From a virus (taxonomy: Duplodnaviria; Caudoviricetes), in IMG/VR virus record IMGVR_UViG_3300026488_000035, positions 1-39,733 of that record: 39,733 bases of DNA. One strand, given 5' to 3'. The translations under genes were made by a program, and so were the position numbers. Below the pieces are notes generated by a model. The model made no database searches, was not told the DNA's origin, and saw only the letters and a list, made by a program, of their open reading frames with translations. Shown here piece by piece: positions 1-39,733 of the stretch (positions are counted from its first letter, which is position 1; every line of letters starts with the position of its first letter).

Positions 1-127
1 GTCATTTTTATCCTTTTTATTTTGGTCTAACTGCATATACAAGCATATTATACTCTAATGTATTTTTAACTTTTTCAAGTCTTTTTTTGATTGTGAAAAA
101 CTCTTCTATCCCAAATTCTATAACCTT
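1..127. repeat. Terminal direct repeat, left copy (circular assembly overlap)
   Basis: 1-127 identical to 39607-39733; 127 is a common assembler k-mer size. Confidence 0.95.
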
Positions 128-136
128 AAAAGAAGA

Positions 137-496
137 TTAAAGGGAAGAAACTCTTATCTCTATCCCATCCCAGCCAGCGTTTCTAACTTTCTTAGCTCTT
201 ATTTCCACAATCTGTTTATCGTTTTTGTATGCTATCCCCTCCAAAGCGTCCTGTATTGCTTTAAGGGTATTATCCAAATCTTTTCTCCCCTGCTTTTTGC
301 AATAAAGGGTATATTCCAAAACAACATCCCCCTCCAAGACTTTAAACTTATTAACCTTTGCAAGTAAAGCAAGCGCATTTTTAAATTCTCTCCCGGCTTT
401 GCTTATATAGTGTATTATCCGCCCTCCCTTGTATGCACTTCGCCAATAAGAATTTACACTTGGGGGAATTAAGGGGGCTTTTAGATAGTTAGCCAT
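137..496 (-). CDS. rusA: RusA family Holliday junction resolvase
   Basis: PPSVNSYW N-terminus; DLDNTLKAIQDALEGIAYKNDKQIV motif. Confidence 0.92.
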   Translation of the reverse strand: MANYLKAPLIPPSVNSYWRSAYKGGRIIHYISKAGREFKNALALLAKVNKFKVLEGDVVLEYTLYCKKQGRKDLDNTLKAIQDALEGIAYKNDKQIVEIRAKKVRNAGWDGIEIRVSSL

Positions 497-734
497 TGTA
501 TTTCTTTCGTATAACTTTTATGCATGTTTTTTTCAAGTTCCCACAACAATGAATATTCGTCCCGAAATTGATATATTTTTTATCTCTTAGTCTCTCTAAA
601 ACCCCTCTAAGAGAATTATGATTAATACCTATTTCCTCAGCTATTTCTTTTAATGATATGCACCACTTCTTCTTTTGCCTAAGGAAATTAAACACCCTTT
701 CCTCATTCATTCTACCTATCTCTTGCCTCCTCAT
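489..734 (-). CDS. Winged-helix DNA-binding protein
   Basis: SLKEIAEEIGINHNSLRGVLERL HTH pattern. Confidence 0.65.
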   Translation of the reverse strand: MRRQEIGRMNEERVFNFLRQKKKWCISLKEIAEEIGINHNSLRGVLERLRDKKYINFGTNIHCCGNLKKTCIKVIRKKYNG

Positions 735-967
735 TCACACTCCTTTAAAAGTTTCTCATTAAATTTTATTGCCTTAACAACATCATTAAGTCGCTTAGCA
801 GTCTCGCTCCACTTCTCTTTATCCGTTGCACGCTTTAAGTAAAGCTCCGTGCTAAGCTTATTTAAAAGCTCTCTCCCTGCTTTAATTTTTACTTTTAGGG
901 CGTCTGTGTATTTTAAATCTTTAAAGCTTTTTGCATCTATCCCGTAATAATACATACTACCCTTCAT
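731..967 (-). CDS. Hypothetical protein
   Basis: ORF overlapping both neighbours in the operon. Confidence 0.6.
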   Translation of the reverse strand: MKGSMYYYGIDAKSFKDLKYTDALKVKIKAGRELLNKLSTELYLKRATDKEKWSETAKRLNDVVKAIKFNEKLLKECE

Positions 968-1610
968 AAAACCACTTCTCCGTTTCTCTTAATTTCCTCT
1001 CTACCTCTTTATCCTCCAAAATAAGCTCTACCCATTCCCCAGGTAAAGCCTCTACCATTTTTAAAGCTATTATCCTTATATCTCTATGCGCCGCTTTGTC
1101 TAATCTTAATCTTAAAAAGTGTAATAAACTTCTAAGATTAAATTGAATTTGGAGGGTGTAGATAAAAGCTTGCGGTAAGAGTTTAGATACTTTATCAAGC
1201 GATTTGCCCTGTTTTAGCCGCTTGATTACAATTTGTTTAATAAGTTCTAAATCTTTATCAATTTCCTCATCCCCGGTTAGCTCCATCTCAATTTCAATTT
1301 TTTTGAGTGCATATCTAGATGAGGTTACAACCTGTGAAACTCCTATTCTGTGCCTGCTCTCTTCTAACAAAGCTTTTTGGCTCATTCTAACATCAAACAC
1401 AATTTGGCTCATTTCAAGCACGCTTTCATGCTTTAAATTAAAACCTACTCTCTTAATAAGCTCAAAATCCTTTTCTCCAATCTCTTTATTAATATTATCA
1501 ATCGCCACGCTATCACTTTTATCCCAAGTTGCGTGGCTGTATCTAATACCATTTGCAATAAGCCACAATGGGCTTATATGCAAAAGTCTTACCTGCTGTT
1601 TAGTTTGCAT
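957..1610 (-). CDS. thyX: FAD-dependent thymidylate synthase
   Basis: HESVLE, RHRIGVSQVVTSSRY (RHRx7-8S), NLRSLLHFLRLR motifs. Confidence 0.92.
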   Translation of the reverse strand: MQTKQQVRLLHISPLWLIANGIRYSHATWDKSDSVAIDNINKEIGEKDFELIKRVGFNLKHESVLEMSQIVFDVRMSQKALLEESRHRIGVSQVVTSSRYALKKIEIEMELTGDEEIDKDLELIKQIVIKRLKQGKSLDKVSKLLPQAFIYTLQIQFNLRSLLHFLRLRLDKAAHRDIRIIALKMVEALPGEWVELILEDKEVERKLRETEKWFYEG

Positions 1611-2112
1611 AGTCTTCCTCCTTAATGAAAATTCCCTGCTCGTTAAGATAGCCTTTTCTATCTTTTATCTCATCCCAAGCAAGCTCGCAACAATCCATAA
1701 ATTCTATTCCCTGCCATTTGCAAAAAGCTTGCAAATCACTTATTACATTTGCAAGGGAATAAAATAAGTTTTCGTTTTTATCTCTTATTATATATTTAGC
1801 AATCTCTCCTATATCCGCTTGCAACCACATAAAAGAGTATTGCAAGTTTTCTTTATTGGCATAATAACTGCTTTGTGTATCTGGTAGATTGTCTATCTCT
1901 GCTCCCATTAATCCAGCCATAATCGTAACAACAACTGCAACATCCCCTACGCTATCTTTAATTTTTTCCATATTCCCTTTTCTAAGCCCATCAGCAAGTT
2001 CCCCAAACTCTTCCGCAAGTTTAAGGTTTTGAGCTTCAAGAGAGGAGTTTGGAATTATTCTCCTCTCTTTCGCCCAAGTGATTACTTTTCCTCTAAATTC
2101 TGTAAATATCAT
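1600..2112 (-). CDS. MazG-like nucleotide pyrophosphohydrolase
   Basis: KLAEEFGELA...DSVGD and CCELAWDEIKDRKG motifs; internal second degenerate helix pair. Confidence 0.85.
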   Translation of the reverse strand: MIFTEFRGKVITWAKERRIIPNSSLEAQNLKLAEEFGELADGLRKGNMEKIKDSVGDVAVVVTIMAGLMGAEIDNLPDTQSSYYANKENLQYSFMWLQADIGEIAKYIIRDKNENLFYSLANVISDLQAFCKWQGIEFMDCCELAWDEIKDRKGYLNEQGIFIKEEDYAN

Positions 2113-2126
2113 TTTCGCTCCTTTAC

Positions 2127-2615
2127 TTAATTGTTAATTAATAAATTAAACGGCTCTTTGCCTAAGATTTTCCTAAATTCTAGAAGTCCTGCTTTGTCTG
2201 GGTAGATACTTTTAAATAAATCTACCGCAAACAAAAGGGAATTGTTAAACATTTCTTTATCATCTTGACTCTGCTCTCTTAAAGCTTCCAAAATTTCCTC
2301 TACACTTTCCGTAAAGGTAAAATCCTTTTTCTCTACAAAATGCTTATGCAGATACATAAGCGTTAATGCAATTGTAACAATATCCACCCCTTTTATAGCT
2401 TTATCCTGCGGAATTCTTTTAAAAAAGAATTTTTCCACTTTTTTAGTTGTTATACTCTCTTTTATATTGCTAAGCTTTTTAAAAAGCCTCTCAAACTCCA
2501 TATCAAGTGCCGTCTTTTCTTTGAGCGACACTTCTTGCATATACTTTTTTGCTTCTAATAAAAAGCTATACGCCCCTAAAAGTAGGGCTTTTTCTTTTAG
2601 CTGATACTTATACAT
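2127..2615 (-). CDS. Hypothetical protein
   Basis: 162 aa ORF in operon. Confidence 0.7.
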   Translation of the reverse strand: MYKYQLKEKALLLGAYSFLLEAKKYMQEVSLKEKTALDMEFERLFKKLSNIKESITTKKVEKFFFKRIPQDKAIKGVDIVTIALTLMYLHKHFVEKKDFTFTESVEEILEALREQSQDDKEMFNNSLLFAVDLFKSIYPDKAGLLEFRKILGKEPFNLLINN

Positions 2616-2940
2616 AAATACCCCTTTCTTTTAATTTTGTCTTAATTTCTCTTAACATCTTTTGCTTTATAATAGGTCGCAAGGCTAATTTTTCTACATA
2701 CTCCTCTACTTGCGTTTTTCTAAAAAATCTTCTTCCATTAAGATAAAACCTATCTATCCATTTTGGCACCTCCCCGATTTCTTCGTATACTTTATTTTCA
2801 GTAATATAGATGCCATGCTTGATTAATATCTCCTTAACTTCTTGTATAATTTTAGCGCCTGTTACTTTTTGTAAAATAACAAACTCTTCAAATTTTAAAT
2901 AAGGATTATTCAGGAATTTTGGGAGGACTATCTTTTCCAT
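2608..2940 (-). CDS. Hypothetical protein
   Basis: 110 aa ORF with GGAGG RBS. Confidence 0.7.
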   Translation of the reverse strand: MEKIVLPKFLNNPYLKFEEFVILQKVTGAKIIQEVKEILIKHGIYITENKVYEEIGEVPKWIDRFYLNGRRFFRKTQVEEYVEKLALRPIIKQKMLREIKTKLKERGIYV

Positions 2941-3083
2941 TTTCGCCTCCCTTTAATGAAATTTAAAGCCGCCCGAAAAGTAGGCTTTATTTTACATCTA
3001 AGCACACTCTCTTCCCATATTACCAAATACTCCTTATAACCAGCTGGTATTATTTTGTACCCGTCCTTTTTAAATAAAACCAT
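2928..3083 (-). CDS. Small hypothetical protein (51 aa, MVLFKKDGYK...), not in the ORF track
   Basis: AAGGA RBS; fills the gap after ssb and overlaps the next start. Confidence 0.55.
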   Translation of the reverse strand: MVLFKKDGYKIIPAGYKEYLVIWEESVLRCKIKPTFRAALNFIKGRRKWKR

Positions 3084-3093
3084 TGTCTATCCT

Positions 3094-3510
3094 TTAAAAT
3101 GGTATTTTATCTTCATCAGTATCATTTGATGGAGCTTGATTTTGATTGTTTTGTTGTGGTTTTTGCTGGTTTTGAGCTTCACTTTTACTATCCATAAATT
3201 GCACCCTCTCAGCAATAACTGAGTGTTTACTTCTTTTTTGACCAAAACTATCCACCCACTGGTCTAAAACAAGCCTTCCCTCAACTAAAACTCTTCTACC
3301 TTTGTTTAAATACTGGTGTGCAACCTCAGCACTTCTACCAAAGACTTTTACATCAATAAACAAAACTTCTTGCTTATTCTCACCAGTTACATTATCTTTA
3401 TAAACTCTATTTACTGCAAGGGGAAAATTCCCAGCAGCTACTCCGCTTGGAGTATATCTTAACTCTACATCACGGGTAAGGTTGCCTATTAAGATTACTT
3501 TATTGAACAT
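3094..3510 (-). CDS. ssb: Single-stranded DNA-binding protein
   Basis: MFNKVILIGNLTRDVELRY start, OB-fold motifs, acidic DEDKIPF tail; start reassigned to ATG 3510. Confidence 0.95.
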   Translation of the reverse strand: MFNKVILIGNLTRDVELRYTPSGVAAGNFPLAVNRVYKDNVTGENKQEVLFIDVKVFGRSAEVAHQYLNKGRRVLVEGRLVLDQWVDSFGQKRSKHSVIAERVQFMDSKSEAQNQQKPQQNNQNQAPSNDTDEDKIPF

Positions 3511-3511
3511 T

Positions 3512-4078
3512 TTAATCCTCACAATCACAATCAATAAGCCCGAAAGCCATTTTCGCTTCTTCGTAATCGGGCTTATCTACATATTTCCCTTTGTTATAAA
3601 ATTCATACTCTTTAAGCTCTCCTGCTACATTCTTAAAGCAGGTCCAGCCCTTGTGGTATCTTCCACCACTATAAACAATAACATAACCACCTTCTGGAAT
3701 GGTGGCAACCAGTTCTGTATGTTCTCCAAGTCTTCCAGCACCTGTTGCCGAAACAATTTTCACCCCCTCGGAAGTCTCTTCAATGTGAGAAGTCCCTCTG
3801 TACGAACTTCTCACTTCTTTGTTTATTGTTATTTTTGTTTTATCTTTTTTAGCAGTTAAGATGGGTAAATTTCTTTTGTTATAATAAAGTTCAAGTTTGT
3901 TAATAGTTTCATCCCAACTCGGCGCATTTTCGGGATCTTTTTCTTGCGCCTTTTCATATTCTTCAATTATTCTTAATCCACTTCTGCTAAGAAAAATCCT
4001 TTTAGTTTCATCAGAGATGTTTTCTCCAACACCTCTTATCTCCACCACTTTTATTTCTCCAAGTTTTTTAATCTCCAT
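3512..4078 (-). CDS. Hypothetical protein
   Basis: AGGAG RBS before MEIKKL at 4078; the longer ORF-track start overlaps the helicase. Confidence 0.65.
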   Translation of the reverse strand: MEIKKLGEIKVVEIRGVGENISDETKRIFLSRSGLRIIEEYEKAQEKDPENAPSWDETINKLELYYNKRNLPILTAKKDKTKITINKEVRSSYRGTSHIEETSEGVKIVSATGAGRLGEHTELVATIPEGGYVIVYSGGRYHKGWTCFKNVAGELKEYEFYNKGKYVDKPDYEEAKMAFGLIDCDCED

Positions 4079-4139
4079 ATTTTCTCCTATCCTTCTTTTA
4101 TTTATAGTAAGATTATATAAAATTACTCTTAAAGTATCC

Positions 4140-5159
4140 TTAAAAAGGGAGACTTTCCTCAAAATTTTCCAAAACCACCTCCGCTTCTGTTTGTTGCGCT
4201 TGTGGAGGAAAGATTTCATCTAGGTAGATTTTATCTATCCAAGGCTCCCCAAGTCTATCTTTATCACATACTAGGAGCCTTACATCTTTGCGGGGAATAA
4301 GCCTACCCATTTCATCTCTTTTTGGCTTGCCTTTCTCATCTGCTTCATACACGAAGCCTAAGCCTAATACGATGTCAGCATCATATTTCTGGTCCCCGCT
4401 TTCCTTTAATATAATCCTGTTTTCTTTAATAGCTTCCTCACTAAGCTGGTTAATAAGAATAATAGTTACCCCTAACTTAATCACTAGCTCGGATAGAGTT
4501 TTAGAGATTTTACTTGCAAGTTCTTTATTGTTTGCAGCAGGAGCGGTTATCTTCATTCTACTATCTATAATAAAAAACCTAACCCCTTCTTTGTAAGCAA
4601 GGATTTTTATAGTTCTAACTAAGTCTTCTAAATCCGCACTTATATCCTCAGGGATAATGAGGTTGTTTAATTGCTGCTCTGTTACATTAATAGCCATTTT
4701 AGAGTAAAGCCTATGCAATATAAGCTCACTCATTTCATAATTAAAGTGAGCTACTTTTTCTTTTCTTGCAATATTTAAAGCTATCCTCATCATTGTAGTA
4801 GTTTTACCTGCATAACTTGCCGCTGCAAATTGTATCATTACTCCAACGGGAATGCCTCCCATGTGCTTATCTATTGCCATAATGCCGCTTTGCACTCTCT
4901 CGGCTTCTTTTATCTCTTTTTTGAGGAAGTTTTTAAGGGTAAGGAATTTAACACTATCCCCAGCCTCTACTTTCTCTATATAATCAAGCTGGGCTTTTAA
5001 GTATAATTTCTTATACTTTAAAATCTCTTCTACATTCTCCTCTGCTTGTGCTTTTTCTAATAACAACCTGTATAAATCTATCTCCAAGGAGAGTTTTTCA
5101 ATTTCACTCTCCACTCTTTTTAATTTTTCTTTTAACGTTTTAACTTTTTGCTCTAACAT
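4140..5159 (-). CDS. DnaB-like (RecA-fold) replicative helicase, motor domain
   Basis: Walker A AASYAGKT, NYEMS, FFIIDS, INQLS, LKESGDQKYDAD. Confidence 0.85.
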   Translation of the reverse strand: MLEQKVKTLKEKLKRVESEIEKLSLEIDLYRLLLEKAQAEENVEEILKYKKLYLKAQLDYIEKVEAGDSVKFLTLKNFLKKEIKEAERVQSGIMAIDKHMGGIPVGVMIQFAAASYAGKTTTMMRIALNIARKEKVAHFNYEMSELILHRLYSKMAINVTEQQLNNLIIPEDISADLEDLVRTIKILAYKEGVRFFIIDSRMKITAPAANNKELASKISKTLSELVIKLGVTIILINQLSEEAIKENRIILKESGDQKYDADIVLGLGFVYEADEKGKPKRDEMGRLIPRKDVRLLVCDKDRLGEPWIDKIYLDEIFPPQAQQTEAEVVLENFEESLPF

Positions 5160-5169
5160 AGTCTTCTCC

Positions 5170-5550
5170 TTAAATTAATGTAATTTTTTGTAACGCAACT
5201 TTTTGCTCTAACTTCCTAAGATAATACTCCACACTCTCTAAGCTATCAAGGGGGGTGGTTGCCAAGATTTCTAAAAGCTCCTCTTCATAAAAGCTCCCCT
5301 TTGCCTCTTGTATAAACAAATCGCTTAAAATCCAGCAATCATAACATCCCTCCCCCCTTGCTTCTTTTATCTCTTTAAGGGCTTCTCTTATAATTTCTGT
5401 TTGTTGCTTTGTGAATAGGTGTTTCTTGCCCTCTAAAAGCTCCTCTAATAGATTTATTTTCTTATCAGCTACCTCAGCACCCTCAAAATCAAAATGATAA
5501 ATGAGAGTGCTTAAAATAGCTCTCCTAAGGTAATTTAAACTCTTAAACAT
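5170..5550 (-). CDS. DnaB N-terminal-domain-like protein
   Basis: RRAILSTLI ... LLEILATTPLDSLESVEYYLRKL resembles the DnaB NTD; sits between initiator and helicase. Confidence 0.5.
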   Translation of the reverse strand: MFKSLNYLRRAILSTLIYHFDFEGAEVADKKINLLEELLEGKKHLFTKQQTEIIREALKEIKEARGEGCYDCWILSDLFIQEAKGSFYEEELLEILATTPLDSLESVEYYLRKLEQKVALQKITLI

Positions 5551-5551
5551 C

Positions 5552-6514
5552 TTAACCTCCTAATCCGAAAAAGAAAGTGTTCTCTTCCTCTTTTTCTTTT
5601 TGTTGTAAATATTCTAATCTTATAGAGTTAAAGTTATTCTCTAACGCTTTTGGATTTGCTAAAAACTTATAATAAAAGCTATGTTCCTTTGCAAATTCTA
5701 AAACTTCTTTTATTTCTTCTAAGGGATAAGACTTGCTAAGAGAAATGATAACATTCTCTAAGGAGAAATTTTGTTTTGGAGAGAGGATAATATTCTTTTC
5801 TTTTAAGAAAGACTTAATAAAAAAAATGAGGTTTTGTAGATTTTCTTTTGCCTTAGAAGTTTCTTTTGTTTGTTTACTTTCTTCTTCTCCCTTAGAAATG
5901 TTTTTTGCAATTTTTGAATTATTGATATTTTCTTTTTTATTATTTATTTTTTTATTTAATTCTTTTTTATTGTTATCTTTATTATTTAAAGCATCGTATT
6001 TATTTCCGTTAATATCAGTTTCTGATATTATCGCATTTTGATATTTACGCTTATTAATATTATTTTTATTAATATAATCTTTATTAATATAATTCGTTTC
6101 CTGTGTTGAATAGGGTGTTTCCTGTGTTGAATACCCCCGTTCATTATTTTGAATAGGTGTAAATTCTACGAAACTTTTATGATATAGCTCCGTAAATTTA
6201 AAGTAAAGCTTGTTGCCATCTTCTTTGTCTATCCACTTATCCAATAATCCAAAATTCACTAATTTCTTTATTATTTTTGATATACTTCCCTTTGATTTTA
6301 ATTCTAATAAGGGGTTATCCTCTATTATTTTTTTATAGCTTATCCAATAAAACGTCCCCCTTTCTGTTTCTATTTTTTTCATCTTGCCACTCGCTATAAA
6401 GTCTCTTAAATATTCTGCAACCATTGCATCTTTTATTGTTATTTTTTCTTTACTATTAAGGCTATTGTTAAAATCTACAATAGCCCTTGCGTTTATAAGA
6501 TATGTATATTTCAT
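5552..6514 (-). CDS. Replication initiator protein (lambda O-like organisation)
   Basis: N-terminal wHTH, low-complexity linker with DNA repeats, upstream of helicase. Confidence 0.75.
   Translation of the reverse strand: MKYTYLINARAIVDFNNSLNSKEKITIKDAMVAEYLRDFIASGKMKKIETERGTFYWISYKKIIEDNPLLELKSKGSISKIIKKLVNFGLLDKWIDKEDGNKLYFKFTELYHKSFVEFTPIQNNERGYSTQETPYSTQETNYINKDYINKNNINKRKYQNAIISETDINGNKYDALNNKDNNKKELNKKINNKKENINNSKIAKNISKGEEESKQTKETSKAKENLQNLIFFIKSFLKEKNIILSPKQNFSLENVIISLSKSYPLEEIKEVLEFAKEHSFYYKFLANPKALENNFNSIRLEYLQQKEKEEENTFFFGLGG
6051..6155. other. Putative replication origin (iterons plus AT-rich repeats) inside the initiator gene
   Basis: GTTTCCTGTGTTGAATA at 6096 and 6117, degenerate third copy ending 6155; adjacent TTATTAATAT x3. 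Confidence 0.6.
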
Positions 6515-6663
6515 TTCTGCTCCTCCTCTTTTTCCTTAATATATTCTTCAATCCACTTTCTAATTACTTTGCTCATAGACTTATCTTCTTTGTCTATGAG
6601 CTCTTTGAATTTTTCATATGTTTCTGTTCTTAGCCTTAATGTTAGAAATCTCCATTCTCTCAT
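6511..6663 (-). CDS. Ribbon-helix-helix (Arc/CopG-like) regulator, 50 aa, not in the ORF track
   Basis: MREWRFLTLRLRTETYEKFKELIDKEDKSMSKVIRKWIEEYI; AAGGA RBS; ATGA overlap with the initiator. Confidence 0.8.
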   Translation of the reverse strand: MREWRFLTLRLRTETYEKFKELIDKEDKSMSKVIRKWIEEYIKEKEEEQK

Positions 6664-6682
6664 ATCTATCCTTTTTTATATA

Positions 6683-6691
6683 ATTTTATCA
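6683..6691 (-). promoter_or_regulatory. Extended -10 promoter of the replication operon
   Basis: TGATAAAAT about 20 nt upstream of the RHH start. Confidence 0.5.
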
Positions 6692-6839
6692 AAAAAACTT
6701 GCTTTTTAAAGGGAAATTTATTATAATTTTATTGTTCCCTTTTTCTCCTTTTTAGAATTCTCCTTTTTCTTGTTTTTTCTTTTATGCTTAAAAAGTGTCT
6801 GTTACTTTTTGTAAACAATAAGAGGCAAAAAGAGGAGGG

Positions 6840-7109
6840 TTATAGATTTTCTTTTATTTGCAAAAACTCTACTTTGCGTCCCGTTACTTTGTCTAGGGCT
6901 TTAAAAGCAATCTCTATAAACCCCATTTTCAAAAGTTCATTCACCCTCCCGCTAACTGAGTTAATAGGCAATCCCAGCCCACGCATAATATCCCCTCTAC
7001 TGCAAGGCTGGTTAGCCTTTATGAATTCTAATATTTGCAAGCGTTGCGAAGAGTTTCTGCCGCTTGCAATGTTTTCAGCGTATGCAAGGATGGAAGTTTC
7101 TTTAACCAT
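6840..7109 (-). CDS. Winged-helix DNA-binding protein
   Basis: SRGDIMRGLGLPINSVSGRVNELLKMG. Confidence 0.75.
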   Translation of the reverse strand: MVKETSILAYAENIASGRNSSQRLQILEFIKANQPCSRGDIMRGLGLPINSVSGRVNELLKMGFIEIAFKALDKVTGRKVEFLQIKENL

Positions 7110-7110
7110 T

Positions 7111-7881
7111 TTACCCCTCCTTTTTGTAGAGGATTATAGCGTCTCCATTACGATTTACATCGTAATAGAGACACTCCCCTATTTTTTCTTCTTGAGAATG
7201 TCCTGCATAATAATATAACTCGCCATTTTTCTTAAAGAACCCTGCTCTACTAGATAGAGCATAGATTATTTTTAATTTTGTGATTTTATGATTTATTAGT
7301 ACAGCGTTATAATCGCCTAATACATAAAGGCACTTTTCGCCCCTGAAAATAGGGGCGGTTATATCCCTGCTATAATTTTGATAATCAAGCTCTTTAAAAT
7401 GAATATTTTTTTCAAAAAGCTTTCTTCTCTCTTCTTTAAGCCTAATCTTTTCTTTTACTACTACATAATTTAAATACCCTTTATTTTCTAGAATATCTTT
7501 TACAACCTCAATTTGAAATCTTTCAAACTCTCCTCTTAATTTTTGTAAGAGGAGAGAATTGATTTTTTCAATTATTGATTTAGGTAGGAATTTATTTTGG
7601 TAGAAGTAATATCCTATTTCAAATATACTATGATTTCTTTTTACAAAAGGATCAATGAAGGAAGCGTAAAACAAATTAATTGCCTCTTCATCGTTTTTCA
7701 ATACAATGCAAGAGAATAATTTATAATTATTTTGTAATTTTTCTTCACCTGCGAAGTCGCTATTATAATCGTGGCTTGTAAAATAATCATTCACGAAGCC
7801 GCCTTTGAAAAAATCCAAAGTAGCTTCTTTATCCGCCACTTTTTTAAAAGCCTCTAAATAAATTTTTTTAATTGTTTCCAT
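7111..7881 (-). CDS. Hypothetical protein
   Basis: 256 aa ORF with AAGGAG RBS. Confidence 0.75.
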   Translation of the reverse strand: METIKKIYLEAFKKVADKEATLDFFKGGFVNDYFTSHDYNSDFAGEEKLQNNYKLFSCIVLKNDEEAINLFYASFIDPFVKRNHSIFEIGYYFYQNKFLPKSIIEKINSLLLQKLRGEFERFQIEVVKDILENKGYLNYVVVKEKIRLKEERRKLFEKNIHFKELDYQNYSRDITAPIFRGEKCLYVLGDYNAVLINHKITKLKIIYALSSRAGFFKKNGELYYYAGHSQEEKIGECLYYDVNRNGDAIILYKKEG

Positions 7882-7924
7882 TTTTTCTCCTTAATTTAAT
7901 TATTTTTCACCCCATCTCCAAACC

Positions 7925-7970
7925 GCTCTCCACCTATAAAGCCTCCGTAGAGACCTTACAGGTAGGGAGC
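7925..7970 (-). promoter_or_regulatory. Intergenic RNA hairpin with c(UACG)g loop
   Basis: CTCCCTACCTGTAAGGTCTC-TACG-GAGGCTTTATAGGTGGAGAG directly after a stop codon. Confidence 0.55.
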
Positions 7971-8155
7971 TATTTTAAAAGCTCCAAAAGCTCCTCTACC
8001 TTAATTCCTAAAAACTCCGCCAGCGGTTTTAAATACTGCGTGGGGAGCTTGTTTGTTTTAAGATAATAATTTAAAGTTTGTCTTTTAATTCCTAAGTAGC
8101 GAGCCACGCTTGCTTGCGTGACCCCTTTTTGTTTAAGATAATCTTTTAACTGCAT
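7970..8155 (-). CDS. Cro/XRE family HTH regulator
   Basis: GVTQASVARYLGIKRQTLNYY...LAEFLGI. Confidence 0.85.
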   Translation of the reverse strand: MQLKDYLKQKGVTQASVARYLGIKRQTLNYYLKTNKLPTQYLKPLAEFLGIKVEELLELLK

Positions 8156-8496
8156 TTTGCCCTCCTTTGTTTTCTTTTTGCTTCTTCTGCTCTAAGCCAA
8201 TATTTTAAAGTCAGCGGGCTTTTATTGCCCGCTAGTTTTATTTCTCTTAAAAATCTACCCCACACCCTGTCTATAAGCTCTTTTGGTGGGGATATTATTA
8301 ACGGATTGTTAAATCCTAAATTATATTCTATTTTCTCAACCTCATCTGCTTTGTATCCACTCAAAAACAACTCCCATAATTCATCTTCAAGCCATTTATC
8401 ATCAATCTCCACCTCAACCTCAAACCTTTTTTTGTCAAGGTTGAGGGGAGATGTGATATAGCACATTTCCTTGATGTCTCTTAATCCCTCAGTCAT
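8146..8496 (-). CDS. Hypothetical protein
   Basis: ORF overlapping both neighbours. Confidence 0.65.
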   Translation of the reverse strand: MTEGLRDIKEMCYITSPLNLDKKRFEVEVEIDDKWLEDELWELFLSGYKADEVEKIEYNLGFNNPLIISPPKELIDRVWGRFLREIKLAGNKSPLTLKYWLRAEEAKRKQRRAKCS

Positions 8497-9110
8497 TCCC
8501 CCACCTCCTCTGTTTTTTGAGGGGAACTGTTTAGTAGCTCCTCCTCTTTTTTGATTTTTTCTAATTTTTTTAGTAAGACATCTTTTGCTTTATAATAGGC
8601 TTCTTCGTTTAACTCATCTACGCTCCCAACTCCAAGCCACTTTAAAAACTTCTTAACATCCGATTTTGTGGCTTGGAGAAGAGATAATATCTCTTCTTTT
8701 TCTTTTTTTGCAATACTTTTCTGTCCGTGAGCGTCATTGTCCTCATCGCTCGCAATACCTACTGCGAGCGAGAGGCCGTAACGCCTTAAATAAGTTAATC
8801 CACTCCCTATGCTTTGATAATCATTCATCCCCCTGAGCTGGTTGTAGGGGGCGGCAACTTTGCTTTCTATAAATTCATCCTCATAAAAGAGAGTGGTAGT
8901 GACCTCTAAAACACCCTCTTTGAAAAAATTTGATGTTTGGATGAAGCTTATTCCGTGCTTAGCAAGCACTCCTCTCACGATTTTCAGCACTTCATCAAGA
9001 GGGGCGTATTTATATCCATACCCCTCTTTTGACTTATTTGCATCTCTCAACTCTGCCTGAGCTTTGGCGAGAGCTGAGGTTAGTTTTGAGATATTATTGC
9101 TTCTACTCAT
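8493..9110 (-). CDS. ERF family single-strand annealing protein
   Basis: YKYAPLDEV and QSIGSGLTYLRRYGLSLAVGIASDEDND motifs. Confidence 0.92.
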   Translation of the reverse strand: MSRSNNISKLTSALAKAQAELRDANKSKEGYGYKYAPLDEVLKIVRGVLAKHGISFIQTSNFFKEGVLEVTTTLFYEDEFIESKVAAPYNQLRGMNDYQSIGSGLTYLRRYGLSLAVGIASDEDNDAHGQKSIAKKEKEEILSLLQATKSDVKKFLKWLGVGSVDELNEEAYYKAKDVLLKKLEKIKKEEELLNSSPQKTEEVGE

Positions 9111-9393
9111 CTTTTGCCTCCTCTAATTTTTTGTTTACTTTTTTAATTTTTTGTCTTTCATTATCTACAAAATTTTTAATTTCAATTAAAACCTCATCAA
9201 ACTCATCAAAATTATTTACTTCAACATAAAGCTCTCCTGTATTATAATCATATTTAACATCAGGGAAGCTATTATAATCAATAACACTTCTCACATTATC
9301 TATTTTAGGAGCAGTTATAATAAACTCTTCTCTCTCTTCTATAAATTTAACCCCTAACTCTTTTAAAAATTTATTCATTTTAATTTTCAACAT
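9103..9393 (-). CDS. Hypothetical protein
   Basis: GGAGG RBS; in operon. Confidence 0.65.
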   Translation of the reverse strand: MLKIKMNKFLKELGVKFIEEREEFIITAPKIDNVRSVIDYNSFPDVKYDYNTGELYVEVNNFDEFDEVLIEIKNFVDNERQKIKKVNKKLEEAKDE

Positions 9394-9472
9394 CTTACAC
9401 CTCCTCTTTTGATTTTAGATATAATTCTTTTATAACATCATAAGCCTCTCTTGCTCTCATTTTTTTATTTTT

Positions 9473-10288
9473 TTAAAGATACATATACATCGCCCAATTT
9501 GGCAATGTTACATCATTAATTTTCTTAAAACCGCCCTCCACAAAATCAAATTGTCCCTCTTCCCAAGTGTCGTGCTTTAAGCACCATTTGAATTTGAAGA
9601 GGGCTTTTTGCAACAACTCTTCACCCCAATTAACCCACTCGGGTGTATGGCGGAAGTATCCAGCCCCCGAATAATCCAGCTTAGACACTCCCGCAAAAAT
9701 AAAGTCGGCAACCTGTATGCCGTTCTGATTTAAAACTTCACGATAAACCGCCTCTTGCAACGGATACAAATGATTTGCAGAGGCTTTTGCAAAATCATCA
9801 GGGGTCGCTTCTGACCCCATTGTTTTTAAATCTATTACAACATACCCAGCCTTAGTCTTAACTAAAAGGTCGGGTCTGCACTTAACTTCCACTCCGTCAA
9901 TTTCTCCAAAAAATGACCTTTCAGCTACACCCGCACTCAACCACTCTTTGAATTTTGGGAGTGCAAGGATTTTATCCCTCATACTCTCCACCAACTGCAT
10001 ATCATCAGGGGATAATACAACTTTCCCCTCATTATCAGCAAGGAATTTTTCCCACTCTTCACGCCCCGCTTTTGTGCGTTTATTTACTTGCGGGGCAACT
10101 ACAAATTCATCGCTAAAACTTTCAGGCTCCAATACAATTTTATGGAGGGCTGAGCCTATATCTAGGCTTTTGCCCTCAATCTTTAACTCCCCGTCCCAAA
10201 TTTGCTTAAACTTCTTAGCATTCCTCAGGACTTCTTTTAACAAAGAAGCCCCGAGGGCTTTTGAATTATGATATTCTTTATTTGTCAT
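9473..10288 (-). CDS. PD-(D/E)XK exonuclease, RecE/ExoVIII (DUF3799)-like
   Basis: EYH, GSALH, KCRPD, IDLKT, YPLQEAVY motifs; near ERF. Confidence 0.88.
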   Translation of the reverse strand: MTNKEYHNSKALGASLLKEVLRNAKKFKQIWDGELKIEGKSLDIGSALHKIVLEPESFSDEFVVAPQVNKRTKAGREEWEKFLADNEGKVVLSPDDMQLVESMRDKILALPKFKEWLSAGVAERSFFGEIDGVEVKCRPDLLVKTKAGYVVIDLKTMGSEATPDDFAKASANHLYPLQEAVYREVLNQNGIQVADFIFAGVSKLDYSGAGYFRHTPEWVNWGEELLQKALFKFKWCLKHDTWEEGQFDFVEGGFKKINDVTLPNWAMYMYL

Positions 10289-10317
10289 TTACTCTCCTTT
10301 TGCTCCTTTTTTTTGAT

Positions 10318-10366
10318 TTTTTCTTTACATTAAAAAGCTCTAAAAGCTCTTTAATGTAAAGAAAAA
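10318..10366 (-). repeat. Intergenic hairpin family member (TACATTAAA...TTTAATGTA)
   Basis: Imperfect inverted repeat, near-identical to 11516 and 12610. Confidence 0.8.
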
Positions 10367-10378
10367 AGGGAGAGGGGG

Positions 10379-10690
10379 TTAAAATTTACTTAAAAATTCA
10401 ATTAAATTTTCTTTCTCTTTTTTTATTTTTTCTATTTCTTCTTCATCTGCGTCCCAGTTGATTGAGTTTTCAAACCACTCCTCAACCTCATTTGTGTTGT
10501 CGGTAATATCCTCCCATTCAAACCCACTTGCAATGTATAATACTCCATCATCGGCTTTTATAATATTAACGCAAACAGCGCCATCTCCTTCACCGAAACA
10601 ATCACCTCCTATAAGGAGGTCTTCAAATTTATTGAAGAACTCTTCATATCCTATTTCTTTGAATTCTTTTATAAGCTCTTGTTTATTCAT
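10379..10690 (-). CDS. Acidic hypothetical protein
   Basis: First gene after a strong promoter; AAGGAG RBS. Confidence 0.75.
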   Translation of the reverse strand: MNKQELIKEFKEIGYEEFFNKFEDLLIGGDCFGEGDGAVCVNIIKADDGVLYIASGFEWEDITDNTNEVEEWFENSINWDADEEEIEKIKKEKENLIEFLSKF

Positions 10691-10717
10691 CTTTGCTCCT
10701 TTTTCTTGTTTTTCTTG

Positions 10718-10803
10718 TTTTTTTTGTTTTTCTTGATGTAATTGTATAACATTCTTTTACATTTGTCAAGGGATTTTAGACAAAATAGAGAGAAATTTTA
10801 GAA
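10718..10803 (-). promoter_or_regulatory. 86-bp duplicated early promoter, copy 1 (TTGACA-17-TACAAT at 10769-10741)
   Basis: Identical to 13053-13138; near-consensus sigma70 elements with AT-rich upstream region. Confidence 0.85.
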
Positions 10804-10843
10804 AATTTCTAAATTTGATATACTTCTTAAAAAAGGAGACACA

Positions 10844-11473
10844 ATGAGCTTTGATTTAGCGTTTGAAGTTTTAGAACTTGCTGAGGGGGGATATGCTGAT
10901 AATCCCTTAGACGAAGGTAAAGAGACATATAAAGGAATAAGCAGGAGGTGGCATCCTACTTGGGAGGGGTGGTATATAATTGATAGCGTGAAAAATTACA
11001 TAGGATACGACGGAACTGATGAGGCAAAGAGAGAGCTAAATGAGCAGTTGGAGGGGAATTATGCACTGCAACAACTAGTAAGAGAGTTTTACAAAAAAAA
11101 CTATTGGGATAAGTTTAACGGAGACAACTTGCCGTTTGAGATTGGAGCAAAACTTTTGGAGCAAAGCGTTTTGCTTGGAACGGGCGGAAAAGGGGCTTTG
11201 CATTTACAAAAGGCAATTAACCTAGAAAAACAAAGGATAGGAGATTACAATTACATAAAAGAGGATGGGGTTATTGGTAAAGGCACACTTGGCGAGCTTA
11301 ACAAACTAAATAAAAACTTTATCTTAAAGTGGCTTACACTTATACAGGAGAGCGAATTGTTGCAGGAGATTTTTGATAAACCACAAAAAATAATTTTTTA
11401 TCAAGGGTGGAAAAATAGAATTAATAAAAGCCTTAAAAAGATAGCGGAAATTCAAGGGGATAGGTTAAGTTAA
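10844..11473 (+). CDS. Glycoside hydrolase family 108 endolysin
   Basis: EGGYADNPLDEGKETYKGI motif, DGVIG, FYQGWKNR; TGATATACT extended -10 upstream. Confidence 0.9.
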   Translation: MSFDLAFEVLELAEGGYADNPLDEGKETYKGISRRWHPTWEGWYIIDSVKNYIGYDGTDEAKRELNEQLEGNYALQQLVREFYKKNYWDKFNGDNLPFEIGAKLLEQSVLLGTGGKGALHLQKAINLEKQRIGDYNYIKEDGVIGKGTLGELNKLNKNFILKWLTLIQESELLQEIFDKPQKIIFYQGWKNRINKSLKKIAEIQGDRLS

Positions 11474-11515
11474 AGTGGTTGGCACTAAAAATAGAGAGAG
11501 TCTCTTTTCTTGTCT

Positions 11516-11561
11516 TTTCTTTACATTAAAAAACTCCGTAAAGCTCTTTAATGTAGAGAAA
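11516..11561 (-). repeat. Intergenic hairpin family member
   Basis: TTTCTCTACATTAAAGAGCTT-TACG-GAGTTTTTTAATGTAAAGAAA. Confidence 0.8.
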
Positions 11562-11570
11562 GGAGGGCTT

Positions 11571-12170
11571 TTAACCCTCATCTACCTTAAAGAGGTAAAG
11601 TAAGATGGGGTTAGGCCATGGTCCTTCTTCCTCTGATAAGAAGAAGAATTTCCCCCCTTTCTTTACTAATTTAATATCTTTTCTTGCAAAATATTTATTC
11701 AATAAGTTGTGTAAAATTTTAATATCTTTTTCATTTAAGTTGCATTCATATTCTATTAAAGACTCGTCCCAATGCTCATAAATCTTGTATTTTTTATTTT
11801 TTTTAAGCCTAAAAGATGTGATGTTTTTTCTTAAAAGCTCTTGAATGAGCTTTATTTCATTTTCAACAAGACTAATACTTTCTGAAATCATTCCTCTCTG
11901 ATTATCGTTGTAATCAATATTCCTTTTACAATGTCTGCATTCATCAGTATATGCACCAAACACCTCTTCACACTCCTCATAAGTGTAAAGAGGGTCATAC
12001 ATTTCATATTCCTCTTCAAGATATTTAAGGGTTTCTTTACACTCTTGAATTCTTTTTCTTAATGAATTCTTTGTTACAACCACTTCTTCTTTTTCTTCTT
12101 TTTTTAAAGGTATTTCTATTTTATAATCATCTAAAATTTTTCTTAACAAATTTTTTGTTAAAATGTCCAT
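11571..12170 (-). CDS. Hypothetical protein
   Basis: 199 aa; AAGGAG RBS; CxxC. Confidence 0.75.
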   Translation of the reverse strand: MDILTKNLLRKILDDYKIEIPLKKEEKEEVVVTKNSLRKRIQECKETLKYLEEEYEMYDPLYTYEECEEVFGAYTDECRHCKRNIDYNDNQRGMISESISLVENEIKLIQELLRKNITSFRLKKNKKYKIYEHWDESLIEYECNLNEKDIKILHNLLNKYFARKDIKLVKKGGKFFFLSEEEGPWPNPILLYLFKVDEG

Positions 12171-12204
12171 TTCATCTCCTTTTTTTGTTTTTTGATTTTT
12201 TTAG

Positions 12205-12256
12205 CCCATCGGCTTACATAACTTGACAGGACGTCAAGTTATGTAAACAGACGGGG
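12205..12256 (-). promoter_or_regulatory. Intergenic RNA hairpin (different sequence, same position pattern)
   Basis: TTACATAACTTGAC...GTCAAGTTATGTAA perfect 14-bp arms. Confidence 0.7.
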
Positions 12257-12266
12257 AGGGGAGCTG

Positions 12267-12590
12267 TTATTCCTCTATTTCTTCCACAATCACTTCCCCC
12301 GTTTCTGGGTCTGTGATTTTTAGGGGGATAAATTTTCCCCCTGTTTCTTCAACAACATCATCAGCGTCATCAGCTTTTGCCTCCTCTACCAATTCCTCCT
12401 CCGTCCATCTTCCATACCTCCACGAATAGTCGTGGAGGTCGTCCCTATTTTCAAACCAAGCACCGCCTTCATTCCAAAGGCGGTTGATGGTTCTTTCTAT
12501 ATCAAATTCTGTTTCCTCTTCATTTACCTCGCAATACCCTAATACTTCCAAGCTATTCCAAGTTTTCCCAATAATTGTAATTACTTCCAT
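12267..12590 (-). CDS. Highly acidic hypothetical protein
   Basis: 107 aa, E/D-rich; AAGGAG RBS. Confidence 0.75.
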   Translation of the reverse strand: MEVITIIGKTWNSLEVLGYCEVNEEETEFDIERTINRLWNEGGAWFENRDDLHDYSWRYGRWTEEELVEEAKADDADDVVEETGGKFIPLKITDPETGEVIVEEIEE

Positions 12591-12609
12591 TTCATCTCCT
12601 TTTTGTTTT

Positions 12610-12654
12610 TTTTCTACATTAAAAGACTTCGTAAAAGTCCTTTAATGTAGAAAA
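12610..12654 (-). repeat. Intergenic hairpin family member
   Basis: TTTTCTACATTAAAGGACTTT-TACG-AAGTCTTTTAATGTAGAAAA. Confidence 0.8.
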
Positions 12655-12665
12655 GAAAAGGGAGG

Positions 12666-13034
12666 CTACACAAATAATATTTTCCCTTTATGGGAGTGAA
12701 GTAGTACTGGTTCTTCACTCCCTCTTATTAAAGCAACAAAATCATCAATCTCCCTCTCTAAAAACTCTCTGTCCTCTTCATCTTCAAAAGACGAAGAGCA
12801 AGGGTTTATATATACAGTCGCCCACACCCCTGCCTCTTTTACTTTTTTACCTCCTCTCCACGCAACTAAGAAGCCATTAATTTCCCAGCTTCTTTTAGCT
12901 TGACAACAACCTGCATTGTAGTCATACTCAATTATACCAACGAGTGCCTGTCTTAAAAGCACTCTGATGTACGGAGAATTCTTTCTCCATACTTTTAATG
13001 TACCGTCTCCCCAAAAATTTTTTGCTTTTTCCAT
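12666..13034 (-). CDS. Hypothetical protein
   Basis: First gene after promoter copy 2; AAGGAG RBS. Confidence 0.75.
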   Translation of the reverse strand: MEKAKNFWGDGTLKVWRKNSPYIRVLLRQALVGIIEYDYNAGCCQAKRSWEINGFLVAWRGGKKVKEAGVWATVYINPCSSSFEDEEDREFLEREIDDFVALIRGSEEPVLLHSHKGKILFV

Positions 13035-13052
13035 TTTCGCTCCTTTTTTTTA

Positions 13053-13138
13053 TTTTTTTTGTTTTTCTTGATGTAATTGTATAACATTCTTTTACATTTG
13101 TCAAGGGATTTTAGACAAAATAGAGAGAAATTTTAGAA
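13053..13138 (-). promoter_or_regulatory. 86-bp duplicated early promoter, copy 2 (TTGACA-17-TACAAT at 13104-13076)
   Basis: Identical to 10718-10803. Confidence 0.85.
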
Positions 13139-13194
13139 TTTTAAGCAAAAAAACATTAAACATAGGAAAAATGGGGATTGAAAAGAGAAGTAAT

Positions 13195-13271
13195 TGGTGG
13201 GCGGGGTAGGACTTGAACCTACGACCAATCAGTTATGAGCCGACTGCTCTAACCAGCTGAGCTACCCGCCC
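13195..13271 (-). tRNA. tRNA with CAT anticodon, probably tRNA-Ile2 (lysidine) rather than Met
   Basis: GGGCGGG/CCCGCCC acceptor stem, AGCTCAGCTGGTTAGAGC D-arm, CTCATAA loop, GTTCAAGTC T-loop, encoded CCA; TGGTATAAT promoter at 13299-13291. Confidence 0.95.
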
Positions 13272-13303
13272 TTGTGGTTAGAGGATAAAAATTATACCAT
13301 AAT

Positions 13304-13789
13304 TTATTGTTTCTTTGTTAAAACCTCATCCTTAATCTTACTTCCAAGACTGCTCCCGTAATAGAAACCTATAATCCCTGCAATTATCGTCCCTAAAAGG
13401 AAACCTAAAATTGTATCTGCAAACCTTACGCTTTGCTGAGGTATTTGCATAGTTGTTACGATAAAGATATATGCAATTGCCGCTAAGCTCCACATAAGAG
13501 CGAATAAATTAACAAAATTCTTTGCAAACCAGCTCTCCTGTTTAAGCGCTACTTTTTGCATTTCTCTTGCACTTGCTCTATCTTGCAACATTAACTCCAA
13601 AAATGCTCTCTCCCTCTCTTGAAATTGCTTTAATCTTGCAATATCTGCGGGAGTGAGTGTTTGTTTTGTGTTTAAATCTATCCCTGTTTTTTCTTTTATA
13701 AGCTCAACTGCTTTATCTTTTCCTGCCTCTATAAAACTTTCTATTAATTCCAAACCTGCACTTGCAAGTATTCCGAATAAAGGTATCAT
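13304..13789 (-). CDS. Holin-like membrane protein
   Basis: DRASAREM motif followed by two TM helices and GFYYGSS. Confidence 0.7.
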   Translation of the reverse strand: MIPLFGILASAGLELIESFIEAGKDKAVELIKEKTGIDLNTKQTLTPADIARLKQFQERERAFLELMLQDRASAREMQKVALKQESWFAKNFVNLFALMWSLAAIAYIFIVTTMQIPQQSVRFADTILGFLLGTIIAGIIGFYYGSSLGSKIKDEVLTKKQ

Positions 13790-13814
13790 TTTTGCTCCTT
13801 ATTTCATTTTAAGT

Positions 13815-14102
13815 TTAGTTTTTTAAAATTAAGTCTTCATTATAGATATAATCTTTATATCCTATTTCATCGTTTTCAACCGATACTTCAAGTTTGTAGT
13901 TTCCGGGTTTTAATTCTTCAAGTTCTCCTGATTTTATTCTTAATTCAAAGGTTGTATTATCATCACTTCTATCAAGTTCAGCCGTTTTAACAACTCTTTT
14001 TTCTATATCTTTTATAGAATAAAATGCTCTATATTCAGGCTCAATTATGCCATCTATATATTCAAAGTCTATAAAAATACTTTCATCTAGGTATTTAATC
14101 AT
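13815..14102 (-). CDS. Hypothetical virion-module protein (beta-rich)
   Basis: LKPGNYKLEV pattern; in operon. Confidence 0.6.
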   Translation of the reverse strand: MIKYLDESIFIDFEYIDGIIEPEYRAFYSIKDIEKRVVKTAELDRSDDNTTFELRIKSGELEELKPGNYKLEVSVENDEIGYKDYIYNEDLILKN

Positions 14103-14304
14103 TAAAGGTCCTTATTTTAAATTTAAGTCTTATTAAATTAATGTCAAATTTTGTTTTTACTACATTTGCATTAAATACAACTTTAAAAGGCTTAACGTTA
14201 AAAATCTGCTTAACGCCTTTGATTTCTTTTATCGTAATCTCGCCGCCGTCTTCCACGATTATTGAATTGTCCTCTCCATATCCAAGCGTAACGATATTAC
14301 TCAA
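14095..14304 (-). CDS. Hypothetical protein
   Basis: Overlaps both neighbours. Confidence 0.6.
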   Translation of the reverse strand: MSNIVTLGYGEDNSIIVEDGGEITIKEIKGVKQIFNVKPFKVVFNANVVKTKFDINLIRLKFKIRTFND

Positions 14305-14593
14305 CTCTCTCCCTTTTCATAATACTTCTCTCAGTAGGTCTGCCTTTTTTATCAAAAAGCGCAAATTTTGCAATTTGATTATTGTTTTTATCTTTAAAAA
14401 TGAGGTGATTATCTACAATTTCCCAGTTCCCAAGTTCTACATCTAAAAGAGTTTGAAGCTTCTCATCTATTTCTTCAATTTTTGTTTTTAATTCTTCAAC
14501 AGCCACAATTTGCTCCTGTAAAAGTTTTATCTGTTTTTCAAGCTCATCTACAACTTGCTTAATCGTCATCCCGCTATCTGATAAAAAAGGCAT
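14297..14593 (-). CDS. Coiled-coil hypothetical protein
   Basis: Heptad pattern followed by a beta region. Confidence 0.6.
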   Translation of the reverse strand: MPFLSDSGMTIKQVVDELEKQIKLLQEQIVAVEELKTKIEEIDEKLQTLLDVELGNWEIVDNHLIFKDKNNNQIAKFALFDKKGRPTERSIMKRERVE

Positions 14594-14599
14594 TGGAGA

Positions 14600-15253
14600 T
14601 TAGCCTCCGATTGTAGTTTCGCCGTCTTCTACGGTTGGAATATTTAGACTTATAAACTCTTTGTTTCCTATAATAGCAATACTTGCTTCAAATGCTTTTG
14701 GATAATTCCCATCATCGTCTTTTGTAGCTCCCTCTATATAATAAGGACTTGTCTCTACAAAATTTCTTCTATCAAAAGCATGCAGTTTAAATGTCTTTTC
14801 ATTAACTTTTTCAACTGCAAGCACTGCTGGATTTACACTTCCATCTGCAAGCATAGCCGCAGGAGTTGCAACAACTTCATAATCATCAATGCTTGAAAAG
14901 CCAAGCTCCGCTATATCAACCTCAACAATTCCGCTATCACTATTTATAGTAACTCTTTTTCTTACAATTAGGTTGATTGTGTTTAGGATGTCTGCGATTT
15001 TGTCAATTGCTCCGACTAAATCAAGCTCGGTGCCTGCTTTGTCAATTATGTCTTTTAATTTTTGAATTTTTTCCGCAATATCGTCATCATTACTTGTTAA
15101 TGCGTCAATTTTGTCCTTCAAATCATTAATGTAATTCTGAACATCATCTACTTCTTTATTGTAATTCGCAATAAAATCTTGAAGTGTTTGATAGATTGAA
15201 GGTTTTGTGATGCTAAATTTATTTCCGCTTAAATCAGCAGGATAATTAGCCAT
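14600..15253 (-). CDS. Putative fibre/appendage protein (coiled coil plus C-terminal beta domain)
   Basis: Composition and position after the tail genes. Confidence 0.45.
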   Translation of the reverse strand: MANYPADLSGNKFSITKPSIYQTLQDFIANYNKEVDDVQNYINDLKDKIDALTSNDDDIAEKIQKLKDIIDKAGTELDLVGAIDKIADILNTINLIVRKRVTINSDSGIVEVDIAELGFSSIDDYEVVATPAAMLADGSVNPAVLAVEKVNEKTFKLHAFDRRNFVETSPYYIEGATKDDDGNYPKAFEASIAIIGNKEFISLNIPTVEDGETTIGG

Positions 15254-15254
15254 T

Positions 15255-15773
15255 TTAACTCCTTATTATTAGATAATTCACCCTTACGGGTTTATCTTTG
15301 CAATTTAGTCTTTGTTTTTCTTCTACGAAAGCAGTGCTATCATATAGCGCTATATCAAAGCCTGTATCTGTCTGATTTTCTATTCTAACTTCTGCGACCA
15401 AACTATCTTCAACATTTGCAAATATCTTTGCATCTTTTACATCTGCTTCAATATGTTTAATCCCATCTTCGCTATCAACTATTACTTCATTGCTTTCACC
15501 TATTAAAAAAGGTGATGTAAAAATTACGCCTTTTATAATTTCACCATTTTCACAAACATAGCTGTTTTCAATTGCCCTATTCTGAGTCGCAACATCACTG
15601 AATACTTTCCAACTTCTATTGCTTCTACTATCGTAAAGGTCTGCGTAATATTCAACTTCTTTATTTTTCTCTTGTCTTCTATTTACCCAGTTTTTTGTCC
15701 ATCTGATAGCATCGTCTTGTGTGATAGTAGAGTTCCCTCTAACTATTACATCAAGTCTATATAATTTAGCCAT
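15255..15773 (-). CDS. Putative fibre-associated protein
   Basis: C-terminal part resembles that of 14600-15253 (ALYDSTAFVE vs AFDRRNFVE). Confidence 0.45.
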   Translation of the reverse strand: MAKLYRLDVIVRGNSTITQDDAIRWTKNWVNRRQEKNKEVEYYADLYDSRSNRSWKVFSDVATQNRAIENSYVCENGEIIKGVIFTSPFLIGESNEVIVDSEDGIKHIEADVKDAKIFANVEDSLVAEVRIENQTDTGFDIALYDSTAFVEEKQRLNCKDKPVRVNYLIIRS

Positions 15774-15796
15774 TTTTTATCTTTAAAAGAGGAAGA

Positions 15797-16369
15797 TTAA
15801 AGGGTTGCCCCGTCTCCCTCTTCTGCGTTAAATCCAAAAATATCTTCTACTTCTTTTACAATTGCTTCACAATTTACATTTACAAGTGTTTCTATATCAC
15901 TTTTTGTGAAGTAATTAGTAGTAAGCTCTGCTTTTACGCCTGCAACATCGTCTTCAACTTTGCTAACTCTAATTTCAAGAGCTTTTACTCTCTCAACTAC
16001 ATCGTTAATTGCTTTGTTAAGCGCTTCTTCAACGCTTTTAATGTTTTCAGCATTTGTTGCTACATCTTTTGCTACTGCGTCAATGTTAGATTGTAAAACT
16101 GCGAATTTTGAAAGAATTTCCTCAGGAGTAATTTCTCCGTTTTCATTAACATCAAAAACTTTCGCAAAAGAGTCAGCATACGCTTTTATCTTTTCAAGTT
16201 CTTCACCAAGCCCTTCAATTTTACTTAACTCATCTACAATAGATTGTTTAAGCTCATCTTTTGCTACGCTAATTTGTGCGTCTGTGTAGCGTTTTGAAGC
16301 ATTTGCAACGCTTTTTGCTACACAAACTAGCCTTTCTTGCAATAATGCTTGTAATTCTTCTTTTGTCAT
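15797..16369 (-). CDS. Coiled-coil putative structural protein
   Basis: Long heptad repeats; SKRYTD motif; FDVNENGEITPEE EF-hand-like loop. Confidence 0.5.
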   Translation of the reverse strand: MTKEELQALLQERLVCVAKSVANASKRYTDAQISVAKDELKQSIVDELSKIEGLGEELEKIKAYADSFAKVFDVNENGEITPEEILSKFAVLQSNIDAVAKDVATNAENIKSVEEALNKAINDVVERVKALEIRVSKVEDDVAGVKAELTTNYFTKSDIETLVNVNCEAIVKEVEDIFGFNAEEGDGATL

Positions 16370-16395
16370 TTAAACTCCTTTGATTTTTTTTAGTG

Positions 16396-16445
16396 GTAGT
16401 AACCACTTCAAAAAGCTCTAAAAGCTTTTTAAAGTAAGTTACTAC
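16396..16445 (-). repeat. Intergenic hairpin sharing its apex with the 10318 hairpin
   Basis: GTAGTAAC...AAAGCTTTTAGAGCTTTTT...GTTACTAC after a stop codon. Confidence 0.65.
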
Positions 16446-16877
16446 TTACTTAATAAATTGTCCTTTAATTATTGCAACAATTACTACGCTTATAATCAAT
16501 GTTCCAGCCCACCAAAAAACTTTTGCATGTTTTTCTTGTTGTTTTTTTAAGAATTCAATATCTTTTTCAAGTGCGGGGCAGATGCTATTCCGTTCGTTTA
16601 ATATTTTTTCAATATTCATTTTATTTTCTGTTATTTTTCTTTCACATATTCTTTGTTGCTCATCTATTCTAGAATGTAATCTTTTTATTGCTTCTGTATA
16701 TTTATTATCAAGGTTTGATACTCTTTCTAAAATAATTTCCTGCTTTGAGATGCTTTCACTTATTTTTGATAACTGCTTGTTTTGTATTTTGTTTTGCTCT
16801 ACTAACTCATCAAGAGTTTTTTTAATATAATGTATTTCAAGTTCTTGCCTTTCAACTTTCTTTGTTATCTCTTGCAT
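16446..16877 (-). CDS. Coiled-coil protein with C-terminal TM helix (XhlA/holin-like)
   Basis: Heptads then FWWAGTLIISVVIVAII. Confidence 0.55.
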   Translation of the reverse strand: MQEITKKVERQELEIHYIKKTLDELVEQNKIQNKQLSKISESISKQEIILERVSNLDNKYTEAIKRLHSRIDEQQRICERKITENKMNIEKILNERNSICPALEKDIEFLKKQQEKHAKVFWWAGTLIISVVIVAIIKGQFIK

Positions 16878-16914
16878 AATCTGCCCTTTAAATTAGATTT
16901 CCTTTTATTTTTAA

Positions 16915-16949
16915 ATATTAAGAAATTGCAGGATTACATTTTGGAAAAA
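16915..16949 (-). promoter_or_regulatory. Putative late promoter: TTTTTCCAAAA-18 nt-TAATAT
   Basis: Same motif and spacing at 20918-20952 and 28623-28681. Confidence 0.5.
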
Positions 16950-17074
16950 TTCAAAAAGAAAGGTTTTTTAGTTTAGTTATCTGCGTATCTTGCTTTTTTA
17001 TTTTAATAATTTTCTTATTTTTATTTGTTTTCTGTGATTTTCTTATTTGTTTTTCAATCAACCTATTAAGTTCT

Positions 17075-17428
17075 TTAATCATATCGCACCGCCTTTATTT
17101 TTGTTTTTATTACTCCATCTTTGAAATAATGCGTTATTTTTTTAATGATAAATCTTGTTTTTGCAAGGTCCTTTGGTATTCTATAAGTCGGGGCATAAAC
17201 TTCTATAATATCGTTAATCTTTAAAGGCGCAAAATAAGTGCTAAACTCTACTTCTTGCTTATCATACCCACTTTCTAAAAATTCGCTTGTCGCCCTTAAT
17301 GTAGCAGTATTTTCGTCTGTAATAAGGCTATCTTTTATCTCTTTGCTTTCTCCTTCTCTCTCAATCTCAAAAACCCCGCTGTATAAAGGGGTTTTGTTTT
17401 CTTGTATTTGTTGTGATTTTATTAGCAT
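17075..17428 (-). CDS. Tail tip protein
   Basis: Tail module position; PLKINDII / FIIKKITH hub-like C-terminus. Confidence 0.55.
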   Translation of the reverse strand: MLIKSQQIQENKTPLYSGVFEIEREGESKEIKDSLITDENTATLRATSEFLESGYDKQEVEFSTYFAPLKINDIIEVYAPTYRIPKDLAKTRFIIKKITHYFKDGVIKTKIKAVRYD

Positions 17429-17438
17429 TTTAAGCCTT

Positions 17439-18056
17439 TTATTTATATTTTAATTCATTAAAAACAATCCACTTAATAATGTTATTTTCTACATAAAAAT
17501 AAAAGAAATATTCATTTTTTTCACTATCAATCAATCTTCCACTTGGAAGTGCATCAGATACCATTTCTTCTTTTGTTTCACAATTTTTACAATATTGTTT
17601 TTTTTGTTTAAACTTTTCTAATAAAAAGTTGAATTTTCTATCAAAAGTTTCTTCATCGTTTTCATCTCTATTACAACCATACTCTTTTAGAGGGTTAGAA
17701 TGGTCTATTATGCCTTTGCCGATAATACACTCTTCATATCCACTATAATTATAACTTTGGGAATAATATTTTAGACCTTCTAAGAACTCTTCCAATGTCA
17801 TTTCTATATTGAGGATTTTTAATTCTTCCCAGCATTCCCAGCCTCCTTCGTAAAGATAAACTAAACCTTCTTCTTTATCAGTAAAACATTTACTGCAATT
17901 ATTAATACATTTTTCCATTAGATAACCTCCTTTTATTATTTTTTTACAAAGACTAGCAGTGCTAAAACATCCACTGCTTGCACCTATTACATACTTTCCA
18001 TCAATTACTTTCATAACCTCACCATTTGCCTTTCTAATCTCCGTTACCTTTCCCAT
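17439..18056 (-). CDS. Cys-rich hypothetical tail-module protein
   Basis: Multiple Cys pairs; translationally coupled. Confidence 0.55.
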   Translation of the reverse strand: MGKVTEIRKANGEVMKVIDGKYVIGASSGCFSTASLCKKIIKGGYLMEKCINNCSKCFTDKEEGLVYLYEGGWECWEELKILNIEMTLEEFLEGLKYYSQSYNYSGYEECIIGKGIIDHSNPLKEYGCNRDENDEETFDRKFNFLLEKFKQKKQYCKNCETKEEMVSDALPSGRLIDSEKNEYFFYFYVENNIIKWIVFNELKYK

Positions 18057-19480
18057 TATTGCACCTCATCCATATAAATTTGTTTTTTATTTATATACCA
18101 ATCGAGATAAAGCGGTTCTTGTTCTTTCATTTCAAACTTATAAGTATTGTATTCGTTTATGTCAAATTCTAGCTCACCAAATGCGTTACTTTCATATGTT
18201 CCTATTACTGCAAAAACATCGCCGTCTTTTCTTGATATTGTTATACTTTTATTTATTGCATCACCATAATCAATTCCCCAATCTTTCATAAGATTAAGAG
18301 TAAATTTGTAAGGGATAGGATAATACCCATTAAGTTCTATTTTGTGTTCATAGTTGATAACTTGGTTAAAATGGGAAATATGAAAATTAACTGATTTTGG
18401 ATACTTTGAATGTTTTATCGTTCCGTATAGGACTTTTGTTTTGTAGGTTATTTTAAGTTCTCCTTTTTCAACTTTATCAAACGCTAACAAATTGTAACCT
18501 TTCTCAAAGACATAGTTTTCAACTCCTTCAAGCGCTATAATTTCCTCAATACCACCTGTGAGTTCTACATATTCATCATTATTTAATTCAAATTTTTCAA
18601 TTAAAATCCTTTCTCCTTCTTTGCAAGCAATATTGCAATTAGGTTTTTGTATAGTAGGGGAATAATAAATTATAAAAAAAGCATTTATGGGATTGATTTT
18701 GTATGTATTTCCTGCATCATCTGTAAATATAAGCACCTCATCAGGGGAGCAACATTGAGGAGAAGGATTAATATCAAGTGCAATTGTAGGCTCTGCCACT
18801 AAATCTTTTGTATCTGTGCAGTTTATGAAAAGTTTATTTATTTTTTTCTTGTCTTTATTTGTGGAGGTAGAGAATTCAATTATATCACTAAGTTCGCTAA
18901 ATTTTTTTATTGCAACATCATCCTCTTTTATCCTTTTTTTATCTTCAAAATACAAAACACCTCTGTAAAAATAATAATCAAACCCAGTAATCTTACTTAA
19001 ATCTTCAATTGCCTCTTCAATAGCTTTATCTTTTATTTCATAATCAAAAAGTAAAGGAATGTCGGTTAAATTTTCGTAATTGACACTCACATCAGGTAGT
19101 AATTTAGAAATTAAGTCTTTTACTGAGTTTGTTTGTATTGTTTTGTTTAAATTGCCAGTATATTTATAGGTATATTTTATTGTTTTGCTTTTGCAGTAAA
19201 TTTTTATATTGTTGTCTTTTAGATAATCAACATTATCAATTGTAAACTTCTCAGTCACTTCATCCTCATCATTTACTTTATATTTGATTTCTATTCTTTC
19301 TATTAAATCCCCTATAATTGTAGGGGCAATGTATAAATCATTTACAATAAAAGTCAAAGAGTTGTAAATTTTGTGGTTTTCTATATCAAATATTCCTTCT
19401 TGAATAGATACTATCTTATCGTCAATTTTCTTTTTCTGCCCTAAATGGTTTATAAAATATACACTTAAATATACTTCCAT
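18056..19480 (-). CDS. Tail tip/baseplate hub-like protein
   Basis: AIEDLSKITGFDYYFYRGVLYF pattern; position. Confidence 0.6.
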   Translation of the reverse strand: MEVYLSVYFINHLGQKKKIDDKIVSIQEGIFDIENHKIYNSLTFIVNDLYIAPTIIGDLIERIEIKYKVNDEDEVTEKFTIDNVDYLKDNNIKIYCKSKTIKYTYKYTGNLNKTIQTNSVKDLISKLLPDVSVNYENLTDIPLLFDYEIKDKAIEEAIEDLSKITGFDYYFYRGVLYFEDKKRIKEDDVAIKKFSELSDIIEFSTSTNKDKKKINKLFINCTDTKDLVAEPTIALDINPSPQCCSPDEVLIFTDDAGNTYKINPINAFFIIYYSPTIQKPNCNIACKEGERILIEKFELNNDEYVELTGGIEEIIALEGVENYVFEKGYNLLAFDKVEKGELKITYKTKVLYGTIKHSKYPKSVNFHISHFNQVINYEHKIELNGYYPIPYKFTLNLMKDWGIDYGDAINKSITISRKDGDVFAVIGTYESNAFGELEFDINEYNTYKFEMKEQEPLYLDWYINKKQIYMDEVQ

Positions 19481-19482
19481 TT

Positions 19483-20229
19483 TTACTCCTCAAAATTTTT
19501 AAAGATTATCCGAATAGGAGGGGTTTTTAAATCGTAAGCAATTCTTTCAAATATGTAATTTGTAATATTTTTAAAAGGTTTGATTTTGTATTTAATATTG
19601 TTATTAATATCTTTAAAAAATCTGATTTTGTATTTGCTTTTATTAGGTATATTTTTTATTGGTAAAATCTTGTATTTTATGTCGTTTTTTGTTTGTTTGA
19701 AGTTTTTTATTTCATTTCTTAATGCACATGAGCGGATGTCTTCTTTTGTTATTGTCAAATTTTTAATAAATCCTGCGTCATTTCCAGCAGACATAATTCC
19801 ATCTTTTATATACTCAAATTTTATCTCTGTTGTTGTAGGAGCATCAAAAGTTTTTGTATAATTTGCATAATCCGTATTGCCGGATATATGTATAACCCTC
19901 TCTCCGTTTAAATATACATTTAAAAAATCATAATTTTGCTCGGAGCTAACTCTATAATCAAAACTTACTTTTAAAACTTGCTTAAAAGTTTTATATATGC
20001 AAGCTACTTGCCCATCATTAATGTCCTCATTTGTAAATTCCCCATTTTCGTTTTTAATAAATCCATATTCGCATCTGTTCCAATCAGAAATATCAGTTAT
20101 TAACTCATCTATTACAACAATTTCCTTATAATTTTTAAAATTTTCTTCTATAACCTCCTCTACGCTTAAATTTGCATTATCATAATCTTTTATCTGATTT
20201 TGTAGGGAAATGTTTATATTGTTACTCAT
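19483..20229 (-). CDS. Tail-module protein with a beta-sandwich domain and C-terminal repeats
   Basis: SFDYRVSSEQNYDFLNVYLNG...YIKDG...GNDAGFI; NxxKYKI repeats. Confidence 0.55.
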   Translation of the reverse strand: MSNNINISLQNQIKDYDNANLSVEEVIEENFKNYKEIVVIDELITDISDWNRCEYGFIKNENGEFTNEDINDGQVACIYKTFKQVLKVSFDYRVSSEQNYDFLNVYLNGERVIHISGNTDYANYTKTFDAPTTTEIKFEYIKDGIMSAGNDAGFIKNLTITKEDIRSCALRNEIKNFKQTKNDIKYKILPIKNIPNKSKYKIRFFKDINNNIKYKIKPFKNITNYIFERIAYDLKTPPIRIIFKNFEE

Positions 20230-20233
20230 GCCC

Positions 20234-20899
20234 TCACTTTAAGTCATACCAGATATTTAAAACAAACTCATTTGCAGGGTCTTCCATCGCTTCTGTAAAA
20301 GGTTGCACCACTTCTTTAACCCAAAATCCTTTGTATTCATCTTTGTTTAAAGCATCCCAAAAAATAGTGCTACTTGCCTTTAAATTACTTACATCATCTT
20401 CACTAACCGTTTTAAAAGTAATTTCTGAACCATTTACACTTTCAACTTCCCAAGTTACCAATTTTGTATTGTCTTCTTTATAAAAAGTTACTTTATCGCC
20501 TGCTTTTACAAATTCGCTAACATCCCTATCTGCCGTAACTTTCTTATTGTCTTTATCATAGTTAGTTACTAAAAAGCCTCCATATAGCCTTAAATTATCT
20601 TTATCTAAATCACTTTCAAGTTCAGTATTGCTCCCTGCCTCAAAAAGATAAACTTCCTCAGTAGGTGAGGTAGTAAAAGAAGCAATATCAAGTCCAAGCG
20701 TTAAAACATCCACTGTTGCTTTTACAAAAAACTTAAAATATCTCTCACCTCCAATTTCAGCAGTGTAAGGTCTTACAGGTAAAAGCAGATTATTTAAAAC
20801 TCCGCTCTCAATTGGTGCATCCGTATCAATGTCATCTCCGTTATTAGAAGGGTCAAATTCGTCTATTTTTAAACTCTTATAAAATTCTAAATCCGCCAT
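20234..20899 (-). CDS. Tail protein
   Basis: Tail module; EYKGFWVKEVV. Confidence 0.55.
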   Translation of the reverse strand: MADLEFYKSLKIDEFDPSNNGDDIDTDAPIESGVLNNLLLPVRPYTAEIGGERYFKFFVKATVDVLTLGLDIASFTTSPTEEVYLFEAGSNTELESDLDKDNLRLYGGFLVTNYDKDNKKVTADRDVSEFVKAGDKVTFYKEDNTKLVTWEVESVNGSEITFKTVSEDDVSNLKASSTIFWDALNKDEYKGFWVKEVVQPFTEAMEDPANEFVLNIWYDLK

Positions 20900-20917
20900 T
20901 TTTAGCCTTTTTTGTTT

Positions 20918-20952
20918 ATTTTAACTTTTATAGTTTTTGTTTTTTTCCAAAA
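20918..20952 (-). promoter_or_regulatory. Putative late promoter: TTTTGGAAAAA-18 nt-TAAAAT
   Basis: Shared motif and spacing. Confidence 0.5.
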
Positions 20953-20953
20953 T

Positions 20954-21331
20954 CTAGGCATAAGCCATCTTTATTGTTACCTTATACCATTCGCTCCCCT
21001 CATATAACATCTCCGCCTTTATAACTTCGTTTTCTTCAAGTCTAAATCTTGCTTTAATTGTGCTATTGTCTGTTGTTGTTAAGTTAATCGTTAAACCTAA
21101 TTCATTTGCTAAGACAACTATTTTTTTTAAGGTTTCAAGCCTAAGCCACCCGTTTTCCATGCTGTCTAATGTTATATTGTTTGCATTATCCCGTCTAATG
21201 CTTTCATAAACTATCTTAGACCCGCCAAGCGTATTGAAACTAACCGCTTTAACATTCTTAACCTCAAAACTTTCAAGCATATAAAGAGGATTATCAAGCT
21301 CAATACCGCCTATTTTCTTTATTCTAACCAT
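20954..21331 (-). CDS. Distal tail-like protein
   Basis: Immediately downstream of the tape measure gene. Confidence 0.55.
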   Translation of the reverse strand: MVRIKKIGGIELDNPLYMLESFEVKNVKAVSFNTLGGSKIVYESIRRDNANNITLDSMENGWLRLETLKKIVVLANELGLTINLTTTDNSTIKARFRLEENEVIKAEMLYEGSEWYKVTIKMAYA

Positions 21332-24300
21332 TACATCATCCTTTTAAAATAACTTGCAAGCTGTTTTGCCGTCATTTCGTCACTTTGCATTTCAAAATTC
21401 GCTCCGTCAGGGAATTTAAAGTTCACATTTACCGTATCGCCGCTTGTATTGTTTGCACTTGGCAAATTCCCTACATATCCGCCCGTTGCGAATTTAGGAA
21501 GTTTAAAGCTGTTTAACTTTTCAAATAAATCCGCTCCAAACATACTAACCGCTTCTTTTCTTATAACAAACTCCCCGTCTTCCAAAAGTGCTAAATTCCT
21601 ATCGCCCCCGCCGTATCCCGGAAGCTTACCGCCGTTCGCAAGTTTAATAAGACCTCCCGTTGCGAATTTAGGAAGTTTATCTTTTAAGATGTCTTGCATT
21701 AAGATATTAAGATTATCTTCACTTAATGTTGCTGCTTGTTTGTTGTATCTTAGAAGGTTTGCAAATCTGTATTGCAATAAATCATCTCTAATGCCATATT
21801 TAGATAAAAAACTATATGCAAGCTCATTATAATCAACAGGTCTATAAAAATAATTATCCACAATTGAAAATCCAGCCTGCAAATACCTTGGTTTGTTGTT
21901 TATAGTCCGTTTTGCAAGCCTTTGAAAATCAATTTTTATTTCTTCTTTACTAGGGATATTTAAGGTCATCAACCTATTGTAAAATCTTTTAAGCTTGTCT
22001 AAATCTAAAATGTAATCAAAATCAGGTGGCAGTATTTTGTTTTCATCTATACCGATTTGCGATATTCTCTTTTTTATCATCTCTTTGTATTTATCCACCT
22101 GCGCTAAATAGTCGTCAATTTTTTGCACTAAATTATTTACAGTCTCGTCTAATTTTTTAACGCTCTCTTCATCAGCTTTTAGTTTTCTTTGCAGAGTTTC
22201 TAATTTGTTTTTATGTTCCTTATATCCTACCTCATCTAATGTCTTACCTCTTATGCTTGCTTTATAATCTGTAATAGCTTTTTGGTCGTTTTCGTATTTA
22301 TTTTTTACTTCTTTTACTTTTTGTATTGTGTTTTCAATTTCTTTTTTCTCAGGTCTGTTTGTACCTCTAAAATGTTTTAAGAGTTCTTTTAATGTGTTTA
22401 GATAATTATCTAGTTTTTCTAGAATATCATCATTTCCATATCTATTGCTATCTGACATGGTAGATAACTGCGTAATAAGTTTTTGAGGCTTTCCTATTTC
22501 AACTAGTCCGCCCGTTGCAAACTTAGGGAGTAGCTTATTGTTTAGTCTATATAAAAAGTCTTCTCCGTAATGTTTAACGGCGTCTCTTTTTACTACAAAC
22601 TCTCCTCTTGTAAGTAAAGCAGGGACATCATCAGAGTTTAGTGGGTCGTCTCCTGGAATTTTACCTTGCACTTTTCTAAATCCCGCAATACCTCCGGCAG
22701 CGTGGGTTTCAACCGTTTTGATGTAATGTATAGTCGTTATAGTTTTTGGAATTTGACTGAGTTTATTTAAAGCCTGTGAAATATCGCTTTTTACTTTTAC
22801 GGTAGGTTTTAGATTTTTAGCTTTTAAATTGACTTTGTTTAATTTTTTCTCAGGTTCTTTTGTATCAGCGTAGAACTTAATAACTTCTTTTTTGCCGGTA
22901 ATCTTATCTTTTATCTCCATAACTGCCGCTAAAACGGGCTTTGTGTCTGCTTTTAGTTTAATCTCACTTTTTGTATTGTTTATCTTTTTATTAACTTTAT
23001 CAACTTCTTTTTTAACTTCGCTCGTGTCAGCAGTTACCTTTTTAGGCTCTTTTATCTTTTCATCAAGGTCTTTTATTTGATTGTCTAAATTCTTAATTGC
23101 TTCTAACGCCGCACTTGTATCAATATTTACCTTTTTACCTGTAATTGCTTCAAGGAGTTGTTTTTCAAGGTTAAGTCTTTGCATTTCAAGGTTTAGCTGA
23201 GCTTTTGTTGCTTGAAGCTCTGCTTTAAGGTTTTGTATTTTAGCCCGTGCCGCCGCCTCTTCCTGTGCTTTTTCCTTTGCGTAATATTCGTTTGTGAGGT
23301 TTTCAAGTTCTTTAAGTCCCTCAATTGCTACTGCGTTTGCCTGTTTTTTGCTAACTATTGCCTTGCCGTTTTCTTTTATTTCAGTGTTTGCAAGAGAAGT
23401 CATTAAACTTTCATATTGCGACATATATCTTTTAGCTTGCGCTAAATCACCTCTTCTCAATGCTTCTTTTGCTTTTGCAAGCCTTATTTCTGCTTGTTTT
23501 TGTTTGTCTATGTATTGCTCATAGGAAGATGCAGTTGATATTTTGAGGTTGTGTATTTTGTTTTCTATGTCTTCAATTGCATTAAGTCTTTCAGTTTCAA
23601 GTTGTTTAAGCCTCGCATTAAGGCGTGTCTGTATGCTTGCAATTTTATCGGCAAGGTCTTTTTCTTTATTTTTTAGTTTTTCTATTGTATTTTCATGCTC
23701 TTGAATTCTTTTTGTATAGGCGTCTTTAAATTCTCTTATTTCTTTTAAATTGTAATATTCAATTATTTTTGCTTTTGCCTTTTCAAAGTGTTCCGTCTCA
23801 CCTAATAGCTCCCTTGCTTTTTCTATTTCTTCGTTTTTTAGCTCTAAGATACTTTTTGTTGTAGTTTGCTCTTTTTGGAGTCTCTTATCTAAACTTTTTA
23901 GATACTTCTCCTGCTCTTTTGTAAGTTTTTCTACTGATTTTTTGGCATTTTCAGCACTTTTTGCTGTTTTTTCGTAAGGTTTTAGGGTTGATAGTCTTTT
24001 AAGTGCAATTTGCAGAGTCTTATTCTGCTCTTCAAGTGCGGCAATCATATTTTTGTATTCAGCACTTCCGTCACTCGCCTCTTTTAGCTGCTGAATTCTT
24101 TTTTTGTTTGTTTTGATTAAGTCTTCTGTCTCTTTTTTTAGTTTTTCTATTTCTTCTCGTGTAAGTTTAAAAGTTTTACGCCCGTTTTCGTCTATTTTCA
24201 TAGAGTTTTTGAGAGTTTGCATTATTTCATCAAAGCTTTTCGTGCTTGCTTTTAACTTATTTGTATTCTCGTCAAGCTCTTTTATTCTCTCTTCCCATTT

Positions 24301-25713
24301 GTCAAATGCATAGTTTAAGCCTTCAATTGCAAGTGTTAAGGCTATTACTGCAATGTTTGCTTTCCCTAATTTCATAAGTGCACCAGTAAGCATTGTTACG
24401 GCTTGTTTTAGCTTTTTAATAGATAAGGTAGTCTTTGTTATTTCTATTGCCGCTTTTGCTCCCAAAACCCCTTCTATAATTGCTCTTACTTTTGAAAGTG
24501 CAATAAAAGTTGCCGTAAGTTCTACTATTGTATTAATAAGAGTTTTATTCTCACTATAAAATTTTTCGGTAGTGCCTATTGCTTCTGTAAGCCATTTCAC
24601 AAAATCAGTCAAAGCAGGCAATAATTCATTTCCTATCGTAATTATAAGCCCCTGAAACGCACTTTCAAGCTCTTTCATATGCCCATTAAATGTATCAGTC
24701 ATTTGTTTGACTTTTTCTTCCGTAACGCCCATACTTTTAGCTATTTTAGAATAAAGCTCATCGTAAGAATTTCCAACGCTATCAATCAAAGTAATTGCCG
24801 TTTTCATAGTTTCAAGACCAAATATGTCCCGCATATACTTTGCTTTCATCTCCTGAGACATATTCGCCATTTTGTCTTTAAATTGTTTTAATACTTCTGT
24901 AAGCCCTACAAACTTTCCGTTTGCATCATAAATTTTTATCCCAAGTTCATCAATTGCGTCTTTTGCGGCACCTGTTGGAGATGCAAGTCTTACTAACATT
25001 GTTGAGAGTCCCGTTCCTGCCATTGTTGCTTTTATCCCACTATTGCTTAATACTCCAATAGCAGTTGCAGTTTCTTCTAAGCTTACCCCAAGTGCCCTTG
25101 CCTGAGGAGCTACGTATTTCATAGCCTCACCCATTTCGGGAATGTTTGTATTTGCATTTGTAATTGTTGCGGTCATAACATCAACCACTCTTTTTGTCTC
25201 TTCCGCTTTTAGATTAAATCCGCTAAGTATATTACTCGCAATATCGCTTGCTCTTCCTAAATCAATCTGACCTACCGCCGCAAGGTTTAAAACATCCCCT
25301 ATTGAAGCCATAATATCCTTAGTCTTATACCCTGCCATTGCGAGGTAATTCATTCCCTCAGCAACTTCTGAGGCACTAAACATCGTGGTTTTTCCAAGCT
25401 CTTCGGCTTTTTGTTTAAGTTTTTCTAGATTTTCTTTGCTAGCTCCGCTTATTGCCCCAAGTTTTGCAATAGACTGTTCAAAATCAGCCACTATATTAAT
25501 AGCGCTCCTTGCCGCCTGAAACCCCATATAGGCACCCACAACCTTTTTAATGCTTCCCGCAAGAGAGGCTAATTGCGCCTCTTGTCTTTTTAAATCAATA
25601 TTGCCCTTTTTAACATTATCACTAAATCTTTTTATTTCATTTTCAAGTTTTTTGATGTCTTCAATTGCTTGTTTTGTGTTCGCTAATATTTCAATCTGTA
25701 ATTTTTTATCCAT
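21331..25713 (-). CDS. Tail tape measure protein (TP901-type core)
   Basis: FSASEVAEGMNYLAMAG, MKYVAP, GIKATMAGTGL; ~1460 aa; AGGAG RBS favours ATG 25713. Confidence 0.95.
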   Translation of the reverse strand: MDKKLQIEILANTKQAIEDIKKLENEIKRFSDNVKKGNIDLKRQEAQLASLAGSIKKVVGAYMGFQAARSAINIVADFEQSIAKLGAISGASKENLEKLKQKAEELGKTTMFSASEVAEGMNYLAMAGYKTKDIMASIGDVLNLAAVGQIDLGRASDIASNILSGFNLKAEETKRVVDVMTATITNANTNIPEMGEAMKYVAPQARALGVSLEETATAIGVLSNSGIKATMAGTGLSTMLVRLASPTGAAKDAIDELGIKIYDANGKFVGLTEVLKQFKDKMANMSQEMKAKYMRDIFGLETMKTAITLIDSVGNSYDELYSKIAKSMGVTEEKVKQMTDTFNGHMKELESAFQGLIITIGNELLPALTDFVKWLTEAIGTTEKFYSENKTLINTIVELTATFIALSKVRAIIEGVLGAKAAIEITKTTLSIKKLKQAVTMLTGALMKLGKANIAVIALTLAIEGLNYAFDKWEERIKELDENTNKLKASTKSFDEIMQTLKNSMKIDENGRKTFKLTREEIEKLKKETEDLIKTNKKRIQQLKEASDGSAEYKNMIAALEEQNKTLQIALKRLSTLKPYEKTAKSAENAKKSVEKLTKEQEKYLKSLDKRLQKEQTTTKSILELKNEEIEKARELLGETEHFEKAKAKIIEYYNLKEIREFKDAYTKRIQEHENTIEKLKNKEKDLADKIASIQTRLNARLKQLETERLNAIEDIENKIHNLKISTASSYEQYIDKQKQAEIRLAKAKEALRRGDLAQAKRYMSQYESLMTSLANTEIKENGKAIVSKKQANAVAIEGLKELENLTNEYYAKEKAQEEAAARAKIQNLKAELQATKAQLNLEMQRLNLEKQLLEAITGKKVNIDTSAALEAIKNLDNQIKDLDEKIKEPKKVTADTSEVKKEVDKVNKKINNTKSEIKLKADTKPVLAAVMEIKDKITGKKEVIKFYADTKEPEKKLNKVNLKAKNLKPTVKVKSDISQALNKLSQIPKTITTIHYIKTVETHAAGGIAGFRKVQGKIPGDDPLNSDDVPALLTRGEFVVKRDAVKHYGEDFLYRLNNKLLPKFATGGLVEIGKPQKLITQLSTMSDSNRYGNDDILEKLDNYLNTLKELLKHFRGTNRPEKKEIENTIQKVKEVKNKYENDQKAITDYKASIRGKTLDEVGYKEHKNKLETLQRKLKADEESVKKLDETVNNLVQKIDDYLAQVDKYKEMIKKRISQIGIDENKILPPDFDYILDLDKLKRFYNRLMTLNIPSKEEIKIDFQRLAKRTINNKPRYLQAGFSIVDNYFYRPVDYNELAYSFLSKYGIRDDLLQYRFANLLRYNKQAATLSEDNLNILMQDILKDKLPKFATGGLIKLANGGKLPGYGGGDRNLALLEDGEFVIRKEAVSMFGADLFEKLNSFKLPKFATGGYVGNLPSANNTSGDTVNVNFKFPDGANFEMQSDEMTAKQLASYFKRMM

Positions 25714-25721
25714 TTCCACTC

Positions 25722-25955
25722 CTAAATAGAGAAATTTTCAACCTCATCCAAATTTACTTCTTCTTTTACCTTCACAAATTCTTTAAAGTCGCTATCTTTT
25801 GCAAATCTTGCTATTCTGTTAGCAATAGCAATATTTCTAATCATTTCTTCTTTTTCTTCATAGATTTGCTCTATTGCTAAAAGAAAAGCACCTAAACCAT
25901 ATTCCTCAGGATTTTTATGATTATGAGAGATAAGAAGGAAGAGAAGTTTTAAAAT
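25722..25955 (-). CDS. Tail assembly chaperone C-terminal extension (gpT-like), reached by -1 frameshift
   Basis: Open -1 frame ILKLLFLLISHNHKNPEEYGL...ENFSI* filling the gap to the tape measure gene; A9 slippery run at 25955-25963. Confidence 0.75.
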   Translation of the reverse strand: MLKLLFLLISHNHKNPEEYGLGAFLLAIEQIYEEKEEMIRNIAIANRIARFAKDSDFKEFVKVKEEVNLDEVENFSI

Positions 25956-26218
25956 TTTTTTTTATCTGTTTTGCCTCCTCCCTTCTCGTCAAAGTGTTTT
26001 GCGTTTAATTCAAAAAAAGCCTCTTCAATAACTTTTGCAGCCTCTATTGTCGCATTTTCTAAATCCTCAAATGAGAGGTTTGAATTATCGGCAATAAGCT
26101 CGTAATTGTGCTTATATTCGCCGTTTGCAAGTTTAAGTAAAGACTTTACGTTTATTTCGTAAAGCTCTACCTCTTTATCCTCAAATTTGAGGACCTTTTT
26201 TTCTCTAAAAAATTTCAT
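25949..26218 (-). CDS. Tail assembly chaperone (gpG-like)
   Basis: Between major tail and tape measure genes; ends in a slippery run. Confidence 0.8.
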   Translation of the reverse strand: MKFFREKKVLKFEDKEVELYEINVKSLLKLANGEYKHNYELIADNSNLSFEDLENATIEAAKVIEEAFFELNAKHFDEKGGGKTDKKKF

Positions 26219-26228
26219 TTATTTCCTT

Positions 26229-26993
26229 TTACGCTAAAACTTCTTTAACTAGAAATTGTTGCCCCTCAGGTCTTGTAGTGTCTTTTAGTACCTTTCCTTT
26301 TAAGGTAATTTTTTGAATGTCCTCAGCACTTTTAAGCGTAAAATCTCCGTCAAGTGAGAGGTTTGCTCTAAATATTTCAGTCTTAGACGGCTTTCCGTGA
26401 AGCGGTTTTGAAATAAATCTAAGTGCAACTTCCTGAGATGTTTTGTTAAGCGATGTAAATGTTCCAATTGTAACCGCATCGCAGTCAAACGTTACTTTTG
26501 CATCTTTGCCGACTAAAACTCCGTCTTTTGCAATTTCAACCATTCCAAACTCATAATCAACGCTATAATCAACGCCTTCTTCTGCCGCTACGTCTTCGCT
26601 TCCGTTGTTGTAAGTAACCGTAACGTTTTTAACCTTTCTTTTTCCAAGCTCATAAACAGCACCTGCCGCAGCGCCTGTAATATCTACCTCTAAACCTGTC
26701 GCACTTGTTTGCTTAACTTCGTTGTATTCCCCGCTAAACGCAAGTGCTAAGGTTGTAGGATTTAAATCAGCCGTTTGAATGCTAATTTCTGCACTTACTG
26801 CTTTTGTAACTTCTAAGTCGGTTGTAAGAATAGCACCCTCAGAGTTTTTATGCTCAACTTTCTCAACGTTAAAACTCACACTTGCACTCTCAGTCTGCCC
26901 GAAATATCTAAAATTTTCTTCACCTTTTATTTTTATGTAAAGCTCTCCACCACCAATATAATAATTATCCGCAAAATTTCTGTTAACTGCCAT
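26229..26993 (-). CDS. Major tail protein
   Basis: YYIGGGELY, FRYFG, EGVDYSVDYEFG motifs; position. Confidence 0.85.
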   Translation of the reverse strand: MAVNRNFADNYYIGGGELYIKIKGEENFRYFGQTESASVSFNVEKVEHKNSEGAILTTDLEVTKAVSAEISIQTADLNPTTLALAFSGEYNEVKQTSATGLEVDITGAAAGAVYELGKRKVKNVTVTYNNGSEDVAAEEGVDYSVDYEFGMVEIAKDGVLVGKDAKVTFDCDAVTIGTFTSLNKTSQEVALRFISKPLHGKPSKTEIFRANLSLDGDFTLKSAEDIQKITLKGKVLKDTTRPEGQQFLVKEVLA

Positions 26994-27003
26994 TATTTAC
27001 TCC

Positions 27004-27981
27004 TTACTTAGTTACGATTTTTACAAATCTCTGTTGTTTTGTTTGGAATTTTTTCTCCCAGTTAGTCTCTTTTGCTAAATCCGCTAATGTAGGACTCATT
27101 CCTGATTTTTTCCAGCTCCAACCTATCGGGTGCAATACAAAACCTTGTCTTGAAATAACAGTTGTATCCCCGCTTCCTTTTCCTGTTAAAGGATTTCTGT
27201 GAAGTTCAATTAAAGGCATATCTCCACCAAGCTCTTTTTGAGCGAATGCAAAAATACCCCTTTGAGCGATAATTGTCGTATAGTGTTTATTTCCATCTTT
27301 ATCTTCTTCAACTGGCATTAAATCATTTACTACGATTTTATAATTCCCGTACATTTCAATTGGTTTTGCTCCCTCTTCACTTGGAGGAATAACATCTATT
27401 AGATTTTGTTTTTTCAAATCCGCATAGATTTTTGAATGTACAAACATCTCTTCAAATTTATCCTGATGGTCGCCAAGCAGACTCGCTCCATCAATTATCA
27501 CACTTGCGTCAATTCCTTTATCTCCTGCATCAAGTGTTAAATCACTTCCTGCTTTTTTAGAAATACCGACTAAAATGTTAATCATCCTTCTTTGCAAATC
27601 TCTCCCCCAGTAATTCCCAATAACGTCTCTTATAACTCTTGCTGGGTCGCTATCTCTTGCTAAAAGCGCCGCAAGGTGCGAATATTTATAAGCTTTTGAA
27701 TAAAGTCCAAGCACTGCAAACATATTACTCCAAGTAAGTTTATTCGTGGTAATTTCATCATCGCTATCATCCATCGCCTCAGGTTCTGTATAGTCAGGCT
27801 CGTCTATATAAGGCATTTCAAACCTGCTGCCTGCATTTGCAGCATTTACTACGCTTTGTAAATCAGGACTTGTAATAATTAAAGGCGAATTTAGTATGTT
27901 TTTAAGTTCTGGTGCCTCATTTAGGACATCATTCGTCCATAAAGTCGCTTGAAACAAATCTTGTAATTTAATTTTAGCCAT
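27004..27981 (-). CDS. Major capsid protein
   Basis: 325 aa after the scaffold; ASLLGD, FVHSKIYADL, FVLHPIGWSW. Confidence 0.85.
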   Translation of the reverse strand: MAKIKLQDLFQATLWTNDVLNEAPELKNILNSPLIITSPDLQSVVNAANAGSRFEMPYIDEPDYTEPEAMDDSDDEITTNKLTWSNMFAVLGLYSKAYKYSHLAALLARDSDPARVIRDVIGNYWGRDLQRRMINILVGISKKAGSDLTLDAGDKGIDASVIIDGASLLGDHQDKFEEMFVHSKIYADLKKQNLIDVIPPSEEGAKPIEMYGNYKIVVNDLMPVEEDKDGNKHYTTIIAQRGIFAFAQKELGGDMPLIELHRNPLTGKGSGDTTVISRQGFVLHPIGWSWKKSGMSPTLADLAKETNWEKKFQTKQQRFVKIVTK

Positions 27982-27991
27982 TATTTACTCC

Positions 27992-28600
27992 TTATTTTAG
28001 TTTTTTTAATAATTGTGCTGTTAAGGTGTTTTCTTTAAATCCCGCACCTTTATTAGCTCCTGCACTACTTCCCCCATTTCCTTTTGCTTTTAAAAGGTGC
28101 GGCTTGTTTTCAAAAAACTCCTTAATCCCCTCATCAAGGCTTTTTCCGTCTTTAAACTTAACCTCACCATCTATTACGTCAACTCTTTGCTTAATAACCT
28201 CAGCTACAACCTCAGGGTCAATTACATCATAAGCACTCAATGCTTTATTTAATGCGTTTTCTATTCTTAGACTTTTGCTTGTTCTTTCAAGCTCAGCAAG
28301 TTTCTTGCTAAGTTCCTCTTTTTCCTTTTTCTGAGCTTCAAGCTCTTTAACTAATTCTTTTTTACCCTCTTCTTTTGCCTTAGCAATTCTCTCGTCAAGG
28401 CTTTTCAACTGCTCTTCAAGTGAAGTTTTAGAGTTTACAACTTCTTCGTAGGTTTGACTTAACTCTTTGTACTTCACTCTCCACTCCGCAGCCTCGTCTC
28501 TTAGTTTTTTAAGTTCTGTGCTTAAATTTGCATCAATTGCTTTTGCTGCTTCTTCACTAATTTTTCCTGCCTCTAGCAGTTGTTGTAATATCCTTAACAT
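27992..28600 (-). CDS. Capsid scaffolding protein
   Basis: Coiled coil LRDEAAEWRVK, KPHLLK, Gly-rich tail. Confidence 0.8.
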   Translation of the reverse strand: MLRILQQLLEAGKISEEAAKAIDANLSTELKKLRDEAAEWRVKYKELSQTYEEVVNSKTSLEEQLKSLDERIAKAKEEGKKELVKELEAQKKEKEELSKKLAELERTSKSLRIENALNKALSAYDVIDPEVVAEVIKQRVDVIDGEVKFKDGKSLDEGIKEFFENKPHLLKAKGNGGSSAGANKGAGFKENTLTAQLLKKLK

Positions 28601-28622
28601 TTACACCTCCCGTGTTTTGCAA

Positions 28623-28681
28623 ATTGTAAAATCTTTAAAGTCTGTTTTTTGGAAAAAACCGCAATAGATAAAAAGTAAAAT
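28623..28681. promoter_or_regulatory. Putative bidirectional late promoter around TTTTGGAAAAA (28647-28657)
   Basis: TACAAT (minus, 28628-28623) and TAAAAT (plus, 28676-28681) each 18 nt from the 11-mer. Confidence 0.55.
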
Positions 28682-28700
28682 AAGCTAAAAAAGGTAGAAG

Positions 28701-29000
28701 ATGATTTATTCGTATGAAGATGAGTTTCTAGTCGGAGGGGTAGATACGACAGAGCTTGAAAATATAGAGGCTGAAAAATACAATTTTGTCCTTAATAAGC
28801 TAAACGTTGATGACAACTATTATCTTGAAAAACTAACTAAATCACTTGTATATATGCACCTTGCAAAAATGCAGCTTGAAAGTGAGGGGATGAAGGCGAA
28901 ATACGACGTATATAAAGCCGAATATGAGCATTTTTTCAACCTTGCGAAAAACAACAACTCAATTATAAACATTAAAAACATTCCAATTCAAAGGGGTTAA
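28701..29000 (+). CDS. Putative head-tail adaptor
   Basis: Helical 99 aa; KAKYDVYK; ends in RG. Confidence 0.5.
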   Translation: MIYSYEDEFLVGGVDTTELENIEAEKYNFVLNKLNVDDNYYLEKLTKSLVYMHLAKMQLESEGMKAKYDVYKAEYEHFFNLAKNNNSIINIKNIPIQRG

Positions 29001-29001
29001 A

Positions 29002-29385
29002 ATGATTGACATCGTTCCTGTCTTACACAACGTAAAAGAGCTTATACAAACCCTTAACATCTACAAATCCGTCAAACTCGGTCTTGAAAAGGGAGCGGAT
29101 AAAGCTATAAATACTCCTTTTGCAAGGATTATCGTAGATGAGATAGAACACAGGGGAGCTTTGATTGATTTGCATTTAAGCATCGTTATAGCTTTTAATA
29201 CAAAAAACGATTACGAAAAATTATATGAGGAATTTTTTGCAGCCGAATACACTACTAAAATGTCGCTTTTTAAACTCCCTTACAAAATAGAGCTTATTAC
29301 ATCCATTACAGATGAAGACAGACTTGTTAATCTTAAAGCTGGAATTATTAAATTTAAGATAATAGGACTTTGCAATGCGAATTAA
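29002..29385 (+). CDS. Putative tail terminator/completion protein
   Basis: Size, TPFARI motif, context. Confidence 0.45.
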   Translation: MIDIVPVLHNVKELIQTLNIYKSVKLGLEKGADKAINTPFARIIVDEIEHRGALIDLHLSIVIAFNTKNDYEKLYEEFFAAEYTTKMSLFKLPYKIELITSITDEDRLVNLKAGIIKFKIIGLCNAN

Positions 29386-29821
29386 AGTCGGCACAACGGA
29401 GGAAATATTTGAAACGCTTGATAAGATGACTGATACATCACAAATGATTAAAAATATTACAACAGCAGTGCACAAAGAAGTTAAAAATCAGGCAAAAAAA
29501 CATTTTATAACTGGAACATTGCATAGAAATATCTTAATGAAGACAAAAGGCAATGCGGGTATTGTGTGGATAGCTGATGATAATATGATGGTAAATTGGA
29601 AGGGTAAAAAAATAAATTATGCGACTTTTGTGCTGTTTGGAACTCGTCCACATTTAATAAAAGCAAAAAATAGAAAAGCACTAAGATTTAGTTATAAAAG
29701 TTTAGATGAGTTTGTATATCGCAAAAGTGTCCGTCATCCTGGATACAGAGGCGACGATTTCTTGCGTAATGCGGCAAAAAAAGTTTTTAAAAATTTAGAC
29801 AAATTAATTAAGGAGAGTTAA
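29375..29821 (+). CDS. HK97 gp10-like neck protein
   Basis: TGTLHRNI, YATFVLFGTRPHLI, VRHPG, FLRNA. Confidence 0.75.
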   Translation: MRIKVGTTEEIFETLDKMTDTSQMIKNITTAVHKEVKNQAKKHFITGTLHRNILMKTKGNAGIVWIADDNMMVNWKGKKINYATFVLFGTRPHLIKAKNRKALRFSYKSLDEFVYRKSVRHPGYRGDDFLRNAAKKVFKNLDKLIKES

Positions 29822-31110
29822 TGGACTTACTAACTGCAACAAAAATATGGGAATTTGCGAATGAAGCATATGAAGGGAGTGGAGGATTTTTAACAGGCGA
29901 ATACATAGACAAATACCCCCGTGAAAGCGACGAAAAGTATGAAGAGAGGCAAAAAATAGCCTATTACACAAATATTTTTGCAAGCAAGATAAATAGGTAT
30001 ATAGGTTATCTTTTCAAACAAACGCCTACTCGTAATAGCTCAAACAACTTAATAAGAATAATTTTTGATGATGTGGATAATAGGGGGAATAGTATTGACG
30101 TTTTTATGTCTAACTTTGCAAAACATGCAAAAGTCAGAGGCGTTAATCTATTGCTTGTAGATATGCCTAAAAACATACCCGCAACCCTTGCCGAACAGAT
30201 ACAGGCTCGCTCCCTACCTTACTTTACCGAAATTGTACCTGAGAGGCTTGTAGCTTTTAAACTTGATAATACAGGCAAGTTTGAATATGTAGCTTTTTCT
30301 GATGTTATAGACAACTCCACAATGCAAAAGCAGGATATAAAAGAAGTTATAAGGTATTATGATAAGCAAAGTTGGAAGATACTTGACGCCGAAGACACCA
30401 ATAAGGTAATAGAAAGTGGAGAGCATAACCTCGGAGTTTGCCCTGTGTTAATTTTTTCTGAAACTGGCGAATTCCCAGCAATAGGAGAATTTACGCAAAT
30501 AGCACATCTTGCAAAGAGGCATTACAATCTACAAAGTGAACTTGACGAAATACTAAGGGGACAGACTTTCTCTATCCTTACACTTAATGCTGACACCGCA
30601 AGCGATGTTGAAGTGAAGTTATCTACCGACAACGCAATAATTTACGGCAAAGAATTCAACAAACCCGAATACATCGCCCCGCCTGCCGCACCTGCTGAGA
30701 TTTACCAACAAAAAATTAAAGACATAGAGGCTCAGATTGACAAAATTGCCTTTGATGTATCTACAAACGAAAGTAAAGAAAGCGGCATCGCACTTGATAT
30801 TAAGTTTCAGGGACTCAATGCTTCACTCTCAAATTTTGCTTTAAGACTTGAAGATTTAGAACTGAGAGCGTTTGATGTTGTGTGTAGGTATCTTAATATC
30901 AAAAACGACGTTGATATTTTATATCCTAAAAATTTTAATGTTATTGATATTGAAAAAGAAATCGGGATATTAAGTGAGATGAAACAACTTTTAGACTCTC
31001 CGACATATTTCAAACTAAAAGCCCTTCAAATTATTTCAAACGACCTTAATACTATTGACGTGGATAACTTTGATGAGATTTCACAAGAGATTGAGGATAG
31101 TTTTAAATAG
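29821..31110 (+). CDS. Portal protein
   Basis: RESDEKYEER, HNLGVCP, ESGIAL, YPKNF; 429 aa. Confidence 0.85.
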   Translation: MDLLTATKIWEFANEAYEGSGGFLTGEYIDKYPRESDEKYEERQKIAYYTNIFASKINRYIGYLFKQTPTRNSSNNLIRIIFDDVDNRGNSIDVFMSNFAKHAKVRGVNLLLVDMPKNIPATLAEQIQARSLPYFTEIVPERLVAFKLDNTGKFEYVAFSDVIDNSTMQKQDIKEVIRYYDKQSWKILDAEDTNKVIESGEHNLGVCPVLIFSETGEFPAIGEFTQIAHLAKRHYNLQSELDEILRGQTFSILTLNADTASDVEVKLSTDNAIIYGKEFNKPEYIAPPAAPAEIYQQKIKDIEAQIDKIAFDVSTNESKESGIALDIKFQGLNASLSNFALRLEDLELRAFDVVCRYLNIKNDVDILYPKNFNVIDIEKEIGILSEMKQLLDSPTYFKLKALQIISNDLNTIDVDNFDEISQEIEDSFK

Positions 31111-31210
31111 GTCGCCCACTACGGCGGGACGTGACCACTCCAATCCTTCCACAAGGTAGGCGGAGATTTGTATAGTGAAGTTGATAAGCTCATTTTCATA
31201 GTTTCTTTAC

Positions 31211-32242
31211 CTATACCACAAATCCTTTAAAATCTTTAAACACATCAACATACTTCTTAATCGGATACTTAGGTCTTATGGCGTTAAAAATCTTCTCAAT
31301 ATCTTCTCCTTTTTTAAATCTTATAAGCCTCTCACGGCTCCCAAGTATTTCTCTTTGCTCTTTTTCGCTAAATTTACTCATTGTCTCTTTAACCGCCTTA
31401 TCCCAAGGTTTTTGCTTTCCTCTCACCTTTTTATAATAAGGCGTATAGACGCAGTAGCAATGAGGATGCAGTGGCAGAGTTCTCATTTCCTTTTTTGGAA
31501 TAACTCCACGCCCGTATCCGACATCAAGGTTTGCATAAAAGTCGCAAATGTCCGTTTTTTTGTGTGCGGGGGACATTTCAAACTTAACAAGTTCAACTTC
31601 ATTATCTTCAAGTATACTCTTAGCCCTCACACTCATAAATGCTCTATGTGTTTCAGTTTTTGCAATTCTATTTGCGTAATATCTCATTTTTTCGTGGTAA
31701 GCGGTATTTAAAAGCTTTTGGAGTTCTACATCTGTGAATGCATCCATCTTTCTTATAAGGTCCTTATACGCAATTCTTAAAGGCTTTGTTTTTAGTTTTT
31801 TAATTTGTTTTATTATTTTTTTCTCTTTTTTTTTAAGTGCCTTTAATAAATACTCCGGCAAAACTTTCTTAGCTTTCATTATCTCATCTCTAAAATCGTA
31901 ACCCTCATAAATTTTTAAGGCAATTTTTCTTATTATTTCTTTTGCTTTAATTCCTTCATATAGGATTTTAGTAATCATTTTTGAAATGTCTTTTGCATTC
32001 TTGTAAAGCATCTCAGACAACAATACAGGCGTTACGGCAATTTGTGGATTATCGTTTATAAAATAAAAACTTCCAAGTTCTTTATATAGCTCCTCTTCAA
32101 TCTTTCTTCTCACCTCTTCGTTATATTCTTTGAGATATTTATTTACCATTTCTTCAAGCGTTTTTTTATCCCACGTTGAAGAATTGCGATATTCCTCTAA
32201 AATCTTTTCTAATATTTCTCTTGCCTTCTTACTAAAATCCAT
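31211..32242 (-). CDS. Minor head protein (MuF/SPP1 gp7 family)
   Basis: ANRIAKTETHRA, DICD, PLHPHCYC. Confidence 0.85.
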   Translation of the reverse strand: MDFSKKAREILEKILEEYRNSSTWDKKTLEEMVNKYLKEYNEEVRRKIEEELYKELGSFYFINDNPQIAVTPVLLSEMLYKNAKDISKMITKILYEGIKAKEIIRKIALKIYEGYDFRDEIMKAKKVLPEYLLKALKKKEKKIIKQIKKLKTKPLRIAYKDLIRKMDAFTDVELQKLLNTAYHEKMRYYANRIAKTETHRAFMSVRAKSILEDNEVELVKFEMSPAHKKTDICDFYANLDVGYGRGVIPKKEMRTLPLHPHCYCVYTPYYKKVRGKQKPWDKAVKETMSKFSEKEQREILGSRERLIRFKKGEDIEKIFNAIRPKYPIKKYVDVFKDFKGFVV

Positions 32243-32513
32243 CTGGAAGCTCCTTTTGCTCTGCTGTAATTATCCTAATTCTGCTTTCACTCTTCTCAAA
32301 AAGCTTTGCCAATTCCTTTATGGCTTCACTTCTGCTTCTTCCAATCGCTATCATCTGTTCATAAATATCTCTTATCTCCTGATACTCACTTCTTTTTTTT
32401 CTAAAATAAATCCGCCAACCTCTAAATCTTTTTAAAAACTCTTTAATCTGTTTATCACTTAGCCCGATTTCTTTTAATTCATTTATCACATAAAATTCGT
32501 TTGCCTCTATCAT
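32232..32513 (-). CDS. Mor/C-family late transcription activator
   Basis: FRGWRIYF plus C-terminal HTH IKELAKLFEKSESRIRII. Confidence 0.7.
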   Translation of the reverse strand: MIEANEFYVINELKEIGLSDKQIKEFLKRFRGWRIYFRKKRSEYQEIRDIYEQMIAIGRSRSEAIKELAKLFEKSESRIRIITAEQKELPDGF

Positions 32514-33706
32514 ATCAGCCCCAATTTTAAAGATTTTGTTTTGCCTTGTGCTTTTATTAAAGGTGCAAGTGCGTATCTGATTGCATCAATTGTGTGATTA
32601 TATTTATCTTCAACTTGCGGGAGAATGTCACCAGCTGAGTTCGTTTTGTAACTATATAATCTAAATTCTTCAAGCGTATGTTTGCAATTTGGATTTATGA
32701 TTATCTTTTTAAATTTTTTCATAAATTCAATACCGTCTTCAACGCTTCCTTTCCATTTCTCTACGCCCTCAATTCTTAAGTCAAAGTTTCTTCTTAAATA
32801 GCTAATAGTCTCAGGTCTTGCATTGTCAGCTCTAATTAAGTAATCTTTATAATCTGGTATATGCTTTTTAAAAAATTCAGGCATTTCATCAATTTCAATC
32901 CCGACTCCATACGCTTCATCTGAAATATAAAGATAATCATCTACGATATAAACTCTAACAAGCGCTGTTGGGTCAACTGCAAATCCAAAATCAAGCCCTT
33001 GATATATCTCATCGTTAACAGGCAATATTCCACTCTCAAACTTGTCTTTGAATACTTGCTTATCATCATAGATTAAACACTCGCCCTCCCAGATGTGTTT
33101 GTAATAGTTATAATCAATCTTTTTTAAATACTCCATCTCTTCACGTAAAACATCTGGGAAAAATGGATTATCGTAATAGTTTACTTTTACAACAATTGCA
33201 TTTGGCGGTGGTTTTACCACAAATCTTTGATACGTCTCATCCTCTATAAAGTGTGGATTAAAACTTACCCAAATTTCGCTCCCCTCTTTTCTAATTGTAG
33301 GGATAAGTAAATCCCAACTCTCTTTGCTAACACTCTGAGCCTCTTCTACCCAGCATATATCAATACCTTCTGTTGATTTTATCTCTTGGATATTGTGCCT
33401 AAGTCCTTTAAAGATAAATTCACTTCCAACTCTGCTTCTTATCTCATCTCTTGTAACTATAAAATAATCATTTAATCCCATTTCGTTTATCTGGTCTTTT
33501 AAAAGTTTATGAACGCTATCTTTTATTGAGTTTTGAATTTCACGGGTGCATAAGACTCTTATCTTTTTTTGAACTGCAAGCAGTATTAACACTTTCGCAA
33601 TGTTCCAAGATTTACCACTTCCTCTTCCTCCATAAAAAACCTTATACCTCGCTTTCTTTCCTAAAAGCACGTCTAAAAAAATTTTTGGGATTTTTACTTC
33701 AATCAT
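32510..33706 (-). CDS. terL: Terminase large subunit (PBSX family)
   Basis: GGRGSGKS, WVEEA, SFNP, GLDFG, NHTIDAIRYA. Confidence 0.96.
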   Translation of the reverse strand: MIEVKIPKIFLDVLLGKKARYKVFYGGRGSGKSWNIAKVLILLAVQKKIRVLCTREIQNSIKDSVHKLLKDQINEMGLNDYFIVTRDEIRSRVGSEFIFKGLRHNIQEIKSTEGIDICWVEEAQSVSKESWDLLIPTIRKEGSEIWVSFNPHFIEDETYQRFVVKPPPNAIVVKVNYYDNPFFPDVLREEMEYLKKIDYNYYKHIWEGECLIYDDKQVFKDKFESGILPVNDEIYQGLDFGFAVDPTALVRVYIVDDYLYISDEAYGVGIEIDEMPEFFKKHIPDYKDYLIRADNARPETISYLRRNFDLRIEGVEKWKGSVEDGIEFMKKFKKIIINPNCKHTLEEFRLYSYKTNSAGDILPQVEDKYNHTIDAIRYALAPLIKAQGKTKSLKLGLI

Positions 33707-34052
33707 TTTTCACATCAACTCCAATAACATTAATTACAGGAGCTTGATTTTCGTGTTTAACCTCTAATTTCTCACTCCACCCTCTGTGTTTACCCTTTGT
33801 CTTTAAAAAGAAAATAAGGGAAGTAGTATCCCCATCTTTTATCTTCTTCATAAGCATACTTTCGGCAAAATCAATCAACCCTTCCTGTATGGAGTCTACT
33901 TCTTGTTTAAATTTTTTATCCTTATTAAGCCAATTGTAATAAGTTTGTCTATTGATGCCGACTTGTTTGCAACTTGCACTTATATTTCCGGCTGTTTTTT
34001 CTAAAATTTTTAAAAACATTTTCTTTTTTTCTCTTGTGTATTTTATAGGCAT
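33699..34052 (-). CDS. terS: Terminase small subunit
   Basis: HTH GNISASCKQVGINRQTYYNW, IFFLKTKGKHRGW; upstream of terL. Confidence 0.8.
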   Translation of the reverse strand: MPIKYTREKKKMFLKILEKTAGNISASCKQVGINRQTYYNWLNKDKKFKQEVDSIQEGLIDFAESMLMKKIKDGDTTSLIFFLKTKGKHRGWSEKLEVKHENQAPVINVIGVDVKND

Positions 34053-34109
34053 ATCAATCCTTTTTTATTATTTGTCTATTTTGCCGAGTTAATCATATTA
34101 AACAATCTT

Positions 34110-35441
34110 CTAATTTGCATTCTTATACTCACTCCATTTAACTTTTTTGCCGTTTATTTTTATTTCATCTATGCCTGTGTAATCACACCAACGCTGGATA
34201 ATTACTTGTGCATATTTTTCATCTAATTCCATTAATCTTGATTTTCTTTTTAAAATCTCACAAGCTATAAGCGTACTTCCTGCACCTCCGAATAAATCTA
34301 AAACAATCCAACCAATCTGAGATGAGTTAAATATAAATCTACTAACCAATTCAACAGGTTTCATTGTTGGATGTAATTCGCTTATTGTGGGTCTATCATA
34401 TTCGGCTACACTTGTTTTTAATTCATTTTTTAGTTTTTTAATTTCTTTTATTAATTCATCTTTATTCATTTTTTTATAATCTACATCATCATAAATCGTA
34501 GTAAGTGTAAAATCTCTACAGAAATAATGATTTGCACCCTCTTTCCATCCATACAAAATGGGCTCATGCCGCCAATTATAATCTTGTCTTGATAAAGTCG
34601 CACTTTGTTTTGCCCATATTAATACTTGTGAAAATTTAAATCCTGCATCTACAAATGCTTTTGTAAAATTTACTCTTTCCGTATCTGCGTGTGCTACATA
34701 TATAACTGCCCCATTTCTAACAACTTTCATGTAATTCTTAAATACTTTTAATAAAAAATTATAAAACTTATCACTTTCCATATCATCATTTTTTATAGTT
34801 CCTGCCTTTCCTTTTATTGCTACATTGTACGGCGGGTCAGTAAATACCATATCCGCCTTTTCTCCATTCATCAACCTTTTTACATCTTCCTCATTTGTGC
34901 TATCACCACATAAAAGCCTGTGCTCTCCAAGCTCAATCAAATCTCCTCTTTTAATTACGATGTTTTCCTCATCTATTTCAGGCACATCATTGATTTTTTC
35001 ATTATCACTACTTCCCATTACGTCATCAAAATTATCTAAAATATCATTAAGTTCTTCTTTCTCAAACCCTAAAATATTCATATCAAAAGCGATATTATCA
35101 AGCTCTTCTAAATCAATCTTTAACAATTCCTCATCCCAAGGAGATAACTCTGCGAGTGTATTATCGGCAATCCTGTAAGCTTTCACCTGTGTAGGGGTTA
35201 AGTGCTCAGCCCTTAAAATAGAGACTTCTTTATAACCAAGTCTTTTCAGTGCCTCATATCTTCCATGCCCCGCTATTATTACATTATCTTTATCAACTAT
35301 AATAGGGTTTATAACTCCAAACTCTTTTATGCTTCCCATTATCTTTTCTACCTGCTCAGTAGGATGTCTTTTTTGATTATTCACATAAGGTACTAACTTT
35401 TCAAGTTCTATTGTTTCATATTTTAGCTTTTTATCACTCAT
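34110..35441 (-). CDS. ParB/Srx N-terminal domain fused to an N6A/N4C DNA methyltransferase
   Basis: PIIVD...IAGHGR...RIADN; DPPY, HPTMKP, DLFGGAGST. Confidence 0.93.
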   Translation of the reverse strand: MSDKKLKYETIELEKLVPYVNNQKRHPTEQVEKIMGSIKEFGVINPIIVDKDNVIIAGHGRYEALKRLGYKEVSILRAEHLTPTQVKAYRIADNTLAELSPWDEELLKIDLEELDNIAFDMNILGFEKEELNDILDNFDDVMGSSDNEKINDVPEIDEENIVIKRGDLIELGEHRLLCGDSTNEEDVKRLMNGEKADMVFTDPPYNVAIKGKAGTIKNDDMESDKFYNFLLKVFKNYMKVVRNGAVIYVAHADTERVNFTKAFVDAGFKFSQVLIWAKQSATLSRQDYNWRHEPILYGWKEGANHYFCRDFTLTTIYDDVDYKKMNKDELIKEIKKLKNELKTSVAEYDRPTISELHPTMKPVELVSRFIFNSSQIGWIVLDLFGGAGSTLIACEILKRKSRLMELDEKYAQVIIQRWCDYTGIDEIKINGKKVKWSEYKNAN

Positions 35442-35455
35442 TTGAACTCCTTTTT

Positions 35456-36166
35456 TTAGAACTTTGCAATTTTAAATCTCTTATTGATTGTATCTATATA
35501 ATAAGCAACTTCAAAAGGATTTTTAAAATAAGGTGGAGTTACTGCTCCAATCCCGAGCAGTTGACCGGGTGTAATATTATCAGTAGGTATTCGTCTGATT
35601 ATCTCACAATAATCTACTTTCTCTATCTTTGTGCTTTTAATTTTTCCATGCCCTAACTTCCTAAGTCCCCCTATTCCATCTAAATACCTTAACAACCTTG
35701 CTACCATTTCCCCATTTCCTTTTACACAAAAGGTAAGTTTATCAACTAAGTAGATAGTGTAAGGCATATTATAAGATTTAAAAAATCCTCTTTGAGTATC
35801 AATTACTTTTGTGTCACAATATCTTAAAAATTTATCATCAAACCTCTTTCTCCATTTATCAATCGTTTTTCTATCTCCAAGTTTTAAATGAGACGCATAA
35901 AAAACACGTAGGCTTCTACCACCTACCTCAAAAAACTTACTATAAAGAGGTAAATCAACAAAATCAAACTCATTTTCTTCAACAAACACATAATCATCTT
36001 TTAAAGCTCTCTTAATAGCGCAACTCGCTAAAATACCATCAAAAAACAAAAATCCATCTTTTGCAACCACTCCATTCTCTATCTCAAAAGTAATTTTTAG
36101 ATAATCCTCCTTTTTAAGATTTGCAAACTCTTCATTCTGTCTTAATATTTTTTTTCTTCTTGTCAT
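35456..36166 (-). CDS. csf3: Type IV CRISPR-associated Cas5-like protein Csf3
   Basis: FFDGILA, DLPL, FYAS, WRKRFD, GFFKSY, G-rich loop GIGGLRKLGHGKI, RRIP, PPY. Confidence 0.8.
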   Translation of the reverse strand: MTRRKKILRQNEEFANLKKEDYLKITFEIENGVVAKDGFLFFDGILASCAIKRALKDDYVFVEENEFDFVDLPLYSKFFEVGGRSLRVFYASHLKLGDRKTIDKWRKRFDDKFLRYCDTKVIDTQRGFFKSYNMPYTIYLVDKLTFCVKGNGEMVARLLRYLDGIGGLRKLGHGKIKSTKIEKVDYCEIIRRIPTDNITPGQLLGIGAVTPPYFKNPFEVAYYIDTINKRFKIAKF

Positions 36167-36175
36167 TCTTACTCC

Positions 36176-36952
36176 TTAATAATCTAATAATTCTTTATGA
36201 TTTCTTGCTATCCTAAGAAATTCTTGGGGGTAGTGATACCTCAACCAAGCAACCCTCCCCTCACTTGCAAAATTTCTTGGAGTAGCATCGTGATACCTTA
36301 TCTTACGTGGGTCTCCCCATAAATGAGTCCGTCTATAAACATCTATTATCGGAATTTTTCTTGTCAAAAGAAAAGCAAAAACATCATTTGCACTCCATCT
36401 CATTATCGGATTGCAATACCACAACCCTTTTTTATTCTTATCAGCAACTCCAAGCGTTTGGGACCATAAAAATTTTCTTTTTTTGCTTTCTTCTGCTCTA
36501 AGTCCCATAAATACCCCCGAGCTCTGATTTTTTTTATCTCTTATTTCATCAATATATTTTGCTAAATCTTTTAATTGCCAGCTTGAAGCTTCATCAAGCC
36601 TAAAATCTTTTTCAAGGGTATCTCCAAGGTTTCTTAAATCCAACTTAAAGGCATATCTCTCCGCCATCATTTTCAAGTACGGAATATGAAAACTAAAAGC
36701 CCTATCATCACAAATATTAAATAACTCTACCTTATCATTTAACCCCATTTCCCACAAAAGCCCTAATACCGCAGTGCTGTCTTTACCTCCCGAATATGCA
36801 AGGTGCCATTTGGGAAACTTTTTAAAGGCGTCTTCTATTAAAAGTTTCGCCTCTTCTACATTTTCCCAAAATTCTCTTGTCTTAGAATGGAGAATGAAAA
36901 GCCTTTGCCACTTCTCATTCTCTCCATCAAACTTATCAAACCAAAAATCCAT
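36176..36952 (-). CDS. CysH/PAPS reductase-like protein (type IV-B accessory)
   Basis: PP-loop AYSGGKDST, MGLRAEESKKR, NPIMRWSANDVFAFL. Confidence 0.88.
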   Translation of the reverse strand: MDFWFDKFDGENEKWQRLFILHSKTREFWENVEEAKLLIEDAFKKFPKWHLAYSGGKDSTAVLGLLWEMGLNDKVELFNICDDRAFSFHIPYLKMMAERYAFKLDLRNLGDTLEKDFRLDEASSWQLKDLAKYIDEIRDKKNQSSGVFMGLRAEESKKRKFLWSQTLGVADKNKKGLWYCNPIMRWSANDVFAFLLTRKIPIIDVYRRTHLWGDPRKIRYHDATPRNFASEGRVAWLRYHYPQEFLRIARNHKELLDY

Positions 36953-37739
36953 TTTCTTTTAAAAATTCAAGAATTTCATCTTTAAGCTCCTCAATATAAT
37001 TTTTATACACTTCATCATCTTTTAAAGAAATATCAAATTCCACTTTCCCAAGTCCAATAGCTCCTTTACCTCCTATCCTTGCTTCTTTAAACATTAACAT
37101 CAGTCCTCTTTTTAAAACACTCTCATCAAGCTCATTTGCAACCGATAATAAACCAACCCTAAAAGTCATCTCCACCCCTGCTTTTAGCACTTCATATCTA
37201 TACAACATCTGATGTTTATCAGTCTCAACCTCATCCTTATAAGGATAATCATCTCTCCTTGTCCCAAATTCCTCAGATACAACCTCAAACAAATCAATAT
37301 CGCTTTTCACGCCTGTGAATTGTTCAGTTTGTTTAACAATAGGCAACATATCCTCAACAATCAAAGTCCCCGGCAATATAGCATTACCTATTGCGCTTCC
37401 TAATAAATGCAACATAGGAATGTTTTTATAAAATTCTCTTCTCGTTGAAATGTTTATCTTACCATCACTTTTTTTAAGTGCTCCTCCTGAGAAAAGCGTA
37501 TAATAAAAATCTGGTGTTAATGATTTATCACTTATTCCAAGTAAATCTAAATAATCTTTTGCAATCACTCTCCTTAAAATCCCTCTAATAGAATTTGCTG
37601 AAACGATAGGGATATTAAGAGTCTCTCCACCTATCAAATACTCTCTTCTTCTTATTGTTTTATCAATTCCTGCAACCTCATCGCTTCCTGTGTGAATAGG
37701 ACTTAATAATTTCGCCTTCGTATCTACAATGTATCTCAT
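36936..37739 (-). CDS. csf2: Type IV CRISPR-associated Cas7-like backbone protein Csf2
   Basis: LSPIHTG, IPIVSANSIRGILRR, LFSGGAL, TRRDD, QMLYRYEVLKAG, IGGKGAIGLG. Confidence 0.88.
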   Translation of the reverse strand: MRYIVDTKAKLLSPIHTGSDEVAGIDKTIRRREYLIGGETLNIPIVSANSIRGILRRVIAKDYLDLLGISDKSLTPDFYYTLFSGGALKKSDGKINISTRREFYKNIPMLHLLGSAIGNAILPGTLIVEDMLPIVKQTEQFTGVKSDIDLFEVVSEEFGTRRDDYPYKDEVETDKHQMLYRYEVLKAGVEMTFRVGLLSVANELDESVLKRGLMLMFKEARIGGKGAIGLGKVEFDISLKDDEVYKNYIEELKDEILEFLKENGFLV

Positions 37740-37740
37740 T

Positions 37741-38091
37741 TTACGCTCCTTGTCTTATTAATTTTGCTTTAATTAAAAGATATTCAAGTTCTTCTCTTAG
37801 CATTTTCAAAGCCCTTTTATCATCAATATTGCTAAAATCAAACACGCCTTCTTTGTCTTTAAGATAAATATCACTCATCTTTATCCCCAACTTTCTAATA
37901 AGTTTTGAGGTGAAAGTTTTTAAATCTTTTGTATTTAAGCAAGCTTTTACCCTGCTTTGAAACTCACTCTCAAATCCTATTCTATTATGGTCTTTTGGTG
38001 CAGCTGAATATAAAATATTCAAAATCGCCACCAACCTATCCTCTAAGTTCGCCAAATCTAAAACTTTTTGCTCCTCAAATAAATTTTCCAT
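37741..38091 (-). CDS. Cas11-like small subunit of the type IV-B complex
   Basis: 116 aa all-helical protein between csf1 and csf2. Confidence 0.6.
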   Translation of the reverse strand: MENLFEEQKVLDLANLEDRLVAILNILYSAAPKDHNRIGFESEFQSRVKACLNTKDLKTFTSKLIRKLGIKMSDIYLKDKEGVFDFSNIDDKRALKMLREELEYLLIKAKLIRQGA

Positions 38092-38097
38092 ATAAGC

Positions 38098-38214
38098 TCC
38101 TTTTTATTTTGGTCTAACTGCATATACAAGCATATTATACTCTAATGTATTTTTAACTTTTTCAAGTCTTTTTTTGATTGTGAAAAACTCTTCTATCCCA
38201 AATTCTATAACCTT
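38098..38214. repeat. 117-bp exact repeat covering the csf1 3' end
   Basis: Identical to 11-127 (=39617-39733). Confidence 0.9.
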
Positions 38215-38775
38215 TCTTGGATTTGGGTTTAGAGTTAAGATTTCTTCTTTTGTAAAAAAAGTTTTTGGATTTTTTTTGCTCTTCTCTTTTTCTGGTATAG
38301 AATAAAGATTTTGTATATCTTTAAAAACATTTTTCCATCTGTGAGGCTCAAAATAAAATCCTCCCTCATCTGTTTGTATCCAAAATTCCTCTTTATTAAA
38401 AGAAACTTTTCCCTTAAAAAACAAATGTTTTTTCTTTGAATAAGAAAGGTGAAAGAAAAATGGAGGCTCAATTTCTTTTGGAAAATTAAACAAAATATCA
38501 GCAAGTTCTAAGGCTGTAAACCTTAGAAATCCTTTTTCGTGAAAAATTGCAGACATTTTTCTAACTGAATTTTCTTTTCTATCTGTTAAAACAAATTCAC
38601 ACGCCTCGCAAACGCCTTCCCCTTTTTGTAGATAATCTAAATCTGTAAATGTATTTTTTATTACCTTTTTTAGATTTTTAGGTGCCGGAGATTTACAAAA
38701 AACACATTTAGTTTCTCCTTTAAAAAGGGGCTCTCTTTGCAATAAGGACTTATAAATTAAATGACTCGGATACAT
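38104..38775 (-). CDS. csf1: Type IV CRISPR-associated Cas8-like large subunit Csf1
   Basis: CVFC...FTDLDYL...CEAC zinc finger, PPF, KKH; AAGGAG RBS favours ATG 38775. Confidence 0.78.
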   Translation of the reverse strand: MYPSHLIYKSLLQREPLFKGETKCVFCKSPAPKNLKKVIKNTFTDLDYLQKGEGVCEACEFVLTDRKENSVRKMSAIFHEKGFLRFTALELADILFNFPKEIEPPFFFHLSYSKKKHLFFKGKVSFNKEEFWIQTDEGGFYFEPHRWKNVFKDIQNLYSIPEKEKSKKNPKTFFTKEEILTLNPNPRKVIEFGIEEFFTIKKRLEKVKNTLEYNMLVYAVRPK

Positions 38776-38795
38776 TTTCACTCCTTAAAAAATAT

Positions 38796-38914
38796 TTATA
38801 AAGAAAAGCTTAACTTAGTCTCTAAGATTTTAATTTGCTTTATAAAACCCCTCTTGTAGTAAGAAGAACAGGCAGTACTATCTTTCCCGCCTGAAATGCC
38901 TCTTCTCTTGTCAT
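38796..38914 (-). pseudogene. Frameshifted remnant of a second PP-loop/PAPS reductase-like gene
   Basis: ATG at 38914 with AAGGA RBS; alternate frame reads GISGGKDSTAC (motif 38874-38894), stop at 38796. Confidence 0.6.
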
Positions 38915-38964
38915 TTTGTTTTCCTTTATTAATTAAATTCAACTAGATAATTAAGTTTAACTAA

Positions 38965-39303
38965 TTAATCCCCCTCTTTATCAACTTCCAAAATGCCTTC
39001 ATCTTTAATCCACATAGTATTTTTTTCACACTTACATGGAACAAAAGTTGGGATTGTTTTTAAAGTGCTATTAGATGTTAAATATACACGATTATGGAAA
39101 CATTTGTAGGTCATACCATAGTCTTCTGCTGTAGATATTTTTTCAGAAAATGTGTTTTTAAAATAAAATACAATTTTGCTTCTAATATTACATTCAAAAT
39201 TTGAAATTTTTTCGTAACCAAAGTATTTTTTTTCTATTTTAAATAGCTCTTTACTCCATAAGTTTAAAGACAAAATTATAAGAAAAAGAATTTTAGTTTT
39301 CAT
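38965..39303 (-). CDS. Exported protein with signal peptide
   Basis: MKTKILFLIILSLNLWS; four Cys. Confidence 0.65.
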   Translation of the reverse strand: MKTKILFLIILSLNLWSKELFKIEKKYFGYEKISNFECNIRSKIVFYFKNTFSEKISTAEDYGMTYKCFHNRVYLTSNSTLKTIPTFVPCKCEKNTMWIKDEGILEVDKEGD

Positions 39304-39313
39304 TTTTACTCCT

Positions 39314-39475
39314 TTAAAATTTAATTTTTTTATTCCCCAAAAATTTTAATAAATCTTCCAACATCACTTTAAGCAAGAGATGGTCTCTCTTGCATTCTTC
39401 CTTAGTGCACTTGTCTTTTAATACTTCTTCAATGTGTTTAATAGCTTCTTTCACATCTTGGACAGAGTATTGCAT
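39314..39475 (-). CDS. Small hypothetical protein
   Basis: AAGGAG RBS before MQYSV; EAIKH...C...ECKRDH..L pattern. Confidence 0.6.
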   Translation of the reverse strand: MQYSVQDVKEAIKHIEEVLKDKCTKEECKRDHLLLKVMLEDLLKFLGNKKIKF

Positions 39476-39485
39476 CGCCACTCCT

Positions 39486-39611
39486 TTAATTAACATTCAC
39501 CGAGCAGTTTTTAAAACAATACATCGCACCAATTCTTGTGTCGTCTTCCACTATTCTTTTTTTTAATTTTATCTTTTGTAGTTTTTTCTGTTTTGTGTTT
39601 TGTTTAGTCAT
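39486..39611 (-). CDS. Small basic hypothetical protein (41 aa), not in the ORF track
   Basis: AAGGA RBS; CxxxC; fills the gap. Confidence 0.4.
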   Translation of the reverse strand: MTKQNTKQKKLQKIKLKKRIVEDDTRIGAMYCFKNCSVNVN

Positions 39612-39733
39612 TTTTATCCTTTTTATTTTGGTCTAACTGCATATACAAGCATATTATACTCTAATGTATTTTTAACTTTTTCAAGTCTTTTTTTGATTGT
39701 GAAAAACTCTTCTATCCCAAATTCTATAACCTT
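39607..39733. repeat. Terminal direct repeat, right copy
   Basis: Identical to 1-127. Confidence 0.95.

Follow-up and report, generated by a model that had tools for sequence, protein, structure and literature searches.

What does a small tailed phage gain from a set of Cas proteins when it has no CRISPR array to guide them? The question is raised by five closely coupled genes, csf1, cas11-like, csf2, cysH-like and csf3, which appear in the open reading frame list on the minus strand of the 39,733-nt window, i.e., the whole stretch of phage DNA analysed here. The function of type IV-B systems was called unclear in September 2026 (PMC13676074, in part). The original prediction, which described the operon as type IV-B, offered two guesses: that the complex sequesters host crRNAs, or that it directs the CysH-like enzyme to nucleic acids. 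Neither is new, and both have been published (PMC8175902 and PMC7038947, both in part).

The Operon and Its Type

The five genes are, in the order of their coordinates:

35456..36166, minus strand: csf3, Cas5-like RAMP (TIGR03116, E = 2.2e-17, under the curated NCBIfam cut-off)
36176..36952, minus strand: CasCysH-type PP-loop enzyme (PF01507, E = 9e-15; SGGKDST)
36936..37739, minus strand: csf2, Cas7 backbone RAMP (TIGR03115, E = 1.5e-17, under the curated NCBIfam cut-off)
37741..38091, minus strand: cas11-like small subunit (HMM of 40 viral small subunits; profile A14)
38104..38781, minus strand: csf1, Cas8-like large subunit with zinc finger, 225 aa (TIGR03114, E = 6e-10, under the curated NCBIfam cut-off)

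From csf1 to csf3 the genes are spaced by 12, 1, -17 and 9 nt, the negative value being the predicted 17-nt overlap of csf2 and the cysH-like gene. All five frames are intact, and the residues that are invariant in the family are retained. The csf1 frame opens with GTG at 38781, but translation more likely begins at the ATG at 38775, which follows an AGGAG site and is where the original prediction ends the operon. Read directly, Csf1 has Cys 26, 29, 58 and 61 and a PPF motif, G-rich loops are present towards the C-terminus of both RAMPs (Csf2 and Csf3), and the PP-loop protein has SGGKDST, in line with the motifs originally described.

Pfam matches above cut-off are PAPS_reduct (9e-15) and RAMPs (3e-6). 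A comparison with Csf1, Csf2, Csf3 and Cas11 profiles, proposed together with the original prediction, returned a match for each, and each of the four Cas proteins has type IV subunits of solved structure among its matches. The Csf1 family profile (A11) matches the Csf1 chains 8rc3_G (8e-7) and 7xfz_A (2e-5), the Csf3 profile (A12) matches Csf3 7xfz_B (2e-17), and the Csf2 profile (A2) matches both Cas7c 11fs_C (4e-40) and the type IV-B Csf2 of 7jhy (1e-38). The predicted structure of Csf2 (pLDDT 93) has type IV Csf2 chains as its Foldseek matches, with an rmsd of 3.5 Å to 7jhy_a. The cas11-like protein has no family match in Pfam or NCBIfam; it matches the HMM of 40 viral small subunits, made without the window protein, at 6e-16, and the A14 family profile, which includes the window protein, matches Cas11c 11fs_N at 7e-4. 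Orthologues exist at 60-76% identity. The nearest relatives of Csf2 are 60-69% identical and the next at most 42%, which places it in a divergent clade.

The operon is a further example of subtype IV-B CRISPR-Cas. It has csf1, csf2, csf3, a cas11-like gene and a cysH-like gene with the PP motif and without the catalytic cysteine, it is array-less, and it agrees in open reading frames and in NCBIfam, Pfam and profile matches with the five genes as first listed. A FastTree phylogeny, which has weak deep support and contains no curated IV-A or IV-C references, puts the window Csf2 with CysH-associated loci, including phage SPI1 and plasmid examples. Type IV-A is rejected, since neither dinG nor cas6/csf5 was recognised among the translations of the main open reading frames and the searches gave no CRISPR array. 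Type IV-C is rejected because Csf1, with 225 aa, is not a Cas10-like HD large subunit; only its zinc-finger stretch aligns to Cas10IVc (375-427).

The closest known systems differ from the window operon in several respects. The type IV-B system of Mycobacterium sp. JS623 (PDB 7JHY) likewise has five genes, a PP-motif CysH without catalytic cysteine and neither array, cas6 nor helicase, but resides on an actinobacterial plasmid instead of a 39.7-kb tailed phage; the window operon differs from it in its divergent Csf2 clade and in having cysH ahead of csf3. Skermania phage SPI1 (Orf40-44) also carries a viral type IV-B operon with a CysH-like gene, but in the order csf2-csf3-cysH. In the Fuxiviridae the operon is again virus-encoded and accompanied by a CysH-like gene, with a mini-array that the window phage lacks (PMC10848311, in part). 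The virus Mp_virus_41kb_42_49_complete of Methanoperedens is complete at about 41 kb and has csf1, cas11, csf2, csf3 and a non-canonical cysH without an array, and an anti-CRISPR role has been suggested for it (10.1101/2023.08.02.551345, in part); its host is archaeal, and the likeness to the window operon is one of gene content as described. An array-less type IV-B operon in a virus of about 41 kb, and the idea of a crRNA sponge, are therefore prior art and not new here. For the window Cas7 and Cas11 profiles, the best structural-database match is subtype IV-C (PDB 11FS).

A Complete Genome without a CRISPR Array

The tailed-phage contig of 39.7 kb is circular (1-127 equals 39607-39733), so the predicted lack of an array holds for a complete genome: a repeat search and a dedicated mini-array scan found neither array nor mini-array in the window, and Rfam gave one tRNA only. 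The other predicted absences stand as well. The Cas1 profile has no match on the window, its matches in the bin falling on other contigs; cas2, cas6 and dinG were not recognised when the translations of the main open reading frames were read by eye; and the genes flanking the operon include neither cas6 nor a dinG or recD helicase. The phage has no copy of the host repeat (best match 22/36), and of 17 host bin spacers none matches it better than shuffles. Upstream of csf1, 149 nt have an unremarkable fold (z -1.7), and a promoter scan gave 26 matches against 25.2 in shuffles, i.e., no excess.

Beyond csf3 follow:

34110..35441, minus strand: fusion of ParB-N and an N6/N4 DNA methyltransferase (PF01555, 2e-30; PF02195, 7e-7; phrog_498, 9e-159)
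33699-34052, minus strand: terS (phrog_309, 5e-12)
32510-33706, minus strand: terL, downstream of terS

The ParB-methyltransferase gene starts 14 nt beyond csf3, and it is likely that the csf operon, this gene, terS and terL share one transcript. The operon lies behind the replication genes and immediately ahead of the packaging genes, while a hairpin-punctuated region away from it looks early, to judge from gene order.

Two further features point to a recent rearrangement at the locus:

39616..39733, also 10-127, strand not applicable: identical second copy of 38097-38214 (last 118 nt of csf1 plus 3' flank), at the circular junction
38796..38942, minus strand: 48-codon frame upstream of csf1 with SGGKDST at 38874-38894 (translation; CysH HMM, E = 4.6e-5 with only four sequences searched)

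In run X1, a possible source run, a 117-nt unitig of the duplicated segment has depth 957 against 479-495 in its neighbours, and with the depth doubled a pure assembly artefact is unlikely. The 48-codon frame is likely the remnant of a second PP-loop gene, IbrA-like or CysH-like, as far as its translation tells. The same run also contains contigs in which repeats similar to the C10 repeat of the bin lie on either side of phage sequence (33033-33068, and a stretch with its end near 4731), so that the phage is targeted by CRISPR in that run. Spacers against the window phage in run X1 are compatible with any counter-defence role.

An Enzyme Slot with Exchangeable Occupants

Cys81 and Cys180 are the only cysteines of the CysH-like protein, and the C-terminal ECG motif is missing. 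A bona fide PAPS/APS reductase is rejected on this ground and by TIGR00434 (16.8 bits against a cut-off of 165), and DndC by 28 bits against 290. The 13 best-ranked viral relatives of the protein all adjoin csf2 and csf3.

How constant is this partner? In a survey of 196 viral csf2 loci, grouped into 82 clusters at 70% identity, a cysH-like gene is present in 70. The position of cysH between csf2 and csf3 had been put forward as unusual; the order csf1-csf2-cysH-csf3 recurs in 18 of the 82 clusters and is ordinary. Among the 12 clusters without a cysH-like gene, three are cut by contig ends, four have a gene of the TGT/DpdA fold, two a methyltransferase-like gene, one a radical SAM gene and one IbrAB, while in one nothing was identified. 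The TGT/DpdA-fold gene lies between csf2 and csf3 in loci L038, L067 and L198 and after csf3 in L173; the L198 protein matches TGT and DpdA clusters in the Atlas structures (TM 0.74-0.75), and the L038 protein matches phrog_887 (E = 0.007). These proteins share invariant LDSGA and DSxDSI motifs, which presumably hold the catalytic aspartates. In L205 (RrnaAD, 3e-6) and, by a weak match, in L039, the slot is taken by a Rossmann methyltransferase-like protein. The CysH profile has no match in the whole records of these six loci, one of which is complete, and detects five of five positive controls. On the Csf2 tree, whose deep branches are weakly supported, the four TGT loci and two methyltransferase loci stand in separate places, and this scatter suggests that the swap recurs.

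Other modification genes gather at the operons. Of the 15 clusters with IbrA, 14 have it inside the operon or no more than 2 kb away, and for IbrB/ParB the figure is 20 of 23, where this zone makes up 56% of the bases (p about 0.002 in both cases, with kin that are not independent); an unmatched background is 136 IbrA records among 50,697 isolate phage records. Genes for GT2, TAGT, SpoU (three clusters) and GNAT recur in or beside operons, and N6/N4 or D12 methyltransferase genes are found among the neighbours. IbrA also occurs without csf2, in 28 of 58 CysH-seeded loci (L215-L272), and IbrAB and glycosyltransferase cassettes are common stand-alone phage modules that may share an insertion hotspot. 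IbrA/IbrB (DUF3440 PAPS-reductase-like plus ParB) and DpdA/TGT cassettes are interleaved with CasCysH, or substitute for it, in related loci; the window operon has no intact gene of these kinds, but the PP-loop remnant and the ParB-methyltransferase. A general tie to packaging genes is rejected: terL is not enriched near operons, with 17 of 30 falling in the near zone (p = 0.57), and the packaging link is confined to the window phage.

No close relatives with DNA context were found: csf2 is present in none of six same-family genomes and, in distant form, in 7 of 400 genomes of the class. A literature search, which misses most subscription papers and supplements such as the locus tables of PMC7038947, returned no paper on the enzyme swap or on IbrA/IbrB or PAPS reductase/ParB in phage DNA modification.

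What the Csf Filament May Do

To the reading that we favour we give slightly less than an even chance: the Csf filament acts as a scaffold on which the nucleic-acid-modifying enzyme can be swapped, the window having a PP-loop adenylating enzyme that lacks the catalytic cysteine, and the arrangement probably serves to shield phage DNA. The filament would take up RNA of non-array origin, and the RNA-loaded Csf1-Cas11-Csf2-Csf3 complex would give the enzyme access to nucleic acid, most likely the DNA of the phage itself. The enzyme would spend ATP to adenylate a base, a phosphate or a small donor as the first modification step, and its slot would be open to other nucleic-acid-modifying enzymes. 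With the ParB-methyltransferase expressed alongside, ahead of the packaging genes, progeny DNA could receive its mark before it is packaged, and the mark would protect it against host defences. Csf2 and Cas11 assemble into a filament that binds RNA, and the 7JHY complex held heterogeneous non-CRISPR RNA (PMC8175902, in part). A short blastn of flanks of about 350 nt, which divergent structured RNAs would escape, found no conserved non-coding element up- or downstream across the 82 operons, so that an RNA guide gains no support from it. SpoU is a family of RNA methyltransferases and TGT can use either RNA or DNA, and DNA is therefore not singled out as the substrate.

Of the two original guesses, the one in which the CysH-like enzyme is guided to nucleic acids receives support from the comparison, through the enzyme swaps and the linkage to modification genes, while crRNA sequestering leaves the near-constant enzyme partner (70/82), and its TGT- or methyltransferase-like substitutes, unexplained. 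As an anti-CRISPR sponge, a Csf2/Cas11 filament would bind host crRNAs and withhold them from host Cascade or Csm, with the CysH-like enzyme as an accessory or as a marker of captured RNA. Such a role has been published as a proposal (PMC8175902; 10.1101/2023.08.02.551345; both in part). In its favour, the bin with the phage contig has three cas1 genes, csm3/4/5-like frames and an 18-repeat array, and the phage is targeted in run X1; the role is nevertheless unlikely, for the operon stands before the packaging genes and outside the region that gene order suggests is early, the 7JHY complex showed no preference for co-expressed crRNAs (PMC8175902, in part), and PMC7038947, in part, judges it unlikely. 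The enzyme might instead be delivered to host or phage RNA or protein, e.g., adenylating or base-swapping tRNA, bound RNA or a host defence protein. Pairs of PP-loop and TGT proteins modify proteins in CBASS, and the CysH profile matches Cap9 weakly (3.5e-4). SpoU-family genes and the TGT fold usually belong to RNA modification, and the type IV-B filament resembles RNA-targeting Csm (PMC7937560, in part). This too is improbable, since the IbrAB/ParB, TAGT, GT2 and N6/N4 or D12 methyltransferase neighbours indicate DNA and the nearest Cas7 and Cas11 structures are of type IV-C, which recognises dsDNA (PMC13676074, in part).

Quite unlikely, by our estimate, is RNA-guided silencing or competition between mobile elements, in which the complex would borrow crRNAs processed by the host, or a small RNA of the phage that has escaped recognition, to bind complementary DNA like type IV-A. 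Csf1 and Csf3 are still similar to type IV-A subunits, one of the 82 clusters (L035) has a type I-C-like array and two have cas6, and a Bathyarchaeia virus has a type IV-B locus with a mini-array (PMC10848311, in part); set against this are the array, mini-array and host-repeat copy missing from the window and the host spacers, none of which matches the phage better than shuffles. Finally, the csf1 duplication and the PP-loop remnant could mean that the operon is a decaying or freshly rearranged passenger with no present function, but with five intact coupled frames, retained invariant residues and orthologues at 60-76% identity this is very improbable.

The scaffold reading extends, as a rather speculative and on balance doubtful generalisation, to phage type IV-B operons at large: these would form a widespread family of nucleic-acid writers derived from Cas proteins, Cascade-like RNPs with a plug-in slot for an enzyme (PP-loop adenylating enzyme, TGT/DpdA-like base exchanger or methyltransferase), that place marks at RNA-specified sites. 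The window operon alone does not settle the function of type IV-B; what it offers is the full set of five genes in a small phage of complete genome, one that is CRISPR-targeted in its likely source sample. The enzyme swaps in its relatives make the type IV-B question a chemical one: the product may be an ATP-dependent adduct in the window phage and an exchanged base in the TGT-type loci. If the generalisation to nucleic-acid writers is true, the window phage is a compact and complete minimal test case of such an RNP, and a complex that proved RNA-programmable would amount to a natural guided modifier of nucleic acids.

Subtype of the operon

The operon (csf1, a cas11-like gene, csf2, a cysH-like gene and csf3) consists of five minus-strand ORFs that span 35456-38781, spaced by 12, 1, -17 and 9 nt, and these are the tightly coupled genes that the original prediction described. 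Its assignment to type IV-B is borne out by the type IV TIGR models (E-values 6e-10 for Csf1, 1.5e-17 for Csf2 and 2.2e-17 for Csf3, all scoring short of the curated cut-offs) and by matches to solved type IV subunits. With profiles that take in viral relatives, all four subunits match type IV counterparts in the structure database: Csf1 matches 8rc3_G (E 8e-7), Cas11 matches Cas11c 11fs_N (E 7e-4), Csf2 matches both Cas7c 11fs_C (E 4e-40) and IV-B Csf2 7jhy (E 1e-38), and Csf3 matches 7xfz_B (E 2e-17). For the predicted Csf2 model (pLDDT 93), chains of type IV Csf2 are the top matches, ahead of Csm3.

The fourth gene encodes a PP-loop protein of the PAPS-reductase fold without a C-terminal cysteine motif, features that the available part of PMC8175902 ascribes to CasCysH, the CysH-like enzyme of IV-B loci. 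Its 13 best-ranked viral relatives all adjoin csf2 and csf3. Type IV-C is excluded because a Csf1 of 225 aa stands in place of a Cas10-like subunit, and type IV-A because the window has no array and its main ORFs, read as translations, include no dinG or cas6. The operon is a IV-B locus, a real and intact addition to the subtype with an ordinary architecture.

Related viral loci

At the 50% cluster level, Csf2 counts 862 relatives. Viral contigs were covered in four scans, two of which contributed the best 80 of 94 and the best 80 of 132. Together they gave at least 196 viral csf2 loci, many of them repeat fetches of one contig; at 70% identity these loci form 82 clusters, in which genes were called with a custom ORF script and HMMs. 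The order csf1-csf2-csf3-cysH is the commonest (36 of 82 clusters), followed by csf1-csf2-cysH-csf3, the order in the window (18 of 82), and 70 of 82 clusters have a cysH-like gene.

Single-chain Cas7-Cas11 forms of type IV-B occur in P0006, L031, L044 and about 15 other clusters. In one clade, with proteins of about 400 aa, the N-terminal part of Csf2 is interrupted by Cas11 (hhalign 99.2%); the remaining long forms look like N-terminal fusions. On the Thermococcus nautili plasmid NZ_OX281346.1, a gene annotated as Cas6 (7857-8600 of L008) matches the window Csf3 with E 3e-7, so that here a plasmid of an archaeon carries a IV-B operon.

Exchange of the enzyme

CasCysH is missing from 12 of the 82 clusters, three of which are truncated. 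A protein of the TGT/DpdA (base-exchange enzyme) fold lies in the operon in four of the 12, and a methyltransferase-like protein lies between csf2 and csf3 in two; the remaining clusters have a radical SAM protein (one), IbrAB (one) or nothing identified (one). A CysH profile that matched five of five positive controls found no match in the six whole TGT and methyltransferase records (completeness 29-100%). These loci are scattered over the Csf2 tree, where deep support is weak. A literature search with partial coverage, main texts only, found no paper on either swap.

Modification genes also gather around the operon. IbrA, a PAPS-reductase-like protein, is encoded inside or within 2 kb of it in 14 of the 15 clusters that have IbrA, and IbrB/ParB in 20 of 23, more than the 56% of sequence that this zone makes up (p ~0.002, with kin that are not independent). 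For scale, IbrA occurs in 136 of 50,697 isolate phage records; it is often found without csf genes (28 of 58 CysH-seeded loci). Among 97 neighbours scanned plus 27 proteins, GT2, SpoU and GNAT occur in three clusters each, and TAGT and a glucosyltransferase in one each. Terminase was rejected as a general link, since it shows no enrichment close to the operon (17 of 30, p 0.57).

Probable rearrangements near csf1

38097-38214 and 39616-39733 (the latter = 10-127), identical direct repeat of 118 nt, two copies of the csf1 3' end
38796-38942, minus strand, upstream of csf1, short frame containing the motif SGGKDST

The 118-nt repeats bracket a 1.5-kb segment with the 5' part of csf1 and three small ORFs. 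Unitig depth is doubled at the repeat, and the assembler split the circle exactly there. Recombination between the copies would delete most of csf1, so that the pair could be a switch, or else the scar of a recent insertion. The short frame is likely, judged by its sequence, to be the remnant of an IbrA- or CysH-like PP-loop gene.

Source of guides

The predicted lack of an array holds: neither a repeat search, a mini-array scan nor Rfam detects one in the window. Among the 82 clusters, searched across their fetched flanks with a finder that needs perfect repeats of at least 22 nt, a single one contains an array; two further matches were judged not to be arrays. This sole array is type I-C-like and lies about 3.5 kb downstream of csf2 (L035). 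Two of 82 clusters have cas6. A short blastn of about 350 nt on either flank of the operons detected no non-coding element in common. L102 and L193 have paired, identical repeats of 19-20 nt upstream of csf1, spaced by 71 and 76 nt, which are possible mini-arrays.

The phage and its community

The contig is circular (by repeat search, 1-127 is identical to 39607-39733), and its translations include a long-tailed phage gene set: terminase, portal-like, capsid-like, tape-measure-like, endolysin, replication and recombination genes. Endolysin, terS and thymidylate synthase were assigned by PHROGs.

13198-13271, minus strand, tRNA gene (Rfam)
10308-10370, 11505-11567, 12599-12661 and 16386-16448, four long intergenic hairpins, related to one another

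Three of the four hairpins directly precede ribosome-binding sites on the minus strand. The hairpins (z -2.9 to -7.2) differ by what look like compensating changes, and they resemble RNase III processing sites. A repeat pair of 104 nt (10700-10803 and 13035-13138) resembles a promoter module present in duplicate.

The only run with the full contig, a possible source, bears the label hydrothermal vent metagenome. The window was binned as contig C40 of G000, a genome bin in which three cas1 genes, some csm-like genes and one 18-repeat array also occur; none of the 17 spacers fits the phage better than shuffles do, and no copy of the array repeat was found in the phage genome. Among the best six loose ends listed per table for sequencing run X1, two phage stretches are fused to CRISPR-like repeats that closely resemble the one at which bin contig C10 starts.

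33033-33068, protospacer 1 of an X1 CRISPR spacer, preceded by CCA on the plus strand
stretch ending near 4731, protospacer 2 of an X1 CRISPR spacer

These junctions suggest CRISPR targeting of the phage within that community, and they fit its binning with G000, short of host proof. Part of bin contig C27 shares 88.5% identity with the phage ssb gene (3080-3510), in support of a host link. The bin also holds a second circle, C25, of 9,514 bp with a terminal overlap of 127 nt.

Proposed function

In the portions available, the literature describes IV-B as array-less, CysH-linked and sometimes present in prophages, and holds both sponge and epigenetic hypotheses (PMC7038947, PMC8175902, PMC11656645). 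Virus-borne IV-B is described, in the text available, for Fuxiviridae (PMC10848311) and for a complete 41-kb Methanoperedens virus, which, like the window, has no array (10.1101/2023.08.02.551345). Function is not settled in the accessible parts of PMC12669027 and PMC13676074.

When a constant Cas scaffold is combined with an exchangeable enzyme from families that act on nucleobases, the simplest reading is that the scaffold would present nucleic acid for modification; in this phage the enzyme is a PP-loop protein. Downstream, the operon leads into a ParB-DNA methyltransferase gene and the packaging genes, with the PP-loop remnant upstream, and DNA modification for counter-defence is our tentative preference, somewhat short of an even chance. 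That the same scaffold and enzyme modify RNA or protein instead is rather unlikely. A crRNA sponge, in print for IV-B, is doubtful; it would leave the exchange of enzymes aside. Guided silencing, set beside a window without array or cas6, is quite improbable, and decay very improbable indeed. We infer that the complex assembles and loads RNA, and likewise the activity of the enzyme, its substrate and any benefit.

The locus is a clean model for the unsolved IV-B system, and the gene content of related loci gives a comparative clue in favour of nucleic-acid modification.
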